DNA of 61,847 bases. It comes from a virus (Duplodnaviria > Caudoviricetes). Where the stretch lies: positions 1-61,847 of the IMG/VR virus record IMGVR_UViG_3300014913_000013. One strand, written 5' to 3'. The notes below the pieces were generated by a model, which worked only from the letters and a program-made list of their open reading frames with translations, made no database searches and was not told where the DNA came from. The translations under genes were made by a program, and so were the position numbers. The first letter of the stretch is position 1. Every line of letters begins with the position of its first letter. This document shows positions 1-61,847 of the stretch, piece by piece.

Positions 1-44
1 AGTATATATAGTATAACAATGAAACACAAACATAGGAGGCACGT

Positions 45-269
45 ATGGCAAGAATGTATTCAGTAGGCCACTTCATGGATCAGGTAAATAAACGGCACAG
101 CCATTACTCAGACGGCCTGATTTCTAAAGGCGAATTTGTAAGGCTGTGTATGGATGACCTGCACACTCTGATGAACAATGACCTCAAGGAAGCACAACGG
201 GTCATTGACAGTTACGGAATCACCATGAATGATTTCTCCACATGGGCTGAAAACACAAAGGAGGTGTAA
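45..269 (+). CDS. hypothetical early protein
   Basis: AGGAGG RBS directly after a promoter cassette. Confidence 0.75.
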   Translation: MARMYSVGHFMDQVNKRHSHYSDGLISKGEFVRLCMDDLHTLMNNDLKEAQRVIDSYGITMNDFSTWAENTKEV

Positions 270-270
270 C

Positions 271-657
271 ATGGGAATAACTGTGTGGTCTTGGCATTGC
301 AACTCTGACTATAATGCCCACCGTATAACTGAGAGCAGTTTTCCACCTATACCACCACTGAAAAGGAATTATACACATTTCAGGGTTCCTGTGTGTATGG
401 AATTCGTTCCTGATAAATTGCACACTGAGCCTGAAGAAGTGCTGCAACAGGCATTTCACTTCTTTAATTGGGTCAGCCAAGATTATGTTGCTCCAGAAAA
501 GGTAAATGAATTTGCCAGAAAATATGGTTCTCATGCTTCACAGTCAGTTGGGGATATGGTTGAAATAGTGGGGGAAGGGTATTGGATGGTTATGCCTTTT
601 GGTTGGGAGAAACTCAAAGATGAAGACCTTTACGGGTATATGACGGAGACAGTATGA
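271..657 (+). CDS. hypothetical protein
   Basis: GGAGGT RBS before ATG 271, in frame with ORF 229..657. Confidence 0.75.
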   Translation: MGITVWSWHCNSDYNAHRITESSFPPIPPLKRNYTHFRVPVCMEFVPDKLHTEPEEVLQQAFHFFNWVSQDYVAPEKVNEFARKYGSHASQSVGDMVEIVGEGYWMVMPFGWEKLKDEDLYGYMTETV

Positions 658-747
658 CACCACAGGAAATAGCAAACTTCGCTGAAAATGCAAAATGCAG
701 GGCAGGCTCTACCTGGAATAACTGTGTGATCTTTTAAGGAGGTAATT

Positions 748-1089
748 ATGGCTAAGACACTTACTTACACAGACTTTGCTGGTATTGAACATGAGATACC
801 TGCCATGTATGCAGTATGCGATAGGTGCAATGGTGAAGGGAGACACACCAATCCTAACATTGATGCTGACGGTCTTACTGAAGATTTCATTAATGATCCT
901 GAATTTATGGAGAATTACAGGAATGGGGTGTATGATGTTACATGCTCCAAGTGTAATGGCAAGAGGGTTATGTTGGTACCAAATGAAAATATCGCTGATC
1001 CTGAAGATGTGGAAGAGTACTATCGTGAACAAAGGGAAATTGAAAAAATGTACGCAGAAATTGATGCTGAAAGAAGATTTGGGGCATAG
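748..1089 (+). CDS. hypothetical protein with DnaJ-type CxxCxGxG zinc motifs
   Basis: CDRCNGEG and CSKCNG; AAGGAGGT RBS. Confidence 0.75.
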   Translation: MAKTLTYTDFAGIEHEIPAMYAVCDRCNGEGRHTNPNIDADGLTEDFINDPEFMENYRNGVYDVTCSKCNGKRVMLVPNENIADPEDVEEYYREQREIEKMYAEIDAERRFGA

Positions 1090-1321
1090 GAGATTTGTCA
1101 AATGTTTATTCCAGAAATAATAGCAACTATAATATTCGCCACACAATTTGATTGTGTGCAATACATGGACCACAAAATAACTACCAGACCAGAACATTCT
1201 ACAGTCACATATCTAAATATGCACAAAGCAATTATTAGTCTGTGGGGTGCTGATCTTGTTCTTGTTTGTAATGGTAAGGAGTACACGGCACACTTACTGA
1301 CAAACTGAATATCTACATAGC

Positions 1322-1381
1322 CTAAAAAGCTCGTATTTGGCCTGTATTCAAATCTTTTGTGGCAATGTATATGTAGGTATA
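1322..1381. repeat. 60-bp intergenic direct repeat, copy 1
   Basis: 59/60 identical to 7459-7518. Confidence 0.9.
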
Positions 1382-1394
1382 TAATGTATTTTTA

Positions 1395-1610
1395 ATGAGG
1401 AAGAAAACCATGAGTAAATATAGAATACTAAAGTTTAATGGTGATGATGCATACTCCTACGCAATATTTTACGCAAAATCTGTTAAAGGAAGGTCAAGTC
1501 CTATTAACTGGCATCCGCAACCTATTGTATGTGGCATGTCGTACAAACAGGCTGTATATCACAAAGAAAAAATGGAGCAGGATGATAAAAACAAATCCAT
1601 ACAAAAATAA
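1395..1610 (+). CDS. hypothetical protein
   Basis: ORF in operon context. Confidence 0.6.
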   Translation: MRKKTMSKYRILKFNGDDAYSYAIFYAKSVKGRSSPINWHPQPIVCGMSYKQAVYHKEKMEQDDKNKSIQK

Positions 1611-1613
1611 AAC

Positions 1614-1642
1614 TTGACAAATGATGTCTTTTATAGTATATA
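1614..1642 (+). promoter_or_regulatory. sigma70-type phage promoter
   Basis: TTGACA-N17-TATATA, repeated genome-wide. Confidence 0.85.
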
Positions 1643-1728
1643 TGTTATCACAATAAAAATTAATAAAAACCAAAGCTCAACTTAGGAGGTATTGCCATGA
1701 TCAGAGTACTGTAAAGCAGTACACATAT

Positions 1729-1856
1729 TAGGGAGGAGTCCCCCACTATATACAGGTTAGCACATAGGATGCATATATAACCTGCGGCGAAGCTCAAATG
1801 GTAACGCCTGAATCGTGCTGAAGATTTATTGCACCAGCAAGGGCGGCTCCTCCCTA
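1729..1856 (+). ncRNA. candidate multibranch structured RNA
   Basis: 12-bp closing stem TAGGGAGGAGTC/GGCTCCTCCCTA enclosing three hairpins; no long ORF. Confidence 0.5.
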
Positions 1857-2013
1857 TTTAGGGCGCACTACCCATTCCCATACAAGGGTATGCGTAAAAC
1901 ATTAATGAAGAAAATACTAATCATAATTAGGCGAAAGCCGGAGGTAAGCCAATGTTCAAATAAGATAAATAGATAAATATATTATAGTTTTATAAAGAGA
2001 TATATAGAGAATA

Positions 2014-2052
2014 GAAAACAGGCATCCTTCCTGATATGGGGTGCCTGTTTTC
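2014..2052 (+). terminator. intrinsic terminator
   Basis: AAAACAGGCATCC...GGGTGCCTGTTTT hairpin. Confidence 0.7.
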
Positions 2053-2068
2053 ATTAATAGGAGTCAAT

Positions 2069-2419
2069 ATGAAAGCTGTATTCACAGATAGGCAGGGTAT
2101 ACGATATGAGGTAGATCCTATAGGTAAGTACCCCCATGTTTCCGCACAAACCTTGATTAATTCTATTGGTATTATACCAACTTTCTTAAACCCAGAAGCA
2201 GAAAATGTAATTGAAGAAGCTGTGGGTTCATACGGATTTTCTATGGGTCCTATGACGGGGGGCACAATAGAAAAAGATGGTACGTATAAGTACCCTGGAG
2301 ACCCTGATCTATACCCACTTACAAGATGTGTTGTCAAAGACGTAATTGTGTTTATTTATCCTTACGGTATGACAGCATTTGTGGATGGTGACAAAACAGT
2401 TATGTATAGATTTGACTAA
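2069..2419 (+). CDS. hypothetical protein
   Basis: AGGAG RBS; YPGDPDLYP motif. Confidence 0.75.
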   Translation: MKAVFTDRQGIRYEVDPIGKYPHVSAQTLINSIGIIPTFLNPEAENVIEEAVGSYGFSMGPMTGGTIEKDGTYKYPGDPDLYPLTRCVVKDVIVFIYPYGMTAFVDGDKTVMYRFD

Positions 2420-2429
2420 GGGGGGCATT

Positions 2430-2654
2430 ATGAAAGAAATTACGTACCATGTCACCTGTCACCCTATAGATAGGGATTTTTTGGAAAGGGTGGGAATATA
2501 CGATAATAGCAGGGTACATTATATGTCACTTGGAACAGTACTGGCTGCCGTAGTAGATGCTGGATATACAAAAATACATTCCCATTATGCACAATACAAT
2601 GACGGGGAAAGACGCATAAATATACATTGCAAAAAGATATATAAAGAGGTGTAA
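2430..2654 (+). CDS. hypothetical protein
   Basis: RBS, operon context. Confidence 0.65.
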   Translation: MKEITYHVTCHPIDRDFLERVGIYDNSRVHYMSLGTVLAAVVDAGYTKIHSHYAQYNDGERRINIHCKKIYKEV

Positions 2655-2656
2655 GT

Positions 2657-3073
2657 ATGTTTGTAGAAAAGACTTGGTGGTATAAAGGATATCAATGTTC
2701 TGTAGTGCAAAATATGTTTGGGCACAGATGTGGATATGTTGTTGTATCTATAGATACAAAAATACCTATGAGTACAAGTGAAGACTACTCATATGTAGAT
2801 ATAAATGTACATGGGGGTGTCACTCTTTATGAAGATATAGTAATGCCTATGGGAACACGTGCTAGATTAGGAGGTGTAGTAATCAGTGATGGTATGCGTG
2901 TTCTTGGATTTGATTGTGGGCATTTCTATGATAAACCTGATATAGAAGCTGCAGAAAGAAGGGGTATGTATACACATGGAATTCACCTACAAAATGGGGT
3001 GGTCCGTACGCAATCCTACTGCGAGGCTGAATGTAGAAAGATGGTTGATCAGATAAAAGAATTTAACAAATAA
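2657..3073 (+). CDS. conserved phage hypothetical protein
   Basis: GHRCGYV, VHGGVT and GFDCGH motifs, recognised as a common phage family. Confidence 0.8.
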   Translation: MFVEKTWWYKGYQCSVVQNMFGHRCGYVVVSIDTKIPMSTSEDYSYVDINVHGGVTLYEDIVMPMGTRARLGGVVISDGMRVLGFDCGHFYDKPDIEAAERRGMYTHGIHLQNGVVRTQSYCEAECRKMVDQIKEFNK

Positions 3074-3091
3074 TCTCACACAAAGTAAAAC

Positions 3092-3120
3092 TTGACATTT
3101 AATGTCTTTTATAGTATATA
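3092..3120 (+). promoter_or_regulatory. sigma70-type phage promoter
   Basis: TTGACA-N17-TATATA. Confidence 0.85.
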
Positions 3121-3185
3121 TACTATAACAATTTAATACGGGTAATGCACCCTGCCAGAGAAACTATAATTAGTGGAGGCTTCAA

Positions 3186-4752
3186 ATGACCCTCAAAGAA
3201 CTCAAATCTGAGTACGGTTTAACCAGTGAAGAAACAGGCCATGTAGATGTACTTCTCATGATGATGCCAGATAATCCTGATGGCATTTGGGCAATGTGCG
3301 AAGATGCCGATATTCATCTTGAATTTGATGATATAGCTGATCTCTGTGAACAATACAAACAGGAATCATTATGAAAACAGAAATACATTACAAAGATAAA
3401 TGTGGTGCCTGTAATGACAGAAAGGCACTCATAGATATGCTCCACTGGTACGGAAGATTTAAACAATTCAAACTACTGGTAAAGGGAATAAAAAGTGGTT
3501 GGTCTTTCAAACAACTGGCATTTTACGCTGGATTCAGTGGTGTAGAAGGATATCCAGTACATGCTATGTGGAGGAGATATTCTAATGAAGTATAAACTGA
3601 CATTCCTTGATATGTGCCTTTCTGATTATTTTGCAGGGCACCCTAATCCTGTACTTCAAATACCAGTATGGCAGGATATGACTAAAAAAGAATTGATGGA
3701 AGAAATAGTATCTGATTACAATATGGTTTACGATTATTTGTGTTCTGAAAACCGCAAGAATCCATGGCCAAATCTCAGTGATAGTGAATTATTCACAATG
3801 GCAGATAAACTAATACTTAAAGAAATGCCGTTTGAAAATAACGATATACCCACATCTGAAGAGTGTGAAAAAACTTTGGATGATGTGTGTATATTCTTAA
3901 TATGCGAGGAGGATGTGTGATGTACGATTTTTCTAAACAGTATAGTGTTGGAAGATTCCATATACCAACACGTATGATGCCTTCCATAGAAAGGTACGTA
4001 TTAAAAGGCATAATTCCTGGTGACTTCTTACAAGGTATCATATGTATGGATCTTTTCAAAGCTGTGTCACATGCAGACAATGAAAACATAGAAAATATAC
4101 CTGCCTATGTCTACCTGTTTTATAATGAACTTCCAAGTGCCTGTTGGGGAAGTAAAGAAGCAATGTATGAATGGTACGAAATTGGTGGTATGGGGTGGTC
4201 TAAATTCAGTGGCAGAGAAGGCTGCCTAAAATCTAAGGGAGAATCAGCATGAAAAAAGAATATTGCTACCTTGTAAAATTCTATGATGAAGACGGTAGGC
4301 TGGTATGTGCAGAACCATACACTACACCTGCTGAAAATTCAGATGAGGCCATGGATATAATAGATAGGACTGTCAGTAAAGATATGAACTTATTTGATTA
4401 TTATGATGCAGACATTAAATTGGAGGATGTCTGCTGATTAATATAAAGGAAGTATTTTATGAAAACTGTAGAATGTAAAACAACTCTAATCACAAATACG
4501 GATAGGGAGGTTGAATTAACACTTATTTGCTCATGGTCTCCATATAGACCAGCAAGAGGGCCAACATTCTCTTGTGCAGGAGAACCACCTGAGCCAGAAG
4601 AATTTGACTTGGAAGAAATCTATATCAGAGGGTTATATCTGCCAAATAATCATAGATATTATAATTTGGTGGATATACAAGAAGTAAAAGAAAAATTGGA
4701 CAAAGCAATGGAAGAAGCAGAAGCAGAAAACTATATTGATTTAATGACATAA
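3186..4752 (+). other. run of six short hypothetical CDS (3186-3374, 3371-3595, 3585-3920, 3920-4252, 4249-4437, 4459-4752)
   Basis: tightly packed or overlapping ORFs with RBSs. Confidence 0.7.
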
Positions 4753-4761
4753 GGGGGTTTT

Positions 4762-5592
4762 ATGAAATTCAAAGTCGGCGACAAGGTTAGGCTAATCAAA
4801 GAAAGCCCATTCTCAAAAAGTAATTGCCTTAGCTTAGGGAAAATTTACACAGTCACCAAGAAATCTAAAGATAACTCCTGCATAAAAGTAAACAATAGAG
4901 AATGGTTTATACATAAAAACTGCTTTGTCCCTTCGCAGGAAGTAGGAGAAGGTTCTATGGAATTCAGAGTAGGAGACAAAGTAAGGCTGGTTAGCGAAGG
5001 CTCATGGACAATAAACAATGGCCTTATATTAGGAGAAGTATATACAGTTGCTCTTATTTCTTCAGATAAAAGTTGTATAAGAGTATATGGTAAAGAAGCC
5101 TTTATAGGCAAAGAACGCTTTGAGCTTTTTCAAAAAGCAGAATCAAAAAGAGAACAAGAACATGCAAGAAAATGGGCAAAATTGGCAGAAGGATTTGAAA
5201 TTGAGTGCAAAAACTACAGGGAGAATAAAATGAAAACAAACAACCGAAAAAGCTGGAAATTCAAAGTATCAAGCAAAGAAGCACTGCACTACAATGAAAT
5301 AGGAGAGACTCTAAATAAAGATAGGTTGATAGCCATTACCACCACTGATGATCCAACCAAGGGATGTGCTGTATACGTACATAATAGGATAATGGTAAAA
5401 TCGCATCAAGTGGGGATTGAACTGCCATCTTACAATGGCATGGTGTACGAAATGCCTTGTGGACATGTGGCATTTATATTGAGACATGCTGATTCTATTA
5501 AAAAAATCACCAAGTGGGTAAAAGAAGTAAGGACAGCTAAATGGGAAAACCAAGAAAATCTTGAAGTCACTGTACGTTATCCTGAATTATAG
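4762..5592 (+). CDS. hypothetical protein with two tandem FxVGDKVRL (SH3/KOW-like) repeats
   Basis: MKFKVGDKVRLI and MEFRVGDKVRLV internal duplication. Confidence 0.7.
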   Translation: MKFKVGDKVRLIKESPFSKSNCLSLGKIYTVTKKSKDNSCIKVNNREWFIHKNCFVPSQEVGEGSMEFRVGDKVRLVSEGSWTINNGLILGEVYTVALISSDKSCIRVYGKEAFIGKERFELFQKAESKREQEHARKWAKLAEGFEIECKNYRENKMKTNNRKSWKFKVSSKEALHYNEIGETLNKDRLIAITTTDDPTKGCAVYVHNRIMVKSHQVGIELPSYNGMVYEMPCGHVAFILRHADSIKKITKWVKEVRTAKWENQENLEVTVRYPEL

Positions 5593-5602
5593 GAGGTGTG
5601 GA

Positions 5603-5830
5603 ATGGGTGGAGTAAAAACCAATAAATTCGAAGTAGGAAATTTGGTACGTTCTGTAGAATACTTCCCATTGATGATGGGTGCCCTTACTATTAAAGAGAT
5701 AAATACTGACTATACTCCTACTTTGTACCATTGTACTGATATGGTAGGAAATCAGTACACTTTCTATGAAGAAGAATTAGAAACACAATATCAACATGAT
5801 AAAAGGTTCGGCTTATTAAATAAATGTTGA
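5603..5830 (+). CDS. hypothetical protein
   Basis: AGGAGGT RBS. Confidence 0.65.
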   Translation: MGGVKTNKFEVGNLVRSVEYFPLMMGALTIKEINTDYTPTLYHCTDMVGNQYTFYEEELETQYQHDKRFGLLNKC

Positions 5831-5855
5831 CATTTTACATCTTTTATAGTATATA
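5827..5855 (+). promoter_or_regulatory. sigma70-type phage promoter
   Basis: TTGACA-N17-TATATA. Confidence 0.85.
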
Positions 5856-5891
5856 TAGTATAACAATGAAACAATTACTTAGGAGGCAGGT

Positions 5892-7451
5892 GTGAAATGC
5901 TATTCTGAAAATTTCAGGTATGAGGGAGACAATAACCCATATCCAAGCAAAGCCCAAACATACTCTTCTATAGAGGAGGCTGTCAGTAAGTACAAAGACT
6001 TTGTACAAGAATCAGAAAATTTCAGTTCTGGAAAACCTGCTCCATTATGGCTGTATTTTGGAGAACCTGACGGTGATGAAGAACAGTATGGGTATCCAGA
6101 TTGGTATGATAAACTTATCAGAGTAGGACCACGGGGTGGCATTATCTGTGAATAAAATAGGAGTGAATTATGAAATGTCCAGTATGTTGTGAAAAATTAA
6201 TATTTATAGGAGTGTGTGGAGTTGGTACTGTTTATCGTTGTAGGGAATGTCGTAAAGAGTGGATAATAGCTGAATACACTGACTGGAAAATAGTACGGAC
6301 ACCACAAAAATAAAAGTAAGGAGTGTATGTATGACGAAATTTCCTAAGATTGATGCCACTTACTGTAAAGGCACACTCGAAATACAGGACACTTTCAAAA
6401 TGTTCCCACATAATCTACTTGATATAGAACTCGGTATACAAATAAGTGATGACGGTAGATTGTGGGTGTGCATAAATGGTAGTTCTTTTATAAGATTCAG
6501 GCCACACAAACATATTGAGGATAAAAAATAAAACCTATTCTAAGAATATATGATATTGACAATGGATTTTGTAGAATAAACTATAAAGCAGAAAATGAAG
6601 AAGAACAAACTATAAATTACTGTATTCAAGATGAAGGGGTATACTGCATAATGTACAGATCAACCTCTGAATGGGAACCGGATTATCCTGTAAAAGGCCC
6701 AAAAGAAATATGGGAAGTCCCTACTGGTAATTCTGAAATAGAAAAAAGAGTAAGAGAGTTTTTAATAGGAGAATAATTATGTCAGTATGGAGTGATTATC
6801 ACTGGAGTAACCCACCAGCCCCGTTTAACCCAAATTTTAGAAGGGGCTTTGGAGAAGCAATATCAAAAGAGTATACTGCATATTGTGAAGAGCATCCAAA
6901 TTCTACACAAGAAGAAAGAAAAGCAGCATATAAAGATATAGCTGAAAATCTTGAAAGCTGTTTTCCAACTGAAAGAGAAAGACACCCTGAGAGGTACTGA
7001 TATGGCGTACTTATACAATTACAGTAAGGAAGAACTACAAGAGTGTGTCCAAGTCAAATGTCCATATTGTAGGGGGTTTGGGGGTGTTTCATCTGATGAA
7101 GGAGTCTGCTTTCTCTGTAATGGGTGGGGAAGGCTTTGGCAATCAACAAAGGACCCTGCATGGTATAGGGCACTATATTCTAGAATAGAACAGTCAGTAG
7201 CATATTAAGGAGAAACTATGCAAACAATAACAGCAAAGAAAATGACCCTTATAATAAGGGCTAATTTTTTACCTGAAGATAAAATAATGCTGTACTCTGA
7301 AAACGCGAGAACACATGAATATGGATGGGCTTTCGACACTGCGTATGAAATAATAAAAGTATTGTTAGATCCTGAAGTATTTGATGATGAAGCAGAACTG
7401 TACTACTTCTCTGTTGGTAAGTGCATTATGTATGAAGGCACCATGTTGTAG
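5892..7451 (+). other. run of short hypothetical CDS (5892-6155, 6331-6531, 6779-7000, 7002-7208, 7218-7451)
   Basis: ORFs with RBSs; 7002-7208 has CxxCxGxG motifs. Confidence 0.65.
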
Positions 7452-7458
7452 ATTATGG

Positions 7459-7518
7459 CTAAAAAGCTCGTATTTGGCCTGTATTCAAATCTTTTGTGGC
7501 AATGTATAGGTAGGTATA
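7459..7518. repeat. 60-bp intergenic direct repeat, copy 2
   Basis: 59/60 identical to 1322-1381. Confidence 0.9.
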
Positions 7519-7565
7519 CTTTTTAATTAAAAGACGTTTAAAAAGCAATATGAGGTAATTACACA

Positions 7566-8253
7566 ATGAATGAAAAAGAAAAGGCGCGTATGAAAGCTGA
7601 TATGGCATTACAAGGTCTTATGGAAGGTGCCCTAATAAAAATAGAAGAGATGCCATCTAAGGATAAAGAAATAATGGCAGCAGCATTCTATGTTTTAGTA
7701 GAAGGGCTGTCCATATTCAAAAACTTTGTCTCTGAAGAAAAACAACATAAACTTACTGTGGGAGTACTAAATACTGCTATAGATATGCTTATGGAAGAAC
7801 ACAAAGAACCAGTACAATGAGCCATGCTCACTGTAATAGGGATGATAGAGTCTGAGTGGTGGGGGTGGGCACAAGAAAGGGGGGAAGAATTTGCTGGTTA
7901 TAGGAATACACCGCTAACACTAAAGACTATTTCATGGAATGATGCTCTATTGTACAGTAATTCACAGAGCGTACATAATTGCAAAATGAAGCCCCCTGAT
8001 CCAACTATAACCAGAACTGCTGAAGAAATAAGCAATGATGAAAAGATACAGCAACTAATACAGGAATTTGGTAGGTAGTATGACAAAGTTAGAATTTGCA
8101 AAAATGATTAATAGAGACCTTAATCTAACTTCTGCTGATATAGTTGGTGCATTATACTATGTATTTAGAGAGTGTACTGTACGTAAATTTAAATGGGAAT
8201 TCTCAAAATTGTATAGTGCTATAGGCAATAAAAAAGAATTACTGGGGGCTTAA
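7566..8253 (+). other. three short hypothetical CDS (7566-7820, 7824-8078, 8080-8253)
   Basis: packed ORFs. Confidence 0.6.
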
Positions 8254-8254
8254 T

Positions 8255-8899
8255 ATGAACAAGCGTGAAAAAATGAAACAAAAACTTTTAGAAGAAAAGT
8301 CTCTTACACGTAGCAGAGAAGTGATAGAAGATTCACTGGAATTTTTGGCAGATAAAAAATTCACAAAAAGACAATTATATGACATGATTCAACAATATAC
8401 TAATGGGAAGCCCATAAGCAGCATTGCTTCTTATTACGATTCATCTGTTTATATAGTAAAACATAGAATAGATCTACTAAAAAAGTATGGATTCATATCT
8501 AATAATACCAGCAAACATAGAAAAATTAACCCTAATTGTAAGACGTCATATACAAGGGAAGAATGCCTAAAACTAATAGAGTTGCGATATTCTGGTTATT
8601 CTTACGAAGAAATAGCGGAAGAACTTGAACGCAGTATTAGTTCTATTTCTAACAAAATGTTTAAATTGCGTCATAGCAAAAAGGGCAAAAGACTTATAGA
8701 AGAATACCATAAAAATAAAAATAGTGAGAATAATAAGCAACCAATAATAGAGAATACTACAGAGCCAAAGGAGGAAAATAAAAGTGGCTCACTATCTACA
8801 TTAATAGAGGAAATGCAGCAAAAAGCCATTACCTCAGAAGAAGGAATCTCTATAAAACATAAAGAGATGCTCATTGAAATTTTACACAGGGTGATCTAA
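8255..8899 (+). CDS. HTH DNA-binding protein
   Basis: GYSYEEIAEELERSISSI helix-turn-helix; second HTH-like segment near the N-terminus. Confidence 0.65.
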   Translation: MNKREKMKQKLLEEKSLTRSREVIEDSLEFLADKKFTKRQLYDMIQQYTNGKPISSIASYYDSSVYIVKHRIDLLKKYGFISNNTSKHRKINPNCKTSYTREECLKLIELRYSGYSYEEIAEELERSISSISNKMFKLRHSKKGKRLIEEYHKNKNSENNKQPIIENTTEPKEENKSGSLSTLIEEMQQKAITSEEGISIKHKEMLIEILHRVI

Positions 8900-9403
8900 A
8901 TGATGATACCATCAGGCCTTAACAAACAAGTAGGGCGTGGATACAAAATTATCAGCTCCAATATAATATCTATATTGGTAAAAGAAAGAGGCACAGCTAC
9001 TCTTGACTTCATTGAAAAAGAGACTGGACTTAAAGCAGAAAGTTTAAAATGGGCAGCTGACATCTTACTTTTCTTGCAAAGCAAAAAGATACTGACCATA
9101 AAAGAAAATATTGTTGCAGCAGACCTTGCTAAAATACAAGCTATTAGAGAACAGGAAAAAACACTGCTACCAGATAACTACGGTAAGCCGTGGAGTGAGA
9201 ATGATACAGCTATCTTATGTGAAATGTCACTTGCAGATAAACACCCACACGAGATAGCACTGAAACTTAAAAGGACAGAAAAAGCTGTTTTAATGCGCCA
9301 AACATTCCTGCGTAATGTAGGTAGGACAATACCATGGGTAGATAGGAACCCAATAATTAAAGAATTCGTAGAAGTGTTTAAATCTCCTAATCCTGAGAAG
9401 TAG
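8900..9403 (+). CDS. putative HTH DNA-binding protein
   Basis: GKPWSENDTAIL...EIALKLKRTEKAV Myb/HTH-like segment. Confidence 0.55.
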   Translation: MMIPSGLNKQVGRGYKIISSNIISILVKERGTATLDFIEKETGLKAESLKWAADILLFLQSKKILTIKENIVAADLAKIQAIREQEKTLLPDNYGKPWSENDTAILCEMSLADKHPHEIALKLKRTEKAVLMRQTFLRNVGRTIPWVDRNPIIKEFVEVFKSPNPEK

Positions 9404-9420
9404 CGTTATTAAAATAAAAC

Positions 9421-9449
9421 TTGACATTTTATGTCTTTTATAGTATATA
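9421..9449 (+). promoter_or_regulatory. sigma70-type phage promoter
   Basis: TTGACA-N17-TATATA. Confidence 0.85.
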
Positions 9450-9514
9450 TACTATAACAATTTAACAGGGCCTAACAGCCCTTGCCAGAGAAACTATAAT
9501 TAGTGGAGGCTTCA

Positions 9515-10267
9515 ATGAAGGAGGGTGAAGAAAAATATGCCATTGGAAGATATGTGTCTGGTAGAAAGACAACTATCGAATATTTGGTAGACCCTTTAGG
9601 AGAAACAGTTCTATTCAACTCAAAAGACCATGCCGTAAAGTTCCTTACTGATAATGGGGACTCTTATGAAGAAGCTACTGATCCTGGCCTATACATTTTC
9701 CAAAAAGTTAAAAAACTTGGCAAAATGTTGGTTATAGTGGAGGAGTAGTATGCAACTGCAAAGAGATTTCTATACAGATCCTGGGCATGGGTGGCTTGCT
9801 GTCTCTTATCAAGAACTTGTAAAACTTGGCATTTCAAAAGACATCAGTACTTGCTCCTATTTTCACAAGGGTACTGTATATCTTGAAGAAGACGTAGACG
9901 CTGGTGTGTACATTGATGCTATCAAGAAAAATGGTGACAGTATATGTGTAACTGAGCATTATGCAGAAAACACCCCAATAAGGGGATACTCATATTACAG
10001 AAATAATCACAACTATTAAGAGAAAACATGAACGTAACAATAGATTATGATAAGCTGGCTATAGGTCTCTTGGATACATTTACAGAAGGTGATAAAGCGG
10101 CAATGGCATTTGGAATGATCCCATTGGCACCTTTCAATGCATTTCTAAAATTGGTATACGAAGAAATACATAAGAAAGGTGGTACTGCATTAACAGAAGG
10201 TGATAAAGAACACGTTGAAAAGGAACTTTCAATGGCATTGTATCGCAATGCTGAAATGGTAGTCTAA
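9515..10267 (+). other. three short hypothetical CDS (9515-9748, 9750-10019, 10028-10267)
   Basis: RBSs; 9750-10019 has DPGHGWL...YLEED motifs of a common phage family. Confidence 0.7.
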
Positions 10268-10284
10268 CAATTAACGGAGGTAAT

Positions 10285-11292
10285 ATGTCGCATTTTATTG
10301 TTATGGTCATAGGGACAGATGTAACAGAACAACTTGAGCCTTTTTGGGAACTTGATTTATCTCAAGAGGAAATCAAGTATGACGAGAGGGTGGAATTTCA
10401 GGACTGCACTGATGAAGTGGAAGAAGACTGGAATGGGCGTAAAAATCTTGTGCGTATGCCTGATGGTCGGATACTCACTCCATGGGACGATGTTTTCAGA
10501 GTAGGAGACACTGTTGGGATAGGCCCTAACACACACGAAGTCAAGCCACCATTGAAAGTAGAAGAAGTACCAACAAAAGAGTATGTGAAATCGTTGGGAA
10601 TGACCAAAGAGGAACATATTGCTGATTGGTACGGATATGTGCAAAATGATGAAGGAAAATGGGGATACTACTGCAACCCAAACGCTAAGTGGGATTGGTG
10701 GGAAATTGGTGGAAGGTGGTCTGGGTACTTCAAGGTAAAAGAAGGTGTACCATCATATAGATACACATTAGGAAAACCTGGAGTAATGGGGAGCTGTAGA
10801 GACAGGGGGGAAAAAAGGGCGGATCAAATACACAAAGGGGATATTGATTTAAAAGGTATGCGTAAGGAGGCTGAAGAAAAAGCCAATGAATTGTACGATG
10901 TGTTTGAGCAAACTGTTTCAGGTCTGCCTGTAAGTGAATCATGGGAATCAGTACGCACACGTATGGAAACTATTGATGAAGCAAGGGAGTTCTATCACAA
11001 TCAGCCTATGATAAAGGCAATGACAAAAGTAGATAAACTCACTTGGTACAAACCGGAAGACTTTTTTGTCAGTAATGGAGGTAGAAAAAGGTTTGTAGAA
11101 AACGCATTTTGTAGGGTAATAACCCCATTCGCTATTTTGAAAGATGGTAAATGGTACGAAAAAGGTAAGATGGGGTGGTGGGGGGTAGTTCATGACGAAA
11201 AGTTACAGTACGACTGGTCTGCCAAATTCATGGAACTGTTTGAAGAACTACCGGATGACACCCTTATCACTATGGTAGATTGCCACATATAA
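10285..11292 (+). CDS. conserved phage hypothetical protein
   Basis: MSHF start, NPNAKWDWWEIGGRW, GKMGWWG, C-terminal VDCHI. Confidence 0.85.
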   Translation: MSHFIVMVIGTDVTEQLEPFWELDLSQEEIKYDERVEFQDCTDEVEEDWNGRKNLVRMPDGRILTPWDDVFRVGDTVGIGPNTHEVKPPLKVEEVPTKEYVKSLGMTKEEHIADWYGYVQNDEGKWGYYCNPNAKWDWWEIGGRWSGYFKVKEGVPSYRYTLGKPGVMGSCRDRGEKRADQIHKGDIDLKGMRKEAEEKANELYDVFEQTVSGLPVSESWESVRTRMETIDEAREFYHNQPMIKAMTKVDKLTWYKPEDFFVSNGGRKRFVENAFCRVITPFAILKDGKWYEKGKMGWWGVVHDEKLQYDWSAKFMELFEELPDDTLITMVDCHI

Positions 11293-11480
11293 GGAGGGCA
11301 TATGGCATACAAAAGTGTAGTGAAGTTTATAATAAGTGGATGGGTAGTTGCCGTATTATTTTGGGTAGCTTTCATCATTGGTACTATCTACTATATAGAT
11401 AGTGGTAAATTCCGTAAAGACATAACCAAAACAGGAATAGCAGTAAAACAAATAGTAAAAGATATCAAGGAGGCTGAATA

Positions 11481-11897
11481 ATGGATGTTGCTACTAAAGA
11501 AATGATGGGTAAACTGAATTCTGATAAACTTAGTGTGGAAGATATATCTAAAGACCCAACTTCTGCACTATTGTTAATACTTCATCTTGTAAAACCCAAA
11601 CTGAATTTTGACCACGATGCTGAATTGGCTAAAGACGCTATTCCTGGGTATGATACAGAAAAATTGAATGAATTTCAATATCAATTCTTTAGCTTACTTA
11701 TGGAAGGCAATGGCGCAACTTCTAAACTTGTAGAATTTTTGTACAACCACAATGATCCTGTAACAGTGGCCATAGCAAGTGCTGTCTCCATGAGAAATGA
11801 AATGTCATCTAAAATGGAGGAATTGATAGAAGGGTCACTTGGTGATCTTATAAAGAAATTTGCTGAACTTACTAAACCACATAATGAGGAGGATTAA
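11481..11897 (+). CDS. hypothetical protein
   Basis: AAGGAGG RBS. Confidence 0.7.
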   Translation: MDVATKEMMGKLNSDKLSVEDISKDPTSALLLILHLVKPKLNFDHDAELAKDAIPGYDTEKLNEFQYQFFSLLMEGNGATSKLVEFLYNHNDPVTVAIASAVSMRNEMSSKMEELIEGSLGDLIKKFAELTKPHNEED

Positions 11898-11898
11898 C

Positions 11899-12192
11899 AT
11901 GGGTGCCATGGAATTTGAATCAATAGCAAAAGGAAGTACTGCAAAAGAAGCCTTTCAAAATGCTCGTGAAGAAGCATTCTATGACTATGGACACTCTGGG
12001 TATACTGGTACTATAGCTGAAAAGAACACGTTTAGGATGATACACTGCGAATGTACGTCAGAAGCAGTATCAGCTAAAATGGATGAAGTGATGGAAAATG
12101 AAAGTCATTGGATACAAGATAAGTGGGGTCCAGCAGGATGCATAAAATTAGAAAATAATGAATGGTTATTTTTTGGATTTGCAAGCAGTTAA
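11899..12192 (+). CDS. conserved phage hypothetical protein
   Basis: GHSGYTGTIAEK, DKWGPA, FFGFASS motifs. Confidence 0.8.
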   Translation: MGAMEFESIAKGSTAKEAFQNAREEAFYDYGHSGYTGTIAEKNTFRMIHCECTSEAVSAKMDEVMENESHWIQDKWGPAGCIKLENNEWLFFGFASS

Positions 12193-12209
12193 ATACTGGA
12201 GGATGTACA

Positions 12210-12549
12210 ATGCCTATAATTAATAAGAAAGATTGGAAAGAGTGGGTACATAATAACAAAGATCCGTATGGAAAAACATGTGTGGATGTAGCCAGAGAAG
12301 TTATGCGTATGCTTGATGAAGGAGCAGAAATGAATGTGCATGAACTAATCAATCAAGCAGATAAACAAATTGGTGCAGGTGGTATTACTGGATTTATGGC
12401 AGGATGTGTAGCTCAAATGGTTTCTCACTGCCACAGCAGAGGCCCTGAATTTCTTGCTGTATGGAATAGAAAAATACAGATAAGCACTGAGGGGAAAAGC
12501 AACAAAAGAAGGTAGGATACTAAATCCAGCTTTGGTATGTATCAAATGA
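12210..12549 (+). CDS. conserved hypothetical protein with apparent frameshift near 12491-12498
   Basis: GITGFMAG motif; plausible C-terminus KATKEGRILNPALVCIK lies in another frame after a G4A4 run. Confidence 0.55.
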
Positions 12550-12575
12550 TGGTCAACCACGTAATTAAATAAAAC

Positions 12576-12604
12576 TTGACATTTTATGTCTTTTATAGTA
12601 TATA
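12576..12604 (+). promoter_or_regulatory. sigma70-type phage promoter
   Basis: TTGACA-N17-TATATA. Confidence 0.85.
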
Positions 12605-12784
12605 TACCATAACAATTTAAATAAGGGGGCAATATGGGCAAGAAAACAATCAAACATGAAGGAGATGTGTGCAAAGGATGTAAGTATTTCAAATCTAATC
12701 CAGGCAGGTGTACGTACACTAATCAATATATAGCACGCAAACATCCTGCATGTACGCACTTTAAAGGCAAAAAGAGGTAGAAAT

Positions 12785-14337
12785 GTGCACATTCTAATTA
12801 CAGATGATAAAGGCAAGAATCATGTAGTAAGAAAACAAAGTATTTCAAGAGTAACAAGTACTATAGGAGGCAAAACAGTAGTAAGATTCTGCAATAAAAA
12901 GGAAAATTTACCTATTTTTGTCAAAGAAACGGTAAAAGGGTTCTATTATAAGTACTTAAAAAAGAAACCCTAACAATACAGGAGAGGGCATGTCAGAATT
13001 AGGGAGAATAGAGAGATACACACTATATAAAGGGATAATGTTCTCTAAAATAGGGGAAAAGGCAGGTATTTATTTTTATGAAAATGCGTATGAAGATGTA
13101 ATACTACTGACAGATAAAGCAGGGGATGTAATAGCAAAGATATATGCTGATGCAGCTCAAAATTGTGTTTATCTGAAATTAAAACTTTAAATAGGAGAGT
13201 ATCATGGGAACGCGGTGTTTAACTGTAGTCAAAGATGATGGTAAGGATGTATGTGTTCTGTACAGGCAGTTTGATGGATATCCTGAAGGACACGGACTTG
13301 AACTGTGTGAATTTCTCAACAAGATTAAGCGCATCACAAACGGTATTTCTGGTGATCCAAAAGGCACAGCCAATGGGATGGGATGCCTTGCTGCTCAATT
13401 AGTAGCACACTTCAAAAATGAAGTTGGACAATTCTATCTGTACCCAAGTGGTACCAGAGATGTGTGGGAAGAGTTCATCTATGTTGTAAAAAACAAAGAT
13501 GGGGCACCTTATGTCATAGTTTACGATACATACGGTGATGAAACTGAAATGTCAGTATTTGATGGAGTAAAAGTAAAACCTGTTATGGAGGGCACACCAC
13601 AAGAACTTATTGAAGACATCAGGAGCAATAAAAATGAATTTGTATGATGAAACAAGAAGGAAAGAAGCTGAGTGGGCTGCAAATGCACTAGAAAAGTTTG
13701 TTAACTCATACACATACGATGTAAATACATTCATTGACAAAATAGTGTGCAGAACACATAGAACACTACAACAGTCAATAGGGGGACTAGTATTCGCACT
13801 AATCAGAAAATGGGCAGAAATGTACAGAAAAGATATGTATGACCTTAGAAATGAACAACTCTGTCAGGTATGTCATAATATAGATGAAACTATGACACAA
13901 GAATACAATGGTGACTGGACTACGTTGCCTACTATATAGGGAGTGATCATGGATTTAACAGAAGGTATGTGGGTGGCAGTAATATTTAATGGAGGGCAGC
14001 GTGCTGTAGGACATGTACGTGAAGAGTACAATACTTTGTACATTAACTGCATTACAGAAGACAATGCTGTTACTACTATACGTGGTGAAGATGTTGAAAA
14101 CTGGTGTGAAATACAAGTAAATTGGGAGGCAGCCGAATGAAAGAACCAGATAAAAAACCAGTAGTCAGACTTACTGGGAGGAATGGAGATGCATTCGCAA
14201 TATTGGGGGCAACTATACGTGCCCTAAGAGAAGCTGGTGCTGACGTAGAATACATAGATAAATATCAAAATGAGGCCACTTCTGGTGATTACAATAATCT
14301 TTTACGTACCACTATGGAATATGTAGATGTTTGCTAG
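12785..14337 (+). other. run of hypothetical CDS (12785-12973, 12990-13190, 13204-13647, 13634-13939, 13943-14140, 14137-14337)
   Basis: RBSs; 13204-13647 has MGTR...YRQFDGYP...NGMGCLAAQ motifs; 14137-14337 has GDAFAILG...SGDY. Confidence 0.7.
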
Positions 14338-14349
14338 ATAACATAAAAC

Positions 14350-14378
14350 TTGACAACTTACGTCTTTTATGGTATATG
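14350..14378 (+). promoter_or_regulatory. sigma70-type phage promoter
   Basis: TTGACA-N17-TATATG with TG extension. Confidence 0.8.
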
Positions 14379-14551
14379 TATTACAACAATTAATTCAAAT
14401 TAGGGGGCAGCATGAAATCTTTTGAAATTTACTTTGACGACCTGAATGAGGAAGCACAGGAGAACCTGTGTAAAGAGTTTAATACTACTCCAGGTGATGA
14501 AAATTGGGAATATCAGCCACTTGCTATCATAGAGCGTGAGGAGGAAGAAAT

Positions 14552-15391
14552 ATGAACTCTATAGCTTACTACAAAAACAAAGAAATAAGTGACATGGAAT
14601 TTCCTGATCCTGCCAAAAGGAGAATAGGACATTTAGTACGTAATGTAAAGCCAATTCCAAACTACAGAGCAGTTGTAGATAGGAATACTGACCGTACATT
14701 TGCCATAGTAAAAGATGGTTACAAGGTAGTAAAGCATGAAGATGTTATCAACCAAATGGATGAACTTTGTGCTGAATTTCCAGAGTATGGTACCCCAACA
14801 AGAGAAGTATGGCTCAGTAACTACGGAGGTAGGATGAAAACACGGTGGACATTCACTGATGTAGACTTTGAAATAACAACGCTTTCAAACGGAAAACCAG
14901 ATATAGTACACCCAACAATGGAAACATTTGCAAGTTATGACACATCACTTGCACATAGGACACTTGTGGGTGGGTTCAGAGTAGTTTGTTCTAACGGTAT
15001 GATTGTAGGTAAAATACTCGGTGAATATAAGAGAAAACATACAGCGAGCCTTGAATTGGGCATAGCAAAAGCAGTATTAACAGACGGTATGAGAGAATAC
15101 AGCAAAGCTACTGATTTGTGGATATCTTATGCTAATAGAAACGCTTCTATTACTGAAATAAACTGCTACGAAGAAATAGGGTTTAACAAAAACGAACGCG
15201 CTTCAATAGAAGCCTCAATTAAAAGTAAAGGCAAAGTAATTCAATGGGATAATGAAGAAAAGAAAAACCGTAAGGTAGAGATAAATGCATGGGAGTTATA
15301 CAATGTGCTTACCCAAGAAGCCTCCCACAGAATAACTGATGTTAAAAGACAACTCAAAGTAACAGACAATATCTCTAAAGTATTTGCATAA
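14552..15391 (+). CDS. DUF932-like protein
   Basis: SYD...GGFRVVCSNG...KH...AWELYNVLT motifs. Confidence 0.7.
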   Translation: MNSIAYYKNKEISDMEFPDPAKRRIGHLVRNVKPIPNYRAVVDRNTDRTFAIVKDGYKVVKHEDVINQMDELCAEFPEYGTPTREVWLSNYGGRMKTRWTFTDVDFEITTLSNGKPDIVHPTMETFASYDTSLAHRTLVGGFRVVCSNGMIVGKILGEYKRKHTASLELGIAKAVLTDGMREYSKATDLWISYANRNASITEINCYEEIGFNKNERASIEASIKSKGKVIQWDNEEKKNRKVEINAWELYNVLTQEASHRITDVKRQLKVTDNISKVFA

Positions 15392-15400
15392 AGGTGTATT

Positions 15401-16078
15401 ATGAAAATAGATAAAATACAAAAAAGGCTACAAAAATTGCTTGCACTAAGTGCAAGTCCCAATGAGGCTGAAGCTTCCCTTGCCATGCAGAAATGCAATG
15501 AATTAATGGAGAAGTATCAAATACGTACTATCGACGTAAACGAAGAAACACACGAAGTTGGTATAAAAACTTCCCGTGTACAAGGGTATACAAAAAGACA
15601 CGCCACATGGGAGTCTAAATTAGCTGCCTCTATATGTAGTTGTTTTGATGCCGAGGCTATTATACACAGAAAAAAAGATAGTTGGGGTATTGTGTTTATC
15701 TCAAGTTTGAGTGAACACGAAATTATAGTAGACTTATTTAAAAGATTGCGCAGAACAATAAGTAAACTGAGTAAATCGTATGCTGATAATAATGTAGGAA
15801 ACAGCCTAAGTCTACAAAAATCGTATGCGTTCGGTATGATAGACACAATACATGGTAGATTGATGACCATATACAGTAATTTACCAGAAACAACTGAACT
15901 TGTCGTATTTAAAAAGGAAGCTATAAATAATAAAATACAGGATATGTTTGGTACCATTAGTAGACAACGTATTGCTCCACCTACTAATAGAGATGCTTTC
16001 ATTAAAGGTGCGAGGGATGGCAGATCTGTGAATATTAATAGGGCTGTAAAACACAGGGAGCAGCGTGAAATAGCTTGA
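15401..16078 (+). CDS. DUF2786 domain protein
   Basis: N-terminal KLLALSASPNEAEASLAMQKCNELMEKY. Confidence 0.75.
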   Translation: MKIDKIQKRLQKLLALSASPNEAEASLAMQKCNELMEKYQIRTIDVNEETHEVGIKTSRVQGYTKRHATWESKLAASICSCFDAEAIIHRKKDSWGIVFISSLSEHEIIVDLFKRLRRTISKLSKSYADNNVGNSLSLQKSYAFGMIDTIHGRLMTIYSNLPETTELVVFKKEAINNKIQDMFGTISRQRIAPPTNRDAFIKGARDGRSVNINRAVKHREQREIA

Positions 16079-16103
16079 CATACGTAATCTTTTATAGTAT
16101 ATA
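16075..16103 (+). promoter_or_regulatory. sigma70-type phage promoter
   Basis: TTGACA-N17-TATATA; downstream leader identical to window positions 1-41. Confidence 0.85.
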
Positions 16104-16139
16104 TAGTATAACAATGAAACACAAACATAGGAGGCAATA

Positions 16140-16511
16140 ATGAAAAATGGAGTAATCATCAAAGTGCAGGATGAAGAATTAAATGAAAAAATAAATGAAG
16201 GGGTAACATGCGATAGGGAAATAAAAAGGTTGCAGCTAAAACTGACCAGCATTAAGGAGGATTTGGAATACTTGGAACCTGGAAAGTATATGACACCTGG
16301 AGGTAATACTGTAACTATTTCTGAATCTGCAAAATACTCAGAAATATCTCCTGAGGATGCTAAACAGGCATTACGTTCAAAACGTCTTGGCAAGAACTTC
16401 TTGGTGTGTGTAAAAGTAGTGGTTAAATGTCTCAAAAGGTACCTATCTGATGAAGAGCTGAACGCACTAAGAAGAATTGAGTCCTACACACGTAGGTACT
16501 CATTTAAATAG
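16140..16511 (+). CDS. hypothetical protein
   Basis: AGGAGG RBS after promoter. Confidence 0.75.
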   Translation: MKNGVIIKVQDEELNEKINEGVTCDREIKRLQLKLTSIKEDLEYLEPGKYMTPGGNTVTISESAKYSEISPEDAKQALRSKRLGKNFLVCVKVVVKCLKRYLSDEELNALRRIESYTRRYSFK

Positions 16512-16800
16512 AGGGTTGATATGTTTTCTATACTATTCGACGTACTGTTCCTTTCAGTTATAAAGAAATTAACAAAGAGGGTACCGCAACAAAATGCAGG
16601 GTGTGACGTTTTTATACCATTTGAAGATAGGGATGTCAAAAACAACATGCAAGAAAAAACAGACTACTACCCTGAAGATTTTGATGATTATGGGAACTTT
16701 TAAAATGGCCTGTAATCAAATTTCATAAAAATAGGGGTACAGGTATACAATACACTAATAAAATTGAATACAGGGCATTTTAGAGGTTTTTATAGGTAAT

Positions 16801-18153
16801 ATGATTAAAATTATACTAAAAGGTAGTTGCTTAATACATGGTGCGCCAGAAAGTAAACTGAACCTGATAAAGAAAAGGCTTACTTTCGACAACCCTAAAT
16901 ATGTACAGGCAAAAAGAAATGGGAGGTTTATACCAAGAAGTGTGCCACCCACACTTGAATTCTATAAAGAACGTGGAAGCGCATTAATGGTACCACGTGG
17001 AATGTGCGGATTTGTCTGCAAAACGATAGGGGTAGATCCAAAATATGTAAAAGATTTTACAGTATGTGATCCTATCAATATACAATTTAAAGGAAAACTA
17101 CGTGATTACCAAGAAAAAGCAGTACAAGACGTACTTGGTAGGAGATACGGTATATTAGAGGCTGGTACAGGTTCTGGTAAAACAATAATGGGCATAGCTG
17201 TCGCAACTAAAAGAAGTACCAAAACACTGGTGATCGTACACAATAGGGAATTATTACTACAATGGATTGAACGGTTTAAAACATTTACAGATATTGAAGA
17301 AGTTGGAGTAATAAGTGGTGGAACGTTTGATATAAAAGATGTGACAGTAGGGATAATAAACTCAGTAAATAAATGTGCTGCTTCTATAAAAAAAGAGTTT
17401 GGGTTTGTTATATATGACGAATGTCATAGAACACTTGGCAATACATGGATCAGCACAATCAATACTCTGATGCCTAAATACCACTTAGGGTTATCTGCAA
17501 CACCATACAGGAGTGATAAACTTACTGGTGCTCTATTCAGTATAGTTGGTCCAATAGTACACAAAGTAAGTAAACAACATCTAGAAAATACTGGTGCCAT
17601 ATTAATACCAGAAATAATAAGGGTGCATACTAAATTTTCTTACAGATATAATAATGACTATCCACAAATGCTTAGTGCGCTCACAGCAAATGAAACAAGG
17701 AATATACAAATAGGAAATGCTATAGTTAATGATTATTTACGGAATAAAGAGCCAATAATGGTAGTATCTGATAGGGTTTCACACTGCGAAGAATTGAGGT
17801 ACATAATTGATAACGTAAAAGGGATAAAACCAGTGGTATTAAGTGGGAGATTATCCAAAGAGTATAGAAAGCAAGCTGTAAAGGATTTATATGATAGAAA
17901 ATATAATATACTAATAGCCACAGTCCCACTACTTGGTGAAGGGTTTGATGCCCCTGATCTAAACGCAGTGTTCTTGACTACCCCAATGAAGTTTTCAGGC
18001 AGAACTATACAAACAGTTGGTAGAATACTACGGCCAAGTGAAAGTGGGGTACCACCACGGGTTTACGATTTTAGGGATACTTTAATACCAGTACTAAGAT
18101 ACAGTGGATTTGCTCGTGACAGGGTATATAGAAAACAGGGGTGGTTACAATGA
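16801..18153 (+). CDS. superfamily 2 DNA helicase (UvsW/XPB-like)
   Basis: LRDYQ, GTGSGKT, DECH, LSATP, EGFD, QTVGRILR. Confidence 0.92.
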   Translation: MIKIILKGSCLIHGAPESKLNLIKKRLTFDNPKYVQAKRNGRFIPRSVPPTLEFYKERGSALMVPRGMCGFVCKTIGVDPKYVKDFTVCDPINIQFKGKLRDYQEKAVQDVLGRRYGILEAGTGSGKTIMGIAVATKRSTKTLVIVHNRELLLQWIERFKTFTDIEEVGVISGGTFDIKDVTVGIINSVNKCAASIKKEFGFVIYDECHRTLGNTWISTINTLMPKYHLGLSATPYRSDKLTGALFSIVGPIVHKVSKQHLENTGAILIPEIIRVHTKFSYRYNNDYPQMLSALTANETRNIQIGNAIVNDYLRNKEPIMVVSDRVSHCEELRYIIDNVKGIKPVVLSGRLSKEYRKQAVKDLYDRKYNILIATVPLLGEGFDAPDLNAVFLTTPMKFSGRTIQTVGRILRPSESGVPPRVYDFRDTLIPVLRYSGFARDRVYRKQGWLQ

Positions 18154-19534
18154 TAGATACTAAGAAATACCAAAAATTAATGGATATGAAATTACATGAG
18201 GGAGTATCTATAACAGATACTACACGTATTATGCGTGTTCTTGGTGGGTGGGTATATATCACAGACACCACAAATGGAGTTACTTCTACTTTTGTGCCAT
18301 TGCCAGATAATAGTAGGAGAAAATTATGAACGTACAAAGTTGCGAAAACTGTGGTGTTGTGTACGACTATAGCAGAATGCCTGAATTTTACAGGTATGAT
18401 GATGAAGGAAATCTGAATAGTAATGAGTATGCATGGGATGAGTACAAAAAAGAATATATGCCTACTGTAGACTGCCCAAACTGCGGTGTTCTGATATTTA
18501 AAGAATCAGGGGAGGTAGTATGACAATAGCAAGCTGCAAGAAGTGTGGGATTCTATATGATGCAGGTGTAATGAAAGATATGCCTAAATTTATTGAGAAT
18601 GAAGAATATGAAGATTTTACTGTTGATGAAAGATACTTTGCATGGAGTGATAGTATAGATGATTTTGCTCCTACTATTAACTGCCCATGCTGTAATACAA
18701 GAATATTTAAATTTACAGGAGAGAAGGTATGAAAATTAATCCTAACAAAAAAGAAGATTTGTTTGAAAGAATTGATGCCAACCAATGCAACGTATGTGGA
18801 TATACTCCTGAAGAATTAGGCAAAGAAAAACACTATGCATACTGGTCTGGTCATTATTGCTCTGATGAATGTTATGATACCCTATTCGACATTTGTGATA
18901 CTTGTGGGAAATTGAACATGACAGTAGTTTCAAATGATGAAGATGGTAAGGGTAAAATATGTGATGCCTGCTATAATAAGAAGCACAATCTTAGTGTAGT
19001 AACTATATGTTATAGGGGAAGAAAATGAAAAATATAATGGAAAAACCCCTAAAGTTTATTGTAAGAGGGGATCATGTAATCTTAGCAAGACAAGATAAAG
19101 TATTCCTTTCTGAAGAGAAAGCTAAAGATCATGTAAAGATGCTCAAAAATCTTGGATATGAAAATGTGGAAATAATAAATTTTGAAGAAATAGTTAAATA
19201 TTATAATCCTAAACAATGAGGAAACATGAAACTTTTATTTTGTTCTAGATGTTTTGATGTATTCAAACTTGATTTTGAACTTAGGTCTTGTAAATGCGGC
19301 AAGGTCAAGGGGATGTATACAGATAATACAAATTCTGTTACTAATGGAAAAGGCATAAGTCTTGCTATTGGTAATGGTTCTCTTATTAATTCAGTTCTTG
19401 ATTTAAATATTATGCCTGATGATCTTGAAAGAGGTGATTACATAGAATCTTGTAAAATCCAGTACGCATGGGTAAGGCCAAATGAAGGGCCGGGAAACCC
19501 ACACAGTACAGTAGATGAAACATTAGGAGAGTAA
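18150..19534 (+). other. six short CDS, mostly Cys-rich zinc ribbons (18150-18329, 18326-18523, 18520-18732, 18729-19028, 19025-19219, 19226-19534)
   Basis: ATGA overlaps; CxxC pairs. Confidence 0.7.
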
Positions 19535-19535
19535 A

Positions 19536-20240
19536 ATGAAATACACATTTACCGGCAAGGAAAAAGACGGACTTAAACAAATACAAAGAATCTCTGATGG
19601 TTGTGTAGGTGGATGGATACAACACGAAAGAAACTTATCTCAGTCTGGGTATGCTTGGGTATTTGAAAATGCCAAGGTGTTTGAAAATGCCAGGGTATGC
19701 GGAAATGCCTGTGTATCTGGGGATGCCTGGGTATCTGGAGATGCCAAGGTATGCGGAAATGCCAGGGTATTTGAAAATGCCTGTGTATATGAAGGTGCCG
19801 AGGTATACGGAAATGCCAAGGTATTTGAAAATGCCTGGGTATCTGAAAATGCCAAGGTATACGGAAATGCCTGTGTATCTGGGGATGCCTGGGTATCTGG
19901 AGATGCCAAGGTATACGGAAATGCCAAGGTATCTGAAGATGCCAGAGTATCTGGAGATGCTTGGGTATACGGAAATGCCTGTGTATTTGGGAATGCCTGG
20001 GTATCTGGAGATGCCACAGTACATGGAAATGCTAAAATAAAAAAAGTATATTGTATCTCAGGTCTTCAATATTATATAACAGCATATGGGAACTATATTC
20101 AAATTGGATGTAAATTACATACTCTTTCTGAATGGGAAGAAATCTTTTCAAAAAATAAGTACATAGAATTATGTTACTCTAAAAAGTCATATGAAAAAAT
20201 TAAGAAAGCAGTTGAACTTTGCAAGTATATTTTATCATAA
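19536..20240 (+). CDS. hexapeptide-repeat (beta-helix) protein
   Basis: about 22 tandem repeats of the form A-x-V-x-[GE]-[ND]; C-terminal IQIGC. Confidence 0.85.
   Translation: MKYTFTGKEKDGLKQIQRISDGCVGGWIQHERNLSQSGYAWVFENAKVFENARVCGNACVSGDAWVSGDAKVCGNARVFENACVYEGAEVYGNAKVFENAWVSENAKVYGNACVSGDAWVSGDAKVYGNAKVSEDARVSGDAWVYGNACVFGNAWVSGDATVHGNAKIKKVYCISGLQYYITAYGNYIQIGCKLHTLSEWEEIFSKNKYIELCYSKKSYEKIKKAVELCKYILS
19651..20035 (+). repeat. 18-bp coding tandem repeat
   Basis: units such as AATGCCAAGGTATACGGA and GATGCCTGGGTATCTGGA. Confidence 0.9.
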
Positions 20241-20263
20241 AAGTAAACTAATAGGAGAGTAAA

Positions 20264-21899
20264 ATGAAATCATTCTATTCATTTATTTTAGGTGCTTGGA
20301 CATTTCACTGGTTTGGTATGAGTGTAACCTACATTGGTAAAATGCCATCAGTTGAAATGGTTCCCTATGATTGGACTCTATCAGCTGTTGTTCTTATAAT
20401 GACAGTTGTTCCAGCTGGTCTTGGTTGTTTAATAGGGAGTAGCAAATGAATCTGAATAACTATACAAAAATACCTGTAGAAGAAGCTATAATACCTAAGA
20501 ATGGCTCAACTGTATATGTTGATAAGTATTGGTGTATTGTAGATAACTGTGTGTTGTTTTACAGAGACGTTGCTCCTCAATGTAATAGTAATAGAGAGAT
20601 AGCAGAAAGAGTGGCGGAAAAACTATACCCAGAAGCTACTGTACAATTCATTCCACGAATATATAAATAATGACTGAATATTTATACAGATATGAAGAAA
20701 TAAGGTATTCATTAGGGGTGAACTACTTTGATAATCCATATCCTGGATACAGATTAGCAGTACACTGTAACAAATATAAGATAATAAAAAGAACTCCAAA
20801 AGGGGCATGGATACGTTATTGTACTGGTTTCCCCGAATTTGATAAATACGAAAATAAAAAGTTTGTTCTTCTTACTGCCAGAAAGAAGTTTGCTTGTGAA
20901 ACAAAAGAGGAAGCAAGAAAATCCTTTATAGCAAGAAAGAAAAGACAAATTGAAATACTCAAAGCATACCTAGAACAGGCAGAAACCTCATTGTATATAG
21001 CGGAAACAGATATTGAAAATAAAAGTATAGTTATCTCATGACTAAAAGAAATAAAGAAATATTATTATCCATTTTCATACTGACTTTAATGTTTTTGCAG
21101 TAATAGAGATACTTGGATTTGTATTCTTTATAATAATACCTAAATATTTCTGATGAAAAACAAAAGCTACATAGAACAGTTTATAAAACACGACGTTGAA
21201 TATATAAAGAATAATAACCTAATATTAAAAAAACTAACAGATAATCAAGTAATGGAATTATACAAAGAATGGTCTAATATACAGGGGGGTTTTTGGCTAA
21301 CCTTAAACAAAAGATCAATGGCAACATTCGAAGAATGGCTGTTTAATACTCCGTTTGATCTATACATTAAAAAATATGGGGGTAGATAATGAATATAAGG
21401 GTGTGTACTAATAACAATATTGATATAGAAGGGTACATAAGTAGATGGGAGTTCATGGGCACTAAAGTATCTTTATACACATTTTTAAAAGAAAGTGACC
21501 AATTTTTTCCAGTAGAAAATGTAATACTGTATGTAAAAGACATAGCTATTGCCAAGAAACAAGTATTAATTAATAAAGATAATATATTATTTATAGAGGA
21601 AATTAAAGATTAATTGGGTATTTTAAGGAGATACCATGGAAGATTTTTTATTCTTTATAATACCTAAGTATTTCTAAAATATTATGAATTATATGCGACT
21701 AAGGAGGTATAAAGTGATCTATAAAAACTACATTATTATCTGTGACAGAAAACCGATACCAGACAGAGACTTTGATTTTAGTTTTGAGCATATTGATTAT
21801 GACGGCCCAGAAGACCATAGATGTGGGCATGCTTCGTCATATGAGAATGCTGTAAAGCAGATAGATGAGATTGAAGAAGAACTGGACAATATAGAGTAA
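20264..21899 (+). other. short hypothetical CDS (20264-20449 membrane-like, 20446-20670, 20670-21041, 21153-21389, 21389-21613, 21684-21899)
   Basis: packed ORFs. Confidence 0.65.
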
Positions 21900-22420
21900 T
21901 GCACTCTGATATTCAAAAAGCTGCTGACATAGCAGAAAAAGCACATACAGGGCAAACCAGAAAGTATACTGGCAGGCCATATGTAACACATCCTTACTCA
22001 GTAGCCTGCTATGTAAAGATGGTAACAAAAGATTCTGATATGATCTGTGCTGCTTTACTGCATGATACAGTTGAGGACACAGATGTTACATTAGACTATC
22101 TATCTACTGTTTTTAATCCTAGAGTAGTTTCTTTGGTAGAAAATCTTACTGATATATCTGTACCTGAAGATGGTAATAGAAAAAGAAGAAAAACTATTGA
22201 TTTAAAACACACGGTAACAGCACATCCAGATGCTAAGACAATAAAATTAGCTGATCTTGTGGATAATAGTAGAAGTATTACTCAACATGATCCTAACTTT
22301 GCTGTTGTGTACATGAAAGAGAAAGAAAGATTGCTTGATGTATTAACAGAAGGCCATCCATTACTATTTGAAATGGCGCAAAGAATACTAATTGATTATT
22401 ACCTTAGGAGGCTACTATGA
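21899..22420 (+). CDS. HD-domain phosphohydrolase, RelA/SpoT hydrolase (small alarmone hydrolase)-like
   Basis: AHTGQTRK, PYVTHP, AALLHDTVEDT, IKLADLVDN. Confidence 0.88.
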   Translation: MHSDIQKAADIAEKAHTGQTRKYTGRPYVTHPYSVACYVKMVTKDSDMICAALLHDTVEDTDVTLDYLSTVFNPRVVSLVENLTDISVPEDGNRKRRKTIDLKHTVTAHPDAKTIKLADLVDNSRSITQHDPNFAVVYMKEKERLLDVLTEGHPLLFEMAQRILIDYYLRRLL

Positions 22421-22586
22421 TACGTTTTGTTGATATAGAAATTTATGACCTTGAGAAAGAGCAATGGGCACAAGCACGATATCTTGTTCATGGTCATGAT
22501 GATGTTTTATGGACTGATGATGTAGAATCTGCACTCGCCTTTCTACGAGAGTCTTTATCTGAAAAGTATGATTAAAAGGAGACACC

Positions 22587-23722
22587 ATGACAAAAATTGA
22601 ATTAACAGACAATCTGCAAGACGTAGTAGTAAAAATGTCAGAAGGGAATTCAGGTGGCTTAACAGCTATTATGGAGATTTTACAGAAAACAGAAGAAATA
22701 GATCCCCAAAATGCTATGGGAGGGTTAGCCCATATTCTTAGTTTAGATACATATGGCATATATGGGTCAAGTATCTATGTTCTATGGTCTGACCAGTGCA
22801 ATAGAGATATAAGAGAACTTATTATGCTGCTTAGGGCTACTCAGTTAGGCTTTTTCTCTATTGATAAACTAAAAGCAATAGCAAATGACCAGATGGGCAG
22901 GTACTTGTTGACACAAGAAGAAATGGATGAGCTTGATACATTAGTTACAGAAAGGCTGCCAGAATTTAAAAAACGTGAAGTGGAGATATCAAAATGACAA
23001 AGATTATGTTTGGTATTTTTATTGGCCTGATGGTGGGAAGGACTGCTCTAATCAAAAGTTGTATTCTAAACTTCCTAAATTTAGAAATATAGTTGAAATA
23101 GATGGTAAGTATGCTATCAGGTATGGCTTTTATCCTTTTTATAAGTATAAGGATGTAATATCAGCAACATTCTATTGGGGAAGAAATAGTAAACATTTTA
23201 AAGACTGCTTAATGAATACTATTGAAGAGGCTAAGGAGCATATAAATAAAGCGTCTGATTTTGGAAATGTTGTACGATAATATATGAAAACAAAACATAG
23301 AATTGTTAACGGATTACGACAATGGAATCATGTGCCTGACGGATATTATCAATTAAAGTCTGATGATACTATACAGGCACATGATGTTCAAAAGATAAAT
23401 GATGAATGGTACCTGGAATACCCTAATAACTCACTTCTTATAGGAAACTATGTAGGTAGTGCAAATTGGTACAGAAAAAATGACACTACGTGACATATTG
23501 AAAAGAACTAAACCTACTATTGTAGATCTAGAGTATGTTGAAACAGGTCCACAATGGACCTGTGGTTCTGACGTACCAGTCACATGGAATACCAAAGATT
23601 TGAAAAAATGTGAAAAACAGTGTATACGTATAAATTACAAAAATGGGTATTTTACTAAAGGACAGTATATAAAAGAACTCAGAAATATACGCAAAAAATA
23701 TAAAAGAATGAATCAAGGGTAA
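22587..23722 (+). other. hypothetical CDS (22587-22997, 22975-23280, 23284-23493, about 23480-23722)
   Basis: packed ORFs. Confidence 0.6.
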
Positions 23723-23792
23723 AATTGGCTAAAGAGTTTGGTGTATCTGATTGTACTATCAGAGACATAATTAAAAAAAAGGAGCTGGATAC

Positions 23793-24672
23793 ATGCTTAA
23801 TATTAAAGCCCTTCTAGGTGACATAGGAGTATCTTATTGGACATCTGGAAAAAATGTATCGCACGGGTGGACATCGGTGCAATGTCCGCTCTGCGGGTGA
23901 CCGAAGTAATCATGGAGCCTTCTCACCAGAAGGTAATGCCTACTCCTGTTTTATATGCGGTAAACATTCAGTACGTTCTATAATAGCACACTTCACATCC
24001 TGGAAAGAGGCCGGTGACTTAATAAAAGAGTATTCTAACGAATTAATATATTACGGCACTATAGAAAAAGAACGTGCTACTAATGTACAATGGCCCCCTG
24101 ACTGTGCTACTCAAATGCCAAGTATCCATGCAAAGTATCTTCATAAACGTGGATATGACCCTAAATTATTGAGAGAATTGTATGGTGTAGAATGTTGTTA
24201 CCAAACAGGATTCATGAAATATAGGATAGTTATACCAGTATACCAAAATGGGGTAATAGTTACCTACGTTGGTAGAGATGTAACTAACAAAGCCCCACTA
24301 AAATACAAGAACCTGCCAGAAAGAAATAGTGTACTACCAGTAAAAGAAACTATTTTCAACATAGATAATGTTCATGAAAAAGCAATAATATGCGAAGGGC
24401 CATTCGATGCTATGCGGTTTGGTGCGCATGGTGTATGTACATGGGGACTACAGTTTACCAGTAGGCAAACAAACATTCTTGCAAAGCGTTTAAAGCACGC
24501 TTTTATTATGTTTGATAGTGACCCTACAGCCCAAGCAAAAGGACGTGAATTAGGGGCTATATTATCATTTCAAGGAGTAACAACAGATATTGTTTTCATA
24601 GAGGAATATAAAGACCCAGGAGAACTTCCACAACACATTGCAGATGATGTAAAAAGAGAATTATTACAATAA
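23793..24672 (+). CDS. DNA primase (zinc finger + TOPRIM) with a +1 frameshift at 23895-23898
   Basis: CPLC in frame of ATG 23793 continues as GDRSNHG...CFICG in the frame of ORF 23854; ICEGPFDA, MFDSD, KDPGEL. Confidence 0.85.
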
Positions 24673-24685
24673 TATAAAGCAGTTA

Positions 24686-24715
24686 TTGACAAATGACAAT
24701 TTTTATGGTTATATA
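24686..24715 (+). promoter_or_regulatory. promoter variant
   Basis: TTGACA-N18-TATATA. Confidence 0.6.
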
Positions 24716-24729
24716 AAAACAGGGCAATA

Positions 24730-25041
24730 ATGCCATATAATAAAAAGGAGAATTTAATGCAAGAAGAAATGAGTTCAACAGAAACACTTGAAAAGGTATT
24801 ATCTAATTTTAATGGAAGAGATCCTATAAAAGAATTAGGTATAAGAGTAAAAGCCATGAACAAGTCAGATCTAGAAAAACTGGTATTAATAGCTGCAAAT
24901 ACAGTAGGGACAGCTATAAAAGGGGAAGACTACAGTAATACCTATGATGCCATACTACACCTAAATATGGGTGCAGACATGCTCATGAACGCATACGATA
25001 CAGCACTTATGTCTATTGATACTAATAGTGGGACAGCTTAA
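24730..25041 (+). CDS. hypothetical protein
   Basis: AAGGAG RBS before internal ATG; followed by terminator. Confidence 0.7.
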   Translation: MPYNKKENLMQEEMSSTETLEKVLSNFNGRDPIKELGIRVKAMNKSDLEKLVLIAANTVGTAIKGEDYSNTYDAILHLNMGADMLMNAYDTALMSIDTNSGTA

Positions 25042-25077
25042 ATACTACGGAAAGTTGCCCAAAAAATTTGCCAGGAT

Positions 25078-25105
25078 AGTGCCCCTATAGTTGGGGCACT
25101 TTTTT
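25078..25105 (+). terminator. intrinsic terminator
   Basis: AGTGCCCC-loop-GGGGCACT followed by T-tract. Confidence 0.85.
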
Positions 25106-25294
25106 ATTGACAATAAAAAAACAATAGGGTAAAAGCAAAAATACAGGCTTGTGTTGATGCAGAGTGATGAACTGCTGAATAAGTTTGTAATAATAAAGAT
25201 TATAATATAAGAGAATACAGCCAAAATCAAAAGCTTTGTAGAGCATTGGTTGAGATTTTTTAGGGGCTTTATTGTTTAATATAATGGAGTACAT

Positions 25295-25747
25295 ATGAAA
25301 GTATGGATACTTATTCAAGAAGATTGTACTAACCCTATATTAGCAATAATAGAAGGCAGTAAAGAAAAAGTACTCCAACAATTACCCAATAGCATAGGTA
25401 TTATAGATAAAGGGCTTTATCAAAAATCTATTAATAATGCTATGGGCAGAAATCCACCTCCTTGGACAAACATACTCTGTCCAACCTGCCACCACTTTAG
25501 CTCTGAATTTCAAGGGTGTGCCATTAATTGGAATTGCGCTAAAGATGAACAATCAATTAAAGAAGCTGCATTAAAATTCTTCAATGGTGACACAAATTTA
25601 GTATCAAGTTATCCAGCAAAAACAGAAGAGGAAGCTAAACCACTTGCTGATTATTTAGCTTATAATCAATGTTTGTTGAATTTAAAAAGCGGCTTCTATA
25701 AATTAGTAGATTCTGATTCTGTAATTAGTCTAACAACAGAGGAGTAA
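25295..25747 (+). CDS. hypothetical protein
   Basis: GGAG RBS. Confidence 0.7.
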   Translation: MKVWILIQEDCTNPILAIIEGSKEKVLQQLPNSIGIIDKGLYQKSINNAMGRNPPPWTNILCPTCHHFSSEFQGCAINWNCAKDEQSIKEAALKFFNGDTNLVSSYPAKTEEEAKPLADYLAYNQCLLNLKSGFYKLVDSDSVISLTTEE

Positions 25748-25751
25748 CCCC

Positions 25752-27011
25752 ATGTCAGATATATTCATGGTATTAACTGTACATACGTACACTAAAATAT
25801 ATAATGAAGCTAAATACCCAGATAATGCTCTAGCGCTATATCTATTCTACTACAAAAATGCTAAGTACCAAAAAACTAATCAACCTTGGTCTACCAAATC
25901 ATTTTGTATGAAAGGATTAGGGTGGAGTAAAGCAAAAGTGGAACGTGCTAAAAGAGATTTAGTGCAATTAGGGTTAGTAGAAAGAGTGCCAGCATACGGA
26001 CAAAAAACAAAGGAGTATGTCAAACTAAATTATATGTCAACAGAACAAACTACATCAGAAATTTTTACACAAAATAAACAAAAGTTGGGGCCTCAAAATG
26101 ATGGGGGGCAACAAAATAATGCACAAATGCTTAAAGGAAGTAATAAAAGTAATGATAGTGTATTACTTCGTAATACAGTCACAAATCAAAATGATTTGGT
26201 AAATCTTGATAATTCTATTGAACAACGTAACACACGTGTTGACAGGTCTACATTAAAACCAAAACTAAATTCATTGAAAAAGACAACTACGTTGAATAAA
26301 GAGAAAAAAGCTGCTCATAAGAAAATACCTAGCGAATATATAAAACTCATAGAATATTGGAATTCATTTGACACCTTGAATACTCATAGAATAAAACGTA
26401 GTAAAAGACATGTTTGGTATGATAAACAAACAAAGACTATTAAAACTGTATGCGATACCCTTGAATCAATAATGAGAGGCCAGTTTTATAGAAAGTTAGG
26501 AGTAGATGAAAAGTTTGTGCCCAAAAAAATGAAATTCCGTTTGATAAGACGTGCAATAAAAAGATGCGCCCTTGCAGTTAGTCCTGAATATGCCCAAAAT
26601 CCCTATAAAATGTCCATGACAACCTTTTTTGTAACAAATGGAAATGTTGGTGAAGGGCGTACTAAATACAGATATAAATACCCTTTGCTCCATTTCATAT
26701 TGAATGAACCTGTGAAGTACAAATCTAAAATATTGAAAAAGAAAAATACTGAGTACCCACTTACTGTTGGTAGAATATTGGATATTATAGGGTCAGACAG
26801 TATAGAGGATTACAATAGAGTTGCTAAGTATGTTGATCCTGCTGTAGCAATGATAAAACGCAGATCAAATGGAAATTTCAATCCAAATCTAGGAGAATTG
26901 CCTCAACGTGTGGCAGAGGGAGTAAAAGGAAAACTGACTATGGACAACTTACACTTTGGATTTATGCATTTAGAGCGTACTTTTGAAAAACACCTTAAAT
27001 TCAGAGATTAA
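25752..27011 (+). CDS. putative replication initiator / origin-binding protein
   Basis: N-terminal winged-HTH-like segment (GLGWSKAKVERAKRDLVQLGLV), low-complexity linker, directly upstream of the helicase. Confidence 0.45.
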   Translation: MSDIFMVLTVHTYTKIYNEAKYPDNALALYLFYYKNAKYQKTNQPWSTKSFCMKGLGWSKAKVERAKRDLVQLGLVERVPAYGQKTKEYVKLNYMSTEQTTSEIFTQNKQKLGPQNDGGQQNNAQMLKGSNKSNDSVLLRNTVTNQNDLVNLDNSIEQRNTRVDRSTLKPKLNSLKKTTTLNKEKKAAHKKIPSEYIKLIEYWNSFDTLNTHRIKRSKRHVWYDKQTKTIKTVCDTLESIMRGQFYRKLGVDEKFVPKKMKFRLIRRAIKRCALAVSPEYAQNPYKMSMTTFFVTNGNVGEGRTKYRYKYPLLHFILNEPVKYKSKILKKKNTEYPLTVGRILDIIGSDSIEDYNRVAKYVDPAVAMIKRRSNGNFNPNLGELPQRVAEGVKGKLTMDNLHFGFMHLERTFEKHLKFRD

Positions 27012-27022
27012 GGATTGTAGTA

Positions 27023-28546
27023 ATGTCCATAAAAATTGATAGGGTAAACTACAACAGAGAAAAACGTGTCCTTATAAATCTAATATTAAGCACAGAATTT
27101 TGTGATAAGGTACTACCTGCTGCAAAGGATGAATACTTTGAATTAAAATATGCCTCAACACTAATTGATTGGATAAAGGCGTACCATGACTCTTATGGTG
27201 TTGCCCCTAAAGGACATATCAATGAAATGTTTGAAGAGCATGGTCATTTATTAGATAGGGATATTCATGAACAAATAGGAAGTATATTACAACACTTATC
27301 AGATATTTCTGATACAGATGTGCATAATATTCCTTATCTTATAGATATAGCTAATGATCTTTTCAAAGAAAAACATATATCATTACAAAACGCAGCTGTA
27401 GATAACTACTTAAGAAATGGAGAGATAAGTAAAGCAGAGAAAGCGCTTGCTAATCATTATAAAGATATAGAAGGCAGCAGTAGAAATTTTATAGCTTTTA
27501 ATGATGATGGTTTTATGCGGTCTGTCATACGTAATATGATTAGACAGCAAGACCCTGATGATGCTTTCTTTATGTTCAGTGGTAAACTTGGTGAATTTAT
27601 AGGCCCAATAGATCGTGGCTGGTTTATAGCTTATTTAGCCCCTGCAAAACGTGGTAAGACAACATATATGCTGGATGCAGCCATTGATTCTATAAGGCAA
27701 AGAAAAAATACCCTTATAGTATCCCTAGAAATGACTGAAGAACAACTTATGCAGAGATATGCACTGGCTATAACAGGTGTAAAGCCAGAAGTAGAAGAGT
27801 ACACTACTATGGTACCTATAATGGATTGTGAGTACAATCAAAGTGGGGAATGTACCAAGAGTGAATGTGTTAGTGAAGATAGGCTATTACATGAAGGAAA
27901 ATTAGATACGTATGATGATAACCCAGAATGGGAGGTATGTACAGAATGTAGGGGTACTAAAGATTTTATACCTACATCCTGGAAAATACCTATTAAGAAA
28001 AATTATATATCAGAAGGTAGATACATAAAAAAGGTACATAGGTTTAATAAATTCTTTGGCAAATATGGTAGGGTAGTGCATATGCCCTCTAAAACTGTCA
28101 CAGTTGCAGATATACGTAGTGAGGTAGACTACCTAGAAAATACTCAAAACTTTATCCCTGATATAATAATAATAGATTATGCAGACTTAATAAAACCTGA
28201 TAGTATAGGAGAGAAAAGACATCAATTAGATGATATATGGGAGGGACTAAGAAGTTGGGGGCAAGAACGTAGGGTAACTATAATATCAGCCTCACAAACC
28301 AATAGAATAAGTGCTGATGTTGATTACCTTAGAGACATTCATGTAGCAGAAGACTATAGTAAGATAGCTAAATTAGATATTGCTATAGGGTTGTGCCAAA
28401 CAGACAAAATGAAAGAAATGGGGATAATGAATATAAATAAAGTTGTACATAGGCATAAAGAATATATACAAAGCCATGTTTGCACTGTTTTACAAGATAT
28501 AAGTCACCAGCAGTCACATCTTGATTCAGAATTTGTAATGAAATAG
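27023..28546 (+). CDS. replicative DNA helicase, DnaB/T4 gp41-like
   Basis: APAKRGKT Walker A, SLEM, IIIDYADL, SASQTNR. Confidence 0.9.
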   Translation: MSIKIDRVNYNREKRVLINLILSTEFCDKVLPAAKDEYFELKYASTLIDWIKAYHDSYGVAPKGHINEMFEEHGHLLDRDIHEQIGSILQHLSDISDTDVHNIPYLIDIANDLFKEKHISLQNAAVDNYLRNGEISKAEKALANHYKDIEGSSRNFIAFNDDGFMRSVIRNMIRQQDPDDAFFMFSGKLGEFIGPIDRGWFIAYLAPAKRGKTTYMLDAAIDSIRQRKNTLIVSLEMTEEQLMQRYALAITGVKPEVEEYTTMVPIMDCEYNQSGECTKSECVSEDRLLHEGKLDTYDDNPEWEVCTECRGTKDFIPTSWKIPIKKNYISEGRYIKKVHRFNKFFGKYGRVVHMPSKTVTVADIRSEVDYLENTQNFIPDIIIIDYADLIKPDSIGEKRHQLDDIWEGLRSWGQERRVTIISASQTNRISADVDYLRDIHVAEDYSKIAKLDIAIGLCQTDKMKEMGIMNINKVVHRHKEYIQSHVCTVLQDISHQQSHLDSEFVMK

Positions 28547-28594
28547 ACTATTTATATTTTTAGTAGAATTTTGGAGTTTAATTAGCAAAAAGCA

Positions 28595-28623
28595 TTGACA
28601 AATAAATAAAAATATAGTATATA
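28595..28623 (+). promoter_or_regulatory. sigma70-type phage promoter
   Basis: TTGACA-N17-TATATA. Confidence 0.85.
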
Positions 28624-28705
28624 TATTATAACAATAAAAAGCAGGTAGGCATTGTGCCGATATGCTGTAATGAAAAAGCCATATGGCAGAAGAATGGAGG
28701 AAAAA

Positions 28706-29467
28706 ATGGGATTAGGTAAATTGAAGGACTATGGACTCAAGTTCAAAGAGCTGAAAGAGGTATGTGTATCTTTGAATGAGGCTGGTATTGCTCCTGCTGT
28801 TACTGTCAAAGTAGGTACTAAAGGTGAGGACATGTTGTCCTCATTTATGGATGCCATAGAAGCAGTAGAGGATAAGGATGTTAAAAATATACCTGCTGAA
28901 GTAAGCGCATATTACGATGCTATTCCACAAGAAGCATTTGATGATGACGATAATACAGTCACTCAATCTGATTCTAAGGGTGAGCCTGTTGAGGAACAAG
29001 AGGAACAAGAGGAAGTAGTTGAATCTGATTGTCCATCGTTCTTGACAGGTTGTGATGATACTGAACCTGATTGCCAAGAATGTAAAAAAGACATGCCAGA
29101 TGAATATAGTGCATGTAAAAAAGCAACAGAAGCTAAGGCATCTAAGAAAAGCAAGAAAAAATCTAAAGGCACTAAAAATGCTGGGAAACGTACAAGGTAT
29201 GGCCACATGCCAAATAGTATGGCTGGATTTATTGATGATATGGTATGGAAAGGCCATACTAAAGATGAGATGGTGCAGGTGTTGATGAAAGAATTTGGCC
29301 GCTCAGAAGATAAGGCTAAAGGAAAGGTGAATAGTCACCTTAATACTCTGATTAATAAAAAAGGCATTACTATTACAGAGAAAAAAGGAGATGTGTTAAA
29401 AGCAAAGCAAAAGTACGCAGATGGGTATGATAAGAGCAATACCCAAAAATGCACATTATCTGAATAG
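28706..29467 (+). CDS. hypothetical protein (acidic linker, Cys cluster, basic C-terminal domain)
   Basis: GGAGG RBS; own promoter and terminator. Confidence 0.75.
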   Translation: MGLGKLKDYGLKFKELKEVCVSLNEAGIAPAVTVKVGTKGEDMLSSFMDAIEAVEDKDVKNIPAEVSAYYDAIPQEAFDDDDNTVTQSDSKGEPVEEQEEQEEVVESDCPSFLTGCDDTEPDCQECKKDMPDEYSACKKATEAKASKKSKKKSKGTKNAGKRTRYGHMPNSMAGFIDDMVWKGHTKDEMVQVLMKEFGRSEDKAKGKVNSHLNTLINKKGITITEKKGDVLKAKQKYADGYDKSNTQKCTLSE

Positions 29468-29488
29468 TAATATGTAAGGTTGTCAAAC

Positions 29489-29517
29489 GGGGCGTGTATA
29501 CTACACGTCCCATTTTT
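29489..29517 (+). terminator. intrinsic terminator
   Basis: GGGGCGTGTA/TACACGTCCC hairpin plus T-tract. Confidence 0.75.
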
Positions 29518-29530
29518 ATAGAGGCACACA

Positions 29531-30262
29531 ATGATAGAAACAGATAAGTTATCTGCTATGTTCACAGATGTTTCTTTGAACAAAACAATAACAGAATGTG
29601 TAGTTAATGTAAAAGATGAGATTGCTACAGTATATGCTTTGGATCTTACTGAATCTGTATTTGTGCAAACATCTACTGATCTACAAGGGGTAGAAGATTG
29701 TCAATTTGGTATTGGATCATTAGATGTATTTGTACGCTACTTAAATATGATACGGGGTTCGTCTATAAAAGTATCAATAGATGACTCCAGGCTTATTATA
29801 GTGCCAAAGAAAGGACGTAAACTTAGTTACTTATTAGCTGAACCAGATTTAATAGTAACTTATGAAGATAGTTTTTTGGAGCAGGGTGATGTAATACAGG
29901 GAGAATTTTCAGATTATGATTATGGTAAAGGCATAGATCTAAAACAGGAAGAAGTTAAAGATTTATTGGGAATAATATCGTTATTTGATCCTAATAGTAT
30001 ATCATTACGGGTGAACAGTAAGGGAAAACTTACAATACATACTGGTAATGAAACGCAGCATCAATCTGATATATCATTTGGTAAAACTTCCTGCAAAGAA
30101 TGTGAACACAAATTATACAGTGAATACTTTGCCTCTATACTTTCTATAATTAAATTTGAGCATAATCCTAAAATGTTCATCAGTAATGAAGAAGGCTCTT
30201 CTGTTATAATTACTACTGATAATACTGGATGGATACTACAGCCTGAAACAGTAGATGTCTAA
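29531..30262 (+). CDS. putative sliding clamp (PCNA/gp45-like)
   Basis: 243 aa, acidic, beta-rich pattern, FGIGSL motif, adjacent to clamp loader. Confidence 0.55.
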   Translation: MIETDKLSAMFTDVSLNKTITECVVNVKDEIATVYALDLTESVFVQTSTDLQGVEDCQFGIGSLDVFVRYLNMIRGSSIKVSIDDSRLIIVPKKGRKLSYLLAEPDLIVTYEDSFLEQGDVIQGEFSDYDYGKGIDLKQEEVKDLLGIISLFDPNSISLRVNSKGKLTIHTGNETQHQSDISFGKTSCKECEHKLYSEYFASILSIIKFEHNPKMFISNEEGSSVIITTDNTGWILQPETVDV

Positions 30263-30468
30263 CATATCTTACGAAAAAGAATGTGTGGCATTTACACGTG
30301 GTGTAATTTCTGCATTAAATGATAATGGCTTCTTTGTAAATTCTACACAAGAAGCCTTTTTCTGTATCTTGAGTATACTTAGGAAACAGGTATACACAGA
30401 TATGTATAATTCAGTAAAAGAAATTGACACAAATAATAACAAATCAAAGATAAATTAGGGGAATATTA

Positions 30469-31410
30469 ATGGCTAAATTGGGGAGCTACATATGGTTTGA
30501 AAAATACAGACCACAAAAATTAAAGGATCTTTCTCTTAATAAAGAGCATAGAGTAGCCTTTAAGGCATACGTAAAAGACAAACAAATACCACACCTTTTG
30601 TTAGAAGGGCCTGCTGGTAGTGGAAAAACCACTATATCACATATACTTATGAACCACATACCAAGTTCTGTACTAATGTTAAATGCTTCTGGTAAAGAAG
30701 ATAGAAGTATAGATACAATGCAGACTAGGGTAAAGACTTTTGCTGGTTCTCAGGCCAAAAAGGGAAAACTTAAAATAGTTTTTATGGATGAGGCAGATGG
30801 TATGTTAGGCCCTGCCCAGGAATCACTCAAAAACCTTATGGAGACTTACAATAAAAATTGTAGGTTTATCCTTACATGCAATTATGTAGATAAGATAATA
30901 GATCCAATACAATCAAGGTGCACAAGATTTACATTTGATAGGTTTCCAAAACGTAAATTAGTAAATGTATGTGAAAAAATATTAGAACAAGAAGAAATTG
31001 ATGGTGTCAGCAGGGAAGACATAAATAATCTAATAAATAGATTTTACCCTGACATGCGTTCTATTATAAACAACTTACAATCTGCATGTGTGGATGGCTC
31101 ATTCAATCCTAAAGCAATAGGGTCATTACAAGTAGATCCTGAGGAAGTTACTAAACACATACGTGATGGTGCTATACTTAGTATAAGGCAGAAAGTAGCT
31201 GGTATTACAAACTTTGCATTTATGTACAAGTACCTATTTGACGAGTTCTTATTCAGTCATGGTTCTGATGCTGAAAAAAGCGAAATGGCATTGGCTATAG
31301 CAGAATCCTGTAGGTATGATAACACTGTACCAGACAGGGAAATAGAATTTGTAGGGTGCTGCATAAATATAATGGGATCATTAGGGGTTACTCCAAACTT
31401 CAATAAATAG
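30469..31410 (+). CDS. clamp loader AAA+ subunit (RFC small subunit/T4 gp44-like)
   Basis: WFEKYRP, GPAGSGKT, LNAS, DEADG, FILTCN, QSRC. Confidence 0.93.
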   Translation: MAKLGSYIWFEKYRPQKLKDLSLNKEHRVAFKAYVKDKQIPHLLLEGPAGSGKTTISHILMNHIPSSVLMLNASGKEDRSIDTMQTRVKTFAGSQAKKGKLKIVFMDEADGMLGPAQESLKNLMETYNKNCRFILTCNYVDKIIDPIQSRCTRFTFDRFPKRKLVNVCEKILEQEEIDGVSREDINNLINRFYPDMRSIINNLQSACVDGSFNPKAIGSLQVDPEEVTKHIRDGAILSIRQKVAGITNFAFMYKYLFDEFLFSHGSDAEKSEMALAIAESCRYDNTVPDREIEFVGCCINIMGSLGVTPNFNK

Positions 31411-31505
31411 CCCTTAAATCAAAATTTGGCCTATTGTATGCCTACCTATAGGGCAACCACTGAAAATTGAAATTTACCCCCTTTACGTAATCTTATGGTG
31501 TATCT

Positions 31506-31883
31506 ATGAGTGATTTATTTGAACAAATAAATGATGTATGGAGTAGTAGTGGTTCTATAACTACCAAAACCAAACCTAACTCTGTATACATGACAAACAG
31601 ATTCTTGTCACTAGATATAAATGGGTTTTTGGCAGCAAGTGATTGTAATAGGATGCATGGTTTACCAGAATGGGCTGCACTCCCATTCCTAAAATGCTCT
31701 ACACCAACAATGGCCCCACCTAGGAATAAGTACCCAAAGAAGTTAGTACAAGAAAAGAAATTATCAGATAAAAAGAAGTTAACCTTAAAAAGAATATGTA
31801 GAAAGTTCAATGTATCTGAATTTCACGGTAAGCAAATAGTACAGCTTCTTGAAATGCAAGGTTTTTCACTTGATGCCAATTAA
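31506..31883 (+). CDS. putative clamp loader small subunit (gp62-like)
   Basis: size, YMTNRFLS motif, position after gp44-like gene. Confidence 0.5.
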   Translation: MSDLFEQINDVWSSSGSITTKTKPNSVYMTNRFLSLDINGFLAASDCNRMHGLPEWAALPFLKCSTPTMAPPRNKYPKKLVQEKKLSDKKKLTLKRICRKFNVSEFHGKQIVQLLEMQGFSLDAN

Positions 31884-31887
31884 ATAG

Positions 31888-31916
31888 TTGACAGGTTAAT
31901 AAAAATATAGTATATA
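31888..31916 (+). promoter_or_regulatory. promoter driving the ncRNA array
   Basis: TTGACA-N17-TATATA. Confidence 0.85.
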
Positions 31917-31935
31917 TACCATTAATAAATGAAAA

Positions 31936-31991
31936 GGGCATAAACGGTTCCTTAAAAAATATACTTTAGATATATAAAATACCGTTCGCCC
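31936..31991 (+). ncRNA. bulged-stem RNA unit 1 (Y-RNA-like candidate)
   Basis: GGGC-ATA-AACGGT-TCCTTA...AT-ACCGTT-C-GCCC. Confidence 0.7.
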
Positions 31992-31998
31992 ATATAAC

Positions 31999-32118
31999 AG
32001 GGGTGTAGCTCAGTCAGGGAGAGCGCCGTTATATACTTCTGGCCTTACAGCAAAAGGAGTTCCTTTTAATAGCTTTGGGAGCCGGAGGTCGCTGGTTCGA
32101 ATCCAGCCGCCCCTGCCA
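31999..32118 (+). tRNA. tRNA-Pro(UGG)-like RNA with a 43-nt insertion in the anticodon stem
   Basis: intact acceptor, D and T arms and CCA; CCG|insert 32029-32071|GC-TTTGGGA-GCCGG. Confidence 0.75.
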
Positions 32119-32128
32119 GTAGTTTGAT

Positions 32129-32246
32129 AGGCATAGATGGTTCCTTAACTATCTAGAAGGTAGCTCAATGGTTAGAGCAATCTGGTCTATGCCAGATGGT
32201 TGTAGGTTCAAATCCTACCCTTCTAACCAGCGTATACCATCCGCCT
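32129..32246 (+). ncRNA. bulged-stem RNA unit 2, enclosing a tRNA-like domain
   Basis: AGGC-ATA-GATGGT-TCCTTA...AT-ACCATC-C-GCCT. Confidence 0.7.
32154..32229 (+). tRNA. tRNA-like element with non-canonical anticodon loop (contains CUA)
   Basis: TAGAAGG/CCTTCTA acceptor, D arm, GGTTCAAATCC T arm, ACCA; anticodon loop 6 or 8 nt. Confidence 0.7.
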
Positions 32247-32323
32247 TATTTATTACTGTTTCTTACTTGGTAGTATATTGTGACTGGTTAGACTACTTGA
32301 AATTAAGTACAAAAGCTAAACTT

Positions 32324-32378
32324 AGGCATAGGTGGTTCCTTATTAGGTAGTCCTATAACCTAAAAATACCATCCGCCT
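32324..32378 (+). ncRNA. bulged-stem RNA unit 3
   Basis: AGGC-ATA-GGTGGT-TCCTTA...AT-ACCATC-C-GCCT. Confidence 0.7.
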
Positions 32379-32389
32379 TATTTATTAAC

Positions 32390-32465
32390 GGCATAAGCGG
32401 TTCCTTATTAATCCCTAAAAAGGATACGTGGTGGCTACCCATGCCCCATGTTAATACCGCTCGCC
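32390..32465 (+). ncRNA. bulged-stem RNA unit 4
   Basis: GGC-ATA-AGCGGT-TCCTTA...AT-ACCGCT-C-GCC. Confidence 0.7.
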
Positions 32466-32485
32466 ACTTTATAGGAGAATTAAAA

Positions 32486-34399
32486 ATGAATAAAGAAGTT
32501 GTACGTGCATCATTGCGGTTATTTAATGCTGTACAGATCAAAGAAGATGCCATAAAGGATGAAAAAATAAATGATACTTTGCTAGAAAGAACTGTGCCTA
32601 ATGGGTACATACTTAATCCCTACATATTTGCCACTACTGAATTACTAAATATTATAGAGGATGTAGTTGGAATATCTGGTGAAAAAGCCAACTCTTCTTT
32701 TCATAAATCATGGGCTGTTGTACGTGATTCTAGCATGGAAGAATTAGTCATGCATCAAATTGTACACTACATAACTACCTATGGATTTGAGGCCCTTGGT
32801 ATTTATAATGAATCTACTGTATACATCCCTAATGAAAAATTAGAATTACCTGAACTACGTGATGGTGGAATTCCTTTGACTGTTATCAAAGCATTTACTG
32901 GGAATGACATGATAACATCAATAATAAAATTGGGGTCTTCTGGTATTGCTTTACATGAAGAAATACTAGATGATATTATGACTATCATCGAGCATAATAA
33001 GTGGGATAGCAAATATTTTATAAATGATATCCAAAACAGGGAACTTAAAACACGCCTGCTTGATTTTTATGGTGTGGTTCCATCTGAACCTGTAGAATTT
33101 TTACGTCATGTTATCAGCAAGCTCACAGATGAATCATTGTTAATTAAGAACTTTGCATTAATAGAGAAAATAAAAGCTTCTAATGGTAAATTCTGTGATG
33201 AACTTATGAAACAGGCTCCGCCTGATCTTGCATCAATATTCTTGAGGTACAAACCTATATTTCTAGCCTTACGTTCTATATCCAAAAACAAAGGGGTATT
33301 TAATAAACTACGAAGGCAGGCTGTTACTATGCACAAGCCTCTGCCTGAAGATTACCTTAATAATGTCACAGGTAGGTTGAAAGAGGGCACATTAGACATT
33401 AAAAAACTGCAAGATAAACTAGAAAAGGCCCCTATATTTAGGAAGATACGCCTTGCTTATGCTTTACGTCATAGAATGGAAGTACAGAGTACTTCAGAAT
33501 CTATTGTGTATCAAGTACGTAATGGTAAAGGATGGTCTACTACTTTTAATTGGGGAGTACCTAAACAAAAGACTGATGAAGTATTTAGAGCGGTGATGTC
33601 CTCTATAATGCTAGATATCAGCAAAAATGTTAAAGATAAAATTATCTATATACCTGAAGGGGTGTACTACTCAATACCGGCTACTGAGAAACAGTTTACT
33701 GGAAATATACCTTCTGGTAGTTATGTATCTGTGCCTGAAGATTTAGTAGTTGGAGTGCAGTGGAAGAATCAGAATGGATATAGAGTAGATTTGGATCTAG
33801 CTTCTATAAGTGTAGAAGGTAAAATAGGGTGGGACAGTTCTTATCGCAGTGTCTCACATAATGTGCTATTTTCTGGGGATGTCACAGATGCACGTGGTAG
33901 AAATGGTGCCTCAGAATTATTTTACTTTTCAGGTTCTAAACCGTACAGCCCTATGCTGATTACTTTGAATTACTATAATTTTGATTCAGATGTGCCTGTA
34001 CCTACTAAATTATTTGCCGCATCAGAAAGAATAAGCAATATGAAAAGAAACTATATGGTGGATGTTAATAACATAGTTTTTTCTTCATTAATAACTGTAA
34101 ACAAGAAGCAAAATTTCTTGGGTTTATACATGCACAATGAAGGTGAAAACAGATTTTACTTTTATCATACCTCTATTGGTGGGGGTATATCTTCTAGGTA
34201 TGACAGTAACACTATAAGAACCCGTGAGTTCTTAGAGACAAAAATGGCATCTCCTATAATTCTTAACGAAGTATTAGAATCAGCAGGGGCTATAGTAATC
34301 ACTGATAAAAAGGAGATATTAGAGGATAACTATATTGACTTATCTCCAGAGAATATTGACAAAAATAGTTTTATAGATATATTGGTAGGGGAAATGTAA
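32486..34399 (+). CDS. helical (ROT/TROVE-like) repeat + C-terminal TerD-like domain protein
   Basis: AGGAG RBS before ATG 32486; HQIVHYITTYG; TerD-like VDLDLAS...IGWDS...LFSGDVTDA...GASE. Confidence 0.65.
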   Translation: MNKEVVRASLRLFNAVQIKEDAIKDEKINDTLLERTVPNGYILNPYIFATTELLNIIEDVVGISGEKANSSFHKSWAVVRDSSMEELVMHQIVHYITTYGFEALGIYNESTVYIPNEKLELPELRDGGIPLTVIKAFTGNDMITSIIKLGSSGIALHEEILDDIMTIIEHNKWDSKYFINDIQNRELKTRLLDFYGVVPSEPVEFLRHVISKLTDESLLIKNFALIEKIKASNGKFCDELMKQAPPDLASIFLRYKPIFLALRSISKNKGVFNKLRRQAVTMHKPLPEDYLNNVTGRLKEGTLDIKKLQDKLEKAPIFRKIRLAYALRHRMEVQSTSESIVYQVRNGKGWSTTFNWGVPKQKTDEVFRAVMSSIMLDISKNVKDKIIYIPEGVYYSIPATEKQFTGNIPSGSYVSVPEDLVVGVQWKNQNGYRVDLDLASISVEGKIGWDSSYRSVSHNVLFSGDVTDARGRNGASELFYFSGSKPYSPMLITLNYYNFDSDVPVPTKLFAASERISNMKRNYMVDVNNIVFSSLITVNKKQNFLGLYMHNEGENRFYFYHTSIGGGISSRYDSNTIRTREFLETKMASPIILNEVLESAGAIVITDKKEILEDNYIDLSPENIDKNSFIDILVGEM

Positions 34400-34986
34400 T
34401 GAGTTTTTTTGACAAACAGAAAAAGTCTAAATCCAAGAAGTTTGAAAAAGCTACTGAAGGGATGACTAAAGAAGAAATACGTGAAGCTGAACTGTGTTTA
34501 CTTAAACCAGAACCTATACCACCGTATGATGGTGAACAACCAAAACATAAGAGCGAATTATCTTCTAGAACTGCTTTAATAGTTTTTAAGGATAAGGCAC
34601 AACAAGATTTAATAGGGGAAATATTCCATATACGCACATCTATCAATGGCACTACGTATATCACAGATATTTCCCTATTAGAAAACATAGCAAAAATGGT
34701 AAAGGAGGATGTATATTCTATTGTAGATGGTAAGATAGTTGAAATAGCCCCACTTGAATCTGGTGAATGTCAATCAGATTATGAGTTTGTGCCACTTAGT
34801 ACTGAACAAGAACAGTCATTAAAAAAGAAAGCTAGAAAAAAATACAAAAAAATACTAAATACTAATGATGCCAAAGCTATGAAAAAATTTATGTCTAAAC
34901 ATTTTCCTGATATACATGAAACAGTACCAGAATCAGAGGTGGAAGTACTAGAGGAAAAGGTTATTCGTAAAAGGAGAAAATTATAA
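34399..34986 (+). CDS. hypothetical protein
   Basis: TAATG-coupled ORF. Confidence 0.7.
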   Translation: MSFFDKQKKSKSKKFEKATEGMTKEEIREAELCLLKPEPIPPYDGEQPKHKSELSSRTALIVFKDKAQQDLIGEIFHIRTSINGTTYITDISLLENIAKMVKEDVYSIVDGKIVEIAPLESGECQSDYEFVPLSTEQEQSLKKKARKKYKKILNTNDAKAMKKFMSKHFPDIHETVPESEVEVLEEKVIRKRRKL

Positions 34987-35333
34987 TGATAAAATGGTTC
35001 AAGACATTATTTAGTATGGTGTCTGACTATATATGGCTGTGCAAACGTATAGAAAGTGTAGAGAATGACTTGGTTTATTTACAAAATGAACTGAGACACC
35101 GCACAGAAGTACATCTTGACATACATCATATTAGTAAATTTCCAACATCAGTAATAGTTATTGGTAGATATCGCAATAGGGACTATGTAAAGACATTTAA
35201 TTTCACTCATGAAGGTATGGGAGAACTTCTTCATATAATGCGTAGTTTAGAACGTCAATATGGGCATATTAAATATGTAGACTGCCCCCCATTATTTGAT
35301 GCTACCATTGAAAAATATACTAAAGAGTACTAA
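34986..35333 (+). CDS. hypothetical protein
   Basis: TAATG-coupled ORF. Confidence 0.65.
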   Translation: MIKWFKTLFSMVSDYIWLCKRIESVENDLVYLQNELRHRTEVHLDIHHISKFPTSVIVIGRYRNRDYVKTFNFTHEGMGELLHIMRSLERQYGHIKYVDCPPLFDATIEKYTKEY

Positions 35334-38300
35334 ATGAAAAAATTACCTGATACTTTACCCTCATACTACAGCCCAAGAATTTCAAGTGAATTACCTGATT
35401 GTTCAAGCCCACTAACTTTTGATACGTACAGCAGATGCTCAATGCGCTGCCAATATTGCGTACCTAAAGGTTCTGGAATAACAATGGCAGACGGCACTAT
35501 CAAAAAAGTAGAGGAAGTAATAGTTGGCGATATTCTTCTTGGGTACAATGAAAAAACCAAGAAACCGGAAGCCACTGTAGTAAAACAATGTATGAAACAT
35601 ACAGAAAGTATGTATGCAACATTCGTCTTTTCTGGTAATGGGGGTTCTTTTAGCACCACATTAAACCACCCTATTTTTACAAAGGAACAAGGTTGGATTG
35701 ATGCTAGATACGTAAAAAAGGGTATGCATGTACTACGGCATAATAAATTCGCACCTGAAATTACAGAATCTAGGTTTATTGAATTAATCTTTCATAAAAA
35801 AGTACCAAAAGGTGCTTTTTCTGAGAATAAACAATTATACCCTATATGGAACCAAATGGTGCAAAGATGCCATAATCCAAATGCCCATAATTTTAAATAT
35901 TATGGACTACGTGGTGTACAAGTTTGTAAAGAATGGAGATATGACCCCAGACCTTTTTATAAATGGGCTGAAAAACAAGGGTACAGAAAAAGATTAGAAT
36001 TAGATCGTATAAGTACTAATGGTGATTATACGCCATCTAATTGTAGGTGGGTGACACATAAAGAAAATTCATCTAATAGAAATAAGAATGGTAAGGATAA
36101 TAAAACTGGATATACTGGTATATACCAAAAAAACGGCAGATTTTACATTAGAAAACATGGCAAAAATAGGTCGTATACACTTCCAGAACAAGCAGCCATA
36201 TTGTACGATAGAAAAGTAAAACCTGTTAATTTTGAAAGGATCCCATTTGCTGAATTTAGATGGGAGAAAATTAAATATGTAAGAACACATTATAAAACAA
36301 TACAAGTACATAATTTCGAGTGCTGGCCTAATAATGATTATTGTACACAAAATAAGCGCAACACAAGAAAGTTTGAATTACATCATGGAGTTGTAGTGTC
36401 TAATTGTTTCTCACACTCTCAAAAGGATGTGAATCCTGGCACTAAAGATGCCCCATTACAGAGTGTAGATGTAGATAAACTATTTAAAATGATTGATGGT
36501 ACTTCTAAAACCAAAGAAGCTCAGTTATTTTATAAGTATTTCTTTAAGGATAAATTTCTATTCCATTGGGGTGGGTTAGCAGATAGTTTTTGTCACTATG
36601 AAAGAAAGTATGGCACTTCTTACGAAATATTAAAGGGTTTATTAGAAAGAAAGTACCCACTCATGTTCAGTTCTAAAGGCCCTGCTATAACTGATGATAA
36701 ATATATTCAGTTATTTGAGCAGTACGCTTATCAGAATACTGTTGCATTCCAATTCAGCATAGTAACAGCAGATGACAGTTTAGCAAAAAAAGTAGAACCA
36801 GGAGTACCCAGTCCCACAGAACGATTAGAATACATGAAGATGCTTAGTGATATGGGGTACTGGTGTTTAGATAAGGATACAGAGATTTTCCATAAAACTG
36901 AAAATTCTCCATATGTTAGGAAATCTACACTACAACGTGTATATAAAACTGGAAATACTATACAAGTGAACTGTAATGGGAAATGGAAAGAAGCGTACCC
37001 CATGCGTATAGAATATAGTGGTTATTGGTATAAAGTAACACTGCGCAATGGTGCTGAAATAATACAAATAGACAAGCACGAGAATTTCACAGACAGTGGC
37101 ATTAAAAAAGGGGAAAACCTCAAAGTTGGTGACAGATTATTAGTATCTACAAAACCTATGAATTGGGATTGCTCCAGGGGTACATTTGATCTTGGAAGAT
37201 TTGTGGGTTTGTGGGTAGCAGAAGGGTGTTACATAGGAAGTAAACAGGGCTTTAAATTTACCTATGGCACACACGAGGAAGAATACATACAGTTCACCAG
37301 ACAGTTTGCAGAGAAATTAGGAGGGGCTGTCCACATTCAGCATAATGGTAGTTGGACAGATGTGATTGTGTATTCCAATTATATAAAAACATTGCTGGAC
37401 TCTTTTATTATTAGAGGACGTACCTGTGATACTATAACACTAGATGATGTATGTCATTCAATGTCCAAAGATTTTAAAATAGGACTGCTTGCTGGATGGG
37501 AGGAAGGAGACGGGAATGATAAACGCCAGATTGGATCAACATCTATACAACTTATAAAGGATATGTTTGTCCTTGCTAATTCTATAGGAGTTAAGTGTAG
37601 TATGCCCTCTCCCACTATATTGCAGGTGTGTGATATACTTACTAAGAATGCCAAAGTCTACAAATTTAACCCTAATACAAGCCCATACAGTAGAAAAATG
37701 TACTCCGAAGTGGTATCTATAGAAAAGTACAAACGCCCAAGAATAAAATATGCCTACTGCTTAGAAGTCCCAGAAGGGAATTCCTTTGAGCTAACCAATG
37801 GAATAGTAACGCATAACTGCGTGCTGCGACTACGCCCATTCATTATAGGTGTTACAGATGAAACCCTGCCAGAGCTATTACAAAAAGCGTATGAATCTGG
37901 TGCAAAGGCTATAAGCACAGAATTCTACGCATTAGATCATAGGTGTGTTGGTAGTATGAGAAAAGCTACCAACAGAATGGGAGAATTGATGGGCATAAAG
38001 GACATATTTACGTATTTCACAAAGCTCTCACCAAAAGAACGTGGTGGGTATAATAGATTAAATAGGCTCATAAAGGAACCCTACGTAAAATATATGTATA
38101 CATTTTGCCAAGAGCACGATATGGTATTTGCATGTAGTGACCCAGATTACAAAGAACTATGTTCAGGCACAGCTAATTGCTGTGGACTCCCACCAAAAGG
38201 GTACCACCCAACCAGAGATTTGAATAACTGGTCATCTAATCAACTTACCAGTTACGTTATGGAAGCCAGGATAGATTATCACAAAACTGGTAAGTTAAGA

Positions 38301-38699
38301 ATATTTAAATTTGATGAAGTGTACGGCACACCTGATTGGATATTTGATGATATAGCATTAAGCCATCAAGATATAGGGTGTACTAAATATCCATACGCTA
38401 TGCGTAAACAATTAACACTAAAACATTTGTTACAAGAAAAATGGAACAACCTTAAATCATATGCTAATCCACGTAATTATTTACATGGTAAAATAGTGCC
38501 AATAGGTGTAGATAATTCTGATAATATGTTATATAGATATAATCCAAGTGCATATGAAGAAGTGTGGACAAATGATGGTGTAGACTTGTCGTGGGATTGG
38601 AGAGATACACACACAAAATATTACGATATAAATATGTGGGGCAATGATAATATAAAATTGGATAATTGTGAGGAGTGTGCCAATGATACGAGAATTTAA
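35334..38699 (+). CDS. radical SAM protein (spore photoproduct lyase-like) with two inteins; 487 aa when spliced
   Basis: DTYSRCSMRCQY|CF gives CxxxCxxC after splicing; VEPGVPSPTERL; LRLRPFIIG. Confidence 0.85.
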   Translation: MKKLPDTLPSYYSPRISSELPDCSSPLTFDTYSRCSMRCQYCVPKGSGITMADGTIKKVEEVIVGDILLGYNEKTKKPEATVVKQCMKHTESMYATFVFSGNGGSFSTTLNHPIFTKEQGWIDARYVKKGMHVLRHNKFAPEITESRFIELIFHKKVPKGAFSENKQLYPIWNQMVQRCHNPNAHNFKYYGLRGVQVCKEWRYDPRPFYKWAEKQGYRKRLELDRISTNGDYTPSNCRWVTHKENSSNRNKNGKDNKTGYTGIYQKNGRFYIRKHGKNRSYTLPEQAAILYDRKVKPVNFERIPFAEFRWEKIKYVRTHYKTIQVHNFECWPNNDYCTQNKRNTRKFELHHGVVVSNCFSHSQKDVNPGTKDAPLQSVDVDKLFKMIDGTSKTKEAQLFYKYFFKDKFLFHWGGLADSFCHYERKYGTSYEILKGLLERKYPLMFSSKGPAITDDKYIQLFEQYAYQNTVAFQFSIVTADDSLAKKVEPGVPSPTERLEYMKMLSDMGYWCLDKDTEIFHKTENSPYVRKSTLQRVYKTGNTIQVNCNGKWKEAYPMRIEYSGYWYKVTLRNGAEIIQIDKHENFTDSGIKKGENLKVGDRLLVSTKPMNWDCSRGTFDLGRFVGLWVAEGCYIGSKQGFKFTYGTHEEEYIQFTRQFAEKLGGAVHIQHNGSWTDVIVYSNYIKTLLDSFIIRGRTCDTITLDDVCHSMSKDFKIGLLAGWEEGDGNDKRQIGSTSIQLIKDMFVLANSIGVKCSMPSPTILQVCDILTKNAKVYKFNPNTSPYSRKMYSEVVSIEKYKRPRIKYAYCLEVPEGNSFELTNGIVTHNCVLRLRPFIIGVTDETLPELLQKAYESGAKAISTEFYALDHRCVGSMRKATNRMGELMGIKDIFTYFTKLSPKERGGYNRLNRLIKEPYVKYMYTFCQEHDMVFACSDPDYKELCSGTANCCGLPPKGYHPTRDLNNWSSNQLTSYVMEARIDYHKTGKLRIFKFDEVYGTPDWIFDDIALSHQDIGCTKYPYAMRKQLTLKHLLQEKWNNLKSYANPRNYLHGKIVPIGVDNSDNMLYRYNPSAYEEVWTNDGVDLSWDWRDTHTKYYDINMWGNDNIKLDNCEECANDTRI
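35457..36404 (+). mobile_element. intein (316 aa) with HNH/AP2-type homing endonuclease
   Basis: CVPKGS start, TLNHPIF block B, LDRISTNGDYTPSNCRW, ends VVSN|C. Confidence 0.88.
36864..37817 (+). mobile_element. intein (318 aa) with LAGLIDADG endonuclease
   Basis: CLDKDT start, VGLWVAEG and LAGWEEGDG motifs, ends NGIVTHN|C. Confidence 0.92.
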
Positions 38700-39452
38700 A
38701 AACCCAGAATACGTACAAATAACTGTTGTGCTGAGGGATGGATATGTATATGAACGTAAAGATATACCTGAAGCTCCTCTTGGAGACGGTGAAAAATACG
38801 TTTCTTTTTGGGATGATGATCATATAAAAATAATTCCACTTGACCTAGTAGATCATATAAAATTACACGAAAATTCTGTGTAATATTAAATTGGGGGCAG
38901 TGATGTATTATTGTTTTTTTGTGTTTAATGGACTTACTTATAAAACAAAGGCAAAAGAAATTAGTGTATTTCAGCATGGTTTCTGGGTGACTAGTCTATT
39001 GGAGTATACTAATGGGTCTGATTGTGCTTATTGGATACCACCAAGTAAGATAGAATATATAGAAAAGGTATAATATGGACTGTGCATGTACAGTAGAAGT
39101 ATACATAGATGATCACTGTGAATCTTTATCTAATAAATTTGTGAAAGCCCGTAAGGAACATAAGTGCACTGAATGTCGTAGGGTGATAGCAATAGGTGAA
39201 GAATACTTTAGGGAAGTAACTTCTTATGAAAACAGTATATCTACGTATAAAACGTGTGAGGATTGTTACTCTATAAGACAGGTATTTTTTAGTAGTGGCT
39301 GGTGTTATGGAGAAGTTAGGGAAAACATGGAAGAATTCATATGGGATTGTAATGGAGATGTTTCTGTATCTTGTATTTTAATGCTAACCAAACCTGCTAG
39401 AGATTGGGTATTAGATATAATAGAAGAGGTGTACAATAATTATGAAGATTAA
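38683..39452 (+). other. short hypothetical CDS (38683-38883, about 38900-39073, 39075-39452 Cys-rich)
   Basis: packed ORFs; KARKEHKCTEC...CEDC motif in 39075-39452. Confidence 0.65.
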
Positions 39453-40272
39453 GGATACTATTATAATCATTAATTCAAGTAACAGGGCAGACAAAGTAGT
39501 TACGCACAAGATGTTCAAAAATGTTGAGATGGAATGGTTGTATGCTGTACCAGTAGAGCAACATACACAATATTTAAATAACCCTAATATTTCTGATCAT
39601 ATTATTACCATACCTGAAGAAGTGCCACAATTTTTATCATCTCAGCGTCAATGGGTTATGGAAAATTTCACTAAAGAAGGATATAAGTACGTATGGTTTA
39701 TGGATGATGACCTTACCTTCTTTAGAAGAGTTGATATGAGACTCAAGAAATGCAAAAAGAAGCATGTAGCAAAAATGGTAAATGAGGTACGTAAACACCT
39801 AACAGAAATGCCAGTAGTAGCCATCTCAACTAGGCTTGGAAATAATAGGGTAGTGGAAGACTATGATGAAACTAATCGGATTACTCGTTGTTACGCTATG
39901 AGTACAAAAGCATTTGTAGATGTTGGTGCTACCTTTGCTCCATTTGAACCATTCTTGGCACAAGATTTTCATATTAACTTATGCTTCCTTAATAAAGGGT
40001 ATAATAATCGTATACTGTATACATATGCTCAAGAAGATATTGGTAGTAATGCAGAAGGTGGATGCAGTGTATATAGAAATCAGGAATTACAAAAGAGAGT
40101 ATCCTTTTGGATGGCTGATAATCACCCAGAAGTTACTGTAAAAGTAAAATCTAGTAAAAATTGGAAGGGATACAAAGGGGCACGTGTAGATATGGTGGTG
40201 CAATGGAAAAAAGCGTACAAGCCAGTAAAGAAAAGAACTAGGGGGGGCCTTAGAAGGTTACTTAATAAATGA
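39442..40272 (+). CDS. GT-A glycosyltransferase (TET-associated/GREB1-like, probable DNA-base modifier)
   Basis: SSNRA, RQWVM, WFMDDDL, QDF, NAEGGCS motifs. Confidence 0.72.
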   Translation: MKIKDTIIIINSSNRADKVVTHKMFKNVEMEWLYAVPVEQHTQYLNNPNISDHIITIPEEVPQFLSSQRQWVMENFTKEGYKYVWFMDDDLTFFRRVDMRLKKCKKKHVAKMVNEVRKHLTEMPVVAISTRLGNNRVVEDYDETNRITRCYAMSTKAFVDVGATFAPFEPFLAQDFHINLCFLNKGYNNRILYTYAQEDIGSNAEGGCSVYRNQELQKRVSFWMADNHPEVTVKVKSSKNWKGYKGARVDMVVQWKKAYKPVKKRTRGGLRRLLNK

Positions 40273-41105
40273 TATTATTTAATACAATAGCATTAGAAAT
40301 AGGAGCAATGTGCAATCGCAAGTGCTGGTTCTGCCCAAATGCGTATAATACACGCCCAGATGAATTTATGCCTTACGAATTGATAAAAAAAATTTTATCT
40401 GAATTAGGCTCTATACAGTATGATAAAAGAATAATATTTTATATATACAACGAACCATTACGTGATAAACGATTGTTAGATATAATCAGGCTATCTAGAA
40501 AAACAGTGCCAAAGGCGACCTTGATGATAGCCACAAATGGGGATTACATAAAGAATACTAAACAAATACAGGAACTATTTAATTCTGGACTTAATCAATT
40601 GCAAATAAATGTCTATTCAAATATGCGTAGGTATAGAAAGTTACTTTCTATAGTAAAAGAGACTGATGCTGAAGAAGGTAATATATACTGTAATACTTCC
40701 CCAAAGAAAAAGTACTATTCAATAGAAATAAAGTTTGATAAGAGATTGACTAAGACAGCATTGAAAATAGGCAGGTTTGAGTTATCTAACAGGAGTGGAC
40801 ATATACCCATAGGTACACCAACAGAACCACTAAAAAGGCTATGTGTACGTCCTTTTAGGGCTATGCAAATTAATTGGAATGGAAAAGTCATACTTTGTTG
40901 TAACGATTACAATGCTGACGTTATTTGTGGTGATGTAAATAAACAAAGCGCCCAGGATATATGGTACAAAAGCACTACACTGGAAATGTATAGGAAAAAA
41001 TTAATAAAATACAACAGGTCTGGTTTGAAATTATGTTCTACATGTTCATTTAAAGGAGGTGAATATCAGCACTTTATTAAAAAGCATTGGCAAGAGTTAG
41101 TATAA
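40269..41105 (+). CDS. radical SAM/SPASM-domain protein
   Basis: CNRKCWFC, NEPL, TNG, C-terminal CVRPF...GKVILCCND...CSTC. Confidence 0.88.
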   Translation: MILFNTIALEIGAMCNRKCWFCPNAYNTRPDEFMPYELIKKILSELGSIQYDKRIIFYIYNEPLRDKRLLDIIRLSRKTVPKATLMIATNGDYIKNTKQIQELFNSGLNQLQINVYSNMRRYRKLLSIVKETDAEEGNIYCNTSPKKKYYSIEIKFDKRLTKTALKIGRFELSNRSGHIPIGTPTEPLKRLCVRPFRAMQINWNGKVILCCNDYNADVICGDVNKQSAQDIWYKSTTLEMYRKKLIKYNRSGLKLCSTCSFKGGEYQHFIKKHWQELV

Positions 41106-41115
41106 GGAGTATCAC

Positions 41116-43047
41116 ATGGCATTTTTCAAAAAGAATACTATAACAAAACCCAACTGTGTGTCATGTGGGCTATATAAAGATTGTTTATCCCCACATATGA
41201 AATTTTCTGGTGAAGGTGGAAAAGAAATATTAATAATAGCAGAAGCTCCTGGTAAATATGAAGATGAAAGGGGGGTACAATTAGTAGGTAAAGCAGGACA
41301 AAGGTTACGTAAAGAGTTACGTTTATTAGGAATAAAATTAAATAAAGATTGTTGGAAAGTAAATGCTGTAAACTGTAGGCCAATAGATAATAAAGGTGGT
41401 AATGCCACACCAACTCCTAAACAAATAGAATGTTGTAGACCATACGTTGTAAACACTATAAAAACGTTAAAACCTAAGAAAATAATATTATTAGGTAATA
41501 TAGCACTACAATCTTTTTATAAAGATAGGCCAAACAAGGGCATAGGTATATCTGCAGGTCTAAAGTTTTGGGATAGTACGTATAAAGCGTGGGTATATCC
41601 TATATGGCACCCATCATATATAGAACGTATGAGTTATGATGATCTGCTTGCAGCTGAATTTGTCAGGTGTCTAAAACGGGCCATTGATGATGACCCTACC
41701 CCATTACAAAAACAATGGAATAAAACCTATCCAATATCTGATTATAAATATGCAGTAAATGCGCTCACAAATTGCCTAAAAAATGATACAATAATTGCAA
41801 TAGACTATGAAACAACCGGCCTTGATATGTATAAGGAAGGGCATAAAACAGTATCATTCGCATGGGCAAATCATAAAGGTTCCTGGTCAGTGCCAGTAGA
41901 ACATCCCACCTTTACTAAAAAACAACAGAATAAAATATTATCAATCATACGTAAGATACTCAAGAAGCGTAAAATAAAGAAAATAACACATAATGTATCT
42001 TTTGAGTATCAATGGACTAAAGCTGTATTGGGTGTAGAGCCGCGTAACTTTTTTTATTGTACACAATTAGCAACCCACGTATTAGATAATAGAAGGGGTA
42101 TAACAAAATTAAAATTCCAGGCATTTATGCGGTGGGGTATAGAAGATTATGATGTATTAAGCAAACAATATATTAAAGCAACTAATACCGGCTTTAATAA
42201 CATGCTTAAAATGCCGTTAGACGCTCTTTTACAGTACAATGCATATGATACCCTATATACTTTTGAATTGTACCGTGAGCAGCTTACAGAGTTTGTAGGA
42301 AATGAACTGAAAGCCTACAAGTTTTTTCATAGAGGGGCACTCACATTATCTGAAATGAGTTACAACGGTATAAAAATAAAAGAGGCTTTTTATTTACAGC
42401 AAAGAAAAGAGTTAGTAAAAAAACGCGACAAACTTGTAAAGAAAATAATGAGTACAAAGGAAGTAAGTACTTTCAAAAAGAGGTACGGCTCATTTAATTA
42501 TGATAGTCCAAAAGACTTACAAGTTATCCTGTTTAAATTAATGAAGTTGAAACCAATAAAAGAGACAAAGACTGGGTACAGTGTAGATGAAGAAGTATTA
42601 GGTAAATTAAACGTGCCCCTTACTAATGATATAGTTAAGGTACGTAAAATAAATAAGATGATATCTACATATATAGATAATTATCTTAAACTAACACAAG
42701 AAGGCGTACTGCACCCCACCTTTTCGCTTAGTAGGGCGCGGTCATTTAGGAGTTGTATTGCGGAAGGTTCTCTTATTTCTACAACTAATGGGTACGTACC
42801 AATTGAAAAAGTGCCAGTAGGTTCTACTGTACATTGTTTTGATTCTAAAATGAAACCAGTCAAAAAAACAGTAGTATGGTCTGGGTGCACTGGATATAAG
42901 AAAGTAATAGCGTTAACTATCAAAAAAAGCTCTGGTGCATTGTGTACTATTAAATGTACACCAGAACATAAAATAAGGTTACAAGACGGATCTTACAAAA
43001 GAGCTGATTCATTATTACCAACAGATAACATATCGGAGGAATATTAA
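41116..43047 (+). CDS. polA: DNA polymerase family A, N-terminal part: family-4 UDG-like domain, 3'-5' exonuclease, start of Pol domain, IntN
   Basis: AEAPGKYED, HPSY (UDG); IDYETTG, HNVSFE, YNAYD (exo); SVDEEVL; ends in an intein N-fragment. Confidence 0.9.
   Translation: MAFFKKNTITKPNCVSCGLYKDCLSPHMKFSGEGGKEILIIAEAPGKYEDERGVQLVGKAGQRLRKELRLLGIKLNKDCWKVNAVNCRPIDNKGGNATPTPKQIECCRPYVVNTIKTLKPKKIILLGNIALQSFYKDRPNKGIGISAGLKFWDSTYKAWVYPIWHPSYIERMSYDDLLAAEFVRCLKRAIDDDPTPLQKQWNKTYPISDYKYAVNALTNCLKNDTIIAIDYETTGLDMYKEGHKTVSFAWANHKGSWSVPVEHPTFTKKQQNKILSIIRKILKKRKIKKITHNVSFEYQWTKAVLGVEPRNFFYCTQLATHVLDNRRGITKLKFQAFMRWGIEDYDVLSKQYIKATNTGFNNMLKMPLDALLQYNAYDTLYTFELYREQLTEFVGNELKAYKFFHRGALTLSEMSYNGIKIKEAFYLQQRKELVKKRDKLVKKIMSTKEVSTFKKRYGSFNYDSPKDLQVILFKLMKLKPIKETKTGYSVDEEVLGKLNVPLTNDIVKVRKINKMISTYIDNYLKLTQEGVLHPTFSLSRARSFRSCIAEGSLISTTNGYVPIEKVPVGSTVHCFDSKMKPVKKTVVWSGCTGYKKVIALTIKKSSGALCTIKCTPEHKIRLQDGSYKRADSLLPTDNISEEY
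42754..43044 (+). mobile_element. split intein N-fragment (97 aa)
   Basis: CIAEGSLI block A, CTPEHKI block B, then stop. Confidence 0.85.
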
Positions 43048-43172
43048 TGGGGACATTATTAAACGTAGTAGATGTGGGGTATACGAACGTGTACGATTTA
43101 GAAATAGAAGATGAGCACAATTTTTTTGTTGATGGAATTTGTGTCCACAATAGTTCATCTAATCCCAACTTT
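43047..43172 (+). CDS. polA: DNA polymerase C-terminal part, exon 1: IntC (35 aa, 43047-43151) + SSSNPNF
   Basis: GGAGGA RBS, TAATG overlap; MGTLLNVVDVGYTNVYDLEIEDEHNFFVDGICVHN|SSSNPNF; too short for the ORF track. Confidence 0.88.
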
Positions 43173-44122
43173 TAATTTTGGAAGTTGTAAAAGCCGTTGA
43201 ATTGCTGGAACCTCCTAAAGACACACAGCTACAGCAGAATTGGTGACAATAAATGCGAACGCTCAAAAATGTGTTGTATGATTTCTCTATTTGGGGTATT
43301 ATGTACATTAGTTAATTTAAAAATACAAGATAGAGGATGAAATGGACAATCAGCAGCCAAGCAACTTAACAGGAATACAAACTTTAGCCCGTAATGCAAA
43401 ATTTGGTGATGGATATTATTGGAAACATCCAGAATGTGTCAACTATAAAATCATTTTCACTTCTACAGATAAAGGATTATTAAAAAAGAAAATGGGGCTA
43501 TGCCCATCTTTATTCCCATCTGGTGTTTCTTTGTATAGAAAAGGTGGCGCTGTAACCAATTATTGCACAAACAGCAAGCCATTGTACAAATTGACTTCTT
43601 TGGTACACCCTATATTTACAATTTATTATGGTATGCCCAAAGAAACTGTACTGCCTGAAATGACATTATTTGATTTTGCATTGTGGTACTTAGATGATGG
43701 TAGTTACATAGCTAGACCCCCAAGAGGACATAGATTTATGATTCATATTGGGGATGCTGCTACAGGAAACAATAGAAAAGCTGCCTTTTTATCTAAGGTC
43801 AGAGAATTATTCGGTCATATAAAGACTAGAGGTAATTCTATTGGTTTTATTATCAAAAATAATTCCAAAGCTACTGAAAACAATCTAACATGGAAAATGC
43901 CTGTACCATATGGGTTACGTATAATACAGGAGTTGAAGCATTTCTATGTTATTCCTAATAAGTTTCCTAAAGTTGAAGGTTCAGAGACTATCCCATATGG
44001 GAGTACTACTGTAGGGAGAAGCAGTAGGAAGCGGCGGCAACTACATATGTAGTTATGATATAGTCCGAACTCACTGGAAACAGTGAGAGTACATTCAATC
44101 CTGGTCTGTACGCAACATATAG
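43173..44122 (+). mobile_element. group I self-splicing intron in polA
   Basis: 5' exon ends in T and pairs with guide GAAGTTG; P AATTGCTGGAA, Q AATCAGCAG, R TCAGAGACTA, S ATGATATAGTCC; terminal G; ATTTTG pairs with 3' exon CAAAAT; splicing restores NPNF-QNVP. Confidence 0.93.
43342..44052 (+). CDS. intron-encoded LAGLIDADG-type homing endonuclease
   Basis: NAKFGDG and FALWYLDDGS motifs. Confidence 0.8.
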   Translation: MDNQQPSNLTGIQTLARNAKFGDGYYWKHPECVNYKIIFTSTDKGLLKKKMGLCPSLFPSGVSLYRKGGAVTNYCTNSKPLYKLTSLVHPIFTIYYGMPKETVLPEMTLFDFALWYLDDGSYIARPPRGHRFMIHIGDAATGNNRKAAFLSKVRELFGHIKTRGNSIGFIIKNNSKATENNLTWKMPVPYGLRIIQELKHFYVIPNKFPKVEGSETIPYGSTTVGRSSRKRRQLHM

Positions 44123-46198
44123 CAAAATGTGCCTAAACGTGCACCAGAAGCAAAACGTATTGTACGTTCTGGTATGGTCCCTAGAGAAGGAAGGGTGTTA
44201 GGTGAATGTGATTTCTCAGGTGCAGAGATCTCAACTAGTTGTGTAACTTTAGATACAATCATTGATACTATTCACGGTTCAATGACAATGGGTTCTTTAT
44301 TGCGTAGGCTCAGATTAAAAAAAGACACGTATGTATATTCGTATAGTACTGAAAAAGAAAGGATATGTATATCTAAAGTAACCACTGGTGGTATTACAGG
44401 AAGAAATAAAAAAGTATACAAAGTCACTTTAGATAATGGGTCTACTATCAAAGCTACTTCAGACCATAAATTCATGCTTCGTAATGGTTCCTATGCACAA
44501 CTGTGCGAATTGTCTGTAGGAAATAGTTTAATGCCCTTTTACAAAAAAGCAAAAAGGAGGGCCTGCGATGCTGTTTCCTACGAAGATGTGTATTTGAACA
44601 ATGGGTCACATATATTAGCACATAACTTAATAGCTGAAGATGTACATGGTATAATCATAAAAGGTTCTAATTTACTCGTACATCATAAAGATGGTAATGG
44701 GCTAAACAATGATTTAGATAACTTACAAATAATGGATAGAAGAGAGCATATGCGTATTCATTCTATTCAAGGGTGGAAAAGGAGGCCAAATAGGACATTT
44801 AATAAAGAACTTCTGCGTAAAAGGGCCATAGAATTAAACAAAAAACGTAAAGAAGAGTGGACTGAAAAAGATTGGGAGGAATTTAGCCGTAGAGTTAGTG
44901 AAGGAATACGAACAAAACGTAATGGTAATAGGGGAAAATTCAACCCTATGTATGGAAAAATACAAAGTGATACATGCAAAAAAGCTGTTAGTGCTGCTAA
45001 TAAGGGAAGAGTCCCTTGGTGTAAGGGCAAAAAACTGCCCCCATTGACAGAAGAGCACAAAAACAAACTTAGGGTGCCCTGTCCAGAAGAGAGGAAACTA
45101 CGTATAAGTGCTGCATTAAAAGGTAGGGTACTTTCAAAAGAGCATAGAGAAAAATTACGTATACCTAAAACAGAAGAACATAAAAGAAAAATTGCTATAG
45201 CAAAGAAAAAATGGTGGGAAACAAGAGGATTAGAAAAATGCCATGTATGTGGAAGGTCATTCAAAACAGTAACAAATACTCATCTTAAATATGCGCACGA
45301 TATGACACTAGAGGAATACAAAAAAGTACATAATCATAAAATAGTTTCTATTGAAGAATGTGGGTATGAAAATGTATACAATATAAATGTTGAGGGCACT
45401 CACTGTTACTCTGCTAATGGGGTCATTGTAAAGAACTGTTATTATCATAAGGATCCTACTTTCTATGAGTACCAAACAGAAGGTGGTGGGGATATGCATA
45501 GGGATGCCAGTGCTGAAATACTTAAAATAATTGGTGATGAAGTATCTAAACCTGTACGGCAGGCTACTAAAAGTATATGGACATTTGCACAATTTTATGG
45601 TAGTTACTACGGCTCATGTGCTAAACAGGGGTGGGAGGAATACCCATTACTTGTAGATGATGATGGGGCACCTGTACAAATACGTGGCATTAATATAGAT
45701 GAATGGATGAAAAAAACATTCAAAAACTACAGGGTATTTGAAAATCATCTCAAAAAGTTTGAAGATAAATTTTGGAATGATTGGTTTAAAGTATACACAG
45801 AGTGGAAAAAAAGTGTAGTACAAAAATATAAAAAAGATGGGTACATTGAAACATTCATGGGATTTAGGTTTAAAGGGTACATGAATAGCAAACAATGTAC
45901 TAATTATCCAATCCAAGGCACCTCATTCCATTTACTACTGTACACAGCTTACGCTTTTTGGCAGGAATGTATAAAAAGAAATTTGGATACATTAATAATA
46001 GGTCAGATACACGATTCTTTAATATTAGACATACCTATAGATGAAATTGATATTGTTAGTGAAATACTAGTAGATATAATAAGTAATTTACATAAAAAAT
46101 TTACTTGGATGGATTTCCCTATGGGGCTAGATTTCGAAATTAGTGCCCCATACGAACAAGGTGGGTCATTTGCTAAAATGAAAAAGGTTACTATTTGA
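44123..46198 (+). CDS. polA: DNA polymerase C-terminal part, exon 2, with intein
   Basis: QNVPKR, motif A DFSGAE, motif B RQATKSIWTFAQFYG, NYPIQG, motif C QIHDS. Confidence 0.92.
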   Translation, partial: QNVPKRAPEAKRIVRSGMVPREGRVLGECDFSGAEISTSCVTLDTIIDTIHGSMTMGSLLRRLRLKKDTYVYSYSTEKERICISKVTTGGITGRNKKVYKVTLDNGSTIKATSDHKFMLRNGSYAQLCELSVGNSLMPFYKKAKRRACDAVSYEDVYLNNGSHILAHNLIAEDVHGIIIKGSNLLVHHKDGNGLNNDLDNLQIMDRREHMRIHSIQGWKRRPNRTFNKELLRKRAIELNKKRKEEWTEKDWEEFSRRVSEGIRTKRNGNRGKFNPMYGKIQSDTCKKAVSAANKGRVPWCKGKKLPPLTEEHKNKLRVPCPEERKLRISAALKGRVLSKEHREKLRIPKTEEHKRKIAIAKKKWWETRGLEKCHVCGRSFKTVTNTHLKYAHDMTLEEYKKVHNHKIVSIEECGYENVYNINVEGTHCYSANGVIVKNCYYHKDPTFYEYQTEGGGDMHRDASAEILKIIGDEVSKPVRQATKSIWTFAQFYGSYYGSCAKQGWEEYPLLVDDDGAPVQIRGINIDEWMKKTFKNYRVFENHLKKFEDKFWNDWFKVYTEWKKSVVQKYKKDGYIETFMGFRFKGYMNSKQCTNYPIQGTSFHLLLYTAYAFWQECIKRNLDTLIIGQIHDSLILDIPIDEIDIVSEILVDIISNLHKKFTWMDFPMGLDFEISAPYEQGGSFAKMKKVTI
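44240..45436 (+). mobile_element. intein (399 aa) with HNH endonuclease and NUMOD3-like repeats
   Basis: CVTLDT start, ATSDHKF, VHHKDGNGLNNDLDNL, EEHKxK repeats, ends GVIVKN|C. Confidence 0.9.
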
Positions 46199-46217
46199 TT
46201 GTACAATGAAAAATAGG

Positions 46218-46246
46218 TTGACTTCTTATTTACTATATGGTATATG
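46218..46246 (+). promoter_or_regulatory. sigma70-type phage promoter
   Basis: TTGACT-N17-TATATG. Confidence 0.75.
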
Positions 46247-46255
46247 TAGCACACT

Positions 46256-46804
46256 ATGAATGAATTTGACGGAAAATTAAAGTTTAGAGATTGGGATGAG
46301 TATGACCTCCATGAAGACGCTAAATTTGATAAGTATGCATTAGATATTGATGCAGAAAATCAAGCACAGTTAATGGAGAAATGGGTAACTTTACTCTCTC
46401 AAGCACAGGCTGAATTGTTAAAGGCGAAGGAGGTGGTGCTACATCAAGAAGCTAAATTATTCTTAAAGGTAAAAACTGAGGGTGTTCCTGCACTAGGACC
46501 CAAACCCACAGAAGCTACCGTTAAAGCGTGGGTACACACCCAACCTGAATATAGAAAAGCGCAAAGACGTAAAAGAAAAGCACAAAATAACGTGCAATAT
46601 TTACAAAATGCTAAATCCGTAATGGAAAACAGAAAATCTATGATAAAGGTTGAGGCCAATCTGTGGATAACAGGGTATTTTGCACGCCCTCATATAAAAG
46701 AGGACGTTAAAAAGGAACTAGATGAAAGTCGCAGATTACAATGCGCCAATGAACTTAAAAAGTCCATGATTAAAAGACATAGACGTCAACTAGAGGAAAA
46801 ATAA
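46256..46804 (+). CDS. putative recombination mediator (UvsY-like coiled coil)
   Basis: helical, KPTEATVKAWV; upstream of SSB and RecA. Confidence 0.45.
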   Translation: MNEFDGKLKFRDWDEYDLHEDAKFDKYALDIDAENQAQLMEKWVTLLSQAQAELLKAKEVVLHQEAKLFLKVKTEGVPALGPKPTEATVKAWVHTQPEYRKAQRRKRKAQNNVQYLQNAKSVMENRKSMIKVEANLWITGYFARPHIKEDVKKELDESRRLQCANELKKSMIKRHRRQLEEK

Positions 46805-46805
46805 A

Positions 46806-47771
46806 ATGGCAAAGCGAATAAACATGCGAGACAAAATGAAGAAGTCCCTTGGAAAGCGTACACAAGAGTCCCATAAAAATAGGGATAGTGGTGGGGGCAT
46901 TAAAAATTATTTTAATGAATCAAAAATGGAAGGTGTGTCTACTTGGTGGGCTGGTAAAGGAGATCATATAATTGATATTATACCATACATTGCTGGAAAG
47001 CATGATCCACGTAATGAAGAAGGGGAGCCTTCTTACGTACTTGATATTGAAGTACATAGATATGTAGGCCCTATGGATGATATGGTAGTATGCCTAGAAC
47101 AGTATGGTAAACCCTGTCCTATATGTGAACGTTCTAGGGAACTCAATAGGGAGGGGGCTGATTGGAAAACTGAGATAAAACCCCTCAAACCAAGCCGTAG
47201 AGCTATGTACAATGTTATTGTACGTGATGACGGTGAAATGGAAAAGAAGGGTGTACAGGTATTTGAAATAGCTCACTGGTTTATGGAAAGACACCTTGCT
47301 AAAATAGCCAAAGATCCTCGTGGTGGGGGCTTTACAGTTTTTAGTGATCCAGATGAAGGTAAATCTATATCCTTTGAGCGCACTGGTGTAGGTTCTGAAA
47401 ACACAATGTACGGTGGGCACAGATTTGCTGATAGGCCAAACCCTATTTCAGATGAAGAGCTTGATTCTGCTTATTGTTTAGATGACCTCATTGAAATAAA
47501 AGACTACGATGAAATATACAGTATATTTTATGGGGAATCTTCTGACAATGAAGAAGATGCTGATGATACAGAACCAAATACTTCAAATGAAGAAATTGAG
47601 GATGAAGAAGAAGCACCACCCAAACGTAGGAATAAAAGTAAGAAAAGTAAGCGTAAGCGTGCCCCAAAATGTCCACATGGGTTTGTCATAGGTGAAGATA
47701 TTGATGAATATGACGAATGTGAAGAGTGCGAAAAATGGGATGAATGTAATGATATTGCAGATGCTATGTAA
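46806..47771 (+). CDS. single-stranded DNA-binding protein (gp32-like)
   Basis: H...C...PCPICE zinc motif, acidic tail, context. Confidence 0.7.
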   Translation: MAKRINMRDKMKKSLGKRTQESHKNRDSGGGIKNYFNESKMEGVSTWWAGKGDHIIDIIPYIAGKHDPRNEEGEPSYVLDIEVHRYVGPMDDMVVCLEQYGKPCPICERSRELNREGADWKTEIKPLKPSRRAMYNVIVRDDGEMEKKGVQVFEIAHWFMERHLAKIAKDPRGGGFTVFSDPDEGKSISFERTGVGSENTMYGGHRFADRPNPISDEELDSAYCLDDLIEIKDYDEIYSIFYGESSDNEEDADDTEPNTSNEEIEDEEEAPPKRRNKSKKSKRKRAPKCPHGFVIGEDIDEYDECEECEKWDECNDIADAM

Positions 47772-47830
47772 TTAATAATAAGGGGTAGTATTCATTTACT
47801 GCCCCACACTCTACACTTTGAGGGACAAAA

Positions 47831-48886
47831 ATGGTACGCAGACGTAGAAGTAAAATGGATGAAGCAGTTGAATCTGTTAAAGAATCTGCTGAAATGGAAC
47901 CACTGGAAGATCTGGTGGTAAATTGGAAACAAACACTCAGTACTGGCAGCACTCTATTAGATCTTGCAATAAGTTCAGGAAGAAAGTATGGTGGCGGTGT
48001 TCCAGGAGGCATACTGATGGAAGTGTATGGTAGATCTGGTTCTGGAAAAACATCTATACTTAGTGAGTTGTGTGGTTCTGCACAAGCTAATGGTGGAGAA
48101 ATATTCTTTGCAGATCCTGAAGCACGTTTAGATAAAGAGTATGCAAGAACATATGGTGTAGAAGTACCTAAAAATGCATATTTTCAACCAGATACAGTAA
48201 CAGAACTATTCGATAAATTTGGAAATTGGAAACCTGACACTAATAATACTATTAACGTATTTGCAGCAGACTCACTTGCAGCTCTTTCAACTGACCTAGA
48301 AATGGAGAAGGGTGATAAAATGGGTATGAGAAGGGCTAAAGAGTTTAGTCAGGAATTACGTAAGAAAGCACGTATGATAAATAAAAATAACTGGATTCTA
48401 GCCTGTAGCAATCAAGTGCGTCAGGGTGATTATGGTGATGTGACTCCTGGTGGTAAAGCCGTAGAATTCTATTCTTCATTACGTATAAGTGTTAATCAAG
48501 TTGGTAAATTATTTAAAGAAAGACAATTAAAAAAGGATGGCAGGAAAGGCAAGAAAATAAAACGCGCATTTGGAATAGAGTCTAGATGTGTAATAACTAA
48601 ATCATCTATTGACAAGCCGTACAGAGATGTTCCCATTTATATAGTATTTGATTACGGAATAGATAATATAAGAGGCAATCTTCAATGGTTGAAAGATACG
48701 TTAGGTTTAACAACCTATAGGGCAGTAGATAAGACCTACCAACGTATGGATCAGGCTATAGACTGGATTGAGAAAAATGATTATGAAGAAGCCCTAGAAA
48801 AAGAAGTTATTGAATTATGGCAAGAGGTAGAAGAAGCATTTCAACAAAAGAGAAAAAAGAAAAATAGAGGGGCAAAACATGGGTAG
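47831..48886 (+). CDS. recA: RecA/UvsX recombinase
   Basis: STGSTLLD, GRSGSGKT, DPEARLD, DSLAAL, NQVR, TPGGKAVEFYSSLR. Confidence 0.93.
   Translation: MVRRRRSKMDEAVESVKESAEMEPLEDLVVNWKQTLSTGSTLLDLAISSGRKYGGGVPGGILMEVYGRSGSGKTSILSELCGSAQANGGEIFFADPEARLDKEYARTYGVEVPKNAYFQPDTVTELFDKFGNWKPDTNNTINVFAADSLAALSTDLEMEKGDKMGMRRAKEFSQELRKKARMINKNNWILACSNQVRQGDYGDVTPGGKAVEFYSSLRISVNQVGKLFKERQLKKDGRKGKKIKRAFGIESRCVITKSSIDKPYRDVPIYIVFDYGIDNIRGNLQWLKDTLGLTTYRAVDKTYQRMDQAIDWIEKNDYEEALEKEVIELWQEVEEAFQQKRKKKNRGAKHG
48672..48872 (+). repeat. about 200-bp direct repeat, copy 1 (recA 3' end)
   Basis: near-identical to 49348-49541. Confidence 0.92.
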
Positions 48887-49547
48887 GACGAAAACTCATG
48901 TAAGCATTAGACTTAAAAGAAATGTTAACCATATACCTTCAGGATGTTGGGAGTGGAACAAGGCATTGTTTAAGGATGGATACGGACAAATACAGGAAGG
49001 AGGTAAATCTCAAAGAGCACATAGAGTTTCCTATACTACATTTGTCGGTGCAATACCAAAAGGCATAAAAGTATGTCATAAGTGTGACAACCCAAAATGT
49101 ATTAACCCAAATCATTTGTTTTTAGGCACAGATGCTGAAAACATGAGGGATAGAGATAATAAGGGCAGAGGTCCACAAGGTGAGCGCAATGGTAATAGTA
49201 AATTGTCAGAAGCAGAAGTGTCAACCATTAGAGTTTTGCGTGGTTATGGATATAACCAACTACGTGTGGCTGAATTTTTTAATGTTAGTGTAATAACAGT
49301 AAGCCGTATCCATAGAAAACTTCTATGGAAGAAGATAGACGACATACGAGGCAATCTTCAATGGTTGAAAGATACGTTAGGTTTAACAACCTATAGGGTA
49401 GTAGATAAGACCTACCAACGTATGGATCAGGCTATAGACTGGATTGAGAAAAATAACCTGGAAGAGGAGCTTCGAAAAGAAGTTATTGAATTATGGCAAG
49501 AGGTAGAAGAAGCATTTCAACACAAAAGAAAAAAGAAAAAAAGGTAA
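48879..49547 (+). CDS. HNH homing endonuclease fused to a duplicate RecA C-terminus
   Basis: GCWEW, AHRVSY, VCHKCDNPKCINPNHLFLGT, HTH, then IRGNLQWLKDTLGL... Confidence 0.9.
   Translation: MGRTKTHVSIRLKRNVNHIPSGCWEWNKALFKDGYGQIQEGGKSQRAHRVSYTTFVGAIPKGIKVCHKCDNPKCINPNHLFLGTDAENMRDRDNKGRGPQGERNGNSKLSEAEVSTIRVLRGYGYNQLRVAEFFNVSVITVSRIHRKLLWKKIDDIRGNLQWLKDTLGLTTYRVVDKTYQRMDQAIDWIEKNNLEEELRKEVIELWQEVEEAFQHKRKKKKR
49348..49541 (+). repeat. direct repeat, copy 2
   Basis: near-identical to 48672-48872. Confidence 0.92.
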
Positions 49548-49726
49548 ATATACAACAAGGTTCTGGTATACGGTGCCCAAAATGTGGGGAATCAACCCAC
49601 GTTAATAACTCTGTACCATTACCTAACAAAAGTATTATGCGTAGATACAGAGAGTGTAATGCATGTGGTCATCGTTTTATGACTGAAGAAGTAATAAAAC
49701 GTGATACTACACCAAGGAAGAAATGA
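49493..49726 (+). CDS. NrdR-like zinc-ribbon protein (start uncertain)
   Basis: CPKCG...RRYRECNACGHRFMTEE; no ATP cone. Confidence 0.65.
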   Translation: MARGRRSISTQKKKEKKVNIQQGSGIRCPKCGESTHVNNSVPLPNKSIMRRYRECNACGHRFMTEEVIKRDTTPRKK

Positions 49727-50619
49727 AAACTATTCTAGTATTAGATTGTGATGGTATATGTTGGACAGTGTTTCATGCATTACCACCATTATCTCATAAA
49801 GAAGAAGGCACAGCTGTCATATACGGTTTCTTAAATCACCTGTTTGAATTACAAGATTTTTATAAAGCTGACCGTATAGTATTTGCATGGGATAGTATTA
49901 CTTCAAAAAGGATAGAATTATTTCCTGAATATAAGTATAAACGCAGAAGTAAAAAAACAGAGTATACAGATGAAGAAAAATTAGTAAATAAGGATAGGGC
50001 ACGCCAATTTGATTTACTACGGAATTATATTCTACCTGAACTTGGATTTAGTAATATATTATATGAAGATGGATTAGAAGGGGATGATATTATAGCGAGT
50101 GTTGCTCAAAAATACAGCAAGAAGCACTTTGTTAAGATAATAGCCAGAGATAAAGATCTGTACCAACTAATAAATAGTAATTGCACTATGTTTGATATAA
50201 TCACACATCAAACAATAGATGAAGAAGTGTTCTTTGATAGGTATGGTGTATACCCAGATATGTGGGCAGACATTAAAGGAATAGCAGGATGTACTACTGA
50301 TGAAGTACCAGGAGTACGTGGTATAGGTGAAGATAGGGCTATAAAATATTTACTTGGTGATATGAAACCCACATCTGTACTATACAAACGTATACAAGAG
50401 AGTTCTGATGTAATACAGTTGACACGCAAATTGACTGTATTACCTTTTGAGGGGACTCCTACCTATAAATTGAAAAAAGATAAATGCAAAGTAAAATACC
50501 TAAAAAATATAGCTAAACAATTCAACCTAAATTCCTACCTTTCTAGGGAAAGAATACATTTATTTAGGAGGGCTTTTTGTGGCAAAAAGAAGAAAACTCG
50601 TGACAAGGGAAGTACTTGA
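49723..50619 (+). CDS. 5'-3' exonuclease / flap endonuclease
   Basis: FAWD, PEYKYKR, LEGDDII, DKDLYQL, DEVPGVRGIGE. Confidence 0.92.
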   Translation: MKTILVLDCDGICWTVFHALPPLSHKEEGTAVIYGFLNHLFELQDFYKADRIVFAWDSITSKRIELFPEYKYKRRSKKTEYTDEEKLVNKDRARQFDLLRNYILPELGFSNILYEDGLEGDDIIASVAQKYSKKHFVKIIARDKDLYQLINSNCTMFDIITHQTIDEEVFFDRYGVYPDMWADIKGIAGCTTDEVPGVRGIGEDRAIKYLLGDMKPTSVLYKRIQESSDVIQLTRKLTVLPFEGTPTYKLKKDKCKVKYLKNIAKQFNLNSYLSRERIHLFRRAFCGKKKKTRDKGST

Positions 50620-50856
50620 TTGGGAAAATGTTATTATAGAATGTTTATCAAAGGAATCAATAGGCACTAACTATTGGGGTTGCCTAAACAAGAATGGTAA
50701 ACTATTCCGTATAAGTACACTTAGATCTGTACAAGTACCCAAAAAAGTACTTTCTAAAATGGAAAAAGACGGTGAGTTGTCTATAGATGATGAGGGGTAC
50801 TTTGTGTATAATGGCCCAAAAAGACAAGTAAAACGTACACGGCGTGTAATTTAATG

Positions 50857-50885
50857 TTGACAAGTTGTTTTATTTATAGTATATA
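50857..50885 (+). promoter_or_regulatory. sigma70-type phage promoter
   Basis: TTGACA-N17-TATATA. Confidence 0.85.
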
Positions 50886-50908
50886 TACTAATAAAAATAG
50901 GGGGTAAT

Positions 50909-51115
50909 ATGAAATATGAAAACCGTAGACTAACTGTAGGCATCAGTAAAACAATAAATTTAGGCAATTATGAATCTATAAAAGTACACACTGGTATAGC
51001 TGTAGATATCAGTAATAGTGCAGATGTTGACGAAGCGTACAATGACCTGTTTGAAGAATGTACAGGCCAAGTACTAATGTATGAAGAAGAATTCCTTGGA
51101 GGAGAAAAGAAATGA
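50909..51115 (+). CDS. conserved hypothetical protein
   Basis: TINLGNYES motif. Confidence 0.75.
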   Translation: MKYENRRLTVGISKTINLGNYESIKVHTGIAVDISNSADVDEAYNDLFEECTGQVLMYEEEFLGGEKK

Positions 51116-51390
51116 AACAGAAAGAATTTATTGAAGTAGTTGCACAAGACTGTGATATGTCTAAATCACGTGTTAAACTGGTGCTATTGACTATGTTAGA
51201 TACTATCACAGAAACTTTGTTAGAAGGTGAATCAGTACAATTTCCTGGTTTTGGTACATTCACTACAGTAGAACGTGCTGCACGTGAAGGACGTAATCCA
51301 GCTACAGGAGAAGCAATGACTTTTCCCGCTAGTACAGGTGTAAAGTTTAAAGTTGGTGCTGCACTGAAACGCACCATTAAAGAAGGCTAA
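51112..51390 (+). CDS. hup: HU-family DNA-binding protein
   Basis: GFGTF, RAAREGRNPATGE, VKFKVGAALK. Confidence 0.93.
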   Translation: MKQKEFIEVVAQDCDMSKSRVKLVLLTMLDTITETLLEGESVQFPGFGTFTTVERAAREGRNPATGEAMTFPASTGVKFKVGAALKRTIKEG

Positions 51391-51405
51391 GTAAGAAGTA
51401 TGTGT

Positions 51406-51480
51406 GGGAGTATAGTTCAATGGTAGAGCCCTTTCCTCATAAGAAAGTAGTTTCAGGTTCGAGTCCTGGTGCTCCCACCA
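51406..51480 (+). tRNA. tRNA-Met/Ile2 (CAU)
   Basis: cloverleaf, loop CTCATAA, CCA. Confidence 0.9.
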
Positions 51481-51490
51481 ATTAAGTAGT

Positions 51491-51566
51491 GGTCCCGTAG
51501 GCGAGTGGTTAAGCCATCTGACTTTCTATCAGATTATCGCAGGTTCAAATCCTGTCGGGATCACCA
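51491..51566 (+). tRNA. tRNA-Glu (UUC)
   Basis: cloverleaf, loop CTTTCTA, CCA. Confidence 0.9.
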
Positions 51567-51614
51567 ATAGTATTGTTGCAGTATATTATTAATTTCAGTT
51601 TGGGGAGCAGTAAA

Positions 51615-52391
51615 ATGGGAAATGCTAAATTACATCAATTATTAGCTGTAGAATCAGACCTTGAAGGTAAGTACAAGAGAGTCTGCGAAGAATCAAAAAA
51701 AGTATTCAACAAGCCTGCTATGTTTATGGGGTATCACAGAAGTCTGGTTTCATTTCTTGAAGATGATCCTATTGAGTACCCTGACGAAAATCAAGCTATG
51801 GCTACTACTGTAGAAGATCGTGTGAACTATACTGGTGAATCTATTGCTTCTTACTTGGATGCTTTGTATCAAAAAGAAGCCACTAATCAAAATGCTAAGG
51901 CAGACTTAGTTGTTGATGGGGTTACTATAGGTACAAATCTTCCTGCAACTTTTTTACTTGCATTAGAATCACGTTTGAAGTACATACGTAGTGTGTACGA
52001 GACCATACCAACCCTACCAGCAGGTGTAGAATGGAAACCTTCTGAAGATAAGGGTGAGGGTGTTTGGGATATGGTACACCCTGAAGAAAAGTTGAAAACT
52101 AAAATGACGTTCAAGTCTAAGGTACTTGTAGAAGCGCAATTTCCACCTGAAGGGCGTAGTGGGCAATCACTACCAGCCCAAATAGAAAAATGGGAAGAGC
52201 AGGTACCAGTAGGTAAATTTGTCAAGAATGTATGGTGTAGCATGATAACATCGCATGAAAAGGCAGAAGTACTTGGACGTATAGACAAACTTATACAAGC
52301 AGTAAAAAGGCAACGGCAGCAAGCTAATACAGAACCTGTAGTAAAAGGTAATGTGGGCGCGGCTATTGTAAATTTTATTAATGGTGGGTAA
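51615..52391 (+). CDS. conserved coiled-coil hypothetical protein inside the tRNA cluster
   Basis: GGGGAG RBS; KLHQLLAVE, ATNQNAKAD, LPATFLLALE. Confidence 0.8.
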   Translation: MGNAKLHQLLAVESDLEGKYKRVCEESKKVFNKPAMFMGYHRSLVSFLEDDPIEYPDENQAMATTVEDRVNYTGESIASYLDALYQKEATNQNAKADLVVDGVTIGTNLPATFLLALESRLKYIRSVYETIPTLPAGVEWKPSEDKGEGVWDMVHPEEKLKTKMTFKSKVLVEAQFPPEGRSGQSLPAQIEKWEEQVPVGKFVKNVWCSMITSHEKAEVLGRIDKLIQAVKRQRQQANTEPVVKGNVGAAIVNFINGG

Positions 52392-52465
52392 CTGCTTTGG
52401 GGCTGTAATATATGCTGATGTTCCACGGGAATGCTACATTGTCATTTAATACAGCCCCTATTTAT

Positions 52466-52541
52466 AGAGGCATAGCTCAACTGGTAGAGCACAAGATTTT
52501 GATTCTTGTGGCTGAAGGTTCAAGTCCTTCTGCCTCTTCCA
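52466..52541 (+). tRNA. tRNA-Gln (UUG)
   Basis: cloverleaf, loop TTTTGAT, CCA. Confidence 0.88.
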
Positions 52542-52542
52542 A

Positions 52543-52620
52543 GCAGGTGTAGTCCAATTAGGCAGAGACAGCAGACTTAAAATCTGTCCAGTGAGAGTTC
52601 GAATCTCTCCACCTGTACCA
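52543..52620 (+). tRNA. tRNA-Leu (UAA)
   Basis: cloverleaf, loop CTTAAAA, short variable region, CCA. Confidence 0.88.
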
Positions 52621-52625
52621 TATGT

Positions 52626-52704
52626 ACTCCCGTAGCCCAATTTTGGCAGAGGCGATAGACTTAGACTCTATGCGTTGCTGGTTCGAATCCAGCCGGGAGT
52701 ACCA
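52626..52704 (+). tRNA. tRNA-Leu (UAG)
   Basis: cloverleaf, loop CTTAGAC, CCA. Confidence 0.88.
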
Positions 52705-52713
52705 AATATAACT

Positions 52714-52802
52714 GGAAGGTTGCCGGAATGGTATCGGGTCGGTCTTGAAAACCGTGTGCAGAGGTAACACTCTTCGGGGTTCGAATCCCCGGCCTTCCTC
52801 CA
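52714..52802 (+). tRNA. tRNA-Ser (UGA)
   Basis: long variable arm, loop CTTGAAA, CCA. Confidence 0.9.
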
Positions 52803-52810
52803 TATTGTGC

Positions 52811-52886
52811 AGGCATGTAGCTCAGTTGGTAGAGCGTTGGATTGTTAATCCATTGGTCGTAGGTTCGAGCCCTACCTTGCCTGCCA
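52811..52886 (+). tRNA. tRNA-Asn (GUU)
   Basis: loop TTGTTAA, CCA. Confidence 0.9.
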
Positions 52887-52889
52887 AAA

Positions 52890-52965
52890 GCCAATGTAGC
52901 TCAGTTGGTAGAGCGCCTGATTTGTAATCAGATGGTCACGGGTTCGATTCCTGTCATTGGCTCCA
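52890..52965 (+). tRNA. tRNA-Thr (UGU)
   Basis: loop TTTGTAA, CCA. Confidence 0.92.
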
Positions 52966-52971
52966 TAGTAT

Positions 52972-53046
52972 TGCGGGATCGCCAAGTGGTAAGGCACTAG
53001 ACTCATATTCTAGTTATCGGGGGTTCAATTCCCCCTCCCGCAACCA
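52972..53046 (+). tRNA. tRNA-Met (CAU)
   Basis: loop CTCATAT, CCA. Confidence 0.85.
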
Positions 53047-53048
53047 GT

Positions 53049-53136
53049 AGTAGGTTGGCCGAGTGGGAAGGCTCCGCACTGCTAATGCGAGGACAAGGTA
53101 ATACTTGCACTGGTTCGATTCCAGTACCTACTGCCA
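53049..53136 (+). tRNA. tRNA-Ser (GCU)
   Basis: long variable arm, loop CTGCTAA, CCA. Confidence 0.9.
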
Positions 53137-53145
53137 AAATTACAA

Positions 53146-53230
53146 GGGGAGTTGCATGAACTGGTAAATGGTCCGGCTGTAACCCGGAAGCACCACGAGG
53201 TTGGGGGTTCGAATCCCTCGCTCCCCACCA
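53146..53230 (+). tRNA. tRNA-Tyr (GUA)
   Basis: loop CTGTAAC, variable arm, CCA. Confidence 0.88.
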
Positions 53231-53237
53231 TTAGTAC

Positions 53238-53301
53238 AGGCGTGTAGAGAGTTTGATTGCTAATCCATTGGCCGTAGAATAAAACCTTACCTTGCCTGTC
53301 A
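53238..53301 (+). pseudogene. degenerate copy of tRNA-Asn
   Basis: aligns with 52811-52886; D arm deleted, T loop destroyed. Confidence 0.75.
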
Positions 53302-53321
53302 GCATTAAATAAAAATAAGGC

Positions 53322-53350
53322 TTGACTTTATACACTAAAATTAGTATATA
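53322..53350 (+). promoter_or_regulatory. sigma70-type phage promoter
   Basis: TTGACT-N17-TATATA. Confidence 0.8.
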
Positions 53351-53367
53351 TACTATATAAATAAGTT

Positions 53368-53444
53368 ACGGGGGTAGCCTAACGGCAGAGGCATGGGACT
53401 TAAAATCCTTACAGTGATGGGTTCGAATCCCTCCCTCCGTACCA
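53368..53444 (+). tRNA. tRNA-Leu (UAA), second gene
   Basis: loop CTTAAAA, bulged T stem, CCA. Confidence 0.8.
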
Positions 53445-53476
53445 AACCTGCTTCTCTAGGTTAGAGGAGATTCGCG

Positions 53477-53653
53477 ATGGCTGATAAGAAAGTACGTAGT
53501 AAAAAGGGGCATAAACCTAATTATGCCGCGCAACGAAAGAGGGCTCTGTATAAGGCTGAAAACCGCAGAGAAAAAAACAAAGCACGTAAGGCAGCTAAAG
53601 AAGCTAAAAAGGCTGAGAAACTTGCCCGTAAAAGGGATAAAAAACGTGCGTAG
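53477..53653 (+). CDS. very basic 58-aa protein
   Basis: GAGGAG RBS; MADKKVRSKKG...KRDKKRA. Confidence 0.7.
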   Translation: MADKKVRSKKGHKPNYAAQRKRALYKAENRREKNKARKAAKEAKKAEKLARKRDKKRA

Positions 53654-53752
53654 CTGATGTACATAATAGTACTGATAGGATGTAAAGCTGGAACAGCCCC
53701 AACCCTATAAGTTGGTTGCCTGTTGGTACTATTCACTATTGGGAGGAACAAA

Positions 53753-53962
53753 ATGGAAGGCAGTGTATTTATGGTTGTTGTTGTGGAAAACCCCACTAAA
53801 AAAGATGTAGAAGAAAATGATGCCATGTCAAAAGTTATCTTGGGTCCAGAATTTGTTGTAGCTGACACAGATCAGGCTGCTGCAACCCAAGTGCTACTTG
53901 GAAATGAAAAACTTAGGGAGTTTGATCAAAAAAGAATTGAATTGGTGATTCGCCCTTTTTAG
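53753..53962 (+). CDS. small conserved protein ending RPF; possible -1 frameshift extension to 54132
   Basis: GGGAGG RBS; C CCT TTT heptamer just before the stop. Confidence 0.75.
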   Translation: MEGSVFMVVVVENPTKKDVEENDAMSKVILGPEFVVADTDQAAATQVLLGNEKLREFDQKRIELVIRPF

Positions 53963-54248
53963 ATAGGCCCTGTTCTAATAGTATGGGGGAATCTGGGTCT
54001 ATAGGAATAGCACAACCATACGACGATTCATTGAAGAAAATATTTAAGCATACTCCAACATGGAGGGGAAATTCTGATTACACAGACAATATTACTACTA
54101 CAACCTATTCTGCTGCAAGTTTGTTAGGATAATATAATATTGAGGTAGTATTGGTGTTAGTTTATGGTGTAATGCCTAGATAGGTGATAGGGTCATCTAT
54201 CCAATCAGTATTAGTTTTATGCCTCAATAGTTTGATTTTATGTAGGGA

Positions 54249-54510
54249 GGAGTAAACGGTAGCAAATCCTAATTAATTACAAGTGGGGGTTCGAATCCCT
54301 CTCCGGCCTCCATTGTAGGGGGTACAAAGTAAAGAGTAAATGGGATGACCTTATGTTAAAGGGTGCTGGAAAAGCGCGAGTCTGTAAAAGTTATCACCCA
54401 TGATAGAACGTGCCCGTTAGGTCACTTTGTACCCCCTCTAATTAAGGCCGGATCGTCTAATGGTAGGACAGTTTTTGTAAGAATGAGATTTGCTAGTTGA
54501 AGGAAACTCT
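54249..54510 (+). ncRNA. circularly permuted tRNA-like RNA
   Basis: T arm + TCCGGCC-T-CCA (54285-54312) precedes GGCCGGA + D arm (54446-54469); flanks pair (TAGCAAATC/GATTTGCTA, TTACAA/TTGTAA). Confidence 0.72.
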
Positions 54511-54529
54511 GGTAATGTACATAGACGTA

Positions 54530-54602
54530 TAACGAATAGCTCAGTAGGTAGAGCATATGCCTGTAACGCATAATGTCGAGGGTTCAATTCCCTCTTCGTG
54601 AA
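54530..54602 (+). tRNA. atypical tRNA(GUA), short variable loop, no CCA
   Basis: D arm, TATGC-CTGTAAC-GCATA, T arm; acceptor mismatch. Confidence 0.6.
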
Positions 54603-54604
54603 TA

Positions 54605-54640
54605 GGGGTCATAGGAAGGATATCTTATGACCCCACACTT
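54605..54640 (+). terminator. hairpin/terminator closing the RNA cluster
   Basis: GGGGTCATAGGA/TCTTATGACCCC. Confidence 0.6.
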
Positions 54641-54657
54641 TAATTTTAGGAGATACA

Positions 54658-54978
54658 ATGAGTCAACAAGTACAACAAGAACACCTATCAATTATAAATA
54701 TTACTCCAAGGTTAGTTGTACGTACAATATTCTTTATTATAGTATGCCCTATGATATATAGAGAGACAGGATTAGTTACTACTATACTAGTGGGTATTTT
54801 GTATTTAGAAGTTGCTATAAAGACTGATCTATTAAATGCTATGCATGAACTACAAATGAATTTATATAAATCTGTAAAAGGTATATTAGAATTCCAAAAT
54901 GAATATATATCTACCAGAATAAAAAATACTAAGAAAAAAAAGTTTGAGTGCTGTACCGTTGAAACAAGGATGCTGTAG
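54658..54978 (+). CDS. membrane protein, two predicted TM helices
   Basis: hydrophobic segments; AGGAG RBS. Confidence 0.6.
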   Translation: MSQQVQQEHLSIINITPRLVVRTIFFIIVCPMIYRETGLVTTILVGILYLEVAIKTDLLNAMHELQMNLYKSVKGILEFQNEYISTRIKNTKKKKFECCTVETRML

Positions 54979-55091
54979 AAATTGCAACAATGCCATACAG
55001 TGAAAGTCCCTAGGCGCATTAGGATTTGATCACCCTGCGAACTTGGACAAGACAGGAATACGTAAGCGGTTAGTTGCAACACAGCACTCAA
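54944..55091 (+). ncRNA. candidate structured RNA
   Basis: TTGAGTGCTGT/ACAGCACTCAA and TTGCAAC/GTTGCAA stems. Confidence 0.45.
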
Positions 55092-55313
55092 TTTAATTTT
55101 GTTAGAAAAGAGTATAAAAATGGACTTCATGCAAGAATTAATAAAAGCACAGAGTAATGAATGGCATGCCAGAGATGAAATGATGCCTAAGAATGACTAT
55201 AATCACCCTGTTCTTGTTCAATTTAATGATGGTTATTTAGCATTGTCTGATGGAGGCGCAGTACACGACGATAAGAGTATTTCTTTGTGGAAAGAACTGA
55301 AAAGATAATGAGT

Positions 55314-55427
55314 TTGGGCGGGTGTAGTGGGGCACGGGGTACTCCGGAGACGGCTGTACATTCCACCTTGAGAATCGCCTATCGGTAAAAATCGATAGCT
55401 TGGAGAGAGCGATTTCCCCCCGCCCAA
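55314..55427 (+). ncRNA. candidate GC-rich structured RNA
   Basis: TTGGGCGGG/CCCGCCCAA closing stem, nested hairpins, intergenic. Confidence 0.5.
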
Positions 55428-55446
55428 TTTAATAAATAAAAGAATA

Positions 55447-55928
55447 ATGGAGGATGCCATGCCTAACTTTGGAAATGATATACCAGATGAAGAATATCCT
55501 GGCCAATACCATACTACTGAATGGGAAGATGATGGTACTGGTGGAAAAGTTTTGGTGACACGTAGATCTGATGGTACTTCCACAGTACATTGGGGTGGTC
55601 CTGTAGGTGATGCTGACTATGATGAATTTGGTGAGGAAATGTAATGTCTACATTTGAGGATGAAGTAGCCAGGAGTATAGAGAAAATGACATTTTCTAAC
55701 AATGACATTGTATTATTAAAGGGAGAATGGGAAAATGAATATGTACAGGAATTAGCTAATCAATTGACTGCTATGAATATACGTGCATTAATAGTATGCT
55801 TACCTAAAGATAGTACTGATCTTTCTATTATTCCTATTAAAGAGTTCTATGAACTCCTTAAATATACTGAGGAAAGACTAGGTTTAAACCAAGATAAATA
55901 TGAAGATGATGGTGTAGTTGGGGATTGA
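55447..55928 (+). other. two acidic hypothetical CDS (55447-55644, 55644-55928)
   Basis: coupled ORFs. Confidence 0.65.
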
Positions 55929-56421
55929 TGTGAAACCCACACAATTAAAACATAAAGAAATACCAGAAATACGAGAGAGTATACTGAGTCAACAAGATGG
56001 TGTATGTGCTATTTGTAAGCAAATACCAAAACGACCATGTTTAGACCATAGCCATGTAAAAAGAACTAAGGGTACAGGTCTTGTACGTGGAGTATTGTGT
56101 TCTACATGCAATGTATTTGTAGCAAAATCAGAAAATAATTGTGTTAGGTATGGTATATCTCAAGATGATTTACCTACTATTCTCAGGGCGTGTGCTGATT
56201 ATTTAGAGCAAGATCATTACCCATATATACATCCAAGTGAAGCTCCAAAACCGCCTATACTGACAAAGAGAAGCTATGCAGATCTTAGAAAATGGTATCA
56301 TAATCACTATAGAGGAAGTGCTAAATTACCAGATTACCCTAAAAGTGGAAAGTTGACTAAACCTCTAGATAGAGCTTTTAAATGGGCTGGCATTAAACCT
56401 AAATTCTACAAGAAAGGTTGA
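55918..56421 (+). CDS. endonuclease VII-type Holliday junction resolvase
   Basis: QDGVCAIC...LDHSH...VRGVLCSTCN. Confidence 0.85.
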   Translation: MGIDVKPTQLKHKEIPEIRESILSQQDGVCAICKQIPKRPCLDHSHVKRTKGTGLVRGVLCSTCNVFVAKSENNCVRYGISQDDLPTILRACADYLEQDHYPYIHPSEAPKPPILTKRSYADLRKWYHNHYRGSAKLPDYPKSGKLTKPLDRAFKWAGIKPKFYKKG

Positions 56422-56422
56422 T

Positions 56423-56662
56423 ATGAACTCTGACAGAATAAAAGAGATACAAAGCAAGACCCCATATCCTGAAAGTGTAAGTGTACATAATGCACTACAT
56501 CAAGTATGGAATGAAACATATCATGAGCAAGAATCAGAAATAGCAGCATTAAAACAAAAAGTAGGGGAGCTGAAAGATTTTTGTATATGGCTTACTGGAT
56601 GTAGGTACGACTTTACTCAACATGAATATTATCTTAAAACTATGAAAAGGCTAATGAAATGA
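56423..56662 (+). CDS. hypothetical protein
   Basis: operon context. Confidence 0.65.
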   Translation: MNSDRIKEIQSKTPYPESVSVHNALHQVWNETYHEQESEIAALKQKVGELKDFCIWLTGCRYDFTQHEYYLKTMKRLMK

Positions 56663-57177
56663 ATAGAAGAACATTTCTTAAATTAGCTGCTGCTACCCCA
56701 TTAGCTTTTTCACTCCCTATTGATACTATTGATAGGGGAGTAGATATAATACAAAGAACACCAACTTCAATTTTAAGTTCTAATGAAAAGTTAAATACAT
56801 GCGGCATGTACGTTGCTAGTTACTTACGGAACAACCTACCTGCAAATAAAATATCTTTTTATTCAAGAAGAAAATCGTTTCATCCTAATTATGATAAACA
56901 TATAGATATTTCTATCGGACTTACTGCAAAAGAACAAGAGTATGATAAAGAACAGTTTTTACAACATTTTGCAAAACCTGCTGCATTTTCATTAGTAAAT
57001 CATATTAAAGCATATAGAGGGAAATTTAGCTTTGGTGATGTTCTTTCTGTACCAGATAATATTACAGGAGGTATTTACTACTTTAGGGGGAGTAATATAC
57101 GAGTACTTTATAGCTATGATATAAATTGTCTACAAACAGTATTATCATTCGACACTGTATTAATGAGGGTTCCTTAA
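56659..57177 (+). CDS. hypothetical protein with twin-arginine-like N-terminus
   Basis: MNRRTFLKLAAA. Confidence 0.65.
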   Translation: MNRRTFLKLAAATPLAFSLPIDTIDRGVDIIQRTPTSILSSNEKLNTCGMYVASYLRNNLPANKISFYSRRKSFHPNYDKHIDISIGLTAKEQEYDKEQFLQHFAKPAAFSLVNHIKAYRGKFSFGDVLSVPDNITGGIYYFRGSNIRVLYSYDINCLQTVLSFDTVLMRVP

Positions 57178-57698
57178 TGAGCAAACGATTCGGTAGAAAT
57201 CAAAAAAGAAAACTAAGAAATAGGATAAAAGAACTTGAAGAAGCATTAGAACGAGATGATTCCCTTATAAAATATATGAGGGGTAGAATAGATCAACTTG
57301 AATATGAGTTTAATAAGTTAGTCACTTGTATTGAACAGATTGCACCAAATTCAGTGTGTTTACCACCTAAAAAAATAGAAGCTCATGTAAATTGTGATAG
57401 AATGTATATGCCATTGTATAGCCCTATTTCTTTTGATATGACAAATAGTGCTGTACCAGTACCTCTAGAAGTAAGTAGAGTAAAACTTAGTAAATTCTGT
57501 GTAGATATAGAAAAATATAGAGAAAGGTTTGAAACTTTAATTCATGTATACACAGAAGATAGATACTGTGATATTAAGTACATGATTTCTGATAATGTAT
57601 TAAATACTGTAGGACTTCCTACTACATACGTAGCACAAGAAATTGCTAATTATTGGAGAAAAGAGCATATGGATGCACAAAAGCTGCAAAAAGTTTAA
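57177..57698 (+). CDS. hypothetical protein
   Basis: TAATG coupling; MSKRFGRNQKRK. Confidence 0.7.
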   Translation: MSKRFGRNQKRKLRNRIKELEEALERDDSLIKYMRGRIDQLEYEFNKLVTCIEQIAPNSVCLPPKKIEAHVNCDRMYMPLYSPISFDMTNSAVPVPLEVSRVKLSKFCVDIEKYRERFETLIHVYTEDRYCDIKYMISDNVLNTVGLPTTYVAQEIANYWRKEHMDAQKLQKV

Positions 57699-57902
57699 GA
57701 AGAAAACTGAATACCTTAGAGGGACATCATGAGAGGAAAAGTAGCTAAACGTATAAGAAAACAATGCTATGGTAATAGAGTGTCTGGGCTTATTATGCGT
57801 AAATACAGCACAGATGGTGTATCTAGTACTGTACATGCAGATAGCCTAAGAAAGATGTACCAGCGTAAGAAATTAGAACATACACGTGGTTAGTATTATA
57901 CC

Positions 57903-57931
57903 TTGACAAATTCAATAAAATATAGTATATA
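57903..57931 (+). promoter_or_regulatory. sigma70-type phage promoter
   Basis: TTGACA-N17-TATATA. Confidence 0.85.
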
Positions 57932-57961
57932 TACTGTATAAAACTTTTAAATAGGGGTAAC

Positions 57962-58534
57962 ATGAAATCAAAAAGAATCAATAATGGAATGCGTGCTGAA
58001 CTATGCTGCCATATAGAATACTTAGCATTTAATGATAAAGATACAGAACTAAAAGAAGAATTCATACAATTCGCTGATGAATGTTATAATTATAGGTACA
58101 ATGGAGAACAGCAAAAGTACATGAATTGTGTTTATTATGATAAGATGTTCGAGGTTCGTGAGACTATAGTGTGTTGGTTTTCTGGTAGTGCTGCATATAT
58201 GCATATGTCTGACAAGAGGCCATTTTGGTTTAGTGACTATGACAGTCTGCGTAAATTTGACAGTGATCATTATCTAACTAAGAAATGGCTGACATTAAAA
58301 GAAAAAGAATATAAAATAAATTCTGATAAAAGAGAATTACGTAGTGAGATAAATAAAGTATTGCATAGTGTTAATACTACAAAGCAACTATTAGAAGTAT
58401 GGCCGGAATGTGAACAATGGATAAAAGATTTAGGGTGGTTACGAGAAGAAGCTAAAGTGCCTATGGTGTATCCAACAAAATTAAATGATATGCTTTGTGA
58501 TGCTTTGTGGAAATCAAGCCCAACTTGTAAATAG
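57962..58534 (+). CDS. Nmad5-like (nucleotide modification associated) protein
   Basis: LHSVNTTKQLLEVWPE motif. Confidence 0.6.
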   Translation: MKSKRINNGMRAELCCHIEYLAFNDKDTELKEEFIQFADECYNYRYNGEQQKYMNCVYYDKMFEVRETIVCWFSGSAAYMHMSDKRPFWFSDYDSLRKFDSDHYLTKKWLTLKEKEYKINSDKRELRSEINKVLHSVNTTKQLLEVWPECEQWIKDLGWLREEAKVPMVYPTKLNDMLCDALWKSSPTCK

Positions 58535-58542
58535 GAGCGGTA

Positions 58543-59889
58543 ATGTCATTAAAATCTGTATACGAAAAACTAGAGCACATTGCTAATTTATCTTCTACAT
58601 TAGATAAGAGAGAGTATCTAAAAACAGCATTACAGGACAAACTATTCCTGAAAACTGTGCAGTACGCTTTGGACCCAACTAAGAAATACCATATAAAAAG
58701 GTTTCCTAAAGAACCTCAAATGTTTATCCTGAAGGATCATCTGAAAGGCCCTTCTAACTTATTTTCATATTTAGATACTCTCAGTAATCAAAGAGGTGCT
58801 AGTAATATTGATAAAGATTTTTTGTACCAACTTGCCAGTATTGATAAAGAAACGTATGAAGTAGTTAAACGCATCTGTAAAGGTGATTTACGTTGTGGTG
58901 TAGGGGTACGTATACTTAACCAAGTAAGACCAAATACAATACCATTTACACCTTATTTAAGATGCAGCACCCGTAGACATATTAACAACATAGTATACCC
59001 TGCTATAGTTCAAGAGAAAGCAAATGGCATGTATGCAGAAATGAGAATTGATAATGGCAAAATTACTTTTGGTACAAGGGACAGCAAAAAGATAAAAAAG
59101 TTGAAACATCTTAAGGAAGTATTTTGGAACTGCTCTGCTTCTGAACATGAAGAATTTAATAATATTGTTCTAATGGGAGAACTCAGAGTATATGATAAGC
59201 ATGGAAATGTATTAGACAGACAAACAGGCAATGGTATTATTAATCAATGTATTCAGGGAACAGTCAATAAGAAAAAAGCAAAGAGAGTATTCTTTACTAT
59301 GTGGGATGCTGTACCTCTTGAAGACTACTTGAATGAAAAATGCAGTATACCTTATTATTCACGGTTTAATACCGTAGAAATGTTCTGTAAATCATGTGCC
59401 TGTGACTATTATTTTCAACCCATACGTAATATGATAGTTCATTCTGAAAAAGATGCACAGTATTACGCAAACGATATTATAGAATTAGGTGGGGAAGGGG
59501 CTGTACTTAAAAATGTAAGGGCAACATGGAAGCACGGGACAAGTTTGGAGCAGATCAAACTAAAAGCATTGTATGAAGCAGAATTGAGAATACTTTCATG
59601 GGACTATGGAGATAAAGGCAAAAAACATGAGACAGTTATGGGGAGAATTACTGTTGGTACCGATTGCGGTGGTCTGGTTTGCTCTATTGGTGGTGGTTTT
59701 TCTGATGAACTTCGTGCTGATAATTGGGACAACAATATTGGAAGGATTTGTGAAATTGAGTACCAAGATGTTTCAGAATCAAAATCCAGAAAAGATGGAG
59801 TAAAGTCATTATATGGACCACCAGTTTTTGTATGCTTTAGGGATGATAAAGACAAACCAGATACATTAGAGGACATATTAAACAGGTGA
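58543..59889 (+). CDS. ATP-dependent DNA ligase (T4-like)
   Basis: QEKANG, VLMGEL, WDAV, EGAVLKN, IKLK, GGGFSD, FRDDK. Confidence 0.9.
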   Translation: MSLKSVYEKLEHIANLSSTLDKREYLKTALQDKLFLKTVQYALDPTKKYHIKRFPKEPQMFILKDHLKGPSNLFSYLDTLSNQRGASNIDKDFLYQLASIDKETYEVVKRICKGDLRCGVGVRILNQVRPNTIPFTPYLRCSTRRHINNIVYPAIVQEKANGMYAEMRIDNGKITFGTRDSKKIKKLKHLKEVFWNCSASEHEEFNNIVLMGELRVYDKHGNVLDRQTGNGIINQCIQGTVNKKKAKRVFFTMWDAVPLEDYLNEKCSIPYYSRFNTVEMFCKSCACDYYFQPIRNMIVHSEKDAQYYANDIIELGGEGAVLKNVRATWKHGTSLEQIKLKALYEAELRILSWDYGDKGKKHETVMGRITVGTDCGGLVCSIGGGFSDELRADNWDNNIGRICEIEYQDVSESKSRKDGVKSLYGPPVFVCFRDDKDKPDTLEDILNR

Positions 59890-59939
59890 TGGGATATGAA
59901 ACAGCAAGATATAAAAGAAATTAGGGAGAAGTCGGGTAT

Positions 59940-60517
59940 ATGAATAAAACCATACAACTTATGTACGATAGCATAGTATTTGAAACAGAGGATGCTTGTT
60001 TAATAGAATTTGAGGACCATATTGAAGAATGGATACCAACATCTATGTGTGAATTTACAACTATTGATAATGTAGAATGCGTAATAATGCCTATATGGCT
60101 TGCTGAAGATAGGGGAATAGAAATGTATGAATACGAATAATGGTTGGGTTACTATATCAGAAGTTACTGATGGACTACTGTTATTAATAGAAGATACTAA
60201 TTGGGAACCATCAGGTTTTAGTGGAAATTCTAAAATAAGGTTGATAGAAGTTAAAGCTATGTTGATAAATGCTAAGAGTAAACTAATGCAGGTAGCAATA
60301 GATGAGGGGTACTTAGATGAATAATGATTTTCAAGGGGTTTCTCTACGTGATCAGTTTGCTATGTCAGCTCTTATAGGTGTACTGTCGTCACTTACTCTA
60401 GGTAATGAATACGCAGTAGCACAAGAAATAGCAGAACAATCTTATTTAATAGCAGATGCTATGCTTAAAGAGAGGAGTAAATTAGCAAAATCTAGGTATG
60501 GCAAAAAGAAAACCTGA
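59940..60517 (+). other. three short hypothetical CDS (59940-60140, 60127-60324, 60317-60517)
   Basis: overlapping ORFs; SLRDQFAM...IADAML motif in the last. Confidence 0.7.
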
Positions 60518-60808
60518 TACAGGAGTCGTGGGTACTGTGCGATGTTCTGGGGCCTACATCTTTTCGTGGCAATTCTCATTGCAGCCACACGTAGGTATTG
60601 CCTCCTGTATACTGAAATCCAGAACTCCTACCTTGGCATTGTCTGTTCTGAGGTTATGCAACAGTATGACAGACCATGTATTGTATGAGTGAGTTATAAT
60701 AGGGTAGCTCCATACACTACATGCATGTGTGGAATGTAGGGATGTGTACTACCAATTAGGGATAGTCCCGTTATGGAATAATATTATCCCTACTACACCA
60801 CACTTTTT
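60517..60808 (+). ncRNA. candidate pseudoknotted ncRNA
   Basis: crossing stems ATACAGGAG/CTCCTGTAT and GTTCTGG/CCAGAAC plus nested helices. Confidence 0.45.
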
Positions 60809-60831
60809 AAATTTAACAAAAGAGGTATAAA

Positions 60832-60975
60832 ATGTCTATAAAGAAATGTACGTGCAAACACGATGGGCAAGATAAATTACATGGTAAGGGTATGCGTGTC
60901 CACAATAAAACAAAAATAGGTAAAGGCAGTACAGAAGTAAAGTACAGATGCACTGTATGCAAAACTGAGAGGTAG
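60832..60975 (+). CDS. small zinc-ribbon protein
   Basis: GAGGT RBS; CTCKH...RCTVC. Confidence 0.65.
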   Translation: MSIKKCTCKHDGQDKLHGKGMRVHNKTKIGKGSTEVKYRCTVCKTER

Positions 60976-60979
60976 CAAA

Positions 60980-61120
60980 ATGCCGTATAGAATATCACCT
61001 AAAAACAAAACTGTAGTACAGGTGAAAAAGAATAATAGGTGGACTAAACTCAAGAAACATCCATCTAAAGAAAAAGCAAGGAAACATCTAGCTGCCTTGA
61101 AAATAAATGTCAAGCATTAA
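60980..61120 (+). CDS. small basic protein
   Basis: GAGGT RBS; MPYRI...HLAALKINVKH. Confidence 0.65.
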   Translation: MPYRISPKNKTVVQVKKNNRWTKLKKHPSKEKARKHLAALKINVKH

Positions 61121-61847
61121 TGAAGAAATTAATACTGCAAAACTATCAATCTCACAAAGATACAGTTATAGAATTTGCCCCTACCCTTACTGCATTAACA
61201 GGTAGGAGTGACAGTGGTAAATCTGCTGTACGCCGTGCTATAAGTTCTGTAGTACATAATAAACCTGCTGGTAATGCTTTTATTCGTACAGGTACTAAAA
61301 AAGCTACTGTAACTATTGATGATGTTTCATACGAAAAAACAAAATCTTCTACTAAGTACTACATAGCTGGCAAAAAAGACCCATTCAAAGCTCTCAGGGG
61401 GGCCGTACCTGATGAAGTTGCCAGTGCCCTAAATATAGGGGATGTTAATATACAGGGGCAACATGACAGTCCATTTTTATTAGATGATAGTCCTGGTAAA
61501 GTAGCAAAAAGGTTGTCTGAATTAATAGATTTGGATAGACCTACGCAAGCACTTGCATACATCAAAGCAAAAAAGAGACACCACAAAAGTAAGTTAGATG
61601 TTGTTAATAAATCTATAGAAGAAACTGAAGTACAGCTTTCATTATTAGAGCATGTTGAACAGGCTGATAAAGAACTTTCCAAAATTGAGCGTAAACGGGC
61701 CAAATTTGAAAAATTACGTGAAACGCGTACCCAACTATACAATGCATACAAAAATGCAGCACAGGCCAAATACGAGCTTTCTAGGATACCTTCAACACAG
61801 GCATTGCAACCAGCTAAACAATTAGTACAGCATTATAATGAACTACA
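61120..61847 (+). CDS. SbcC/Rad50/gp46-like ATPase, runs off the window
   Basis: LQNYQSH, GRSDSGKS Walker A, QGQHDSPFLL, coiled coil. Confidence 0.88.
   Translation, partial: MKKLILQNYQSHKDTVIEFAPTLTALTGRSDSGKSAVRRAISSVVHNKPAGNAFIRTGTKKATVTIDDVSYEKTKSSTKYYIAGKKDPFKALRGAVPDEVASALNIGDVNIQGQHDSPFLLDDSPGKVAKRLSELIDLDRPTQALAYIKAKKRHHKSKLDVVNKSIEETEVQLSLLEHVEQADKELSKIERKRAKFEKLRETRTQLYNAYKNAAQAKYELSRIPSTQALQPAKQLVQHYNEL

What the first reader, a model, noticed from the sequence alone, without database searches (positions are those of the whole stretch)
54249..54510. Circularly permuted, anticodon-less tRNA-like RNA
Seen: the 3' half (T arm GGGGG-TTCGAAT-CCCTC, acceptor strand TCCGGCC, T, CCA at 54285-54312) lies upstream of the perfectly complementary 5' half (GGCCGGA, D arm GTCT-AATGGT-AGGAC at 54446-54469). 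The outer flanks pair into a long interrupted helix where the anticodon arm should be (54277-82 with 54475-80; 54260-68 with 54487-95; 54249-53 with 54506-10). Known: this T-before-D topology occurs in YrlA Y RNAs, two-piece tmRNAs and permuted algal/archaeal tRNAs. It has no G3-U70 or tag ORF (not tmRNA) and, unlike YrlA, has an encoded CCA and a 133-nt intervening segment. Inference: processing gives a two-piece, possibly chargeable tRNA mimic, perhaps another ligand for the TROVE-like protein.
Basis: partly seen in the sequence, partly recalled or inferred. Interest (0 to 1): 0.85.

Follow-up and report, generated by a model that had tools for sequence, protein, structure and literature searches.

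The report
Phage tRNA mimic linked to DUF7873
This is a real, conserved phage non-coding RNA shaped like a tRNA whose two halves are encoded in swapped order and which has no anticodon; it is a divergent relative of bacterial YrlA "Y RNAs" that travels with an uncharacterised protein gene (DUF7873), not with the usual Ro60 protein.

Summary
At 54249-54510 a T arm, a 3' acceptor strand and UCCA lie upstream of the complementary 5' acceptor strand and a D arm, and the flanks form a long outer helix (fold z -4.4). It is not a one-off. Of 81 phage loci that carry a DUF7873 gene (window 51615-52391), 76 have the same permuted tRNA-like RNA downstream on the same strand. Evidence not required by my scanner supports the structure: the outer helix co-varies, the Levitt 15:48 tertiary pair co-varies, and 58 of 67 unique elements encode NCCA. 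Short-capped relatives match Rfam YrlA (RF02553) only below its threshold (30-49 bits against 69). The window element and its closest homologue do not match it at all. No TROVE/Ro60 gene is in the window. Only 4 of 36 related phage records have one, and there Ro60 has its own YrlA-like RNAs. My best reading is a YrlA-like tRNA mimic that RNase P and 3' trimming open at the acceptor into a two-piece RNA with a CCA end, working with DUF7873. Processing, protein binding and function are inferred, not shown. The window's 133-nt insert is an extreme of a variable cap. Uniform charging is unlikely because the acceptor stems vary. I class it as a new variant of a known kind.

The parts
51615..52391 (+). 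DUF7873 gene (258 aa from the ATG; PF25283). It is the only protein gene shared by all related loci and is the candidate protein partner.
   Evidence: Pfam E 1.2e-60. 395 relatives, the closest listed as 258 aa. It is the only ORF cluster present in all 81 loci. In the window, 11 tRNA genes lie between it and the RNA.
54218..54233 (+). Conserved upstream block (family consensus roughly TTGnCCCnACAGnTTTA) just 5' of the outer helix. Its role is unknown: it may be the 5' end of the RNA, a processing site or a binding site.
   Evidence: Conserved columns in alignment A2. It is not repeated in the window beyond chance (8 matches against 8.08 expected), so it is not a general phage promoter.
54250..54283 (+). 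5' strand of the outer helix that stands where the anticodon arm would be (segments 54250-52, 54260-68, 54272-74, 54277-83). It includes an AGUA motif at 54251-54254.
   Evidence: Fold. Flanks of the same element pair better than flanks of different elements across the family.
54284..54284 (+). U48 equivalent, the Levitt-pair partner of A15 (54460).
   Evidence: 15:48 covariation across the family: G-C 44, A-U 13, A-C 6, G-U 0; Fisher p = 2.6e-9.
54285..54301 (+). T arm (5-bp stem, loop TTCGAAT).
   Evidence: T-stem pairs with compensatory changes.
54302..54312 (+). 3' acceptor strand (7 nt), discriminator U and encoded CCA.
   Evidence: NCCA in 58 of 67 unique family members.
54313..54445 (+). 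133-nt cap or insert: a long hairpin with an internal multi-branch region. It would be removed if the acceptor is opened.
   Evidence: Folds alone with z -4.41. The homologue in L009 has a 49-nt shorter version with compensatory changes in the basal stem. Family cap lengths run from 7 to 147 nt. No Rfam hit.
54446..54454 (+). 5' acceptor strand (7 nt) followed by U8 and C9. The predicted RNase P site lies between 54445 and 54446.
   Evidence: All 7 acceptor pairs vary with compensatory changes. The cleavage site is inferred.
54455..54469 (+). D arm (4-bp stem, 7-nt loop AATGGTA).
54470..54509 (+). 3' strand of the outer helix (54474-80, 54482-84, 54487-95, 54507-09) with the conserved GAAGGAAAC stretch at 54499-54507.
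54530..54602 (+). tRNA gene directly downstream. Its 5' maturation could set the 3' end of the mimic.
   Evidence: A tRNA starts within 260 nt after the D arm in 31 of 70 family members.

Best explanation
The locus encodes a structured non-coding RNA of the YrlA (Y RNA-like) kind. It has a tRNA L-shaped core (T arm, 7-bp acceptor stem, D arm, Levitt pair) encoded in permuted order, and a long interrupted helix formed by its own 5' and 3' flanks stands in place of the anticodon arm. It belongs to a large phage family that sits downstream of a DUF7873 gene on the same strand, in phages that mostly lack Ro60. Proposed mechanism, inferred: the RNA is transcribed together with the neighbouring tRNAs. 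RNase P cuts 5' of G54446. The cap (133 nt here) is then trimmed back to the encoded CCA at 54312. This leaves two pieces of roughly 65-100 nt held together by the acceptor stem and the outer helix, as published for M. smegmatis YrlA. The conserved internal loops of the outer helix, and/or the tRNA elbow, are bound by DUF7873 to form a phage ribonucleoprotein. What that particle does is not shown. The tRNA-like part most likely serves as a handle or a decoy for host tRNA-binding factors.
For: Structure in the window. Family linkage: the strict scan finds the element in 70 of 81 non-duplicate DUF7873 loci, window included. My covariance model R1 adds 6 more at 51.8-88 bits, giving 76 of 81. Three of the five misses have under 200 nt of sequence downstream of the gene. 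Controls: 8 hits in 568 kb elsewhere on the same strand and 0 in 637 kb of the opposite strand. In 37 whole phage records the top R1 hit lies beside DUF7873 (I checked coordinates for those I compared). Evidence that the scanner did not require: RNAalifold finds a 4-bp proximal helix with compensatory changes. Cognate flank duplexes average -24.4 kcal/mol against -15.7 for non-cognate pairs, p = 2.5e-23, and each of the three helix segments is significant on its own. The Levitt pair co-varies, p = 2.6e-9. Processing signals: NCCA in 58 of 67. U at -1 in 38 of 65 and UAU at -3..-1 in 27 of 65. 13 of the window's 14 tRNAs also end in CCA, and neighbouring tRNAs end in CCA more often where the element has CCA (119 of 154 against 11 of 21, p = 0.03). 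Kinship with YrlA: 7 of 7 short-capped members tested hit RF02553 at 30-48.7 bits with E <= 0.02, similar to the Ro60-linked phage elements used as controls (30.5-46.8 bits). The closest homologue, L009, is 76% identical over the whole element with a fully co-varying acceptor stem. Precedent for RNase P cleavage and a CCA end in a YrlA: PMC4201824 (Results sections read). The element lies in unannotated or mis-annotated gaps after DUF7873 in 4 of 4 cultured phages checked.
Against: There is no expression or end-mapping data; no RNA run was listed. R1 does not align the window element in one piece (32.8 and 24.4 bits), because of the 133-nt insert. Rfam YrlA gives no hit for the window or for L009, so the window's membership rests on its homology to L009 and on the shared architecture. 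NCCA is absent in 9 of 67 elements, and in Ralstonia phage RSL1 and Gordonia phage Ronaldo the cap looks like a closed extension of the acceptor, so opening may not be universal. In the window, position -1 is A and can pair with U73, which is not the preferred RNase P context. The link to DUF7873 is genomic only. The protein is near neutral (median pI 7.0) and matches no known fold or family. In the window the RNA lies 1.9 kb from the gene, against a family median of 177 nt.
Confidence: 0.6

Rival explanations
1. Closed-loop YrlA-like RNA. The acceptor stem is never opened, and the NCCA...UAU cap and the window's long hairpin are structural or protein-binding features. The RNA acts as one piece, like most YrlA RNAs.
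For: Most YrlAs are described as closed and as poor RNase P substrates (10.1101/312249, passages read). In RSL1 and Ronaldo the cap extends the acceptor helix without a CCA. In the window, U73 can pair with A(-1), and the cap is a stable helix stacked on the acceptor.
Confidence: 0.22
2. Decoy or sponge for host factors that attack or use tRNA acceptor ends or elbows, such as tRNA-targeting defence nucleases, CCA-modifying toxins or modification enzymes. DUF7873 would be a helper or an unrelated neighbour. This is a rival about function and is compatible with the same anatomy.
For: The RNA sits in phage tRNA clusters. It keeps the tRNA tertiary pairs and the CCA but has no anticodon. Its acceptor sequences vary freely, as expected if shape rather than identity matters.
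Against: There is no direct evidence. DUF7873 has no PADLOC match. The conserved internal loops of the outer helix are not needed for a simple decoy.
Confidence: 0.15
3. A two-piece tmRNA remnant consisting only of the tRNA-like domain, which titrates SmpB or interferes with trans-translation. A comparable case was suggested for the TLD-only sequence of mycobacteriophage DS6A.
For: It has the same gene order as permuted tmRNA genes, an encoded CCA, and a helix in place of the anticodon arm. PMC4131195 (passages read) notes a phage tmRNA reduced to the tRNA-like domain and its possible inhibitory role.
Against: G3:U70 occurs in 1 of 65. The RNA has a full 4-bp D stem. ARAGORN makes no tmRNA call. 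For the window, Rfam gives only a 17-nt T-arm fragment hit to tmRNA and no tmRNA_permuted hit. Related phages carry separate full tmRNAs.
Confidence: 0.04
4. A true circularly permuted tRNA gene whose outer ends are joined after transcription to make a normal, decoding tRNA.
For: The topology matches the algal and archaeal permuted tRNA genes cited in 10.1101/312249 (passage read).
Against: No anticodon loop can be formed. The flanks make helices of 20-30 bp with variable length and open ends. No splicing-type endonuclease or conserved joint was seen. The conserved AGUA and GAAAG-type internal loops are unlike an anticodon arm.
Confidence: 0.02
5. Chance juxtaposition or debris of two neighbouring tRNA genes, or a misassembly.
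For: The model R1 also scores junctions of tandem tRNA genes at 20-45 bits. The window is rich in tRNA genes.
Against: The acceptor is perfectly complementary, the outer helix co-varies, and the element is conserved in 76 of 81 loci at a fixed place and strand. Contigs from three runs agree.
Confidence: 0.01

Closest known systems
YrlA (Y RNA-like A; Rfam RF02553), the tRNA-mimicking Y RNAs bound by bacterial and phage Ro60 (Rsr)
   Same: The order is T arm, then acceptor-like stem, then D arm. The 5' and 3' ends pair into a long stem in place of the anticodon arm. The tRNA tertiary pairs, including a co-varying Levitt pair, are kept (PMC4201824 sections). Short-capped members score 30-49 bits with RF02553.
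   Different: All scores are below the family threshold of 69 bits, and the window scores nothing. There is no Ro60/TROVE gene in the window, and only 4 of 36 related records have one. The Rsr motif GNCGAAN0-1G is present in 3 of 65. The constant neighbour is DUF7873. The acceptor is regularly 7 bp with an encoded NCCA. The D loop is mostly 7 nt (ARUGGUA), against 8 nt (ARUUGGYA) in the Ro60-adjacent elements of the same phages.
M. smegmatis YrlA, which is cleaved by RNase P and receives CCA
   Same: It has a 7-bp acceptor stem and is opened into two Ro60-bound pieces, one of which ends in CCA (PMC4201824). This is the published model for the processing proposed here.
   Different: There, CA is added after cleavage and the RNA lies beside rsr. 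Here the CCA is encoded, the cap can be very long, and no rsr is present. Processing has not been tested here.
Two-piece (circularly permuted) tmRNA, and the TLD-only tmRNA of mycobacteriophage DS6A
   Same: Permuted gene order, an encoded CCA, an excised intervening segment, and a helix in place of the anticodon arm.
   Different: There is no tag reading frame, no G3:U70 (1 of 65) and a full D stem. Neither ARAGORN nor Rfam makes a tmRNA call.
Circularly permuted tRNA genes of red algae and archaea
   Same: The 3' half is encoded before the 5' half, and the acceptor is initially closed.
   Different: Those yield normal tRNAs with anticodons through a circular intermediate. Here no anticodon loop exists.

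Membership tests
YrlA (Rfam RF02553) | Score at or above the Rfam gathering threshold (69 bits) | tested here: not met
   Window: no YrlA hit even at E <= 10. L009: none at E <= 1. Seven short-capped relatives score 30-48.7 bits. Positive controls beside phage Ro60 genes also fall below the threshold: 30.5-46.8 bits and 60.7 bits.
YrlA (Rfam RF02553) | Permuted tRNA-like module (T stem-loop, acceptor-like stem, D stem-loop) with a terminal stem formed by the 5' and 3' ends | tested here: met
YrlA (Rfam RF02553) | tRNA tertiary interactions, with compensatory change at the Levitt pair 15:48 | tested here: met
   G-C 44, A-U 13, A-C 6, G-U 0; p = 2.6e-9. The window has A15 and U48.
YrlA (Rfam RF02553) | Encoded within about 4 kb of a Ro60/TROVE gene on the same strand (criterion of PMC4201824) | tested here: not met
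   No PF05731 or PF25045 match in the 61.8-kb record. The record is estimated 65% complete, so a distant gene cannot be excluded. Among relatives, 4 of 36 records have TROVE and only L047 has it adjacent.
YrlA (Rfam RF02553) | GNCGAAN0-1G motif near the 5' end (putative Rsr contact) | tested here: not met
   Absent from the window's 5' flank. Present in 3 of 65 family 5' flanks.
YrlA (Rfam RF02553) | Bound by Ro60/Rsr | not testable with these tools
   This needs immunoprecipitation or a binding assay.
tmRNA, two-piece or permuted (RF04321; ARAGORN) | G3:U70 alanine identity pair | tested here: not met
   The window has C3:G70. G:U occurs in 1 of 65.
tmRNA, two-piece or permuted (RF04321; ARAGORN) | Tag reading frame and pseudoknots; detection by tmRNA models | tested here: not met
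   ARAGORN makes no tmRNA call. Rfam gives only a 17-nt T-arm match to RF00023 at 10.5 bits and no RF04321 hit.
Circularly permuted tRNA genes | An anticodon stem-loop that can be reconstituted by joining the outer ends | tested here: not met
   The outer flanks form long open helices of variable length with no 7-nt loop.
DUF7873-linked tRNA-like RNA (family defined here, model R1) | Lies downstream of a DUF7873 gene on the same strand | tested here: met
   The window gene is at 51615-52391 and the RNA starts 1.9 kb downstream on the + strand with only tRNA genes and small ORFs between. The family median distance is 177 nt.
DUF7873-linked tRNA-like RNA (family defined here, model R1) | A single full-length match to model R1 | tested here: inconclusive
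   The window is split into 32.8 and 24.4 bits by its insert. Its homologue L009 scores 69.3 bits in one piece, and the window aligns to L009 at 76% identity.

The most novel reading that the evidence does not exclude
DUF7873 and this RNA form a previously unrecognised, Ro60-independent phage ribonucleoprotein. A protein of unknown fold grips the helix that replaces the anticodon arm, somewhat as SmpB does for tmRNA or Ro60 does for Y RNA. The RNase P-opened, CCA-ended split tRNA mimic then engages host tRNA machinery. It could be charged, enter the ribosome, or absorb host anti-phage enzymes that attack tRNA ends. If so, DUF7873 would be the first candidate for the 'unknown factor' that the YrlA structure paper proposed to recognise the tRNA-like module. 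The Ro60-DUF7873-RNA operon in L047 would then mark a functional link between the two systems.
Probability: 0.2. Interest if true: 0.9.

Novelty: new variant of a known kind. Interest (0 to 1): 0.72.

Why it matters
YrlA RNAs were found by searching only genomes that encode Ro60, and what their tRNA-like half binds is still unknown. This finding shows a large set of YrlA-like tRNA mimics in phages that mostly lack Ro60. They are tied to one uncharacterised protein family and usually carry the signals of tRNA end maturation. The set includes cultured phages of Rhizobium, Vibrio, Klebsiella, Gordonia and Ralstonia, and the Lak megaphages, where the RNA is unannotated. That gives a concrete protein candidate and workable phage-host pairs for asking what such mimics do. 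It also points to a gap in annotation: Rfam thresholds, ARAGORN and the deposited records all miss these RNAs.

Tried and rejected
Rfam at gathering and at E-value thresholds gave nothing usable for the window element.

A nucleotide search of the phage collection with the locus matched only the downstream tRNA.

Exact-pattern scans of viral contigs with stretches of the element found only the L009 contig and one chance match, L007.

Searches for what DUF7873 is all came back empty or uninformative:
- PHROGs, NCBIfam, PADLOC and PDB sequence searches, with both the single sequence and the profile, found no family.
- Foldseek against PDB and BFVD gave nothing at E <= 0.001.
- VIA-align wide gave a best Z of 8.3 to a designed helical protein, within the stated background for helical models.
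- The protein atlas returned only DUF7873 clusters.
- A search for longer, fused forms found none, which the tool itself rates as weak evidence.

The genome-contig scan found only 10 loci, all on MAG contigs. The patterns it used were narrow, so divergent bacterial copies may have been missed.

Expression: no RNA holder was listed for the stretch.

I tested whether the conserved upstream block is a general phage promoter. It is not repeated in the window beyond chance. The sigma-70 and terminator scans found nothing on the + strand.

The second, tandem 'type B' permuted element in L045 folds no better than shuffles (z -0.01), so I left it as an aside.

Literature: 'DUF7873' appears in 0 papers. 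Searches on 'permuted tRNA' with phage, on tRNA-like with phage and 'lacks an anticodon', on Y RNA with bacteriophage, tRNA-like and Ro60, and on tRNA-like with phage-encoded and tRNA gene cluster found no description of this RNA-protein pair. The library lacks most subscription journals. The 2020 Annual Review on Ro60 and Y RNAs was not held. Supplementary tables of PMC4201824, which list the YrlA hits, could not be seen and may include some of these phages.

Full report
WHAT IS THERE. The window is a complete IMG/VR virus record of 61.8 kb, estimated 65% complete. It comes from a large phage with replication genes, inteins and a cluster of 14 tRNA genes. In order it has a T arm (54285-54301), a 7-nt 3' acceptor strand, U73 and CCA (54302-54312), a 133-nt segment (54313-54445), the perfectly complementary 5' acceptor strand (54446-54452), U8 and C9, and a D arm (54455-54469). 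The flanks pair into an interrupted helix. An unconstrained fold of 54240-54520 gives all of these elements, with z = -4.38 and none of 200 shuffles folding as well. The 133-nt segment is itself a stable branched hairpin, z = -4.41. ARAGORN calls no tRNA or tmRNA here. Rfam reports only a T-arm fragment. Contigs of two runs that may be the source span the region with no difference. Two overlapping contigs from a different study cover 54199-54557 with a single C>T change that keeps a G-U pair. I saw no sign of misassembly.

IT IS A FAMILY TIED TO ONE GENE. The gene at 51615-52391, inside the tRNA cluster, is a DUF7873 protein (PF25283, E 1.2e-60). Fetching loci that encode its relatives and scanning them with a simple descriptor showed the same permuted element again and again. 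The descriptor required a perfect 5-bp T stem with a T-loop motif, a 7-bp acceptor closed within 400 nt (200 nt when candidates were selected), and a D arm. The element appeared in 70 of 81 non-duplicate loci, always on the DUF7873 strand, with the T arm a median of 177 nt after the stop codon. A covariance model (R1) built from 36 short-capped members recovered six of the misses at 51.8-88 bits and one more weakly at 23.9 bits. Three other misses have fewer than 200 nt of sequence downstream, and one contig ends 1.9 kb after the gene. The count is therefore 76 of 81. The descriptor is specific: it made 74 hits in 69 kb of the expected zone, 8 in 568 kb elsewhere on the same strand, and 0 in 637 kb of the opposite strand. 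Clustering of all neighbouring ORFs found no other gene shared across the loci.

THE WINDOW'S CLOSEST HOMOLOGUE. L009 aligns to the window at 76% identity over the whole element. Every acceptor pair has changed on both sides, there are compensatory changes in the T stem, D stem, outer helix and basal cap stem, and the cap is 49 nt shorter.

EVIDENCE THE DESCRIPTOR DID NOT IMPOSE.
- RNAalifold adds a 4-bp proximal helix in the place of the anticodon stem, with compensatory changes.
- The 5' and 3' flanks of the same element pair much better than flanks from different elements: mean -24.4 against -15.7 kcal/mol, p = 2.5e-23.
- Each of the three helix segments is significant alone: p = 1.8e-8, 2.6e-20 and 3e-4.
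- Position 15 of the D loop co-varies with the base before the T stem, which is the Levitt pair: G-C 44, A-U 13, A-C 6, G-U 0; p = 2.6e-9. The window has A15 and U48. This argues for a real tRNA-like L shape.
- The nucleotides after the acceptor are NCCA in 58 of 67 unique elements, although the rest of the cap is unconserved and 7-147 nt long.
- The base before the 5' acceptor strand is U in 38 of 65, and UAU occupies -3..-1 in 27 of 65.
- Neighbouring tRNA genes end in CCA more often where the element has CCA: 119 of 154 against 11 of 21, p = 0.03.

WHAT IT IS RELATED TO. The architecture is that of YrlA, the tRNA-mimicking Y RNA bound by bacterial Ro60 (PMC4201824, Results read; 10.1101/312249, passages read). 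Rfam holds a YrlA model, RF02553. As positive controls, elements beside Ro60 genes score 30.5-46.8 bits in Gordonia phage Sixama, mycobacteriophage Bxz1 and an IMG/VR jumbo phage, and one beside the Ro60 gene of L047 scores 60.7 bits. All are under the 69-bit threshold. Seven of seven short-capped DUF7873-linked elements score 30-48.7 bits. The window and L009 score nothing, presumably because of their long caps. The family is therefore a divergent relative of YrlA.

WHERE IT FAILS THE YrlA CRITERIA. No TROVE or Ro60-vWA domain is in the window. Only 4 of 36 related records have TROVE. The proposed Rsr-contact motif occurs in 3 of 65 5' flanks. Where a phage has both genes, each has its own RNAs. 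In record G016, DUF7873 and its RNA lie near 126 kb, while Ro60 and three or four YrlA-like RNAs lie near 329 kb. In L047 a Ro60 ortholog (vWA_Ro60 E 4e-23) overlaps the start of DUF7873 and the RNA follows. That is one operon-like arrangement linking the two systems. The Ro60-adjacent elements that I fetched also have 7-bp acceptors, and some carry NCCA caps, so the encoded CCA is not unique to the DUF7873 set. The clearest sequence difference I saw is a 7-nt D loop against an 8-nt one.

WHAT IT IS NOT. It is not a tmRNA. G3:U70 occurs in 1 of 65, the D stem is full, and there is no tag or tmRNA model hit. It is not a permuted gene for a decoding tRNA, because no anticodon loop can be formed. 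It is not tRNA debris, given the conservation and covariation above.

HOW IT PROBABLY WORKS. Shown: the RNA structure is conserved, tRNA-like and gene-linked. Inferred from the conserved 7-bp acceptor, the NCCA, the U at -1 and the M. smegmatis precedent: RNase P opens the acceptor 5' of 54446, and the cap is trimmed to the CCA at 54312. That leaves two pieces held together by the acceptor stem and the outer helix. The 3' end may be set by maturation of the tRNA that starts at 54530; a tRNA follows within 260 nt in 31 of 70 members. Inferred from linkage only: DUF7873 binds the RNA, perhaps at the conserved internal loops of the outer helix. An AGUA-type motif is present on the 5' strand in 30 of 65 and a GAAA-type motif on the 3' strand in 35 of 65.

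LIMITS OF THE INFERENCE. Uniform aminoacylation is unlikely, since the discriminator and all acceptor pairs vary. Opening may not be universal. Nine of 67 elements lack CCA, and the RSL1 and Ronaldo caps look like closed extensions of the acceptor. In the window, position -1 is A and can pair with U73. DUF7873 itself gave no functional clue from any family, sequence or fold search. It is near neutral in charge.

NOVELTY AND REACH. DUF7873 genes occur in 85 deposited phage genomes: Vibrio 29, Prevotella Lak phages 15, Rhizobium 12, Klebsiella 7, Gordonia 7, Serratia 6 and others. In the four I opened, R1 finds the RNA after the gene (76.8, 54.2, 50.3 and 48.8 bits). It lies in unannotated gaps in three of them and partly under a small annotated ORF in the fourth. 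No paper in the searchable library mentions DUF7873, and my other searches found no description of this pairing. The original YrlA survey searched only genomes annotated with TROVE proteins, which would have missed these. Supplements and several subscription reviews could not be read. I class the finding as a new variant of a known kind.

Noticed in passing
window 31999-32115: A tRNA-like gene (Rfam tRNA 45.9 bits, 117 nt) with about 45 extra nucleotides in the anticodon-arm region and an encoded GCCA. ARAGORN does not call it. It could be a small intron or another tRNA with a remodelled anticodon arm.
   Followed up: partly
window 32154-32229: ARAGORN calls a tRNA of undetermined identity with a four-base anticodon (ctat) in an enlarged loop that contains CUA. 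It is a possible suppressor or frameshift tRNA. Model R1 gives a 38-bit hit across the junction of this gene and the previous one (32057-32212), which I take to be a tandem-tRNA artefact.
   Followed up: partly
window 54530-54602: The tRNA directly after the mimic is a 73-nt class-I-shaped tRNA with a GUA (Tyr) anticodon, an A2-G71 mismatch and no encoded CCA. The other 13 tRNAs of the window end in CCA, and a normal long-arm tRNA-Tyr lies at 53146-53230. Its counterpart in L002/L009 has an aberrant anticodon loop.
   Followed up: no
L045 5063, L051 5087, L055 5120, L080 5012; L089 3380 (Klebsiella phage KpLz-2_45): A second permuted T->acceptor->D element lies in tandem with the first. It has a class-II-like D arm (3-bp stem, long loop) and mostly NCCA. 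The L045 copy folds no better than shuffles.
   Followed up: partly
L047 2398-4753; records G016 near 329.5-330.1 kb and G011 near 13.06-13.19 kb: In L047 a Ro60 ortholog overlaps the start of DUF7873, with two closed-loop YrlA-like RNAs upstream (T arms at 139 and 1479). In G016 and G011, arrays of YrlA-like RNAs lie beside Ro60, some of them with NCCA caps.
   Followed up: partly
window 54218-54233 and the same place in most family members: A conserved block of about 25 nt (TTGnCCCnACAGnTTTA-like) lies just 5' of the outer helix. In several members the TTGNCC part is complementary to the bases after TTTA, which suggests a hairpin. Its role is unknown.
   Followed up: partly
window 35334-38699, 41116-43047, 44129-46198: Intein/Hint domains occur in a radical-SAM-like ORF and in a family A DNA polymerase. 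The polymerase is split into two ORFs with an HNH/intein segment and has an N-terminal uracil-DNA-glycosylase-like domain.
   Followed up: no
L079 6537-6893; L102 6435-6856 (Gordonia phage Sixama): Full-length phage-encoded tmRNA genes (Rfam 89.6 and 88.1 bits) lie close to the tRNA-mimic loci. The Sixama one sits in a gap that is unannotated in the record.
   Followed up: no
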